Under the pieces are notes generated by a model, which saw only the letters and a list, made by a program, of their open reading frames with translations, did not search any database and had not been told where the DNA came from. Shown in pieces: positions 1 to 64,000 of a stretch of 64,000 bases of DNA. Where the stretch lies: NCBI GenBank assembly GCA_951406725.2, contig OX597829.1, positions 46,748,001 to 46,812,000 on the forward strand, given 5' to 3'. The translations under genes and the position numbers were made by a program. Each line of letters opens with the position of its first letter. The first letter of the stretch is position 1. This stretch comes from Octopus vulgaris (taxonomy: Eukaryota).

Positions 1-254
1 TGCGTACATTTTCAATATGGGTATTGTATTTTGGCAATGTTGTCTACTAAAGAAGCTGCTTGCATTCTAAAGTTATGTTTTCTCATCCAAAGTTATGTCA
101 TCTTTATGATTAGCTGTGCAAGAAACTATTACCTTGTGGCAAATAATGGTAATTGGGACTGAGGCGTCAATTTTCAAGCATTTCTCTCATGATAATAATT
201 TTAATAGTGAGAAACAAGAACGAAATAACATCGCAATTATGCAAAATAATGCTT

Positions 255-562
255 TGTCTTATACTATGGCCCCGGACCGACCAATGCCTTGTGAGTGGAT
301 TTGGTAGACGGAAACTGAAAGAAGCCTGTCGTATATATGTATATATATGTGTGTGTGTGTTTGTGTGTCTGTGTTTGTCCCCCTAGCATTGCTTGACAAC
401 CGATGCTGGTGTGCTTACGTCCCCGTCACTTAGCGGTTCGGCTAAAAGAGACCGATAGAATAAGTACTGGGCTTACAAAGAATAAGTCCTGGGGTCGAGT
501 TGCTCGATTAAAGGCGGTGCTCCAGCATGGCCGCAGTCAAATGACTGAAACAAGTAAAAGAG
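255..562 (+). mobile_element. SINE family A copy, 5'-truncated, with internal (TA)/(TG) microsatellite
   Basis: Matches the full copy at 41713-42135 (gtgagtggatttggtagacggaaactgaaagaagc ... ggcggtgctccagcatggccgcagtcaaatgactgaaacaagtaaaaga). Confidence 0.85.
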
Positions 563-764
563 TAAAAAAAAAAGAGAGAGAAATAACATCGCAATTATGC
601 AAAATAATGCTTTGTCATTAAAGGAAAAAACAATGCCAGTAGAAAAATATAGTATGATATAAAAAGTTTAAAAAAACTGTTTGGAGCAAAATTTGAGACT
701 TGGTCATTCGTATTTCAAAGCTATATATCCAGAAAACAGTTGGGTTTCAAGATTTTCTTTTTCT

Positions 765-1042
765 AAGGCGGCAGAAACGTTAGCACGCCGAGCGAAGTGC
801 TTAGCGGTATTTCATATATAATAGGCGGCGAGCTGGCAGAAACGTTAGCACGCCGGGCGAAATGCTTAGCGGTATTTCGTCTGCGTTACGTTGTGAGTTC
901 AAATTCCGCCTTTCATCCTTTCGGGGTCGATAAATTAAGTACCAGTTACGCACTGGGGTCGATGTAATCGACTTAATACCTATGTCTGTCCTTGTTTGTC
1001 TCCTCTGTGTTTAGCCCCTTGTGGGTAATAAAGAAACAGGTA
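765..1042 (+). mobile_element. SINE family B copy (tRNA-like head, central domain resembling MetaSINE), preceded by a duplicated partial head
   Basis: ggcggcgagctggcagaaacgttagc...gagttcaaattcc...gcctttcatcctttcggggtcgataaattaagtaccag; more than 15 related copies in the window. Confidence 0.85.
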
Positions 1043-1231
1043 TTTCATATATAAATGGTTTCAGATTTTGGCACACAGGCAGTAATTCACGGGGAGTGGG
1101 TAAGTTGATTACATCGATCCCAACATTTAATTCAACTGGTACTTATTTTATCGACCCCGATAGGACGAAAAGCAAAGTCGACCGCGGCGGAAACGATTCT
1201 GCCATCTTGCTTCCCTGTTTTCGTGATATAA

Positions 1232-1290
<59 letters not shown>

Positions 1291-1308
1291 ATATATATAT
1301 ATATATAT

Positions 1309-1378
1309 ATACAATATGTTACATTACTCGATAGTCAAGATAAAACTCTTGACTATCGTGTAATGTAACATAGTGTAT
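1309..1378. repeat. Hairpin with 32-bp arms and 6-nt loop, between microsatellite tracts
   Basis: atacaatatgttacattactcgatagtcaaga-taaaac-tcttgactatcgtgtaatgtaacatagtgtat; 2 mismatches. Confidence 0.9.
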
Positions 1379-1445
1379 AGATAAATTTCCTCTATTTACA
1401 TAATATTGAGGTCTCTTTCTTTCTTTTGTTATCTTACCGTTTTAT

Positions 1446-1485
<40 letters not shown>

Positions 1486-1584
1486 TTCTTAATTTTCTTT
1501 TTTATTGTTAAAATAATAATTATTTTTATTATTTCTTTTTTGCTGAAATTTTGCAACTTGATTCTTGCATGTATGTGTTCATTT

Positions 1585-1622
1585 ATATTTATATTTATTT
1601 TTCTTTTGTGTTTCAGGTAAGA
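1585..1622 (+). promoter_or_regulatory. Candidate recursive splice site (3' splice site immediately followed by 5' splice site)
   Basis: U-rich tract tttatttttcttttgtgttt followed by CAG|GTAAGA at 1614-1622. Confidence 0.35.
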
Positions 1623-1759
1623 ATGAAATATTATCAAGTTTCTAAACACTTTGGAAGGAGGCAGAGTTGAATGGGAATATGAGAGGTAAAGAAAAACACA
1701 AATAAAAACTCTCCTGCTGCATATTTGTAGGGTTGTTGTTCTGTATGCAAATCCTTGCT

Positions 1760-1817
<58 letters not shown>

Positions 1818-2367
1818 AGCAAGGATACTCAAAGGCTCTCTTAAACCTGAATCTCTGAACGATTGCCAGAAATTTTGTAGTCCTTGCATCCACTTCAAAT
1901 AATACCTGCTGCAACCATGGGATTTTCCTTTTTCGATTAGATACAGAAGTGTCCTTATTATCTAAAAGCATCTCAAGTGGAAAATCTCTTGGTCCCCCTT
2001 TTGGCCCACACAAAAAAATAACGGTCTAAGGGCAATAACCTGTCCTCACTAACCCCTGAGCATTTATTCGTTTGTAACTTACTGCCCAAATGCCCGTAAG
2101 GGATTCCTTCATCTCGGAGGTGATGAGATACATTTGTCTTTAAAGTTTGACGAGCCCTTTGTGTATGTGAAAACACTGGTCACTTTTTTACCGGGTGTAG
2201 ACTTAATTTCTTACATACGCATGCGTGACTTCTATCTGTTTGAAGATCATGCAGCCAATCTTCATTCCATGCTCAAATTGCGCAGCTTGTGACAATACAC
2301 AAAATGGTCGAACTTATCAAAGGCCTTTGTATATGTGTGTGTGTATGTGTGTATATATATGTATATA

Positions 2368-2444
<77 letters not shown>

Positions 2445-2930
2445 GTGTGTGTGTTTGTGTCTGTGTGTGTAATTTCGCTGGTTGTGCAACAATAAAATGG
2501 TTAACATTAGAAATTCAATTTACAGAATTTAGTTTTCGAAATTGCATTAGAATAAGTACGCCATATCTTTGACAACCAACATAAAATGTTGTAGGAAACA
2601 AGACGACGATAAATTATTTCGACCATGATAATTATAATAATTGGAAATGCAACTAAAGTAAAGTAAATTAAAAGTAATATTGAGAAACAAAGTTAATTCT
2701 AATTTGCTAGGATAATTACTAATTTCCTTTCTAGATTATGTATATATATATATTTATTTATCTGTACGTCTCGGTGTATGATTGTGTGCGTATGCATGTA
2801 TGTATACATGGATCTACGGCTGGATGTATATGTACATGTATGCATGCATGTATGTACGTACTTCTGTATATGCATGTGTATGTATGAATGTGTATATCAG
2901 GATTTTTATCTGTAACATTATTATTATTAT

Positions 2931-2963
<33 letters not shown>

Positions 2964-2990
2964 CACTACTACTACTACTACTATTACTAC

Positions 2991-3210
2991 TAAGGCGGTG
3001 AACTGGCAGTATCGTAAGCGCGATGGACGAAGTGCTTCGCGGTATTTCACCTTTTGCTACGTTCTGAGTTCAAATTCCGTCGTGGTCGATTTTGCCTTTC
3101 ATCTTTTCGGGGTCAATAAATTGAATACCAGTTAAATACTGCGGGGGTCAGTGTCATAGACCAGTCCCCTCACCAACAAATTTAGGGCCTTGTGCCATCA
3201 GTAGAAAGTA
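2991..3210 (+). mobile_element. SINE family B copy (diverged)
   Basis: taaggcggtgaactggcag...gttctgagttcaaattcc...gcctttcatcttttcggggtc. Confidence 0.8.
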
Positions 3211-3225
3211 ATATTATTAATATCA

Positions 3226-4218
3226 TTACTCCCGCCTTAGAGAAGATGGAGATAGTGTTTTCAGTTGTTTTTTGTCTTTTTATTGTTTGTGCTTGGACAA
3301 GATATCTCAAGAACCGCTGGAAGAAATCGGATGAATCTTTCAGGTATTGTTGGCATGTGCCTGTCACAAACTGATTAGACTTTGGGATGGATCCGGTACT
3401 GGATAAGGATTCTGGATTATTTGTTATAATTACTTTACTTTACATGATCGCGATCTTACGTTAACTTTCAAGTCTTTCTCAATTATCTCCCTTTAGACTC
3501 TATCTATCTTGAATGGTGAATGTGTTTTAAATTTGGTTTGTATTAGACTACCATTATCACCCGGCGTTGCTCGGGTTTGTAAGGGAAATAACTATATAAG
3601 CATTTTTAGATATGTAAAGTATAATAGCCATCTCAATATAGCTAACCACAAAGGTGGGTGTTACTGTAGCTTTTTACGTTCTGAGATTTAATAATAAATT
3701 TTTAGAGAGTTACTTCCCTTATATATGCCAAAAACGCATTAAAATGGGAAAAAATGATGGTAAATTTGTTTTAAAATCGTATTCATCGTAGACGCGCGCT
3801 AATACCCAGAAGGGCTCGATATGAATCACGACTATAAGATACCCGGTTTTGGTTAAACTGCACCGCGAAATGTGGGAGTAGTTAGGAATCTAAATCGTAG
3901 GAGACAGACAGCACACAACCTCACTTTTATATATAAAGATAAGGATCAAATATTTATTACGGTTACTAAATTTCCTACAGCCACCTTCACATTCCATGAC
4001 TACCATTAGGATCGATCAGGTACCGGACAAGGATTCTGGATTATTTTTCTGGTTCTTTTACTTAATTTTCGAGAGCAATCGGGTTCATTTTTTTGTATTC
4101 TCGTTTGGGAGACCAGTAGAATTTACTTGAGATATTCTCATTTTAAAAATCCTCTCTGGCTAATCGTTGAGGGGATGATGGTGTTGCCTTGGCAGAGGTT
4201 TGCGCTCTCTGAATGCTC
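3226..4218 (+). mobile_element. Helentron-associated non-autonomous element (HINE-like), interrupted by a Helitron
   Basis: Starts ttactcccgcc and ends ggcagaggtttgcgctctctgaatgct (subterminal inverted repeat plus 3' hairpin layout). Internal direct repeat aaggattctggattattt at ~3405 and ~4029. Confidence 0.55.
3548..3939 (-). mobile_element. Non-autonomous Helitron
   Basis: Reverse complement of the 6222-6620 copy; 5' TC, 3' hairpin cccgagcaacgccggg, degenerate CTAG end. Confidence 0.8.
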
Positions 4219-4224
4219 TTCTTC

Positions 4225-4254
4225 GTCTCCTTCTTCTTCTTCTTCTTCTTCTTC

Positions 4255-4331
<77 letters not shown>

Positions 4332-4391
4332 TCCATTATTATTATTATTATTATCATTATTATTATTATTATTTTTTAGTATTATTATTAC

Positions 4392-4469
<78 letters not shown>

Positions 4470-4809
4470 CATTATTATTATTATTATTATTATCATTATT
4501 ATTATTATCATTATTATCATTATTATTATTATTATTATTATTATCATTATTATTATTATTATTATTATTATCATTATTATCATCTTTTTTTTCCTCTTCT
4601 TTCAAATTTGCTTCCATTTCTTGCCGAGTGTCTTCCCGACTTCTGGGGCAAAAAAACTCATAGTATACATTGGTAGGCCATTAAACTAAACTCACTAGTT
4701 CGTTCATTTTTTTTTAATTTTTAAAGTTAAATTAAAATACATGGGTAGTAATAGTTCTCACATCGACAATGCTCTTCTCAATACGTGTGATGTACCAGTT
4801 AAGACAATC

Positions 4810-4886
<77 letters not shown>

Positions 4887-5019
4887 ATTATTATTATTAT
4901 TAATATTATTGTTGCTATTATTATTATTATTATTATTATCATTGTTATTATTATTATGATTATTATTATTATTATTATTACTATTATTGTTGCTATTATT
5001 ATTATTATTATTATTATCA

Positions 5020-5057
<38 letters not shown>

Positions 5058-5190
5058 GTTGTTGTTATTATTATTATTATCATTATCATTATTATTATTA
5101 TCATTATTATTATTATTATTATTATTAATATCATTATCATAGTAGTAGTCGTCGTCGTCGTCATCGTCATCATCATGCTCATCATTACCA
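4225..5190. repeat. Two long compound trinucleotide microsatellites, (ATT)n with (CTT), (GTT), (ATC) runs
   Basis: Seen directly at 4225-4583 and 4810-5190. Confidence 0.95.
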
Positions 5191-5479
5191 TCACTAGTAA
5201 AATGATTGCGTTAGAAAATATCACATTCTGTCTCTAACAACGTTAACAAGATAAAAGCTATTACAGCTGATTAATTTGTCACCTAAATTAATTTAATTTA
5301 AACTTCGTTATATACGTACACAAGAGAAAATAGATTCCAGCACATGAGGCAATGAGAGCAATTAATTTATGTGTAACAGTGATAATAATAACATACAACA
5401 ATACCTATTGTGCAATGTAATAGGAAACACAATACTAATGCAATGATTAATGGGCTAAATTAATTATATAGAAAAGCTA

Positions 5480-5548
5480 TATATACATGTAACATGCATA
5501 TGTACACCCATGCATACACACACACATACATATATATATATGTATGTG

Positions 5549-5586
<38 letters not shown>

Positions 5587-5800
5587 TATACATAAATGTA
5601 TGTATATATATATGTATACATATATGTATATATATGTATACATATACATAAATGTATATATATATATGTATACATATATGTATATATATGTATACATATA
5701 CATATATATATATGTATATATATATATGTATGCATATACATATATGTATATATATATGTATACACTGTGTATATATATATGTATACATATACATATATAC

Positions 5801-5877
<77 letters not shown>

Positions 5878-5890
5878 CATACATATATGC
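5480..5890. repeat. Degenerate (TA)n/(TATG)n microsatellite
   Basis: Seen directly. Confidence 0.95.
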
Positions 5891-6221
5891 ATAATTGACG
5901 AGTTAATTAAAATCTAGGCGAATACCACAGTAACATCTCATGCAAGAGACTGGCTAGCGAAGTGCTCAAATATCAGCATAATAGTTATACCGTTTGATTA
6001 AACAAAGAAACATTGGTTACAATTCAGTTAATTATTAAAGGAGAATTTTGCCATTTCCAGGCATGTATGTCAACTAGGAATGTTATGATCTTCAGAAAGT
6101 GAATAACAATAATTTTAACTGGCGGGAAAATAGAAGTCACATCAATGTTACGCAGATTTCGGTGTAACCTACGTTACGTATGAAAGGCATTCATTTCAGT
6201 TTACAAATAATCTGTACGTAA

Positions 6222-6620
6222 TCTTTATATATATAAGTGAGGTTGTGTGCTGTCTGTCTCCTACGATTTAGATTCCTAACTACTCCCACATTTTGCGGTG
6301 CAGTTTAACCAAAACCGGGTATCTTATAGTCGTGATTCATATCGAGACCTTCTGGGTATTAGCGCGCGTCTACGATGAGTCTACGATTTTAAAAATAATT
6401 TACCATCATTTTTTTCCATTTTGATGCATTTTGTTCGCTATTATATAAGGGAAGTAACTCTCTAAAAATGTCTACGATGAGTCAACGATTTAAAAAATAA
6501 TTACCATCATTTTTTCCATTTTTAATGCATTTTTTTGCTATTTTTTGGCTATAACTCTCTAAAAATGCTTATATAGTTATTTCCCTTACAAACCCGAGCA
6601 ACGCCAAGCGATACTGCTAG
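6222..6620 (+). mobile_element. Non-autonomous Helitron
   Basis: Begins TC after a host A and ends with a decayed hairpin plus CTAG before a host T (A|T insertion, no TSD). Four copies in the window. Confidence 0.85.
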
Positions 6621-6976
6621 TGTGAAATAAATGATGTTTGTTAAGCAAATCTTACGCAACATTGGTTTTGACTTCTCTGTTTCTCATGTAAAATCATTGA
6701 ATATGTATGTGTGTGTGTGTGTGTGTATGTATATATAAATACACACACACACATACACTTTAATGACGAGCTACAGATAGCAGACTGATCAATTGATTTA
6801 TTGATTTATTCAGTCATTAATAGCGAAACTCATGAGTATGAAGTTTACTGAATTTTTATTCTTTCTACTGCCTACATGCAAAGTGCCTTAGGAATCTTTT
6901 CGCGGTTTGTGCTGCGACCGCCGTTTGTAGCATTTAAGAAGTCCTATCGGTGGTCTTCTCTTCGTGTATATATATA

Positions 6977-7294
6977 TCACCGTGATCACCGTGACCTACC
7001 AGGCTATCAGATGTTGCTACACATCGCTGGTCACAATGCCCTTCGCATTGTTTTAGCCTTCAAATGACGCCACCCCACTGGCTAAGCGAGCAGGTCAACA
7101 GAAGAAAGAGTGAGAGAAAGTTGTGGCGAAAGAGTATAACAGGGATCGCCACCCCCACCCCCCCCCTGCCGGAGCCCCGTGGAGCGTTAGGTGTTTTCGC
7201 TCAATAAACACACACAACACCAGGGCTGAGAATCGAAACCGCGATCCTCCGACCGCGAGTCCGCTGCCCTAGCTACTGGGCCATTGCGCCTCCA
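6977..7294 (-). mobile_element. SINE family C copy (tRNA-Arg-like head)
   Basis: Minus strand reads gtggaggcgcaatggcccagtagctagggcagcggactcgcggtc...ggtttcgattc; same head as 59603. Confidence 0.85.
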
Positions 7295-7295
7295 C

Positions 7296-7352
<57 letters not shown>

Positions 7353-7354
7353 CT

Positions 7355-7416
<62 letters not shown>

Positions 7417-7480
7417 GAAATGAAGAAAATGCTGACAAAATAATTGAAGTAATTTAAGTAATTTAATTAGGTGAAAGTTC

Positions 7481-7516
7481 TTTTTACCGGTTGCGCATTT
7501 GTTATGCTTATCAAAA
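7481..7516 (-). ncRNA. Degenerate minimal hammerhead ribozyme motif
   Basis: Minus: uu-UUGAUAA-GCAU aacaa AUGC-GCAAC-CG-GUA-aaaa. Stem II and palindromic stem III intact; three core substitutions; element flanked by (TA)n. Confidence 0.45.
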
Positions 7517-8475
7517 TATAAAAGAGAGATTAGAGTTCCTTCCTGATAGATTTTTTCCTCTTATCTGAATGTTTATATATATATATATATTTCTATGTGT
7601 GTATCATATGCATATGTGTATATCACCGTGCATATTTCTATATACTCCAGGATGAAATGTTGCCTTTTGTGGAATCTTTAAAAAAAGATACAACACGTAT
7701 TTCGACTATTACCAATCTTATTGTTACGTCTATTCAACTTCCTTTTCCCTTCACACCGTCTATCCTTTCCTTCCTTCTCCTTCACGATTCCGTTTCCACA
7801 CCTCCGTCATCCGTTTATAATTTCTCCGTATTATAAATCGTACCCAAATGGAATCTAAGGGGTTCTATTCTCATGACATTTTCTTGTTCTATAAATACTG
7901 GCATGCGACTTTATATCTGAGTTTCTCATGTGTGACCAAGGATGACTATCTACCTTTCAACACTCGTGCATTCCCTAAAACTCGCATTCACTTTTTATCT
8001 TTAATTACGTATTCCAGCTTTCGAACGGCTTTATACCATCAGCTATGAACCACATCTAAACCACTGAATGAATAACTTAAAGATCCACCATAAAATATTG
8101 CTCCTATCACTCATCTGGAATACTGTTTTTGGCCACAAATAGATTCCCTAGACCAACTCCAAAGAACGGCAACTCAGCTGATTTGTATAGAATCGCCACC
8201 AACACACTCCAAATACTCGTTCGAAATATATTCTTTCTTCCTGTCTTATCTAGAGTTACTCATATTGTATCGATGCTCAAGAAACCATACTAACTACAAT
8301 GGCCATTGTTTGCCCCAATAATATCTAACCTTTAAAATTCCCTCCTTGTGTATGTTCTTTTTTTTTTGTGTAGAGTTTTGCTTTTTGTAATTGTTTTCGA
8401 ATCGACCAAAACGGTCCTGGTGGACCTGCACAAACAAATCAACAACTTCTTTCTCCATCTAACTATGTAGAAAAA

Positions 8476-8528
<53 letters not shown>

Positions 8529-10693
8529 CAACACACTTTTATATACTATCCTAATTTGCAATTCATTCTTCGCACCTAAATTATTCCATTACTTACATTT
8601 TTACGGAAAATATGAAACAAGTGAAGTTCTGCAAATATCGTCATTTTTCGGATATTGCTATTCTAAGTTAATCTCTTCTTTCTACACCATTCTCTCAAAA
8701 GCATTAACGTGCAGCTTTTAATGGTTAGATCCTTGTATTAACCATTTATCTTTGATGTTAGCTTTAATTTCAACTTACTGATGTATTCCTTCCCAAAACT
8801 CTCCTTTATGTCATTTACCTTTAGCGTACCTATCTTTCTAATGCCTGAGTGTTTATATAACCTCCTGCTTCTAAAACTCTTTGCCTTTTATCATTTCATC
8901 ATCTAATGATTTTATCTAATTACATTGCATTATATTTCTCGTTTGCACACCTTTTAACTTTAAATCCCATCGCAAATTCTTCGTTAAGTCCATTCTTTGA
9001 TGTAGGCAAGTGCTTTATGAGGTCGCCTGTCTTCTAAAAGAGTTTCAAGACGCAAATAATGAGAAAAGGGTTTATATCATTCTGCCTATGTTTAATAATA
9101 CATCCATTGCTTACCATTCTTAACAGGCAGTTTTAAAGTTATTATGCCTCTCTCAAATAACAAAGAAGTCAAGCTATCAAACCGAAAAGTAATCCAATGC
9201 TAACATATTTGATGTAGTGATGCAACTACAGTGGTAGTACTTAATGTAGCGGTGTTAAGTACGTTGGAACTAGTTCCGCTTTAGGTTCTTTGTGCGAGTC
9301 GCATTTCTAAGTAATTAACATTATAGATTTAAAGATATTTGTATGAGATATGGTCATATTTTTTTACAACTAACGGTATGCGCTATTATGCATATGCTTT
9401 AAGATAAATGCTACTACGGCTACTGCAGTGAAGTATATGGTTTTCTAGAGAAATTTAGTAAAACTGAAACATGTTCAAGTCTCGGACATGTCGAAATGAT
9501 TGAAACAATAGTTGTCATTGAATTAGATTGAATTAGATTTTAATTCATTACTGCATCAGCATTTCGTATTATCGAATGTAATTTAAATGTTTTCATGCAG
9601 ATGGTGTCTGGGAGAAATTAAACACAGTTAGTTTATTTCATTGTATTGAACGATTACTGTTTACTTGGATATATTTTCTTTCGCATTTACATAACACCTT
9701 CGCTTTTAATTAATGATATCTCAGCCGCCTCAAAATCGTTGTTGTTGTAATGGTAGTTGTTTAAACCCAAGTCAACTCTAATCAGACATTTTAGATATTT
9801 TCATTCGCTTTGTTTTCCAGACGTGTATCTCAGATTATAATAATCGATGTGTGTATGTATTCTTTAAACATTTAAATGAGGAGACACGTGAGATGCAGAG
9901 TCGCTGATGAGGTCACAATATGTGTGACGGAATATTTCTAGAAAATGGATATAAAATAAGAACAATAATAAATCTTAACTGAAGAACGAATCTATTTCGC
10001 ATGTGCTTATTTCGCAAGAAAAAGAATGACCATCTCGAAATATAACAATAGTTAAATGAATTTTGACTATTATTTCTAAAGGCCGAACCCTCAAATACGG
10101 GTTCTTCAGTACTGAACATCTCGTCTGCTAGAGATAGCAGTAACTTTCTTCTGCTCGCGATATATATAGCTTCAAGCGACATAAAGTCGCTTGAAGAGGG
10201 AGAGAAATAGACCGAAACCAGGCCGGTCTGACGGTGTCGTCGCTAGAAAGTGGTAAGGGTTCGCTCCCCTGCTCGCAATATCTCAGATGCGGCTATGCAT
10301 CCTTAACCAGCTAGAGGAGATGTCCTCTTGGGATTGAAATACTGCAGAAAAATCCGTTAGGACGGACAGCCATGTTGAAGTGGCTACGAACATTACTTGT
10401 TGGTACAACTACTGCGTTGAAATCTTAGAAAGATTTTAGAACTAGCATTTCTGCTTATATGAATATAAGTATATACATAAATAGATGTTTGTTTTAATGT
10501 TAAAATAAAAACTATTTTACACTAAATTGAAGAATTATTCAATCGATCTCAGGAGAGCAAAAATGTATTGTTCTGTAATTAGAGTACTTATTGGCAGTGA
10601 CTCCGAAGTGTCGATCATCTGAACCTCCATGAGATGATGACGGCTTTGCTGGCCAAAACGTCGAAGCTATCCTTAATACTATTCTTTTCAAAG

Positions 10694-10746
<53 letters not shown>

Positions 10747-10904
10747 TAAACATAAATATATATATATATATATGTGTATGTATGTATATACACATACATA
10801 TATGAGGTAGTAGTCAACTCGTCATCGAATAAGGCGATTCTTTAAACTCAGCAAGACCGTGGAAACGTTCGAAGTGTCCAAGAATTTCCTGTGAGTGAAT
10901 AATT

Positions 10905-11499
<595 letters not shown>

Positions 11500-11672
11500 G
11501 TAGATAGATAGATAGATAGATATAATTGAGTAGTTGAATGAATTATCTTATTATGGATAATTCGGTTAACCGATACCTGGGTAGCAAATTCACGTCAGAG
11601 AAACACGGTTGAAGCTACATGCCTAGGGCAGAGATCACGTGCTATCGTGTGGAAATTTTTTTGTTTTTTTAA

Positions 11673-11762
11673 ATACAAATAAATGAAAGAATGGAGTTGA
11701 ACGACGAATTAACAAAATTTTGTTAATTCGTCGTTCAACTCCATTCTTTCATTTATTTGTAT
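11673..11762. repeat. Perfect 90-bp palindrome with no loop
   Basis: atacaaataaatgaaagaatggagttgaacgacgaattaacaaaa|ttttgttaattcgtcgttcaactccattctttcatttatttgtat. Confidence 0.95.
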
Positions 11763-12657
11763 ATATACATATATATATATATAACTCTTTTCTATGTTTG
11801 AATATTCTTGATTTCAATTATGCGTCGTGAATGGAAGCATTTACTTTTCTTTATTCAAGCACACTTCTGTCCTACATATTCTTTTACACTTTCACTTTTG
11901 CCTTTTAATGTTTCTAACTTTATCCTTTAATATAACTTTATCCTTTAGTAGTTTCATGTTATATATTACTTATTGCTTTTGTAATAACATTTATTGCGGT
12001 ATATTGGCTGAACTTGACTGAATAGTTTATCGTTTCTTTCTTGGAGTCGTATTAGCAACACATTTTTAGTAGCGTGTCAACTATTCCTTTGAAGTGAAGA
12101 ATCGATCAACCTCTACTATTTGCATTGATTGAATCCACATGATCTCCATGCGGGCAGATTTTGTGAGTGTATCCAATATTATAAGGATGAATCCGGTTTT
12201 TCTTTGCTTGGCGTTTGTTTGCAAACTGAAGTCCGGCTTCATAGCACCGTTCCGTTTGAAGATAAATACGTTGAAGATTTATGTAATACATAGAAAAACC
12301 AGCATATCGAAAGGTTCAATTTTGGTTATGGCTTTGATATCACCTCATAAAAGCAGTCTTAACAAGTGACACTGTTCCTCTCTCAGCTTCACCCAGCAGA
12401 TGGTTTGTTGGATTTGGTTAGCTCAAAGTTAATTTATGTTTCACTAATATTAATACTTTAAATGTATCTTTACTACAGAGTAAATATCGAGTTTCTTTTT
12501 GATTATAGGATAAAAAGCTTTCTTTTTTTTACTAAAAAAAAAAGCGGAAATTTATGATAGTCCAAGTACAACATAGGCTATAACTACAAAAACATAGACC
12601 TCCATCTCTGATTCCAAAAATTTTAACTAAATGACTGTAAGCTATACATTTATGTAT

Positions 12658-12696
<39 letters not shown>

Positions 12697-12707
12697 TATA
12701 TATATAT

Positions 12708-12917
12708 TTACTCTTTTACTTGTTTTAGAGATTTGACTGCGGCCGTGCTGGAGCACCGCCTTTAGTCAAAGAAATCGACCCCAGGACTTATTCTTTGTAA
12801 GTCTAGTACTTATTTTATCGGTCTCTTTTGCCGAACCGTTAGGTTACAGGGACGTAAACACACGATGTTGGGGGACAAACTCAGACACACAAACACACAA
12901 ACATACACACACACACA

Positions 12918-12964
<47 letters not shown>

Positions 12965-13204
12965 TTATCTATCTATCTATATATATATATATATATATAT
13001 ATACGACGGGCTTCTTTCAGTTTCCGTCAACCAAATCCACTCACAAGGCTTTGGTCGGCCCGAAGCTATAGTCGAAGACACTTTCCCAAGTTGCTACGCA
13101 GTAGGACTGAACCCGGAACTATGTGCTTGGTAGGCAAGCTACTTACCACACATCCACTCCTGCGCATTTGGTAAGCATGCTACTTACCACGCAGCCACTC
13201 CTGC

Positions 13205-13205
<1 letters not shown>
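12708..13205 (-). mobile_element. SINE family A copy with duplicated head end
   Basis: Reverse complement of family A with internal microsatellite; the ggtaagc..tacttaccac..ccactcctgcg block occurs twice (13128-13205). Confidence 0.85.
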
Positions 13206-13281
<76 letters not shown>

Positions 13282-13979
13282 GAAAAACACACTGCATCTG
13301 TGTAGGCGCTCGTGGAGAATAATATAGGTAAATAGACCCACAGGTATGTAGATTTATAAAGAAAAACTAGCCTTATAAATTAATCAATTAATAAAGAAAA
13401 TAATGAAGAATTTAATTGCAATTAGTTTGTATTTTTGCCAAACCGATTCTCTTAAAATGCAACAATAAGTACCCCAGGGAGGGAATAACAAAGAAAGAGT
13501 GGAGTACGCATGTTTCTTACCTGTCATGAACATAGAAGATTTTGATAAATTATGTTCAAACCTCCAAGGAAAATAAACGACTGTGACCAATAACTGGTAA
13601 TGAAGGACTTTTTTTCTAAAAATATCACAAAAAATATCATCTAGATAATCTTATATTTGATTTGGGATTTTTATATAACATTTGTTCCGACTCATTGCGT
13701 TCTGAGTTCAAACACCAACTCATTATTACCTGTGACAGAAAAAAACTAGTACCTATAACACATCAGAGCAGTGATTTGACAGAATGGTTAGATGGTTTGG
13801 TACCATGTTTAGCAGTTTCTATTCATTATTACGAGCATGTTTAAACATTTATAAAAATAAAGGAATGAAAATGTATGCGACGTCAACTGGTTTCCATCAT
13901 GCGATGTATGTTATCCGGTATATTCGACAATGAATTTTCTTGTGTGATATGATAATGTAATTTTATTGCAATTAGAGAG

Positions 13980-14525
<546 letters not shown>

Positions 14526-15035
14526 GGTGCTATTTTTGTCGTTCCAACACAGATTTATTGTAGGAATTTCTTTCAAACAATTTCTTTCAAGCACTTCATT
14601 GATTCCATTCAAGAGAAGTTTATGGGTTTTCCTCTCTTGACATATTAATTTTATTTTCTATTTATTTATTTATTTATTTATTTCTTTTGATGGATGAGTC
14701 AGTTCTTTTACGCGTTGTTTCACATATGTTTTTGTACGTTTTTATCTTTTCTCCGTTTTCCTTCGTAAACATAATGTGTTTGAAATTCTCAGCTCTGCCT
14801 CTTTCTTACTTCTTCTGTTTTTCCATCTGTACATTTGCCAAAATCAAATATTTCTTTTCTCTGTTTAACTGGCCTCACTCACTGGACTTGCAACCGCGTC
14901 CGGCCATGGCCTTCCCTATACTGATTTTCCATCTTCTAAGTTTATTGAGCGAATGGTTAAAATTTATCATGAGAATAATGTCCTTTCAAAAGAATGCTAC
15001 CAAATTTCTAGACGTATATACGCGAATGTAGTTAT

Positions 15036-15435
15036 ACCTATTTCTTTACTACCCACAAGGGGCTAAATAAACACAGAGGGGACAAACGGATTAAGTCGAT
15101 TACATTGACCCCAGTCCGTAACTGGTACTTAATTTATCGAACCCCGAAAGGATGAAAGGCAGAATTTGAACTCAGAACATAGCGGCAGCCGAAATACCTA
15201 TTTCTTTACTACCCACAAGGGGCTAAACATAGAGGGGACGGACAAACAAGGACATACATAAGTATTAAGTCGATTACATTGACCCCAGTCCGTAACTGGT
15301 ACTTAATTTATCGACCCCGAAAGGATGAAAGGCAAAGTCGACCTCGGCGGAATTTGAACTCAGAACGTAACGGCAGACGAAATACGGCTACGCATCTCGC
15401 CCGGCGTGCTAACGATTCTGCCAGCTCGCCGCCTT
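15036..15435 (-). mobile_element. SINE family B, partial tandem dimer
   Basis: Two consecutive tacctatttctttactacccacaaggggct...gaactcagaac units, ending gccagctcgccgcctta. Confidence 0.85.
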
Positions 15436-17496
15436 ATACCGAGTTACACCGGTATAAACAAACACAAATACACACGTGCACTCACCTATACATATATATG
15501 TTTTTATACATATATAATTTATTGGGAAATCTCCATGCTTGACGCTGCAAGCACTCCCTCAACCACGAAACTGTTATTCTGGAGTGCCTAATCTCCAACC
15601 CACACACTTGGTGTCACTGGCAAGCTCTGTTCCTTCAGTAAGGATCAACACCAGCATGGGCCTGCTGTCAGTATGTCGAATAGCATTACGTTAGATGATG
15701 ACCCAACAAAAAGCTGAAATGTCCAGTGACCAGAGGACGTAGATACATGAAAAGCCGAGCAAGGGAGTTCTCTAGAACCGAAAGTGAAAATTGGAGACAG
15801 AGCAGTAGTGGACGATAATGGATTGACGCAATTTTAATACGGTGTTTGCAGCGATCGGTGATAATTTCGAACACTATATGCGAAATTAAGAATGAAAAAT
15901 GATCAGTTACAACTTAATACAAAATGGGACATCACAACTGTATCATTTCATAGATAAAAATTTATCGGTTCACTCAAGTACAAGGCAACTTCTGTAGCAC
16001 CCAGGAACACATCACGAGGTACGCTTTAGCAATTTGCTAGGTTTAATTGAGAATTAGAAGTCTCTGGTCATCACAAACGGTGCCCAACTGACCCTACTAT
16101 ACTGAGTAGTCGACAAAAATCAAAATACGACCTTCCCTTTTTTTTGTATAGTCACTGTATGTTTGCCTCCGTGGACTCCCTCTATATCAGCTACCGCCAA
16201 TCTAACGCTGCAACCAGATTTACAGTTGGGGAGACTTGTCAGGAAGATCAGATAAGAACGGATTTGATCCATGAATGAATTGGATTGAGCATTCCATATT
16301 ACTATTAGAAATCAAAAAATTGCACCGAAGACGAACTAACTAAGATAATGAACTATTCAAAGCAAACGATATTATAAAAAGTATGTTCTTACCGGAAGTT
16401 CCTCTACTCACTTTGTAAATTGCTGTGTTGTCGATAAAGTGTTGTGAACTACTAGCAAACTAGTTTCTCATTACTAATCAGCATCATACAACACTGATCA
16501 AGATATTAACTGCATCTATTGATAAAGATTTGGCCTGAGACTTCAGGAATTTTGGTAGTGTCGCGTTATTCTTTACTCACCACTACTCCTAAGTGCATTC
16601 TGAACCGGGATGGTCGTATCTATCAAAGGTCACAGGTATAAATGAAATAGCAGATAGTCCTGAGGCTAACGCATACAAGGCTGATCTCTACACATGTGTC
16701 GGAAAGGCACACCTATTTAAGGATATGCCTTGATGCCGTGTGAAACCCATAGACGTTAAACAGGCCTGTGCCTCTAGGGTAAAATTCGAAGCGCAGGAGA
16801 CTAGCTATGCAAAATGTAAATGCACCGACAGAAAGCAACGGGAAAACGCTACTCTTCGATTTCTAAGAAAACTGAGGAACCTTCCAGCTTTGGCATGGAG
16901 TACCAAGACCGATGACACACCTGAAGACAAGGGACATAAAGAGAGAGAAAGAATTTATTGGAAGTTGAAACTCTCCGAGATTTCGTAAGTGGTCTCTGTG
17001 CGATTATAAAAATGGTATAGGAACTTTGCTACATGATAAACATGTTCTCAAAAGATTTAAAGAGTAGAAGAGATAAATTACATACAATAACTGAATTTAT
17101 GTAAAATTGTAACGATGTTAACCATAGCGTAAACGGCTTGCGGGTTGGTCTTTAATTCAATGCATATGTGATTTTATAATATAGTTATGGTTAAGGTATA
17201 ATTGTTTATGTTACGTAATTACAAACAAGTGAAGAGACTATATTCTTGTCTTAAAATTTAAATAATTAATTTAGTTCGCAAATATTTTACAGAAATATCT
17301 TATTTAATCTTTTTTTTTTTTATTAAAATCTATAGATATCAACGATTCGTTGCAAAAGAAAGATTAAATTTAAGAGATGTGTAACAGTATATAACCGTGC
17401 ATTTAAATTGCATGATAAATTATGCGACAAAAAATTTTGAAGTCTATTTTTATTCCTGCAAGCAGATTTGCAGTGTTTAGATATTATTTTTTTATT

Positions 17497-17658
17497 TCCT
17501 ACAAGGGGCTAAACATAGAGGGGACAAAGAAGGTCAGACAAAGGGATTAAGTCGACTATATCGACCCCAGTGCGTAACTGGTACTTAATTTATCGACCCC
17601 GAAAAGATGAAAGGCAAAGTCGACCTCGGCGGAATTTGAATTCAGAACATAGCGGCAG
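17497..17658 (-). mobile_element. SINE family B 3' portion
   Basis: acaaggggctaaacatagagggg...gtcgacctcggcggaatttgaattcagaac. Confidence 0.8.
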
Positions 17659-18131
17659 AAATGGTCGCAGAAATTGTGTGGCAAGGTGCAGGGTCCTGTT
17701 GCCAGACATAGAGTCTCCCAGCAGCCACCCTCTTGACTCTGGACAGCACTGCCTCCTCCAGGCTCTTGATGTAGGCCTCTGTGTTGAGTTTGAGGTCGTG
17801 TGGGAAAATGAATGGCGACATAACGTCGCCATCACTAGTGATCACTTCAAACACCATGATGTTTGATTTTTGTCACTCTCGGTACATCTCCTCACACTGA
17901 CACTCAGACGCTCTGAAATGTAAATATTGGAACTTCCGATGAGAATGCCAAAAGGTACAGCTTGTCGTTTCCAAATTTCTGGCAGAGTGAATTGCGTTAT
18001 GATGGTGTTTTTCTCACAAACGGTGCCCAACTGACCCTACTATACTCAGTAGTCGAGAAAAATCAAAATTATGCAATGTGCATGCGCAAAAATAAAACTA
18101 TAAAATGACAATTTATCCATCGCACCCTGTA
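17655..18131 (-). mobile_element. Internally deleted Tc1/mariner-superfamily transposon relic
   Basis: Minus ORF MVFEVITSDGDVMSPFIFPH.L.LNTEAYIK.LEE.VL..VKRVAAGR.YVWQQD.APCH (second catalytic Asp region); terminus TA-cagggtgcg at 18131. A 55-bp piece recurs at 16072-16125. Confidence 0.75.
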
Positions 18132-18135
18132 TATG

Positions 18136-18165
<30 letters not shown>

Positions 18166-18170
<5 letters not shown>

Positions 18171-18770
18171 AAGAAAGTCGTCTGAATTTTGGAAAAAAAT
18201 TGATTTATTTCTCCATTAATAATACCACTTTCGTTCGTTTCTTGAACTTGTGAAATAAAATTTTGTGATTGTACAAACAGCTTGTTCATCTATTTAAAGC
18301 AGATGTTTTTTGGGGGTTTTGTTTAGAAGAGAACGTTGTTTTTGTTCTTTTGGGTGAGGTTCCATTGACAATGGAGATTGATAGATAGAAATATAGGTAG
18401 GTAGATAGGCTGATAGAAAGATGGATAGATAGACAGGTCTGTACCTATCTATCTAACTGATTATCTACTTATCTGTCTATCTATCTATCTATCTTTCTAT
18501 CTATCAGCCTATCTACCTACCTATGTTTCTATCCACTCATCTCTATTGTCTATGGAACTTCAACCCCCAAAAACAAAAACAAAAAAAAACAATGTTTTCT
18601 TCTTCTAAACAAAACCTCTCAAAAAACATCTGTTTTATATAAATGAACAAACTGTTTGTACATTCACAAAATTTTGTTTGACAAGTTCGAGAAACAAACG
18701 AAATCGCTAATAACAATGAAGAAATAAAAAGATTTTTTTTCAAAAATTCTGACGACATTTTTCTCAGTAT
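18166..18770. repeat. Imperfect fold-back of ~600 bp (two ~270-bp arms)
   Basis: e.g. aaaattttgtgattgtacaaacagcttgttcat versus atgaacaaactgtttgtacattcacaaaatttt; centre is a TAGA/TCTA switch at ~18440. Confidence 0.85.
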
Positions 18771-18819
18771 TCAATTTCTGTAAACCACACTAACACTCTA
18801 CACATACATACATACATAC

Positions 18820-19010
18820 CGTTGGCGATTTTTTTCCTCCGTCTTCCCTTCTCTGGATCTTTCCTTCTCCTATGTTTTCGACGAATAACTCCGCTCGAAA
18901 CGTTAAACCCTCCTTCTTTCCTTCTTTCCTGAGCGTCTAATAATACTATACTTGTTCCACGTCCTCGCGCGTTGTTGTGTTTTTTTGTGCTTTCATGTTT
19001 GGATTAGCTA
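18820..19010 (+). mobile_element. Short hammerhead-bearing element ending in (TA)n (decayed copy of 56630-56822)
   Basis: High similarity to 56630-56822; motif guuu-UCGACGA-auaacuccgcuc-GAAAC-GUU-aaac at 18874-18908. Confidence 0.7.
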
Positions 19011-19028
19011 TATATATATATATATATA

Positions 19029-19423
19029 CTAGCAGTATCGCCCGGCGTTGCTCGGGTTTGTAAGGGAAATAACTATATAAGCATTTTTAGAGATTTAAAG
19101 TATAATAGCCATCTCAATATGGCTAACCACAAGGGGGGGTGTTACTGTAGCTTTTTACGTTCTGAGATTTAATGATAATTTTTTAGAGAGTTACTTCCCT
19201 TATATATGCCAAAAATGCATTAAAAATGAGAAAAATTCATGTTAAAATTTTTTTTTAATCGTAGACTCATCGTAGACGCGCGCTAATACCCAGAAGGGCT
19301 CGATATGAATCACGACTATAAGATACCCGGTTTTGGTTAAACTGCACCGCAAAATGTGGGAGTAGTTAGGAATCTAAATCGTAGTTGACAGACAGCACAC
19401 AACCTCACTTTTATATATAAAGA
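19029..19423 (-). mobile_element. Non-autonomous Helitron
   Basis: On minus: TC start, 3' hairpin cccg/cggg, CTAG end; inserted in (TA)n. Confidence 0.85.
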
Positions 19424-19695
19424 TATATATATATATATATATGCGTAATTAAGAGAGTTAATAATAATGGCGTCAATGATGTTCGTTATTATGGGCATGA
19501 ACGTTATGAGAATAAGGATGATGCTTCTAAAGAGCATGATAATGAACATGATGCCCTGGATTCTTTTATGCAAAAACAGAAAAAAATCTCCCAGCAGTTC
19601 AATTATCACGTGATGTTGTTCCCCCTTTCTATCTATCAGTGTCTCTTTCTTTTTCTGCACACGAACGCATAGACACATACCCACAAACTCTCCCA

Positions 19696-19747
<52 letters not shown>

Positions 19748-19879
19748 ACACACACACATGCATTCGAATTCACACGCATACTTTTGCTTTTACATACAGG
19801 CACATATTAATTACGACGTGATTATAACAGTGATCATAAGTACGAGAGAAACATAGTGATTCTATCAGTGATCATAAAT

Positions 19880-20269
19880 GGATGGAAGCACTCCGTCGGT
19901 TACGACGACGAGGGTTCCGGTTGATTCGAATCAACGGAACAGCCTGCTCGTGAAATTAACGTGTAAGTGGCTGAGCACTCCACAGACACGTGTACCCTTA
20001 ACGTAGTTCTCGGGGATATTCAGCGTGACACAGAGAGTGACAAGGCCGGCCCCTTGAAATACAGGTACAACAGAAACAGGAAGTAAGAGTGAGAGAAAGT
20101 TGTGGTGAAAGAGTACAGCAGGGATCACCACCATCCCCTGCCGGAGCCTCGTGGAGCTTTTTTAGGTGTTTTCGCTCAATAAACACTCACAACGCCCGGT
20201 CTTGGAATCGAAACCGCGATCCTATGACCGCGAGTCCGCTGCCCTAACCACTGGGCCGTTGCGCCTCCA
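19880..20269 (-). mobile_element. SINE family C full-length copy
   Basis: Reverse complement of 59603-59990; cagtgatcataaat occurs on both sides (probable TSD). Confidence 0.9.
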
Positions 20270-21199
20270 CAGTGATCATAAATACGAAAGAACCGAAGAT
20301 AGCATATATCGATCATGTTGCTGGTATTCATGTTGTTGACGTTGGGGGTTTGAACTGACATAGATAATATGGTGGAGAAAGTATTACAAGTTCCCAATAC
20401 CATCACAATCAACAGACTTATCTCGATTAATAATATTTTTAGTTATTTATTTATTTATTTGTATGTTTGTTAATTATTGCTTGATGCCAAAATATTGACA
20501 AGAATCTGAAACCAAAAATTCTCCTATTGTGCTGCAATAGAACTTTCAATTATTTACTGATTGTATCTATTCAGCAATAACAACTGTACGATTTGTCTAT
20601 CAAAAGATAGACTTCTGACTTCACCAATCAATATCGTTGCAATATCTGTGTGCCGTGTCTATCCAGTCAAACACAGTAGATAGCATAATACATTGAGTCC
20701 AAGATATAATATAGCACATAATTGACATCAATATTCGTTTCTCAGTCTATTCTTGTACATGTAATATATCTTTTGTACGCTTATAGAATATATTTGTCGT
20801 ACACAGTCTTTTTTTTTTACTGTTGTACGCTATGTGCATTTCATAAACTCATGTTTACATCACGATGTAGCTTCGTCTTGAGAATATCATAACTGTTTGT
20901 ATATCTGTATGCGTGTACAAGTACGAAAATTCTTACATAGATGTGTGTGTGTGTGTGTGTGTGTCTGTGTGTTCCCTTACGTGTGTATGTGTGTGTATTC
21001 ATATATATATATATCTTTACGGTGCTTTATTTTGCTGGAAAATAATATTGTATTGTAATAATATATATATATATTTATAAATAAATGAAAGAATGGAGTC
21101 GAACGAAGATGTTAACAACATTCCTTTACTCTCGACACATGTTTCGAAGACAGCATATCTCCATGCTGACGATAAACATAGGATAATTCATTCACCTAC

Positions 21200-21281
<82 letters not shown>

Positions 21282-21617
21282 GAGACTGAGGGGAAGACCA
21301 CACTGCTGTTAAAAACTTTGACACACGCACACAAATTTACACACACACGTACACATACACCGTCACACACACACAAAAGTGTAAAGAAAAAATTTCCGGA
21401 CAATAATAATAAAATAAGAACAGTAATAAACGAGTGAAGTATATATATATATATATATTATTTGGCAAAAATAAAAAATGTATTTTCTTTCTCTCTATCT
21501 TATAGCGAGAGATAGTGTGCATGTGTATGTATGTATGTATGTATGTATGTATGTATGTATGTATGTATGCATGTATGTATGTATCTATATATGTATGCAT
21601 GTATGTGTAATCCATTA

Positions 21618-21825
21618 TTAACCCTTTTGTTACTGTATTTATTTTGAGATGCTCTGTGTTTCTTTCAATTACTTTAAATATAACAAAGAATTTAGTAAAA
21701 TTACTTAGTTATTATTAAGCTAGTTTTAGGAACATGAATTGTGACTAAGATTTGGTGGAAAATTTTAATTCAAAACTCATGAAAATAAGACATTTGTACT
21801 CAGGGCCAGAGCCGGTTTTAACCGG
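21618..21825 (+). mobile_element. piggyBac-like MITE relic
   Basis: Begins TTAA-CCCTTTT; other terminus not recognisable. Confidence 0.4.
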
Positions 21826-22063
21826 TGAAATTAACTATTTTGTTCCTTGAAGTTTATTAAATGAGTCTTTCATTCAAATTATGTTCAAGTAAAACAACAG
21901 AGGCGAAACTCGAAGTATTAATTTATTCAATATGTACAATGAAATTCAGTTTATCGAAAGAATTCGGGACCTTCGTCAGTAAATGCCTGTTGTAATGTGT
22001 AACTTTAGAAATTGCTAAGCCTAACACTAATATGCATGCATAATAAACATAAGCCATGCTACT

Positions 22064-22103
22064 CCAGACTGAAGACGAGCAATTACTCAGAAACTAGGTC
22101 TGG
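22064..22103 (+). ncRNA. Hammerhead-like motif
   Basis: ccaga-CUGAAGA-cGAG caauua CUCa-GAAAC-uag-GUC-ugg; stem I register imperfect. Confidence 0.5.
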
Positions 22104-22805
22104 GTGTTGGCTTAGATCGGTGGGGGTGCTTATCTCCCCACTGTAAACATAAGGAGACAGGAAATGTGTCAAGGCCGACAGGAAGCGGTGCTCCTTCCTA
22201 GGGTTAAATAGCTATAGTATTACTCCCTTCATTGGACTTCCACATTAAGTTGTCAGCATAAAACTATTATATATATATATATATTATATGTAGAAAAATA
22301 CAAACTGGGACAAGAACGTAAAACATTTAGAAGACGATACAAAAAACACGGATGGGACATTCGAAACCTTCAATCTTCAGTCAAGAACCGGATCATCCTA
22401 GCAATTTCGGCTGATTAATCTTGAGATCGCTTCGATCCGGCCAGCCCCAAGGAAAAACTAAGCTACGAGCATTAGATTTCTTGGAAGAAGGATATATATA
22501 TATTGTCATTTTGGGGGATGGTCGTCTTCTACCAATAAACAAACGTATTATTTTATCTTCAGTTTATTATTGTTGTTGCAGAAGTAGTAGTTGATATTGT
22601 TGGTTTTGTTGCTGTAGTTGTTGTTATTGTTATCATAATTAGTTTATTTATCAGAATCCTTTTGCCAAACATTTTGTAAGCCTTCTTCTTTCTGGCCTTG
22701 TCCTGTCTATTGCATTTTGCCTTTCTCCAGCATGTATCACTATCTAATCACGCAACGCGCTTGCGTCTATATCCGTGTGTGTGCATGTCTAATACACGCA
22801 CACAT

Positions 22806-22852
<47 letters not shown>

Positions 22853-22976
22853 TACACACACACACAAACACACACATATATATATAAATATATATATGCC
22901 CATATATACACATACATACAAGAAGAGAAGGATGGATATATATATATATATATACATACATACATACATACATACA

Positions 22977-23009
<33 letters not shown>

Positions 23010-23247
23010 GCATATAATAGTGATTGAGTGAGGAAATTAATTCCACTTTCTAGCAGTTAGGCGCCTCTTATGCCCTTATGATAAATACGAATTTTAATTC
23101 TATAGCTATCTTACGCTATTTAAAACCTGCTGCCACCTATATTATTATTTTTTTTTTTTGTTATTATTAATTATTTACATTTACCGCAGATGATAATAAA
23201 AATAATAATAGCTATATGAATATTTGCTTTTGAATATTTACTTCTTA

Positions 23248-23321
<74 letters not shown>

Positions 23322-23708
23322 TATGTAGGCAGAGGACGTCACGAAATATTTACAACAAAAAATACGAAGTACGAGTACATGGAATATGATCTATTTTTTC
23401 GAACAACGAAAGACACAAATGGGAAACAAGAACAAAGCCACCCTTCATCGGTTCTTTGGTGTTTTTCTGCTCTCGTATTTCGAGCATATAACAAGATACG
23501 CTTTCGATAAAACAGTTGCTACAGCAAAGCAATTTGAATAAAATTTGGAATTTTGCGGAGGGTCAAAATTGGTAACACAAACAGGACAGTGAAAACAAAC
23601 AGGAAGGGTTGCTAAGCTTAAAAGAGGTTGTGGTGATGAACGCGTAAATCAAGCTTGGACAGGAGACATACAAGAACACGACTTCCTTGATCCAGCTACA
23701 ACGGAACA

Positions 23709-23710
<2 letters not shown>

Positions 23711-23770
<60 letters not shown>

Positions 23771-24160
23771 GTATATATATATGTATATACATATATGTGT
23801 GTATGTATGTGTGTATATATATGTATATGCATATATGTGGGTATGTATGTGTATATATATATGGATGTATATACATATATATATATGTATATATATATAC
23901 ATATATATATATGTATGTATATACATATATATGTATATATATATATACATATATGTGTGTATATACATATATATATGTATATATATATATACATATATAT
24001 ATATGTATGCATATGTATGTATATGTATTATGTATATGCATATATAAATGCATATATATATATATGCATATTGCATAAATGTATATCTATATGCATATAT
24101 ATGTATATATATATGCATATACATATGTATGCATATATATGCATATATATGTATATGTAA

Positions 24161-24195
<35 letters not shown>
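23711..24195. repeat. Degenerate (TA)n microsatellite
   Basis: Seen directly. Confidence 0.95.
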
Positions 24196-24198
<3 letters not shown>

Positions 24199-24419
24199 CA
24201 TAATCACGTTCACGCATGACCACATTAGATCCCTCACTCATACTATTATCGACCCGGGAGTCTAACTATGGTCCTTCTGTAGCACTTATATGGCCTTAGC
24301 TGACTTTTTGGTGTTCTGGATACCAAAGCCTTTCGTACACACACATAACATATATATATATATATATATATACACGTAGTTACACGCGCACACACACACA
24401 CACACACGCACACACCACG

Positions 24420-24484
<65 letters not shown>

Positions 24485-26258
24485 GCAATATCTAATTATT
24501 TTGGCAATCTCTATCAATCCTGTTAATACACAAAGAAGTGACTGTGTTCCGTATTCATATATGTTTTATAACCTTCAAGACATCTATGATTTATATCTAT
24601 AAAATCAACATTTGCAGTCTATATCGCTGTCGTTATTAGTCTGACATTGTTTTGTTATCTAGTCAGTATCTACATCCATTCTATAAAATTTTATACACAG
24701 CATTTATCAAGTCAACATCTGCGGACTGTGTATATATGTTCGCAATTCATAAACTTCGCTGTTTAGTCAACATTTCTACCTTGTCTCTTTCTAGTCATCT
24801 TTCGACTCCGTCTGTCTGGTTGGCAAGACCATTTCTATAACTACTATTGTGAAATTCTATAGCTCGATTCTCATTAAACATTCTAACCTCCAGCATTAAA
24901 CAAAACAAGTAAACAAGCGATGAAGGAGAAGAAAAAAAAAGCAACAAAAAATAATACAGAGAACATGTAAGACAGTAAATTTATTCCAATATTTCTTTGG
25001 AATTATTCAATGGCGTGTGCCTAAATTATTCCAGGCCTAACTGATGGAAGCAATGCAAATTTGAAATCTAGCTTCACATTAACTATAATTAGATTTCCTA
25101 TTTTTTAATGTCTTTTTTGTGTTTGTTTGTTTGTTTGCGTTCTTTGTTAGTAGAATGGCTGGTTGACTAGCTGCTTAATCAATCGTCGTCTGATGATTGG
25201 GTGGTCTGTCGACAAAGCCTTGGATGATTTAACTTGTCTTGAGGCAAGTATTGGTTTCTTATACACGCACAAGACCAATTTTCTAAGAAAAGGATTGACT
25301 ACATAACTGGTGATTATTTTATCGACCCCAGGGAGGTAAAGGTTGAAATGAAAAAAAAAAAGTAAACTACTACAAGGCTCTGTCACAAAATTTCCATAAA
25401 CACATCACATGACAGGATTATAAATATTATATGTGAAAATACATTCAAATCATAGATAGGAAATACAATTTGCTTTGGCTCATGTTAAAAGTTTGTTTGT
25501 TTCATTACTGCCATTGTTTTTATTGTTGTTGATAACGTTGTTGTTGTTGTTGCTGCTGTTTCACAACAGCAACAACAACAAAATCAAGAACTAAACTACA
25601 ATATCATAATAAGCAGCTATCTTAAAAGTAATAGCTTCAAATAATGGCGGAATCGGTAACGCGTCGGACAAAAACGTCCTGTTACATTATATCGCTTCTC
25701 TTTACTATCTCAATATAAATTACTTGACTGCTGTGAAAGTTGAATTTTCTCCTTCATAATTCCGGGGTCGATAAACAAAATACTTATACCAGGCAAGTAC
25801 TTGGGGAAATATAATTGATCGTTCCCGCTTTTCAAATTTATAGTTTGGTGTCTAAGTTATAAATCAATAATAACAACGAGCAATAACAATAATGGTTGCG
25901 ACATAAAAGCAGAAATAAGTCGTCAACAAAACAAATTACTATATAAATCCTCAATAAAATAGCTTCGGCACTAGCATTATATAGAACTCATGGTGTCTGT
26001 AGCAGGAACAGTAGACTATGTCTATATGCACCTATAATATTATCAACGAAAATTACAGAATCAAAACCAGTAACGAAAAATATGTACGATGGCAACGCTA
26101 AACATTATAGTAACCAACAGTAAAATAATAAGATATCAACAAAATAAAATTTATCATCAAAAAAATTACTACCATAATTAATAAAACAATACTATGATAG
26201 CCAAGCATATATATGCATATATATATCCACAAATATATGTATATATGTATGTGTGTAC

Positions 26259-26316
<58 letters not shown>

Positions 26317-26329
26317 GTATATATATATA

Positions 26330-26967
26330 TATGAGGTTTTGGCATCCAGAAGATCCAAAAAGCAGGTAAGATTACTTAAGAGCTACGGAAAGACCTCTGT
26401 TAGACTCCCGGTTTGATAATAGTATGAGTGAGGAGTCTAACGCGGGTCGTGTGTGAGCCTGTATAGGTTAAATAAAATGAGACAACAAAGCCAAGGCAGT
26501 ATGAAGTTTCTAGGACATTTTATAAAGAGAGGAGTAGTCTTACAGCTGTTTCAGGGATATAAAAGATATCCCATCATCAGAGACGAGTTAAGAGCTTCAA
26601 TTGAAGGAAATAATAGAGTTCAATACGAGAAGTTATTTTGGAAAGAGAAAGAAATAAGAACTATAAAGGGAAATATGAGAATGAAAATAAAGATATGATG
26701 GATGTTAAGCTTGCTGGGTGTTAGGATCCAACATATGTCTTTATTTTTATTGTTATATTTCCCTTTATACTTCCTATATCTCTCTCTTTCCAAAGTAACT
26801 TCTCATATTGAACTCTAATAATTTCCTTATATTTAACTCTTTCATATCATCTTGACGATGAGATATCCTTTAACTTCCTGAAACAGCTGTAAGACTGACC
26901 GTTTCTTTTACAATGTCCTAGAAATCTCATACCACCTTGGCTTTGCTGTCTCATTTTATTTAACCTG

Positions 26968-26970
<3 letters not shown>
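26330..26970. mobile_element. Fold-back element with a hammerhead on each arm (Penelope pLTR/retrozyme-like)
   Basis: Diverged inverted arms 26462-26705 and 26725-26970, flanked by (TA)n; the tail 26330-26455 has an inverted homologue at 24200-24335. Confidence 0.75.
26537..26584 (-). ncRNA. Type I minimal hammerhead ribozyme, intact core
   Basis: Minus: GUCU-CUGAUGA-uGGGAUAU cuuuu AUAUCCCu-GAAAC-AGCU-GUA-AGAC; stems I, II and III all pair. Confidence 0.85.
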
Positions 26971-26997
<27 letters not shown>

Positions 26998-27001
<4 letters not shown>

Positions 27002-27832
27002 ATTTCAACAATTAATCAATTTCACCAAGTGTTCAGTATGCAAAGGGACCATTTAAGGCGAATTCAAATTATTACATTATATAAAAGGGCTTAGTAAAAT
27101 AAATTACTTTGCCGCATACTGAACTCATTAGAAATAGCAGCTAAAAAACTTTTTTAAAGCTATTTCTAATACTTAAAGAAAATCTCTCTCATATATAGTG
27201 TTTGCTTAATTCAACTCACAAAAGTTTGGGGGTAAGGACATCAAAAAATCAAATGCTAAGGTTATTTGAGAACGTACGTTTCAAGATTAGTCAAAACGAC
27301 ACTTCTATCCGAAGCATTAATTAGAGGGAGATTAATTATAATTTCAACAATTATAAATTGTTGAAATTGTTGAAATTATAATTAATCTCCCTCTAATTAA
27401 TGCTTCGGATTTTACCGAAATAAGCATAGTGTTTGATGATTTTAACCCACGCTGGTGGAAAGGGGAGAACAGAAATTCTTCGCTTGCTTATTTGAGTTTG
27501 TTGGCACTGTTAGTTACGAGCAGATCTTCGAGAGCGATGAGAAGCCGAAAGGGTATGTTCTTACTTTCAGTGTTTCCAAATCCAAACCAAGGAGTTTCTG
27601 AGCTGATGATAGAAGTGTCGTTTTGACTAATCTTGAAACGTACGTTCTCAAATAACCTTAGCATTTGATTTTTTGATGTCCTTACCCCCAAACTTTTGTG
27701 AGTTGAATTAAGCAAACACTATATATGAGAGAGATTTTCTTTAAGTATTAGAAATAGCTTTAAAAAGTTTTTTAGCTGCTATTTCTAATGAGTTCAGTAT
27801 GCGGCAAAGTAATTTATTTTACTAAGCCCTTT

Positions 27833-27840
<8 letters not shown>
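26998..27840. mobile_element. Inverted-repeat hammerhead element
   Basis: Near-identical arms 27076-27309 and 27608-27840; internal hairpin 27307-27410; (TA)n on both sides. Confidence 0.8.
27599..27650 (+). ncRNA. Type I hammerhead ribozyme, intact core
   Basis: UGAG-CUGAUGA-uAGAagu GUC guuuu GAC uaaUCUu-GAAAC-GUAC-GUU-CUCA. Confidence 0.8.
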
Positions 27841-28421
<581 letters not shown>

Positions 28422-28737
28422 TTGTTTGTATGTATGTATCAAGGGTTGAACAGAAAGAATTATAAGGAGAAAAGTTAGAAGACACAAGTAGACATGCGCC
28501 ATAGATTCATTCCACCTACACTCACATGCATGCACTCAAATTTCTTGCTTTATGTGTATACGTCATATAATATGTAATATAATATTTAAGTTATCCACGA
28601 ATGAGGAAGAGTCACCCTGTGAAAAGATATTAGAGGGTGCAGGATAATTTCCTTGTGAAAATGTATATATTCCCTAGATTCTAACACTGGGTTTTCCACC
28701 TTTTGTTTACCCACGATACACCCAGGAGCAGGTAGAA

Positions 28738-29115
28738 TATTCTTTTCTAATCAAGCCACAAGGTCCGAAATTTTTGGAGAGGAGTTCAGTCGATTAGATC
28801 GACTCCAGTACGCAACTGGTACTTAAGTTATCGATTCTGAAAGGATGAAAAGCAAAGTCGACTTCGGCGGAATTTGAATTCAGAATGTAGCGGCAGACGA
28901 AATACCTATTCCTTTACTACCCACAAGGGGCTAAACACAGAGAGGAAAAACAAGGACAGATAAAGGGATTAAGTCGATTACATCGACCCCAGTGCATAAT
29001 TCGTACTTAATTTATCGACCCCGAAAGGATGAAAGGCAAAGTCGACCTCGGCGGAATTTGAGCTCAGAACGTAACGGCAGACGAAATAACGCTAAGCATT
29101 TCGCCCGGCGTGCTT
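28738..29115 (-). mobile_element. SINE family B tandem pair
   Basis: Two successive aaaggatgaaa.gcaaagtcgac.tcggcggaatttga blocks. Confidence 0.85.
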
Positions 29116-30160
29116 AACGAGCACGTAAAAATATTGCAATACACTGGTTTAAAAATCGTAAATTACTTTAAAAATGTAAAATTTTAAATTTTATAATGTT
29201 ACAAATCTATACAGTAATGAGTGTACTTTACTGTAGTATCCAGTCACGCAGACTGATTATTGGGAAACATCTGTCTTATTTATTTATTTATATTTTTTTT
29301 ACTATTACTATTACTCCAACGTTTGGACTTATGTTTAATAAGCATAGCCTCATTTCTTCGTCGATGCAGCGGAGTCTCAATCCCTTCTTACTTTTGATTT
29401 TTTTTTGCAGAGTTGATAATCTTATTTCACACAAATACGAATTAGAAAATAGTAACAAAACCAATAGGTATTTACAAGTTACTTTGGGATATTCCTTTAA
29501 AATTGAAATTCAAAAGGTAACAAAAGGTATTTCTGAGTACTTCATTTTAAACCGGTGATCACTGAAAACCACATCCAACTCCTTTTCTTTGCATATCTGA
29601 AACCTAATATTAGATGGATTATTTAAGAAAGTATTTCGTTTCCAAGCTTGCATTTCTATATTCAATATCGAAAAGCTTAGTCAATCCTTTTCTTCCAGCG
29701 TCGTCAAATGATTAACCAAAAATGGAATTATTTCTTAGATGAGATGATGTTTATACACATTATAAGAAAGTATAGCTTATTTATCTGTTGAAGCGAGTAT
29801 ATTTTAGTTTCTTCTTCATATATTACTGTTCCCAACATTGAGTATATATCTCTGTGAAATATTCCAACTTACACATCTGTAGCTTACAATGAAGACATTT
29901 ACAGTGTTATTAATATATTTTCTATTTTTTTATCAAACATGCTGTTTATTCTTCTAGAATGCGAGCTAGTAATTTTCTTTTGGAAAGCCATCCGACTTCT
30001 GTATGCACAAGTAATCGAAAATACTGAGAATCTATTCCTTTACATAGTTTTATCAAATATTCTTGACTCGAAAGTTTTACTTCATATGTGATTGACTGTT
30101 TCAATTATTTGCTTTAACATGTGTGATAGCATATCAACTGTCCTAAACAGTATTTCGTCT

Positions 30161-30395
30161 GAAGGCTGTGAGCTGGCAGAAACGTTAGCACGCCGGGCGA
30201 AATGCGTAGCCGTATTTCGTCTGCGGCTACGTTCTGAGTTCAAATTCCGCCGAGGTCGACTTTGCCTTTCATCCATTCGGAGTCGATTAAATAAGTACCA
30301 GTTACGCACTGGGTGTCGATGTAATCGACTTAATCCGTTTGTCTGTCCTTGTTTGTCCCCTCTGTGTTTAGCCCCTTGTGGGTAGTAAAGAAACA
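30161..30395 (+). mobile_element. SINE family B full copy
   Basis: gagctggcagaaacgttagcacgccgggcg...gccccttgtgggtagtaaagaa. Confidence 0.9.
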
Positions 30396-32936
30396 AGTAT
30401 AAAGGCGTATGCACACTTTTAGTGAAGAAACCAGTGCGGTGTATGCAGGCGCTTTGTGAAGAGAGTTGTAGAGGTCGTTGAGAAGAGATAATGTTTGCTA
30501 AGTGCTGTTTCTGATTTATATTTGTATTGTTATAACCATGTTATAAATCCACATTATTAAGTGGGAAATACAGGGAGTTCAAAGAAGGACATAACAGTGT
30601 CGACGAGACACAACACATTTGTTTCTTCTTGCAATATTTTATTAAACTAGAATCTCTCTATTTTCAAAAAAAAAAAAAAAAAAAAAGAAAAATGATTATG
30701 AACGTGATTTGAATATATTTTGCTACGAGCGTCACAAAATCCTTTAATACAGGTGGCGGTACGTGATTCACCATCAGCACAAATGCCAATACATGAGGTT
30801 CAAGTTAAATTAATTTGTTAATATATCCAGTTAAAACATCAAAAGTATTTTGACCTTTTGTCGTTGTCGGCATTTCTTTTACAATATAAAAACTTATTGA
30901 TTATTTCATCTTTATTAATAAAATAAATATATGCAACCAATTGAACATTGCTATTGATATCAAGTAATTCATCAAGTATTAATGAAAATTTAGATTCATT
31001 ATTTATTTCTGGGCATTTTTCAATACCTTCAGATAAATCTAAAATTCTACTTCGAATTGCATCCTTTGTGAATGAAACTTTGTTAATATCTTCTTCGGCT
31101 TTTTCTCTCTCAACACGATGCTAACTATCTTTTTACTAACTGGTAGGATATTTGACTCAGGTAATGTATGAGACTCGGTTTTTATTGCTGTTATTTCATC
31201 TACCTCACTTGAAAAGATCTGGGCACTTTCAGACATGGTCGTTATTTTCTTAAACGTATTACGTTGCCGCGATCATTGTCCTAAGAATCTTTGAAAGTAA
31301 TTGAGATTTTTATCTCGTTGATGCGAAATTTAAGCAATAAAATGGCTTTTTAATCTGCTTAATACCATAGATTCATCGAAAATTTATTCACCACAAAGTT
31401 TACATAATAAACTTGGCTGATGATAATCGTTTGCCATCGAGGAAAATTCGAACTTCATACAAACATCGCTATACTCTCTATTATTGTGAACTTCCGCATT
31501 TTTTTCTTTGCTCTGGAGTTTGTGGTCTTTGATGAATACTCACTTCTAAACTCACATCTATCATTTTTCTTTAAATAAATTTATCCACTGAAAAGAAGTC
31601 AAGCATTAAACAGATCCAAATGATAAGAAGCACTTTCGTTAACTTGTTTTGATTCTTTTATGGAAACAAAATGAATATCGTGATTTCTGGCAGTAATTGT
31701 TCGCACATTTTGTTCATTATCTTATAAGCAATATAATTTAATATAATTTATTAATGATATAATAATAATAATAATAATGTTCATAAAGTAATTGTTTCCC
31801 AAGCTCTGCTTTTCTTCCGAGTGAAACTAAATGAAAAATAGGCACTCACTGACGATATTCATCAGATCTTAATTATAATTAATTCAAAAAGTATTTCATT
31901 TTTATTCTTGCATAATGTACAAGTCAAAATTCAGCAAAAGCTGCACGGTCTATAGACACCTTATCTTTAACTAATATGTTCTGGAAGTCGAAGAATATTC
32001 CACCGTATTCTGATTCACTAGGGATCAACTTTGCGTTCTCTAACTGCCCGCAGTAAGATCCAAAGATGCTAAAGAACCAAAATTTCACATCAGCATCAGT
32101 TTAATTGGTTTATGATTCTTACATAGCTTTTGACCATATATTTCAAGAGAAGCCTTCTGGGCAGACCTGATGCATACTTGTCCTTTTTTTAATCTAGCGT
32201 CTGCAATCGGTCTCCTACTTCCAGTGAGAAACTCCCTCCTACCAATCAGTCAAGGCTCCCTACTACTTTCTCTAACACATCTTTTAAGAGCATAAATAAA
32301 TCATTCCTGTTCATTGAAAGTCAGAGTTATACCACATTTCTTTGTACCCACAACTGGATAAAATCTTCGAGCAAGGAGGCACTCGCTCTTGTAACAAATC
32401 TTGCCCATATATATTCCCTATTTTACATTTTCCTAGAATCGGAGCACGTCTAACAACTATTACAAAAGTTACATGGCTGGTGATGATGGTGATGATGATG
32501 CTGCCGTTATTTTCCAAACTGTTTATTCTCTGTTATCCATTTAAGTTAATGTTTCTGTCATTATTTGGGAGGTAGGTGTTCTTATAAAGCAATTAATTTT
32601 TGTTCTTGAATTTCGGTCTGTTTACTTGCTGTAATATCATTTACCTTTTAAATTTTGTTTTTCACTTATGAATATCTGTTCTAAACGATTAAATTTTCCC
32701 TTTTTTTTTTATTGCTGCACGCATTTTTCTTAAACTCAGAACGAAAGTACAATAGACATCTTAACCAAAAAACACACTTAAAAAACAAACAATGTAAAAG
32801 AAAAAGCTATAAGATATGAAACAGCGACGATGAAAAAAGTTGAAGGCTAAATCTACGTATCTTTCTCAGATAATGCAATGAAATTCATTTCCTTGTTGGG
32901 ACCCTATGGAATGTGTTCCTTCGTGTCAACGTAACA

Positions 32937-32998
<62 letters not shown>

Positions 32999-33448
32999 TG
33001 ATGATAATAATACAGCAAATATTCTGCTCAATACCACAGATTTGCTTGTCAGTTGTTTGGCCATAACTAGTTGAGCATGTCCATTAGTGTTTGACGATAT
33101 ATTCATCTCTGATCACGAGCAGAAATAGTGGGAGAGCATTATAGCCATGTGTTGAGTGTAATTCTTTGGGGCTTGGAAACATGGGTGTTTTGTTCATCAT
33201 CCTTAAACAACCTTTATTCAGGGACATTTTCAGCGGGATGGGCTACTCCACCTGAAGAAAATTCTAACTGGCTCCACCTGCAAGGTGATGAACTGTTTAT
33301 CTTGATATGAGATCCCCATGTCGCGCACATATGGTTGTGATGCATGTGACTGGTGTACCCTTATCAGACGGGTAGTCATTATGGGTATACTGGGCTTTGT
33401 GTATTTTACCCCAGTGTCATTTTGATGGCATGAACTGCTCTTTCACTC

Positions 33449-33490
<42 letters not shown>

Positions 33491-33493
<3 letters not shown>

Positions 33494-35215
33494 CACTATT
33501 AAAGACAGTTCAACACTATTAAAGACAGTTAAACACTATTAAAGACAGTTCAACACTATTAAAGACAGTTAAACACTATTAAAGACAGTTCATGGATTTA
33601 CCACACTATTAAAGACAGTTCATGGATTTACCAAAGAAATAGATATGAAATTTGGATTAGAAAAATGCGCCAAAGTAACCATGAAAAGAGGAAAACTAGT
33701 TAAGAGTAACAACATCACACCAGATAAAACCAATGAAATAAAAGAATTAGACCAAAGCCAAACTTACAAATACTTAGGAATCCATGAACTAGATAAGACA
33801 CAACACACACAAATGAAAGAGAAAATAAAAAAAGAATATTATAGACGAGTTAGATCAATACTAAAAACAAAGCTCAATGCTAAAAACAAGATAATAGGTA
33901 TCAACACTTTAGCTGTCCCAGTTATAAGTTACAGCTACAATATCCTTAACTGGACACGAAATGAACTGTCCAAAATAGATAGGAAAACAAGAAAAATACT
34001 GACAGGATCTAGGATGCATCACCCAAAATCTGACATAGAAAGACTATATATACAACGTATAGAAGGTGATAGAGGCCTTATACAGCTGGAAAACTACTAT
34101 AAAATAACCACCATAGGACTGCAAAAATACCTACTTCAGAAGGAAGGAAAACTGATCCAGATAGCAGCAAAGCACGAGCAAAACAAAAAACTGTTCTCAG
34201 TATTTAAGGAAGCTGACAAATACAAACAAGAAATCATACCACCTAATAAACACAAAGAAGAAGAAGAAGAAGAAGAAGATGAAGAAACAACAAAAGCTAT
34301 GAAACAAATGAAATCCAAACTAAAAATAGAACAGCAACGAGCCATGATAAAACGATGGCAAGAAAAGCCCCTTCATGGTAAATACTGCACTAAACTAAAC
34401 GCAAAAGAAATAGACAAAGAAAAATCCCAGCAATGGTTGAGAAGCTCAGGACTCAAAGCAGAAACAGAGGGATTTTTAATTGCAGCACAAGACCAAAGCC
34501 TCCCCACCAGAAATTACCAAAAACATGTAATGAAAAGAAATATTACAAGTAACTGCAGAATATGTGGAGATGGACAAGAAACAATAAATCATATTATCTC
34601 TAGCTGCCCAGTCCTGGCTAAGAAGGAATATATTCACAGACATGACAGAGTTGGAACCTACATACATTGGAAGCTATGCCAACATTATGGAATAACAACA
34701 GAAAAAAGATGGTATAGGCACACACCAGAAAAGGTCACAGAAAACGAGAAAGCAACCATACTCTGGGATATGCCGATACACATAGATAGAGAAATTAAGG
34801 CCAACAGACCAGATATAGTTGTCAGAGATCATGAAGAAAAAAAATGCTTTTTAATTGATGTATCAATACCGGCTGATGACAACGTGTCTCTAAAAGAAAT
34901 GGAGAAACTCTCAAAATACAAAGACCTGGAAATAGAGATAACTAGAATGTGGAACCTGAAAACAGAAACAATTCCTATCATAGTAGGTGCATTAGGCATG
35001 ATAAAAAAATATTCAGACAAATACATAACAAAAACACCAGGACTTACAAACACATATAACATACAGAAAATTGCACTACTAGGCACTGCACACATCCTAC
35101 GCAGAACATTTTCCATACAATAACCATCAGAACATCACAAAAAATCACAGCACATACCCAAGGCACACAGAGCTGCGCTCGGTAGTGAAGTGAAAGCACG
35201 CTATAAAAATAATAA
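33491..35215 (+). mobile_element. 5'-truncated RLE-type non-LTR retrotransposon (R4/Dong clade) inserted in (AAT)n
   Basis: Flanked by (AAT)n at 33449-33490 and 35221-35300; ORF with RT C-terminus, CCHC knuckle and restriction-like endonuclease; ~90-nt 3' UTR. Dong elements are known to target TAA repeats. Confidence 0.9.
33645..35123 (+). CDS. Partial retrotransposon ORF, 492 aa: RT thumb/C-terminus, zinc knuckle, RLE endonuclease; YxDD motif lost by truncation
   Basis: MKFGLEKC...YKYLG; CRICGDGQETINHIISSC; RHDRV; NRPDIV..D.....FLIDVSIP; KLSKYKDL; IPIIVGALG. Confidence 0.9.
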   Translation: MKFGLEKCAKVTMKRGKLVKSNNITPDKTNEIKELDQSQTYKYLGIHELDKTQHTQMKEKIKKEYYRRVRSILKTKLNAKNKIIGINTLAVPVISYSYNILNWTRNELSKIDRKTRKILTGSRMHHPKSDIERLYIQRIEGDRGLIQLENYYKITTIGLQKYLLQKEGKLIQIAAKHEQNKKLFSVFKEADKYKQEIIPPNKHKEEEEEEEDEETTKAMKQMKSKLKIEQQRAMIKRWQEKPLHGKYCTKLNAKEIDKEKSQQWLRSSGLKAETEGFLIAAQDQSLPTRNYQKHVMKRNITSNCRICGDGQETINHIISSCPVLAKKEYIHRHDRVGTYIHWKLCQHYGITTEKRWYRHTPEKVTENEKATILWDMPIHIDREIKANRPDIVVRDHEEKKCFLIDVSIPADDNVSLKEMEKLSKYKDLEIEITRMWNLKTETIPIIVGALGMIKKYSDKYITKTPGLTNTYNIQKIALLGTAHILRRTFSIQ

Positions 35216-35217
35216 TA

Positions 35218-35282
<65 letters not shown>

Positions 35283-36154
35283 CAACAATAATAATAATAA
35301 TGTTTTCTACTAAATGCACAAGGCCTGATATTTATGGGGAGGGGACTAGTCGATTACATCAACCCCATTCATTGGTACTTAATTTATCGACCCCGAATTG
35401 ATGAAAGGTAAAGTGGACCCCGGCGGAATTTGAACTCAGAACGTAGCGATATTTCAGCATTTCGCCCGGCGAAATAACTCCAAATAACTGTAGGCTGGTA
35501 AATTAACATGGGGGTAAAAGAAAAGCGGCTACATGACGCCTTTGATGAGTATCCGTTATCGTCCATGAAACAACAAAGAGAGAAAATTGCAAACAACCAA
35601 TAGAAATTGTTGAAGGATACATTCATAAGGAATACAATAACTCAGTAAAATGTTATTACATTTTGCTTTATACAAGTAATGCACTGTAAGTGTTCTTAGA
35701 AATGGTCGATTAGCAACAAAGTGAGTACAAATGAAGTAGTCAACTGACAGATTCTATCCTTTATACACACAATTAAAAGATACGCAGATATACACAGAGA
35801 GAAATTCACAAAGAGCATTTGATGTATTGTTTAGTTAAAGGACAGGAAGCGAATCCTTAGGTTGAAATTCATACATAGAAAGTACGACGGATTAAGAAAG
35901 CAATTCTGCTTAGAAAATTAGTTTTGAAAATTCGGTTTAAGAATATGCAAATCTTGAAGACAGAGAAAAACTATACTACAAGACCATTAAGATTATATGA
36001 GATAGAGAACGATAATATGAAGACTAGAACAAACTTGGAATAAAAGCATTATGAGTAACGACTGCTAATGAATTAAACAGGCAGCTAAAGAGACTAATCA
36101 ACGATGAGAAGTAATGCTACACTAATGCTATAAATAAACATCAGTAAAGAACTG

Positions 36155-36270
36155 GGTACGGTACGTGGTAAGAGATTTGCTCCCCAGCCACGTTGTTCTA
36201 TGTTCAGTCCCATGCGGGGCTCCCTCGGCGGGTGACTTCGATCAAAGCCTTGTAACTGAAAGAAGCCCGT

Positions 36271-36314
<44 letters not shown>

Positions 36315-36780
36315 CGGGATCACCATGACCGACCAGGCTATCAGACGTTGCTACACATCGCTGGTCACAATGCGCTTCGCATTGTTTTAGCCTTCAAATG
36401 ATGCCACACCGCTGGCCAACAGAAGGAAAAGTGAGAGAAAGTTGTGGCGAAAGAGTACAGCAGGGATCGCCACCACCCTCTGCCAGAGCCACGTGGAGCT
36501 TTTAGGTGTTTTCACTCAATAAACACTCACAACGCCCAGTCTGGGAATCGAAACCGCGATCCCACTTGTGTCTTTGTGTCTGCATGTTCTCCTCACCACT
36601 TCTTGATAACCAGTGTTGGTGTGTTTAGATCCTCGTAATGTAACTGTTTGGCTTAAGAGACTGATAGAATAACTTCCAGGCTTTGAAGAATTAAATACTG
36701 GATGCGATTTTCTCGACTAAAAATTCTTCAAGGCAGTGCCTCTGCCTGGTCGCAATCTAATGACTGAAACAAGTTGAAAG
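36155..36780 (+). mobile_element. Old family A-like SINE with a family C fragment (36311-36562, minus) nested in its internal microsatellite
   Basis: Diverged head gtggtaagagatttgctccc...gaaagaagcccgtc and tail aatgactgaaacaag; the insert matches 6977-7245. Confidence 0.7.
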
Positions 36781-37385
36781 TACGTATTTTATTTATAATT
36801 AAACATATTTCCATGCAAAATATATGATAGTAAGGTAGCTGTCTCAGTTTTAAGTAGTAGTAATAACAGATTCTATCGACTGACGTTAGGTATATTAACA
36901 AGTAAAATATCTGTATTTGGAATGTACCAACCAAAATATGACACAAAATATATGTATCAGATAGCAGTACAGATTAGTATGAACCATCTGCAACTGAAAA
37001 AACTATTATGAAACATCTACTGTAGTGCTTCAAAAATATTTAATAAAGAAAATGGTTATAATTAATGTAAATATACAACAAGACGAAGAAAACGTTTCTC
37101 GCGTGAAAGAAACTAATAGAGGTTGTGATATGAAGGAGGAAATGAAACAGAAATGATCAAGAATAATTTAATTAATTGATTAAACTAAATTGCAAGCGCT
37201 GACGAAAAAATATCCGACATATTGAAAAGAAGGAATATCCTCTCTACGTGGACTATACGTTTCATGATTGAAGAATTAAAAAGTGAATAGCGAAAATTTT
37301 CAGTGGGTATTGAAAAACATAGTGTTCTGAGGTGAAGAGAAGGATATTTAGCACACGGCAAAATCCTTCCCACTGTGTAATACCA

Positions 37386-37682
37386 AATTAATAATGAAGG
37401 TACTACTTGTAGCACCATCATGCTAAAGATAGCAGTCAAATCGACTCAAAACCACAGTTTTCACTTGTACACAAGGGCGAAATCGAGGGAACGGGCAGTA
37501 GAATTTTAAGACCCCACCCCACCGTGCCATAGACGAAAAGAATCGAAAGATTTTAATTAAAGTTTTACTGCTCGTTCCCTACATTTTGCCCTTGTGTACA
37601 AATGAAAACTGTGGTTTTGAGTCGTTTTAACTGCTATCTTTAGTATGCTGGTCCTACAAATAGAACCCTTCACTGTTAATTG
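37386..37682. repeat. Imperfect inverted repeat, ~125-bp arms with ~48-nt spacer
   Basis: cgactcaaaaccacagttttca.ttgtacacaagggc versus gcccttgtgtacaa.tgaaaactgtggttttgagtcg. Confidence 0.9.
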
Positions 37683-38561
37683 ATAATTTTGCCATTATGG
37701 TTCTTTCACGCATGCTAGCCACTAGATATTGTAAAACAGGATATTCCATATACAGAAAAGTACCTCAGCATTAATTAAGAAATGTCAACTGAAAGTTTAA
37801 AAACGTACACCAGAAAAAGGCTTAGGGAAGAAGCAAATGACCAAAATCATGCAGTACATACATAAACACGCACGCATGTATATAAATTCATACAAGCATT
37901 ACATATATACACACGAATGCACGAATGTACAACGTAACAGGGCTGCGCGCCAAATATTGTTGTGTGCATTAGAAAGAACAATGTCGCATCATAATCGACT
38001 TGCTTATTCCTACGCATGATAATGTCCCCCCAGATGCATTTCTCCTAATAATAGCAACCTTGAAAGTGATGAAAATGAATATGACAAATACATAACCAAA
38101 CCTCCGAGATGAATGCATTTAATACAACATACATAATATAGCAAGGTCTATTAAGCATTCCACACATTAAATAGAGCACTTTTAGTACAATGGGAAGACA
38201 CGTAAACAAAAGCAAAGTATTGAATGCGCCCCAGGCACACAGAGACATGCTGTATTGTACTGTGAGTGCACGTTATAACAAATATGACAACTGATTTAAT
38301 AGCCACGTCCATAACTAACAATATTCGCTATGTTCCATTCCATTGCGGTCTAACGTTAACAATTGATTTATAATTTAACCTCGGGTGACCAGTGCTTCGT
38401 GAATACAATTAATTATTTGATGGTAACCATGGCACCACGTTCCGCGTACCTGTGTGTTTATATATGTGTGCATATTTGTGTGTGTGTATGAGTACGTGTG
38501 TGTGTTCGTAAGTGTGTATGTATACATACACACCTCATACAAACGCACATATTTTTACCTA

Positions 38562-40031
38562 TAAAGGGGTTGGACAAAATAATGGAAACAACTTAAAATT
38601 TCAAACAAATTTATTGTAATATGGGGCAGGACCGCCTTTGGCACTAATTGCAGCTTGAATTCTATGATATATGGTCTCGTACAAAGTTTGAATTTTTGTC
38701 CATTATTCTGCTAAAACAGTCTCCAGTTCTTGATGGTGGTAGAAAATATCGTCTCCTTACTTGATTTTCTAAAATACACCATAAATATTCAATAATATTG
38801 AGATCTGGGGACTGCGGTGGCCAGATAAGATGTTCAACTTTACTAGAATGCTCCTCGTACTATTCAGTAACAACTTTAGCTGTTTGAATTGGTGCATTAT
38901 CATCCTGAAAGATTGCGCTTCCTCCCGGAAACAGTTCTGCAAACATAGGTTGAATTTGGTCAGATAAAATGCTTAAATAGTCTTGACTATTAATTCTGGA
39001 AACCATAGGGCCGGCGGATTTCCAAGTTATAGCCCCCCCCCCCCCGATCATCACAGATCCTCTTCCATGTTTAACAGTTGGAAGAAGGCAGTGTGGGTCA
39101 AATGCTTCTTTTGATGGTCTCCACATATATACTCGACCAGTGGTCGCAAATAAGGTAAAGAATGGCTCGTCCAAGAAAATAACATTCTTCCACTGCTCTA
39201 GGGACAAATTCTGCAGGTTTTTACTCCACTTTAAACGCTTTGCAACGTTTGTTTTTGAAAGTAGTCGTTTTCTGATTGCAGCCCTCCCGTAAAATCCGGA
39301 TTTGTGCAGCTCCCAGCGAACAGCTTTTATGGAAACTGGGGTCACGAGGTAGTAATTAAGCTCTACAGAAATTTTGGGAGCTGTTCTTTTGTGATCCTTT
39401 CTAACAATTCACGTAAGAGCCCGATGGTCTCTATCTGAAAGTTTTGGTTTTCTACAGGAGTTTTGTTTCGAGGAGGAGTTTTTTCCCTCTTTCTCAAAGG
39501 CTGTCATTACTTTTGAGGCAGCACTTCCTGATACACCAAACTTCTTGTTTAGTGTATCAAATACGAGCACCAACAATTTGACCTCTTTGAAAGTCCGATT
39601 TATCTGCCATTTTAATGAATTTTAATTACCTTTTCTGATGAAATCTGAAACGAAACAGCAATTCTAGCAAAACATATTTTTTCCAAAGGAATGTTTGTCC
39701 ATTCTTCAGCTAAAACAGTTTCCAGTTCTTGTAGTGATGGTGGTGGAGGATATCGACTCCTTATTTGTTTTTCTAAAATGCACCATAAATATTCAATAAT
39801 ATTGAGATCTAGGGACTGTGGTGGCCAGATAAGATGTTCAACTTCGCTAGAATGCTCCTTGTGCCATTCAGTAACAACTTTAGCAGTGTGAATTGGTGCA
39901 TTATCATATTAAGCAATACTAATAATAAATAATAAAAAAACATAAAAATATACAAGCTTTTGACGGCTTTATAGATATTTCAAAATTATGATTCTATGAT
40001 GCTAGGTGTTTCCATTATTTTGTCCAATGTA
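38562..40031 (-). mobile_element. Tc1-family DNA transposon, decayed
   Basis: TIR core ttggacaaaataatggaaaca at both ends with TA flanks; transposase remnants inside. Confidence 0.9.
38700..39610 (-). pseudogene. Tc1 DDE transposase pseudogene
   Basis: WKNVIFLDE, PTVKHGRGSVM, IFQDDNAP, PPQSPDLNIIEYLW; interrupted by stops and frameshifts. Confidence 0.85.
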
Positions 40032-41712
40032 TATGTGTGTATATGTCTATACATGTATGTATGCATGTATGTATGTATGTTTAATCTGTGTGCATATGTG
40101 AGTGTGTATTTGTTATGCTGGTATAAAATTTTGCGTCATGTTGTCTCAAAATATAAACTGTCCTCATTGACAAATAGCAGCCATACAATAAGTTTCTAAA
40201 TGAGTGACATTGATCTGATCGACTAAAACGTCTTGGATCATGTGCTCCAGCATGACCGCACTCAAATACCTGAAGCAGTTAAGAATAATAAAATAATAAA
40301 ATATTTCCTATCATTGATATGATTCTGATAATGTCGTTCTTCGAGATTAATGCGATGAAGAAATGAAGAGAAAAGATAGTGGGTTTATACTGTTGTTGAT
40401 ATGGTAATTTTTCTCCTTTAAATGATAGATCGATTTTTTTTTGTTTTATTTTGTTTTGGGTTGTTTTTTTTTTGTTTTCGAAAAGGGGTTATAGGAAATC
40501 GAAGCAACAGTACCATATTACTGGTACTTATTTCATTGATTCTAAGGAAACTATATGTGACGTTGCTTTTGGCATGTCTCGAAAGCTAAATCCGATCATT
40601 GAGAGACGAAGCGTAATACAAGACATTTAAATCAAACTTTATCTCTCTCTAAGATAACAGCATTAGAAATAACAACAGGAATTCAATGAAATGAGATAAA
40701 ATGAAAAATACAACGAAAATTTTATGTGAAAATGTATTTTCCGCATGTTTGAATCGATAGCTGAGGAAGGTCAGCCATATTTGTTTTAATATGTAAATTT
40801 ATGTTGAATATGAATGTGACCTGATTCTTTCAATAACGGCGGATTTAAAGAATTACTGTCAGAATTTTAATGACTTCTCCTGAAAATAAGTTAAAGATGA
40901 ACACGTCTAGATAAACGAAAAAGAAATATTGAATATAAAATACTTGTGAATAATTAAATTAGTATGCTTGTTTTGTATGAAAATACTTCGTATATTTTAT
41001 GCATTTATGAAGATTCCTCTATGATATTTTATTGAAATCAGAAAATTCATAAAACGTAAACTTCAGTTCCACTCCTCCGATCTCCAGGTGATAATAATGA
41101 ATAGAATATAAGACGGATGTTTCATAGAGATACAGCGTAAATATTTCTAGGAGTTTTAATGAAATAATATTATCGAGGCAAAGCTCTTTTTATGGTCATG
41201 AAGGCAACGTTGTACACAAAATAAATATATTAATATGGATAAATATGCAAAAGAAAGGGAAGAAATGGGTTTGTGGCGATTGTAGATGAGAAGAAAACAG
41301 AAAAAATAGGAAAAGATACGAAAGATTATTTTTCGATGTGGATTTTGAACAATTAAAGCTGTAATAATACAGAGTCGTAAATGGAAGCATTAATAAAAGA
41401 TGATGTGTAGATACATGACAGTTAGAAGAACCACTCTTGTAGAATTAGAAATACTGACAATTGCGGGAAACACGTAATTTTCGTAAAGAACTGATGGCAA
41501 GATGTAAACTGCGATTACACGGTTCGGTTAAGACGCGCAGGAAGCATAACTCACAAATGTGAAACGCATATATTAAGGCCTTGCGCATGGTAAATTGAGT
41601 ATAGTAGAATACAAGTGAGAATATTGTGGTTAAAAGAACATTTATTCCCAGGAGGTCAAAGAAGCAAATGGTAGAGAAAAGGACTAGGAATAAAATTACA
41701 AAGAAAATATAT

Positions 41713-41882
41713 AGGCGCAGGAGTGGCTGTGTGGTAAGTAGCTTGCTAACCACGTGGTTCTGGGTTCAGTCCCACTGCGTGGCATCTTGGGCAAGTGTCT
41801 TCTGCTATGGCCCCGGGCCGACCAATGCTTTGTGAGTGGATTTGGTAGACGGAAACTGAAAGAAGCCTGTCGTATATATATT

Positions 41883-41919
<37 letters not shown>

Positions 41920-42135
41920 TTGTGTGTCTGTGTTTGTTTCCCTAGCATTGCTTGACAACCGATGCTGGTGAGTTTACGTCCCCGTCACTTAGCGGTTCGG
42001 CAAAAGAGACCGATAGAATAAGTACTGGGCTTACAAAAGAATAAGTCCCGGGGTCGATTTGCTCGACTAAAGGCGGTGCTCCAGCATGGCCGCAGTCAAA
42101 TGACTGAAACAAGTAAAAGAGTAAAAAGAGTAAAG
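41713..42135 (+). mobile_element. SINE family A full-length copy
   Basis: tRNA-like head ggcgcaggagtggctgtgtggtaag...gggttcagtccc, CORE-like cttgggcaagtgtc, internal microsatellite, repeated agtaaaag tail. Confidence 0.9.
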
Positions 42136-43455
42136 AGAAGCGTGTGTGTCTCCAAGAGCTAATCCTAATCTTTCATTTAAGGCTAACAAGACTTAAAATT
42201 AAAATAAGACATTTCTCGGTTAGACACAGGTTACCGTGTAGTTAAGTTTGCATGTATTTGCTTCAGTGTTTGTTGTGTGTTTTCATATACGTGCTTTACA
42301 TGCCCACGGGCAGCAATTGAGACGTCTCGTGCATGCAGTGAACATGCCAGGTTTCGTTTCGCTACCGAGTCTTTTATGGTTAGCTTGGATGGGGGGAAAA
42401 AGAAACACTTCAGAGATCAACTGAATTTCACATTGCTGGAGGGCTGCATCGGTCAACCTAAGGAAACTACAAGCCATGTCATCTTCGAATTACAACCAAA
42501 GTTCTTCATAGAAAGGAACAAACATACAAACAAACAAACAGTGCATTTCGCAATTCAATGTTAAGGATTGTGTCTGTAGAAATAAACGGCTTTGCCTTTT
42601 GCTAGAAAGCCTTTGAATAGACATTATTGAACAAAAGCTAATCAGTAATTATATTTAAACAAGAACAACAAAAATGACACTTGATTATACAAATTTCATT
42701 GTTGGAATGACATTCAGGACATGAATATAAACGCGCTCAGTACAATAAACAAAAGCGTTCATATACGCATAGCTATAAAACTTTCCCTGCAACTAAACAT
42801 TTATATGTAAATTGCTATATGTAAATATACTATTCATTTTTGCTGGTATATCGTTTAAAGCCACAATATTGTTTTTTATAATATTTACGCCTTATTTTTG
42901 AAATTATTATTGATTTTTATGGGGGATGGGCTCTCTGCTAAATGAACCTATTATCGTTGACATATATGTATAAATTCACGTGTATACATACACATACATA
43001 CATACTGATGTCCTTATCAGCACATACGCAAGCATAATATATGGACATACGCATATAGAAACACACTTTCATGAAAATATCATCTTCAGAAGAGACATCA
43101 ACTGTTCAATAAAAATACAAGAAATCTTAATAGCCTTTTCCAGAGATGTACCCTTTTATTGTTATCATGTTCCACAAGCTCATTGAGATACCGCATCCAA
43201 AGAATTTATATTTGCGCAAATGTTTAATATATTGTAATTTTTAGTTTTGATGTTATTTATTTACTTCGTACACAATACGTAAACATCGGTGTCTTTGGTT
43301 CCGGTTTCCATTCAGTGATTTGCTGCACTTTTAACACTGCAAGTGACAAGGGAGATTCTGCTACTTGGTACAGAAAAGATATCTAAGGATTCGTTAAGAA
43401 ACCAGCACGATATTTTGTTGCTTATTTTCAGCTGATATTCCTCAACAAAATACTT

Positions 43456-43557
<102 letters not shown>

Positions 43558-44673
43558 ATAAGTTATGCCAGAAGGAGAGTTTGTCAAGCGTAGGTCTACA
43601 CAGCCATAGCAGGAGATGTATTAGGACATGAAATGTAAAAACCGGATTGAATTATTTTATGCGCAACTCCATTGTCTCCTGAGACAAAATGGATGCCAAC
43701 AATAAGTTATGAAGAGGAATCTTATAATCGAAGCATATCTCAAAAAATACTAAACAATGTAACATTATATACCGTCTCTTCTACAGTAAAACTCAAAAGC
43801 AAAGTATAGGAAGCTCAAAACTGTCACCAACAGTTTTTTTTTTTTTACCTATTATGGTTTTGTCTTTGCCTAACAATGAAAACACATATAGTATTATGTT
43901 TGAAGGCCTTGTGTTAAAGGGTAAAGAACCCCTTCACTTATGAATGACCATAGTATTGCACTTAGAAAGTTCCCCGCCAAAGCACAAGTCCGGCAAGGTT
44001 GTTTTTAGAAGACCAGCAGTCACCCAATACTTGCCAGCTTCCTCTCTCCACACCACTGATGTTATCCAAGGGAAAAGCAAAGGCCGATACAGCTTGGCAC
44101 CAATGATGTCACAACTAATTTCCGTTGCTAATTGAACTGGAGCAACGGGAAATAAAGTGTCTTGTTCCGGGTATCGAACTAACTACCTCATGATCGTGAG
44201 CCTGACGCTCTAACTACTGGGTCGTGCGCCTTCATTTAGGCAATGCGTCATTTGGAACGTAATACGACGCACTGGGTTAAATATGAAATATATATTTGTT
44301 TACTCTTTGCATTCTGCTATTTCAATTCAGTCATAGGAGTGCGGCAATGCTAAGACACCACTTTGAAGGGTTCTGGTCGGTGCCATCGATCGAAGAACAT
44401 ATCTTTAAGCTGGAGACATGATATTTGTTTGTGGAATGACTATGTTACAAAGATGTGGACGAATAGCATTATTTTTGCCTTTCATCCTTTCAGGGTAGAT
44501 AAAAAAGAGTAAGTACCAGTTGAACACTGGGCTCGATCTAATCGAATCAACACCCCATCCCCACCTCCGAACCTGCTAGTCGTGTGCCAAAATTTCAAAC
44601 CATTATTTTCTAAGCGAGGCAAACATAAAATCAAACATGTACACATCCACATGCACTAATGTATGTATGTATG

Positions 44674-44751
<78 letters not shown>

Positions 44752-44752
<1 letters not shown>

Positions 44753-44969
44753 TTTATTTAAAGCAGCAGAAAATTCAACAAAACCTGTTACTCTGAGTTT
44801 CACGTTCCCGTTCGTGCTATAGCAAAAGCTGTCCGACGAACGGGAACGTGAAACTCAGAGTAACAGGTTTTGTTGAATTTTTCTGCTGCTTTAAATAAAG
44901 CATATTACTCTACCACTGGTACTTGAGTACTCTTTTTCCACCTTGTTTCACATTTATGTGTTTACTCCG

Positions 44970-44970
<1 letters not shown>
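44752..44970. mobile_element. Inverted-repeat hammerhead element
   Basis: Arms 44752-44815 and 44836-44900; (TA)n on both sides. Confidence 0.8.
44829..44866 (+). ncRNA. Minimal hammerhead, CCGACGA core variant
   Basis: CUGU-CCGACGA-ACG ggaa CGU-GAAAC-UCAGA-GUA-ACAG. Confidence 0.75.
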
Positions 44971-45019
<49 letters not shown>

Positions 45020-46059
45020 GCTGCTGCTTGGACCCTTTGCATCACGTACTGATACACTAGTGTGTTTTTTTAGCATTATATCTATATACAAGACGTTTCC
45101 TCAAGACGTTTTTTTGCAATATATCAACATTGTGTAAGATATATACTGTTATTCCGAATTAATACTGCTTCTGTTATATAGTATTATATCATTTTAATTA
45201 ATACGAAAACTGCTTTTCCTGAAACATGACAAACTAGAAATCCAAAGATTTTTGTCATTCTGTTGGAATCAAAAACTATTTTGCCAGGAAGCGGATTCTC
45301 AAAGCAGAATAAAGATCTTTTATAATAACTGATGAAACTGAAGTTTTTTGTTCACGCTCCGTAATAAATTTTCTTTTCACTCCATAATGCCACCTGCATC
45401 CAAAAAAAATCATAAAAAGCACTTTACACTATGTTGCCAAAGTGTCTTCTTACGAGAATTTTGATTACAATTATGGTAATAGTATGATATAAAGAAAACA
45501 GAGGCGATGGCTTTCTCCATTAAATTTACCTCACCATCCATCTTTATTCTTCTGTGCTTCGTCGTGCTTATCGACTGGAAAAGCTCCAACTTTTCGAACA
45601 ACTATGATTCTCGTTATACGCATTTACATAAAATCTTCTATTGTGCCCTCAAAAATTTTAAATATGAAATTTTAATAGTGAAATATTTTCCTTATGACAG
45701 CGAAAAAAGGAATCTAAATAGAACAGAATTAGTGTTTCCGCGGCATTGTCATCATCTTCACTATCAACATCTCCGTCCTCATCACCACCGTCTTTATCAT
45801 TATCAGACATCATCGTGCCATCGCCGGTGCTCTCATCGTCTTCGTCATCGTTTTTGTCGACGTCGTTATCATCACCAAACGTCCATCGGAAACCAACCAC
45901 CGCAACCACCACTACCGTCACCCACATCGTCATCATCATCATCATCATCATCGCCATCAACACCATCATCATCCCCACCACCACCACCACCACCACTACC
46001 ACCACCATCACCGTCACCACTGCCACCTGCTGCACGATTCTTGTATTTAATAAACTTAA

Positions 46060-46230
46060 GTTCACGTTCTGAGTTCAAATTCCGCCGAGGTCGACTTTGC
46101 CTTTCGTCCTTTCGGGGTCGATAAATTAAGTACCAGTTACGCACTGGGGTCGATGTAATCGACTTAATCTGTTTGTCTGTCCTTGTTTGTCCCCTCTATG
46201 TTTAGCTCCTTGTGGGTAATAAAGAAACAG
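46060..46230 (+). mobile_element. SINE family B 3' portion
   Basis: cacgttctgagttcaaattccgccgaggtcgac...gtgggtaataaagaaac. Confidence 0.85.
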
Positions 46231-46470
46231 TTATTTTACCATCCACCACCAACGCCGTGGTTCTGACTACGAAATACCAAATAGCCTTCGAGTCATTCTC
46301 TTACCGACGAAAGAAGAGAAGGACACACGTTGGATAATGGAGTCATAGATACACAAGGACACCAGATACAGTGAGATCTGAAATCGTTTCCATCTTCTGT
46401 CTGCTGGTTCAAAACTAATTTTAGTTAGACAACAAAAACACCGTAAAATAAATACGTCTTAATGACTCGT

Positions 46471-47350
46471 AAAGGCGGCGAGCTGGCAGAAATGTAAGCA
46501 CGCCGGGCGAAATGCTTAGCAGTATTTCGTCCGTCTTCACGTTCTGAGTTCAAATTCCGCCGAGGTTGACTTTGCCTTTCATCCTTTCGAAGTCGATAAA
46601 TTAAGTACCAGTTGCGTACTGGGGTCGATCTAATCGACTGGCTCCCTCCCCACAAAATTTCGGGCCTTGTGCCTAGAGTAGAAAAGAATATAAGAAGATT
46701 TCTAAGGCGGTACGCTGACAGAAATGTTAGCACATCGGGCAAAATGCTTAGTGGTATTTCGTCTGACTTTACGTTCTGAGTTCAAATTCCGTCGAGGTCG
46801 ACTTTGCCTTTCATCCTTTTGGAGTCGATAAATTAAGTACTACTTATGTACTGGTGTCGATCTAATCGATTGGTTCCCCCTCCTCAAAGATGTCAGGCCT
46901 TGTGCCTAGAGTAGAAAAGAATCATTATCACGCCGGACAAAATGCCTTGCGGCATTTCGTCCGCCCTCACGTTCTGGTTTCAAATTCCGTCGAGGTCGAC
47001 TTTGCCTTTTATTCTTTCTGGGTCGCTAAAATGAGTATCAGTTGAGTATAGGGGTCGATGCAATCAACTTACTCTCTCTCCTAAATTGCTGGCTTCGTGC
47101 CAAAATTTGGAATCAGTATTTCACTTTGACTAAAAGCGGTGAACTGGCAAAATTGTTAGCATGCCATGCAAAATGCTTAGCGGCATTTCGTTCATCCTTA
47201 TATTCTGAGTTCAAATTCCCCCGAGATTGACTTTACCTTTCGTCGTATCAGGATTGTTAAAATAAATAGCAATTGAGAAATGGGGTCGATGCAATCGACT
47301 TACTCCCTCCCCTAAAGTGCTGGTCTTGTGCCAAAATTTGAAATCAGTAT
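46471..47350 (+). mobile_element. Head-to-tail array of four family B SINEs
   Basis: Units start at about 46471, 46703, 46928 and 47132. Confidence 0.85.
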
Positions 47351-48520
47351 TTCTCTCTAACTCATAAATATAAACTCTGCCCTCTAAAAAAGTTGGTGAG
47401 TACAGCTAAGAATCTTCTAGGAGTTATGCTTTACTCGAATGCTTTCAATGTGATCTGCGAACTTGTTTACAAACCATTTTAAATGTCTGTTGAATTTCTC
47501 CAAGTACTAAAATGTCTTCCTCTATCTTCTTTCGCATTGAATACATAGATCTCAACTCAACTCAAAACCTCATCCTTCTTGCCTTTAATGAACACCACCT
47601 TTCTGTCTTTTATGATTCTAGAACCGAAATAAAATTTGTTTTCTTCACCAATTCGAACTCATTAACCACAACGTCTTGTCTTTCAATTATTTTCGAAATT
47701 TTTCTTACATTAAAATGCCACTTTTTAATCTAATCAGAGCGATCGAATCTCCGCGTGTTACATTTCATACTCCACATCTTTTGACAATCGAAAATTTCTG
47801 CTACATTAAAAGTAGAGTAATTATTGGTTGGAAATTCTATAATTCTCCAATTCTATATTTACTCGATACACCGCCATTAAAAACGTACACTGCACATCAA
47901 TTTTCATAAGTAGTTTAGCGTAGAGATATTTTACCTATTGCTGCATATTAAGGGAACCGACAATAAACTAATATTATTTAAGACATTACAACTTAACCTG
48001 TATATATCCGATAATGTGATGATAAGTGAGAGAGACCGCGAAAGTAACCTTCTTTCTGGTCACTACAAGAAATAGAAGTCCAGTTATACTCAATCTACAT
48101 ATAAACATCTTCATTCAAAACTGGGAAAAGATGTCTGGTAATGAAGTCCTGTAAAATATACGTCTAGGAATAAGATGAGCTGTACGTGGCAGAAACACTT
48201 CGAGAATATGTCTGCTTCATCAGAATTGACCTGGTGCCAAGCAAAAGCTACAAGAGCAATAACAAAACAACAACAGCAACAACAAAATCAAAAGCAACAA
48301 CAAAAACAAATACAACCACATAACTTGCAAGTTATCTCACATCCTAAAACTGCAGACGGGTTTTCTATCCAATTGCCAAGAGGAATTCTATTAACTTTAC
48401 AGAATACAAAGATCTTCCTCTTCTAAATAAAGAAGATGTCACTAAAATCAGTACCACCGCTGATAACACTACATAATTTGCAATCATTGTTAGCTTCCGA
48501 TTCCAAAGTCATCGCTCCCA

Positions 48521-48609
<89 letters not shown>

Positions 48610-49065
48610 ACACACACACACACAGAGAAAAGCTAACTTACAGGCACATCATAAAACGTAAATATTGAAAGCTTTACAAGTAACATTAGCTAACAAAGCC
48701 GCCGCTGGTGCTAAAAATCTATCTTCCGTCTGTTAATTATAAACATTGCAACTCTCATCCGACGATTGCCCTTACGGTGCTTTTTTTCAAACTTATTCTC
48801 TCTCCGCGTATCTTATCTCAAGCAAATTCAAATTAATGACCTCACTTCTTGGTTTTGACCATCTAATACTGTGATGGTGGTGGTGGTGTTGGTAGCGGGA
48901 AAAGAGATGAAGATTATATGTGGTCATTCAACTAAGAAAATATAACAATTTAACAATAAATATATTACCGTACAGTTTTTTAAAAGCAGGGAGGGTATCG
49001 TGTGAGCTTGTGCAAGGGTGGGTGTTCGTGTGTGTGTGTATGTATGTATGTGTATGTGTATATGA

Positions 49066-49107
<42 letters not shown>

Positions 49108-49158
49108 GTATATATATATATATGTGTGCATGTATATATATATATATATATATATATA

Positions 49159-49668
49159 CTAGCAGTATCGCCCGGTGTTGCTCGGGTTTGTAAGGGAAAT
49201 AACTATATAAGCATTTTTAGAGAGTTACTTCCCTTATAGATGCCAATTCGGGCTTTCTTAGCCATTTCTGTTTTGGTGTCTTCAAGCCATGAAGTCGTTG
49301 TTCTAAAAGAACGCTGGTCTCCTTGACAACGCATTACGACGTTGATTTCTTTACACTCCCTTCCCCACAGCTTCACGAGGGAGGGAAGGGGGAGAAGCAA
49401 ACAGGTGCAGCTGTGAGCGTGGACGCCAACTCCGCCGCCATCGACACACGAAAAATTATGCATTAAAATGGAATAAAAAATGATGTTAAATTATTTTTAA
49501 AATCGTAGACTCATCGTAGATGCGCGCTAATAGCCAGACGGGCTTGATATGAATCACGACTATAAGATACCCGAATTTGGTTAAACTGCACCGCAAAATG
49601 TGTGAGTAGTTAGGAATCTAAATCGAAGGTGACAGACACTCACACAACTAGAGTTTTATATATATAGA
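49159..49668 (-). mobile_element. Non-autonomous Helitron variant with a different internal segment
   Basis: Same termini as 19029-19423; 49240-49455 is absent from the other copies. Confidence 0.8.
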
Positions 49669-49692
49669 TATATATATATATTTATAAATGTG

Positions 49693-49751
<59 letters not shown>

Positions 49752-49811
49752 ATATATATAAATGTATATGTGTTTATATATGTATGTATGTATGTAATCT
49801 CAAAAATATAT

Positions 49812-49847
<36 letters not shown>

Positions 49848-49902
49848 ATGTATATGTATATATAAGTATGTATGTATACACATACATATATATAGATAAA
49901 TG

Positions 49903-49935
<33 letters not shown>

Positions 49936-50363
49936 GTATACACATACACGTTGAGAGGAACACAGCGATATAAACGCGCACGCGTGCCAGCTGACTGGTA
50001 AATAACCGTATCGACTGCAGTATTTCTTAAAGAAGTAAAGCGTAAGCGAAACATAACTAAAACTGTATAAGTTTGTATGTGTGCACGTGATTATAATTAA
50101 TGCAACGTACCATATACTTATATGAATGACTAAAATAAATTTGGCTTTTCGGAATATATTTCCGAAGTTCGGACAACACAACTAGCTTTTGCTAAATTCC
50201 TTTCAATCTTGAAGGGACATCTATTGAATAGTTTAGTGGGAGTGAAATAATCGGAAATTGACGAAAAATTAAGTGTCTCATATATATATAATAGCACCAC
50301 CTGGTGCTATTAAGTTAGACATGGTCTGGTCCAATAATGGCCGAAACCTATCAAAGTATCAAA

Positions 50364-50407
<44 letters not shown>

Positions 50408-50425
50408 GAGACACTTATATATATA

Positions 50426-50476
<51 letters not shown>

Positions 50477-50477
50477 T

Positions 50478-50875
50478 TTTTTACTTGTTTCAGTCATTTT
50501 GACTTGGCGATGCTGGAGCACCGCCTTTAATCGAGCAACTCGACCGCGGGACTTATTCTTTGTAAGCCCAGTACTTATTCTATAGGTCTCTTTTGCCGAA
50601 CCGCTAAGTGACGGGGACATAAACACACCAGCATCGGTTGTCAAGCAATGCTAGGTGGACAAACACAGACACACAAACATACACGCACATACATATATAT
50701 ATACATATATACGACGGGCTTCTTTCAGTTTCCGTCTACCAAATCCACTTACAAGGCATTGGTCAGCCCGAGGCTATAGTAGAAGACACTTGTCCAAGGT
50801 GCTACGCAGTGGGACTGAACCCGGAACCATGTGGTTGGTAAACAAGCTACTTACCACACAACTGCTCCTGCACCT
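50478..50875 (-). mobile_element. SINE family A copy
   Basis: Reverse complement of 41713-42135. Confidence 0.9.
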
Positions 50876-51102
50876 ATATATATATATATCTAATGTAGGA
50901 TAAAACTTTTTTCGAAAAAAATTCTTGGCCAGCATATTAAAAATACCTTTAAAGGTTAAATTTGTAAACAATTCATAGATAAGGGCAAACGAAAGAATTA
51001 TATGGTTAAAGGACAATATGTCCAATTTTTCGGCATATTTGGCATTAGAAATTTTTTAGTTTGCCCTTATCTATGAATTGTTTATATATATATTTATATA
51101 TA

Positions 51103-51170
<68 letters not shown>

Positions 51171-52174
51171 GACATTGATAGTGTAAAGTCTTCTTCCATA
51201 CTGAATCGTAAACCGCGAGAGATGTAACAGCGGAAGTCTATTTCTCAACAAGAAAACAGCTGCCATTTTCAGATGACGTCGAACCGAAAGAGTTAAATCG
51301 TCTTTGCTCAAGATGCGGAGAATAAGAGTGCAAAGAAGATGACGGAATGCCAATTGTAGATCTTTCTAAATTAAACTAGAAACGACTGAACAAAATAGAT
51401 AAGATGAGATAATTATAGAACAGAGTAAAAGGAATATTATAGTCATCAATCTTACCAAGTTTTAAGTAATATACATTACTCACTCGGGAATCAGCTTTTT
51501 GGAATTACTTGACGAATGAAGAAAGAAGAGAACTAGCATTTGTCATCGCAATAATTATATAAATTCTCTGCTGAACAGATCATATTGGCAAACCCAATTT
51601 ACTGAATATATAGATTATTGCAGTGTAATAAAAACAGATATTTTCATTTTAATGGGATGTTTTCGGGTTCTGTAAATATATTTTATTGACCCAGTGCTAA
51701 CCTTTCCTTAATGTATACACAATCAAAATCGATGCGTACAGAGCTTCAAATAGAAATTCGCTAGAATTATCTCAGAAAAATATCAATATGTATCTGAATG
51801 CGCATGCGTGAGGTAGTGATATGGTACGAACATTGGATGCAGTATAAGTGTATAATGATAAAGTATGTATCATAGCAGAATCGTTATTGAATTTCATTAT
51901 ATATTTACACATTGACTCACAGATAAAGGCGTGCACGTACACACACACATACACGTACACACACACATACACACACATACCAATATACGTACAAACACGT
52001 ATATACATGTATTCGTATGTGTAGGCACTACTTACGCGTATACAAGTGTGTGTCTGACTATGTACGTTTAGCTATATGCGCATACGCATATATAATCATA
52101 CACGCACACTCACAGACACACGCGCATAAATTGTCAATAGAAATATTCATCAGCGTATGCAGACGCATCACATG

Positions 52175-52478
52175 TATAGAAGCACTCCGTCGGTTGCGAC
52201 GACGACGACGGTCCCAGCTGACACGATCAACGGAACAGCTTGCTCCCGAAACTAACGTGATAGTGGTTGAGTACTCCACGGTCACGTGTACCCTTAACAT
52301 AGTTCTCAGGGAGATTCATCGTGACACGGAATGCGGCAAGGCTGTCTCTTTTGAAATACAGGTACTACTCGTTTTTGCCTGGAGAGTGAACTGGAGCAAC
52401 GTGAAATAAAGTGTCTTGCTCAAGGAACTGAACTCACGACCTTATGAGCCGAATGTCCTAACCACTAAGCCACGCGCC
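52175..52478 (-). mobile_element. SINE related to family C (alternative head)
   Basis: Shares the gaagcactccgtcggtt...gtacccttaac tail with 19880; head like 61310. Confidence 0.75.
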
Positions 52479-52479
52479 T

Positions 52480-52583
<104 letters not shown>

Positions 52584-52733
52584 GGACAGACGACCGAGAG
52601 AGAGAGAGAGAGAAAGAGAGAATATATGCATATATCTGTATGAATTAACAAGCTGACATATACACTGAATATGCATGTTCGCGTGCGCTCGTGTGTGTGT
52701 GCGCTTGTATGTGTGTGTGTTTGCGTGTGTGTA

Positions 52734-52764
<31 letters not shown>

Positions 52765-52889
52765 TGTATCGACTAAAGTCTGCTACTCATAGTCTTAAGG
52801 CATGTGATACACACACAAGCGCACATACACACATATACACACACACATACAATGACACACACAGAGAGGCATACACACACCCAAGCGCG

Positions 52890-52930
<41 letters not shown>

Positions 52931-53073
52931 TGTAGTCTAATACGTTTGCATGTGTGTTTGCGTATGTGTGTGTTTTCTCCCGCGCTCGTGTATGTGCTTC
53001 TGTGTGCGTGTGTGTGTGTATGTGTGTCTATTGTATCGAATAAAGTGTGCTGCTCATTGTCTTAAGGCAGGTG

Positions 53074-53111
<38 letters not shown>

Positions 53112-53304
53112 ACATACAAGCATATACACATACAAGCACACACACACACACACAAGCATATACATAGAGGCATAAACACACACACACAAGCACACATACA
53201 CACACAAAAACACAAACACACACACACACACATATACATTAGTCTAATATATTTGCGTGTGTGTTTGTGTGTGAGTGAATGGGTTGCTTGATTAGTTATT
53301 GAAT

Positions 53305-53492
53305 TGAGAGAGAGATAAAGAGAGACATGAGGGGACGTGGAAAACGAGATGGAATGAGAGAGAGAAAGAGAGAGAGAGAGAGGGAGAGAGAAAGAAAAGG
53401 AAAGAGAGAAAGAAAGAGAAAAAGAAAGAGAAAAAGAAAGAGAAAAAGAAAGAGAAAAAGAAAGACAGAAAGACAGAAAGAAAGAAAGAAAA

Positions 53493-53533
<41 letters not shown>

Positions 53534-53800
53534 AATAAATAAGGAAAAGGAAAGAAAAAGAGAAATAGAAAGAAAGAAAGAGAAAGAAAGAAAGAAAGAA
53601 AAGGAAAGAGAAAGAGAAAAAGAAAGGGAAAAAGAAAGAGAGAGAAAAAGGAAAGAAAGAGAGAAAGAAAGAAAGGAAGTAAGAAAAAGAAAGAAAGAAA
53701 GAAAGAAAGAAAGAGAGAAAAAGATAGAAAGAAAGAGAAAAAGAAAGATTGAAAGAGAGAAAGAGAACAAGAAAGAGAAAAGGGAAGAAATAAAGAACGC
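53305..53800. repeat. Polypurine (GA/GAAA)n tract
   Basis: Seen directly. Confidence 0.95.
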
Positions 53801-54107
53801 GGGAAAGAAGTAATAATTGAAACCAAATTAAATATTATTTAGTAGATGAAACCCTTATAAAGTATTATCGATTTATTTTACTGTGATCCTCGGCTAGTTT
53901 AATGCAAATCTAAAGTGATAACACAGACATAACAAATGACATTAATAACAATAATTTTATCATTTCCAAACGTTCCAATTAAATTTTGCTGATTGCTTAT
54001 TAAATTTCTAATCACAAACACCTTGTTTTCAGTATAAATTTTTACGTAAGAATTAATATTACAAATTAAATTTCTATATAAGGGGAGGGGGGAAGAAAAA
54101 AATGTTA

Positions 54108-54276
54108 AGGCGTGGGTGCGTGGTAAGAAGCTTGCTTCCCGACCACGTGGTTCCCAGTTCAGTCCCACTGCGTAACACTTTGGGCAAAAGTCTTCTATTA
54201 TAGCCTGAGGCCGACCAAAACCTTGTGAGTGGATTTGGTAGACGGAAACTGAAAGGAGCTCGTCGTGTGTGTATGC

Positions 54277-54307
<31 letters not shown>

Positions 54308-54645
54308 TTTGTGTGTGTGTGTGTGTATGTATGTGTGTGTGTGTGTCTGTGTGTATGTATGTGTGTGTGTCTGTGTGTATGTATGTGTGTGTCTGTGTGT
54401 GTGTGGGTGGGTGTGTGTGTGTGTATGAGTATGCCTTTGTGTCTATATCTATCCCCATCACCACTTGATAACTGGCGTTGGTGTGTTTACTTCCTCGTAA
54501 ACTAGTGATTCGGCAAAAGATGCTGATAGAATAAGTATTAAGCTTTTTTTTAAAAAATTGGTCCGGGGTCGATTTGTTCGACTAAAACCCTTAAGGTACT
54601 GTCTCAGCACGGCCGCAGTCATATAACTGAAACAAGTAAAAAAAA
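54108..54645 (+). mobile_element. SINE family A, diverged copy with expanded (TG)n
   Basis: Head gtggtaagaagcttgcttccc...; tail ggccgcagtcatataactgaaacaagtaaa. Confidence 0.8.
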
Positions 54646-54904
54646 TAATAACAGATATCTTTAAGCACCTGCTTTTGTCATTGGGTGTTCTCAAGACAAT
54701 TTACAGATGTAATTTCCGAGGGTAAACGTTGTATTTATATAGGTACCACGCAAATTTTTATTAAAAAAACTTACTTCTAACCATATTTTCAGTCTTGATA
54801 ATAGAAATAGATCTTCCACAAGCCTTGGTAAATTTATTTGGGATTTTAAGGACAACAAAACAAGTTTATTTCTGCTGCGGAGTGGGAAATCATAAGCAAG
54901 GCAA

Positions 54905-55121
54905 CTCTTTACTCTTTTTACTCTTTTACTTGTTTCAGTCATTTGACTGCCGCCATGCTGGAGCACCGCCTTTAGTCGAGCAAATCGATCCCGGGACTTA
55001 TTCCTTGTAAGCCCAGTACTTATTCTATCGGTCTCTTTTGCCGAACCGCTAAGTGACGGGGACGTAAACACACCAGCATCGGTTGTCAAGCAATACTAGG
55101 GGGACAAACACAGACACACAA

Positions 55122-55165
<44 letters not shown>

Positions 55166-55326
55166 ACGACAGGCTTCTTTCAGTTTCCGCCTACCAAATC
55201 CACTCACAAGGCATTGGTCGGCCCGGGGCTATAGCAGAAGACACTTGCCCAAGATGCCACGCAGTGGGACTGAACCCGGAACCATGTGGTTGGTTAGCAA
55301 GCTACTTACCACACAGCCACTCCTGC
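54905..55326 (-). mobile_element. SINE family A copy
   Basis: Reverse complement of 41713-42135. Confidence 0.9.
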
Positions 55327-55918
55327 TTACAAACCTGGAAACTCGTTTTGCTCTCTCTGTCTAGAAAAGTTGCATATAATATTATTTTCTAGACGAAGTC
55401 TTTTAAATGCTAAGATAGAAATTGGATTTTCTTGTGTCCATGCATCAAAATGAACGTTTAGGCACTATAATTAGGTTTATAGTAATCATTGATAATTGCT
55501 TATATATCAAGGATATTTATATATTTAAACAGATCAACATTTCTAGTATAATGCAGTTTTTCAGGTATAATACATTAAATAAGTATAATATACTAATTGA
55601 ATATTGTAAATGTAAGCTAAATCCGATACAAGTGACAAAGTATAACTATTTTACTGTAAATTTGATTAAACATACTTCTCTGAAATATTTAGTTGAAATT
55701 ACTATGGTAAACTAATACACTAAACTTAAGATATAACATCTTAAATTAATAATAACTTTAGTGTACTTCGTTATAATAAAAAATTTTCTATATATAATAT
55801 CTAATAATATGTAGGTTTTGCTTTTACTTACGTAATGAATATTGACCGTATATGTACGCAAATATTGATGACGTAACAATTTTAGACGATTGTTTAAAAA
55901 CGTATGCTCAACTACTTG

Positions 55919-55989
<71 letters not shown>

Positions 55990-55998
<9 letters not shown>

Positions 55999-56519
55999 AT
56001 ATTTCGGAATGGTCATATTGCCAGTTTAGCCAATAAAAACACACGCACTATATATTTGGTGTTATTTTGCTTCAGTGATATTTATTTTTTACATTAATCT
56101 TAATCTTATTTCGGCCAAAGTTCTTTCGTCACACTCCTGTGACCGCATCAGTGGTCCTTTGTTTTCTTCTCACTTACTTGTGTCTCTCCTTACTAACCGT
56201 CAGCCATTTTGTATTTCTATTGTATGTCTTCATTTGCGCATGCTTATATCTCTATGTGCGTCTATGTTTATTTAGTGTGGGGGGGATGCCTGTAATATTT
56301 GTATCTTCTGGTTATATACATTATTGTAATTTGTATTTTGTTTTTGTTGTTGTTGCTTTTGTTCTAATTTTGTTCATGTGTTTACATCCACCCATTATTA
56401 TCATTACATATGCTTGTAAAAAATAAATATCACTGAAGCAAAATAACACCAAATATATAGTGCGTATGTTTTTATTGGCTAAACTGGCAATATGACCATT
56501 CCGAAATATAACAATATAT
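55990..56519. mobile_element. Inverted-repeat hammerhead element
   Basis: Arms 55990-56093 and 56415-56519 near-identical; ribozyme-like motif in the spacer; (TA)n on the left and close on the right. Confidence 0.75.
56113..56157 (-). ncRNA. Hammerhead-like motif (CUGAUGC variant)
   Basis: Minus: ggaCCA-CUGAUGC-gGUCAC aggagu GUGAC-GAAAG-aa-CUU-UGGcc. Confidence 0.6.
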
Positions 56520-56571
56520 GTTTCAACACACGACTTCACATAAAAAATCTTGCACAACAAATATTTAAACG

Positions 56572-56617
<46 letters not shown>

Positions 56618-56629
56618 ACCGCGTGTGTA

Positions 56630-56816
56630 CCGTTGGCGATTTTTTTTCCTCTGTCTTCCCTTCTCTGGATCTTTCCTTCTCCTGTTTCCGACGAAGAGCT
56701 CCGCTCGAAACGTTAAACCCTCCTTCTTTCCTTCTTTCTTGAGCGTCCCATAATACTTTATTTGTTCCACGTCCTCGCGTCGTTATGTTTTTTTTTGTGC
56801 TTTCTTGTTTGGATTA

Positions 56817-56822
<6 letters not shown>
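56630..56822 (+). mobile_element. Short hammerhead-bearing element ending in (TA)n
   Basis: GUUU-CCGACGA-aGAGC ucc GCUC-GAAAC-GUU-AAAC at 56684-56718; second copy at 18820. Confidence 0.75.
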
Positions 56823-56863
<41 letters not shown>

Positions 56864-57609
56864 CTACCGTCTCCTTCACACTTTATCTTACCATTCCTCC
56901 CCACTCACTCGTTTTCATCTCTCTTTCTCTTTTTCTCTATAATATCTATATCTTCATAACAACTATACCACCATCATATTTGCACGAGCACAAATATAGT
57001 GAATGTGTTTATTTATGTACATATGATAACAACTGTTCTTTTAAGGTAACGCTTGCATTCATAAAAAAGCACACACATCTGAGTTTGTCGTAGGTTAACC
57101 TATATGTCGAAATGTAATTTCATTTTGGAAATTTTCCCTGAGGAAATACCCAATTGGCAGGTTTCAAATATGAGAATTTGAATTAAAGTGTTAGATCTTT
57201 ACCTTGAGACCGACAGATTTAAAAAATATTTTTTTTAACTAAACACTTTCAAACTTCGGACACTGGTAGAATCTGTGATATAAAACATCTTTTACTTTTA
57301 GCGTTTTTTGAGAAAAGCTTATATTTACGAAGTTATTTCAGGTTAAAGTTGTCGTATTTCGGTAATTTCAATCAATCAATGACGTGTATTCAGCTGAATA
57401 AAATTTTCTTCCTTTCCTCATTCATATATAATAATATATAGAGAGGATGAGGCTGTTATTTAAAATAACGATCAAATCGAGTGGCCAGCACCGAAAAAAA
57501 ACCCTTATAGGTAATCACTATAATTAAAATTATATTTAAAGGTATCAAAACTGATACCAGCATGCAAGACGTAGCAGTCAAAACCTGAGTCAGAACCCTC
57601 GTGTGTGTG

Positions 57610-58027
<418 letters not shown>

Positions 58028-58519
58028 TATAGAATGTGATTATGGTTAAAATTCAAGCTGTGTCTTCTTCAAGTACATTTACCAATATTTTAATTTCGTA
58101 TGTAGAAGTAATATTTATGTCTTATTTTATATTTTATTTATTTATTTTGAGATACGCATAAGAGTTGAACATTCTGAAAATATTGTTTAAAGAATAATAT
58201 TTATCAACACAAGAGGATTGGAAAAACATAATTGTTTATTTGCCATTACACTTTGCATTTGCTAAGAAGAGTTACAAAATTGTACAGAGACTCAAGTAAT
58301 ACGAAATTTACGTTCGGATGAAGCTTTTATATATAGTTATTAATCAGGAGATGTGTAGATAGTTGGAGGAGAGGATAATAAGTAAATTTGGCTGTACAGA
58401 AAGAAGAGGGGGAGTTGGAGATTAAGGAATTAATGCATATACACTTATACATTAATGTACATAAAATGCATTTGTTGTGTGTGTGTGTAGGTGTATATAA
58501 GTACATTGATGTATAGCTC

Positions 58520-59160
58520 TTTCTCTTTTACTTGTTTCAGTCTTTTGACCGCGGCCATGCTGGAGCACCGCCTTTAGTCGAGCAAATCGACCACAGGACT
58601 TATTCTTTGGAAGCCTAATACTTATTTTATCGGTCTTTTTGCCAAATTGTTAAGTTACGGGATGTAAACACACCAGCATCGGTTGTCAAGCAACGTTGGG
58701 GAGGGGACACAGACACACAAACATATATACAGACATACATATATATGCATATATACGACGGGCTTCTTTCAGTTTCCGTCTACTAAATCCACTCACAAGG
58801 CTTTGGTCGGCCCGAGGCTATAGTAGAAGACATTTACACAAGGTGCCACGTAGGGAGAATAAACCCGGAACCATGTGACTGGTAAGCAAGCTACTTACCT
58901 ATTTCTTTACTACCCACAAGGGGCTAAACACAGAGAAGGACAAACAAGGACAGACAAACGGATTAAGTCGAATATATCGACGCCAGTGCGTAACTGCTAC
59001 TTAATTTATCGACCCCGAAAGGATGAAAGGCAAAGTCGACGTCAGCGGAATTTGAACTCAGAACGTAGCGGCAGGCGAAATACCGCTAAGCATTTCGCCC
59101 GGTGTGCTAACATTTCTGCCAGCTCACCGCCTTTACTTACCACACAGCCACTCCTGCGCC
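58520..59160 (-). mobile_element. SINE family A interrupted by a family B copy (58899-59133)
   Basis: tacttac duplicated at 58892-58898 and 59134-59140. Confidence 0.9.
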
Positions 59161-59521
59161 TGATATATGTGTATATCAAAGTGCACTTGTTACTTCAACC
59201 CCTAACTCTGTGTCCCCCTTCTATACAACTAATTTGCTCTTTATTTCTCTCCCTCAATCTATCTGTACGACTTCTGATGGCTCACTACGTACAAACGCTA
59301 CGTACAAATGTAAATTTGGGATTGATTGTTTGTCTCTCTCTCTGAAGAATTTCTAACAGGGGATATCTTACATGTTTATCCTACATGTACACCTTGCTAA
59401 TTCCTATTGGCGAATGAATCATGTGTAATAGTGAATAAATAATACGAAAGAAGTTTCACAACCTCTTCTTCCTATATAAATACACACACACATTAATACA
59501 TATATATATATGTATGTATAC

Positions 59522-59598
<77 letters not shown>

Positions 59599-59602
59599 CA
59601 TA

Positions 59603-59990
59603 GTGGAGGCGCAATGGCCCAGTGGTTAGGGCAGCGGACTCGCGGTCATAGGATCGCGGTTTCGATTCCCAGACCGGGCGTTGAGAGTGTTTATTCAGCG
59701 AAAACACCTAAAGCTCCACGAGGCTCCGGCAGGGGATGGTGGTGATCCCTGCTGTACTCTTTCACCACAACTCTCTCTCACTCTTACTTCCTGTTTCTGT
59801 TGTACCTGTATTTCAAGGGGCCGGCCTTGTCACACTCTTGTGTCACGCTGAATATCCCCGAGAACTACGTTAAGGGTACACGTGTCTGTGGAGTGCTCAG
59901 CCACTTGCACGTTAATTCCACGAGCAGGCTGTTCCGTTGATTCGGATCAACCGGAACCCACGTCGTCGGAACCAACAGAGTGCTTCCATA
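59603..59990 (+). mobile_element. SINE family C full-length copy (tRNA-Arg-like head)
   Basis: A box tggcccagtggttag, anticodon-like ggacTCGcggtc, B box ggtttcgattccc. Confidence 0.9.
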
Positions 59991-60855
59991 CATACATAAA
60001 TGCGGCTTTTTTGAAAGCCTATCCAGGCGCATGGGCCCGGTTCCCCGGTTTCAATGGCGTATGTGTTCCCCAGCTGGACGGGACGCCAGTCCATCGCAGC
60101 GTTACTCATTTTTGCCAGCTGAGTGGACTGGAGCAACGTGAAATGAAGTGTTTTGCTCAAGAACACAACGCGTCGCACAGTCCAGGAATTGAAACCACAA
60201 TCTTACGACCATGATGCTGACACTCTAACCACTACACCACTAAACCACTAAACCACACGCCTCCATATATATATATACAGAAACATAATTTATACACACA
60301 TATATACATACAAAGGGATATACGTAGATACACCATTCTCTTTGGAAACCAAATACAGTGAAATACTTAATACACGCCATATTGAAAATAAACATATAAA
60401 TAATTGTTTCTTACAGAAACTGAAAATTGAGTAAGTTGTAATTTTCATTTGCATTTCTCCAGAGGGCGGCATTATCAGCTTAACAGCAGTGAAGTAATTC
60501 CGTAGACGCAAAAACAAAGAGAAATTTTATAGACGTGAATATCCCGGGAGTGGGTGAGCTACTGTTTTAAATGTGATGAGATAACTGGTTCCAATTAATA
60601 ATCGTAACTGGCTTTAGGTAGTAGGGTAAAAATATGGCCGCGTGGTTGAGAGAGTTACATTGTAATCATGTGGTTTTTGGTTTGATACAGTCAGCAATAT
60701 TCTAGGCAGACATTTTCTGGCATGACCCTTAGTTATGCAATTAACCGAAAAGTTTAACACTAATAGACGTTGTGAATAAGAGTTGGTACGCGGGGAATTT
60801 GTTAGATCCAGACTTTCGTATGTAGAAAGGAATGAGTATTTATATATAATGTTTC

Positions 60856-61252
60856 GCGGCGAGCTGGCAGAATCTTTAGCACGCCGGGCGAAATGCGTAG
60901 CCGTATTTCGTCTGCCGTTACGTTCTGAGTTCAAATCCCGCCGAGGTCAACTTTGCCTTTCATCCTTCGGCGTCGATTAAATAGGTACGCACAGGGGTCG
61001 ATATAATCGACTTAATCCGTTTGTCTGTCTTTGTTTGTCCTCTCTAGCCCCTTGTGGGAAGTAAAGAAATAGGTATTTCGTCTGCCGCTACGTTCTGAGT
61101 TCAAATTCCGCCGTGTTCGACTTTGCCTTTCATACTTAGGCGTCGATTAAATAAGTACCAGTTACGCACTGGGGTCGATATAATCGACTTAATCCGTTTG
61201 TCTGTCCTTGTTTGTCCCCTCTGTGTTTAGCCCCTTGTGGGTAGTAAAGAAA
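60856..61252 (+). mobile_element. SINE family B partial tandem dimer
   Basis: Second unit restarts at ggtatttcgtctgcc (~61072). Confidence 0.85.
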
Positions 61253-61309
61253 TATACATATTGTTTCGCATGTATGTGTATATTTATACATGTATAAGCG
61301 TATGTACAT

Positions 61310-61632
61310 GTGAAGGTGCGTATGTTAGTGGTTAGGGTATTCGGCTCGCTATCGTAAGGTCATGAGTTCAATTCCTGTCAGCGCTTTGTCTCCTTGAGCA
61401 AGACACTTTATTTCACGTTGCTCCAGTCCACTCACCTGGAAAAAATCAGCAGCACCTGAAGTTCAAAAGGCCGGCCTTGTCACACTGTGTCACACTGAAT
61501 CTCCCTGAGAACTACATTAAGGGCACACATATCTGTGGAGCGCTCAGCCACTAAGACATTAATTTTACGAATAGTGTGTCCCGTTGATATCGGATCAACT
61601 GAAACACTCGTCATCGCAACCGACGGAGTACC
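61310..61632 (+). mobile_element. SINE with alternative tRNA-like head and family C tail
   Basis: tagtggttagggtattcgg...gagttcaattcc...ccttgagcaagacactt...ggccggccttgtcacac...gcaaccgacggagt. Confidence 0.8.
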
Positions 61633-61633
61633 A

Positions 61634-61680
<47 letters not shown>

Positions 61681-62031
61681 TAGGTAGGTAGGTAGGTAGG
61701 TAATTAAATTAATAAAGATCAGGAGAACAGATATTTACACATCTATATTTTATTATACTATTATTTACAGCATTCGTCCCTTGGATCTGAATAACTGTAT
61801 AACGGAGTATTGATGCCCAAATCCCTGTTCTCTTGACCTTTATTCATTTCATTATTTTCTCTGCGGAAACTATGCAGTCCCCAAAAGGTCATTCAGATTA
61901 ACCAAGCGAAGATAATAACTCGGGTATCAGCAACATGTAACATCGAGAACCGATTTACGAGTTAACACAGTATCCGCCAGGATTATATATATCCATCGAA
62001 ACAATCTTTGGAAATATATATATATTACATG

Positions 62032-62077
<46 letters not shown>

Positions 62078-62382
62078 CAACTCCTTATCGAAAGGAGAAA
62101 TCCTCAAGGAAAAACTGGAAGTTTCTAAATAGCCAAAAATTATAATCTCTCACTTTCCCCTTTTCTGTTTATCTCTGTTTCTCTCTTTAACTTCTCAGTC
62201 TGTGTCACACACATACACACACACACACGCGCACACACACACACATTCTCGCTCTCACTCACACATACATACACACACACACACTTGTAATGCGTGCTTC
62301 TTATATTTAAACATATATATATAGTTGTGCATGAATGCATAAGTATGTACAGAGACACAGACATATGTATATGTTTATTTCT

Positions 62383-62468
<86 letters not shown>

Positions 62469-63138
62469 ATATGCACAAGAGCGTATGAGTCTGTGTGTTT
62501 GTGTGTGTGAGAGAGTGTGTGCATTTATATATAATGAAAATCGACTGGATAATGAGTTTGACTGTTGTTTATTAATGAGCTGCAAAGCCGATCTGATGTT
62601 TCGTAGTTTACACCATAATTGTTACATAAATGTCTATTTTCAGTTTAAATGCAACAGAGAATCGTAGCAACTGACATTGCGCAGAGATATTTTTGACTCT
62701 TCAAGCTACAGACAGTTAGACAACAACCATAATAACGCTTTTGACAGAAAAGTTGTTTCATTTATCGAACACACATTCAAAACTTGTAACTGAGCAGTTA
62801 ACAACACTAGCCTTAGAAAAGCATATTACGTTAATAGCTAAACATTTTCAGGGTCTTGTGAATATCGAAGGGTTTTTCTTTCCTTATGTTTCGTTTAAAT
62901 TTTGCGTGTTTAAAGCAATTTTAGCGAAATTAATGAACCTATTTCTCAATGGTGGCTAATCAGTTTAAATCTAACTCATAATATTCTGTATGAATATTAT
63001 CTTTTCTCAGATCATATGCAATGGAAAACTTATTGTCTTACTTCGGTTTTAAATGGAGTTTTTCCACTATTACTTTCCTTCATAAAAGTAAACCTATTCT
63101 TTCACTTTCCGCACAAAATATATAGCCTGCCTAACTCA

Positions 63139-63232
63139 GTCTACCGTGTCGATATATACTGTATATATACTGTCTACAGTGTCAATATATACTGTATATA
63201 TACTGTCTACCGTGTCAATATATACTGTATAC
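63139..63232. repeat. 33-bp tandem repeat, ~2.8 copies
   Basis: Unit gtctac(c/a)gtgtc(g/a)atatatactgtatatatact. Confidence 0.9.
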
Positions 63233-63311
63233 CAGTCGCCATGATAGATCGGTAGCCACTACACACATTTATTTTCTCTCCTTGTTTCTCTCCTTGTTTT
63301 TTTCTCTGTCC

Positions 63312-63347
63312 CTTTCTGTAGAAGAGCGTAGGCTCGAAACATAAAAG
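63312..63347 (+). ncRNA. Minimal hammerhead-like motif
   Basis: CUUU-CUGUAGA-aGAGC guag GCUC-GAAAC-AUA-AAAG; same stem II and downstream tgagcgt motif as 18874 and 56684. Confidence 0.6.
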
Positions 63348-63469
63348 ACTTTTTCTATTCCTGAGCGTTATACTAATACATCTGTTTGTTTTCTACACCA
63401 CCTGTCTTCGTCTTTTGTTTTGTTTTTTGGGTTTTTTCGTGAACTCTTCCCCTATACTGTATTTATTTA

Positions 63470-63636
63470 GAGAAGATGCAGAAAAGTTCCAGGAAGTTCA
63501 GTTAATTTTAGATTCACACACTTATTGCAGCGGTCCTTCGGGTTTTCTAAGCCCTGTGAAATAACTCGGAAGGTTAGGCCTTCAACTAGGCCCTCGTGAT
63601 ACCCTTAAAGCCAGGAACTTTTCAGCAACCCTTGTA
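63470..63636. mobile_element. Mariner-derived MITE relic
   Basis: TIR-like gaaaagttcc versus ggaacttttcagcaacccttgta. Confidence 0.55.
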
Positions 63637-64000
63637 CATTCATTAAATTTACGGCTTCAGTATCACTCAGACTTTTCCGAACGTAATCAACATTTATTTA
63701 CGACAATTTTCGTATAAATTCTCCATTTTCGTAACATGTTTGCCTCATTATGTTATTGTTTCACATGAAAACTCTGGCAAATATATGGCTCCGAGGATGC
63801 TATAGGACTTAGCTCTAGCACTCAGCTCTGAATGCGTGGATTCTCATAAAAGAAATAGCTGTAAGCCAATAAAGATGATCGCGCGGATTCTATTCCCTTG
63901 ACACACATCAGTTAATATATGTGATTTCTCGTGCTTGTATACTTTCCTACACGCATATATATATGTACGTATGTGCGTATATACGTTGGTATGCATGTAT

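Follow-up and report, generated by a model that had tools for sequence, protein, structure and literature searches.

A short element with a hammerhead ribozyme motif, two inverted arms and a tail that runs back into its own head raises the question of what kind of template produced it. The element lies in the window, the 64,000-nt stretch of Octopus vulgaris DNA analyzed here (GenBank assembly GCA_951406725.2, contig OX597829.1, positions 46,748,001 to 46,812,000). A preliminary description of this copy proposed a young insertion made from a tandem or circular RNA, as for retrozymes or pLTRs, with a monomer of about 538 nt. We find that the element belongs to a young hammerhead repeat family that encodes no protein and has a ~560-nt unit, and that part of this copy has been deleted. 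The tandem-or-circle proposal was largely right, and the proposed length was wrong. The family is new within an already known class, the non-LTR retrozymes; both this class and the one-ended “tail” have been published before.

The window copy and its family

The element sits in a (TA)n microsatellite, whose left and right parts, as read from the sequence, occupy 26968..26997 and 27840..27879. Its left arm, on the minus strand, was aligned to the unit at L006:1501-2062. From the outside inward, this alignment gives the outer 3' end at site B (26998..27013, unit 1-16 of the next unit), unit 244-539 with only the 3' half of the hammerhead (27014..27309), and unit 1-43 (27310..27352). The “tail” between sites A and B, present in this arm only, spans 26998..27073 on the minus strand, 23 nt below the family's ~98 nt. 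The central head-to-head junction (27353..27364) consists of a 9-nt duplication of the unit head and 3 extra bases. The right arm, on the plus strand, covers unit 1-480 (27365..27843), has 99% identity to other copies, and ends at site A with its outer 3' end. The copy is thus oriented with B at its left end, assigned by hand from the arm alignment, and A at its right end.

Compared with the same unit, the left arm has two deletions: unit 540-562 (23 nt, at 27014/27013, with AAT microhomology) and unit 44-243 (200 nt, between 27310 and 27309, with GAT microhomology). The 200-nt deletion takes out the 5' half and core of the left-arm ribozyme, and the window copy retains one intact motif. Because the left arm is without these two segments, the monomer is ~561-562 nt, not 538 nt; the shorter value holds for the window copy only, and the family unit is 560-563 nt. 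The sequence matches that led to a permuted unit are present. One 17-mer occurs twice, at 26998-27014 and at 27337-27353, and in reverse complement it agrees with the plus-arm head at 27365. The arms are also near-identical, as described (99.2% complementary over 237 nt, 27073-27309 against 27608-27843).

Searching the species' own genome, 2.8 Gb in 227 contigs, with DNA yielded 1498 candidates, of which 40 were scored. The exact ribozyme 23-mer has 863 genomic matches, against 0 in a reversed control. Since the first 100 of these 863 matches spread over 50 loci, we estimate that several hundred family loci are likely. Two sets of loci were analyzed: 39 from the best DNA matches, which are most like the window copy, and an independent set of 47 new loci among the 50 that hold the first 100 ribozyme matches, taken by position on C1 and C2. 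These 86 loci comprise arrays of 1-12 units with a period of 559-563 nt, and the hammerhead motif was collected in 214 copies. The tail-into-head junction is genuine: other genomic copies are head-to-tail arrays with this period, and the 17-nt match did not turn out to be a mere repeat inside some longer, linear element. The insertion is young, as first suggested, with copies 97-100% alike in the youngest set. Contigs of 8 public runs, of unrecorded type, cover the unit. The 562-nt wrap junction occurs in contigs of 4/4 runs in one comparison and of 0/4 in another, and such contigs are uninformative on RNA ends, strand, and circularity.

The unit is non-coding (longest Met-started frame 58 aa and longest stop-free stretch 91 aa in the circularized unit), has a GC content of 33%, and is found at loci dispersed over many contigs. 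It is not autonomous, having no ORF and arms that stop in TA tracts or unrelated flank. LTR-type organization is absent, judged by the ends, which are fixed at 3' sites and random at the 5' side. A plant-type LTR retrozyme, with a type III hammerhead, two LTRs, and a 4-bp TSD, was considered and rejected on the type I topology and the tandem and inverted arrays of this family.

Two further hammerhead families directly adjoin the element. The left neighbor (26462-26969), in the same TA tract, is an inverted pair with 81% identity between arms. It has a canonical type I core on the minus strand (~26545-26588), whose palindromic stem III is ACAGCTGT, and a decayed hammerhead copy on the plus strand (~26844-26895). 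The right neighbor (27964-28309) has inverted arms at 27968-28083 and 28189-28304 (99%), and between them a core at ~28112-28182, whose stem III is ACGATCGT. Within 1.9 kb, TA tracts thus hold three adjoining ribozyme elements. Elsewhere in the window, a 516-aa open frame (33573-35120, plus strand) resembles by eye a C-terminal non-LTR reverse transcriptase (RT), and a 182-aa frame (38863-39408, minus strand) resembles by eye a Tc1/mariner transposase fragment.

The ribozyme motif and the folded 3' region

The hammerhead motif lies where it was first placed, at 27599..27650 on the plus strand, with the GUU triplet at 27644-27646. It comprises stem I (UGAG/CUCA), CUGAUGA (27603-27609), stem II (27610-27634), GAAA (27635-27638), and a palindromic stem III (27637-27646), with the cut predicted after U27646. 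The motif is non-canonical in its U.U at the base of stem II, its 4-bp stem I, and its GUU triplet. We call it a putative type I ribozyme because of its core motif, the conservation of this motif, and the stem changes in sister families. Rfam has no hammerhead match in the window element, at gathering level or at E<=10; its matches at the central palindrome are miRNA-type hairpins only. Folded alone, in three plus-strand stretches, the motif does not adopt the hammerhead structure (z -0.07 to 0.46).

Because the 5' half of the motif had served to select one half of the loci, only unit 271-288, which lies outside the searched 23-mer, offers a fair test of conservation. This segment differs at 0.23%, compared with 2.9% elsewhere, and is equaled in conservation by 49/472 other 18-nt windows. 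Variation among the 214 motif copies falls chiefly in loop II and distal stem I. The sister families, read by eye, keep the core and have stem I as CUGAG/CUCGG or CCUACG/CGUAGG, stem II as GGA/UCC, and loop III as GUAC or GCGC. The conservation of the motif suggests that it is under selection. A contig of run X14 whose first base directly follows the predicted cut was rejected as a cleavage trace, since a same-run variant at the preceding base explains the break. A T-to-A change at the cut base itself (L006:1782, unit 282), turning GUU into GUA, occurs in 4/4 runs with other organism labels; GUA still fits the NUH rule.

A conserved fold marks the 3' region that surrounds sites A and B; in the window it starts with hairpins before site A (27747..27840, plus strand). 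In an alignment of 14 sequences, 96.8% of cells are paired. Changes on both sides of a pair, found in 5/40 pairs, are within shuffle range (94/500), and kinship inflates the other fold measures. This structured region is a likely candidate for a cis signal to the helper enzyme. The circular monomer folds with a z of -5.7 against 60 shuffles, and its plus strand folds better than its minus strand (-142.6 vs -123.5 kcal/mol); the predicted fold of the circular monomer does not include the ribozyme structure.

Two-armed insertions and their template

We find that 57/86 loci are two-armed, head-to-head in every case. The inverted arm is thus the family's normal insertion form and no peculiarity of the window copy. 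The outer 3' ends map to either of two sites, A at unit ~475-490 and B at unit ~12-16 of the next unit, ~98 nt downstream. Wherever both ends of a two-armed locus lie at these sites, one is an A end and the other a B end (52/52): 23/23 among the 39 window-like loci and 29/29 among the 47 position-picked loci. If ends were chosen independently, this outcome would have a probability near 2e-16 (0.5^52). The one-ended “tail” of ~98 nt is present in 52/52 of these loci. A further 5 two-armed loci have one off-site end each, and the 29 single-armed loci end at A (11) or at B (18). Nearly all family 3' ends at A or B (132/137) abut (TA)4 within 14 nt; because the target is a TA tract, a target-site duplication is unreadable. 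Excluded from these counts were a neighboring fragment in L034, a deletion-riddled unit in L036, and 8-10 nt at arm ends.

The inner ends are spread evenly along the unit (n=106, KS p=0.63). Only 3/106 fall within 5 nt of the ribozyme cut, which is no enrichment, and insertions do not end at GUU. Arm lengths are heavy-tailed, up to 12 units, and in the position-picked set 31/76 arms are longer than one unit. Central junctions show microhomology of at least 2 nt in 22/51 cases, compared with 24% in simulation (p=0.002), and short fillers in 20/51.

Near-perfect inverted arms with TA flanks would suit a DNA foldback element or MITE, and an assembly artefact of inverted reads might also be suspected. 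However, the outer ends are fixed but different, the centers are random, and the arrays are tandem. A foldback element would also not explain the conserved ribozyme or an RNA structure with G-U-compatible changes. As for an artefact, the inversion ends at the element edge and the wrap junction is found in four other runs. Both readings are already contradicted by the array, end, and junction data, and we give them almost no credence.

A single cDNA from site B might instead fold back, copy itself into the inverted arm, and stop at A. Self-priming of this kind has been proposed for rotifer Penelope palindromes (PMC3846280), and it would account for shared haplotypes and for A and B occurring together. 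About 6/53 central junctions are symmetrical at self-complementary sites. Such junctions recur at one 6-nt palindrome at unit 158 (L090, L093, and L108), and are also seen at unit 515 (L072) and unit 383 (L109). Yet the A arm carries sequence absent from the B arm in 19/48 pairs (e.g., L032 and L068), the inner ends of the arms do not match, and their lengths show no correlation (rho 0.015, n=48). Fold-back is therefore refuted as the general route and is improbable as an account of the family; it may underlie a minority of insertions.

Variation among units bears on the nature of the template. Substitutions per 100 nt number 1.35 between loci, 0.39 within an arm, and 0.28 between arms in a first comparison, and 4.41, 0.39, and 0.59, respectively, in a second. 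Substitutions private to one locus and fixed throughout the covering units of its two arms number 17 and 14 in the two comparisons, and 17 of these 31 span 3 or more units. The opposite arm of the same locus is the nearest sequence in only 18/24 and 20/27 loci. At sites covered by at least 4 units, variants shared with other loci are present in all units in 160/185 cases; private variants are confined to a single unit in 34 cases, and occur in every unit in 6 and in a subset of units in 9. Homopolymer columns were left out of this analysis, and singletons may include assembly errors. Both arms cover 76 within-locus polymorphisms. Five of these occur in both arms, all five as the locus majority allele, and minority variants common to both arms in register number 0/71. 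A heterogeneous linear multimer should give shared variants in this test, the power of which depends on the variety of the parent array. These data point to a monomer bottleneck at each insertion followed by seamless re-expansion, most simply a circle; conversion between arms may also have played a part. The retrozyme- or pLTR-like tandem template of the preliminary description is borne out by the tandem arrays and Penelope-type ends; the circular form of that RNA is probable from its genomic footprints.

A circle would be unnecessary if Penelope-type double priming took place on an uncut linear multimer of a parent array, with local duplication or conversion keeping arrays uniform. In vitro, uncut RNA is the dominant Penelope template and ribozyme cleavage is not needed (PMC11167929), and satellite-type local amplification is preferred for retrozyme arrays in bioRxiv 10.64898/2026.07.22.740005. 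A scarless cut site is compatible with uncut RNA too, as are the heavy-tailed arm lengths. Long arrays also contain intermediate patterns, with variants in a subset of units (14/234 variant-locus pairs). Because of such subsets (L048 and L116), we conclude that local duplication or conversion also acts. Against an uncut multimer stand the lineage variants found in all covering units and the 0/71 shared minority variants. In addition, with 31/76 arms exceeding one unit, re-expansion would be needed separately in many young arms. On balance we regard this explanation as unlikely, while granting it some weight. In the two arrays just named, L048 has four variants in alternate units and the 12-mer L116 has one variant in units 3, 6, and 9; these higher-order patterns could reflect multimeric circles, later duplication, or assembly effects.

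Linear ribozyme-cut monomers could mimic a circle if the enzyme jumped from end to end. They would impose the same monomer bottleneck and leave one haplotype per locus. Template jumps usually scar the product, however, and we find no indels around the ribozyme cut (unit 275-290) in 222-226 units, compared with 0.9% per column overall. At the cut itself the count is 0 in 222 units, and inner ends are as rare there as noted above. We therefore hold jumping between linear monomers to be very improbable.

Penelope enzymes and known systems

The genome carries young, intact elements with RT and, at the C-terminus, a GIY-YIG domain, in frames of 781 aa and 775 aa. Their linker cysteine motif, read by eye against the published description, suggests that both families belong to the Neptune clade. 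Both end in (TA)n at two sites ~30-46 nt apart. Again, one end of each kind is found in 10/10 two-armed autonomous loci (8/8 for the 775-aa family and 2/2 for the 781-aa family). The terminal sequences of four RT/GIY-YIG families (these two and two others) have no match to the unit above noise. Thus, a helper class is indicated but no specific helper is assigned. This survey scored 150 of 6136 GIY-YIG candidates. An RT-like ORF within 1.5 kb was seen by eye at none of 30 loci taken from 294 with the tail motif.

Several of these elements are of interest in themselves. One young autonomous element (L127-L142, e.g., L140:889-6110) has a frame of 479 aa, stop to stop, followed by the 781-aa RT/GIY-YIG frame. 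It also has terminal repeats of ~510 nt, a tail of 40 nt, and a hammerhead-like motif that shows the U3-A8 core change. Another autonomous family (L197-L216) has a 4270-nt unit and forms partial tandems over two units and head-to-head pairs; 106/106 scored copies have 100% identity over 391 aa. This family is a very recent burst and a good source of enzyme for in vitro work. Searches of sister families for a helper yielded only further small elements. These include several sister families of ~560-600 nt (L147-L196) with a common structured 3' region and an identically placed hammerhead. A single DNA query gave 2057 candidates, and one tail motif gave the 294 exact matches mentioned above.

We assign a probability of roughly 0.6 to the reading that the family is a Penelope-mobilized non-LTR retrozyme, in which both (TA)n ends are primed on one RNA, probably a monomeric circle. 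Arrays would be transcribed and their hammerheads would cut the RNA at GUU, probably after pairing into dimers by way of the palindromic stem III; the cut monomer would then be ligated to a circle. A Neptune-type RT/endonuclease acting in trans would cut the (TA)n tract, and the dimeric enzyme would start two cDNAs, one from site A and one from site B. Each cDNA would travel round the template for a variable distance, so that an arm could become longer than one unit. The two cDNA ends would then be joined through microhomology or short filler. In the window copy, the B arm would later have lost, or have skipped in copying, 23 and 200 nt. More tentatively, and with slightly less than even confidence, we propose that these loci directly record, in the genome, how a dimeric Penelope enzyme copies one circular RNA from both ends of the target, with two start sites that are obligatory and differ from each other. 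The tail, the inverted copy, and the partial tandems would then be one reaction, in autonomous and non-autonomous elements alike.

These loci bear on two published questions. The origin of tandem-plus-inverted Penelope insertions with a one-ended tail has been called unresolved (PMC8557442, PMC11167929), and for retrozyme arrays rolling-circle copying (PMC7229834) is debated against satellite-type amplification (bioRxiv 10.64898/2026.07.22.740005). A short, young, multi-haplotype family supplies hundreds of natural replicates that can be counted for both. The circle and dimer models are testable because A and B are strictly paired and each insertion has a single haplotype, and a substrate of 560 nt on which two start sites are mapped suits in vitro testing. 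The accessible literature yielded no counts of paired start sites or per-locus haplotypes; the early subscription papers on the tail (Evgen'ev & Arkhipova 2005; Arkhipova 2006) and supplements may hold them.

Metazoan non-LTR retrozymes produce circRNAs in coral, mussel, and axolotl, and Penelope helpers have been proposed for them (PMC7229834). As described there and in bioRxiv 10.64898/2026.07.22.740005, they share with the window family non-coding tandem units with one type I hammerhead each, low GC, monomers to 12-mers, and a proposed circRNA template and Penelope helper. The unit of 560 nt is longer than the retrozyme average of ~300 nt but inside the 51-972 nt range of the preprint. Circular RNA was demonstrated for the retrozymes of PMC7229834, whereas the window family is known from genomic copies. 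The preprint also reports that 8/9 tested dimers failed to cleave, and the accessible text of these two sources does not describe two-armed insertions for retrozymes.

The hammerheads of Penelope pLTRs (PMC4209133) have the same type I core, a short palindromic helix III suited to dimer cleavage, a short helix I, and an extra base at the foot of helix II. The window family differs from those motifs in lacking the G10.1-C11.1 pair, which a sister family has, and in having GUU rather than GUC. The same paper proposed in 2014 that circles serve as templates for more-than-unit copies.

The closest parallels in insertion structure are the Neptune-type EN+ Penelope-like elements (PMC8557442, PMC3846280, PMC11167929). 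Shared features are a head-to-head inverted copy, a one-ended extension, (TA)n targeting, two internal RT starts, and a hammerhead upstream of the 3' end. The Penelope protein cleaves and extends both strands, uses two internal RNA start sites with both strands alike in their use, and is predicted to be a dimer (PMC11167929). The tail is ~98 nt in the window family, compared with 30-40 nt published for EN+ Penelope elements. The window family also differs in having no ORF, in repeating the whole 560-nt unit, and in showing no sequence link to the autonomous families tested.

In L1 twin priming, a single RNA is primed from both ends of the target and microhomology links the cDNAs, with inversion as the result. 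The L1 arms represent neighboring stretches of a linear RNA and do not overlap. In contrast, the arms of the window family have overlapping sequence, begin at two fixed sites, and may exceed one unit. By its genomic features, the family is thus a putative non-LTR retrozyme that appears to behave like an ORF-less Penelope element.
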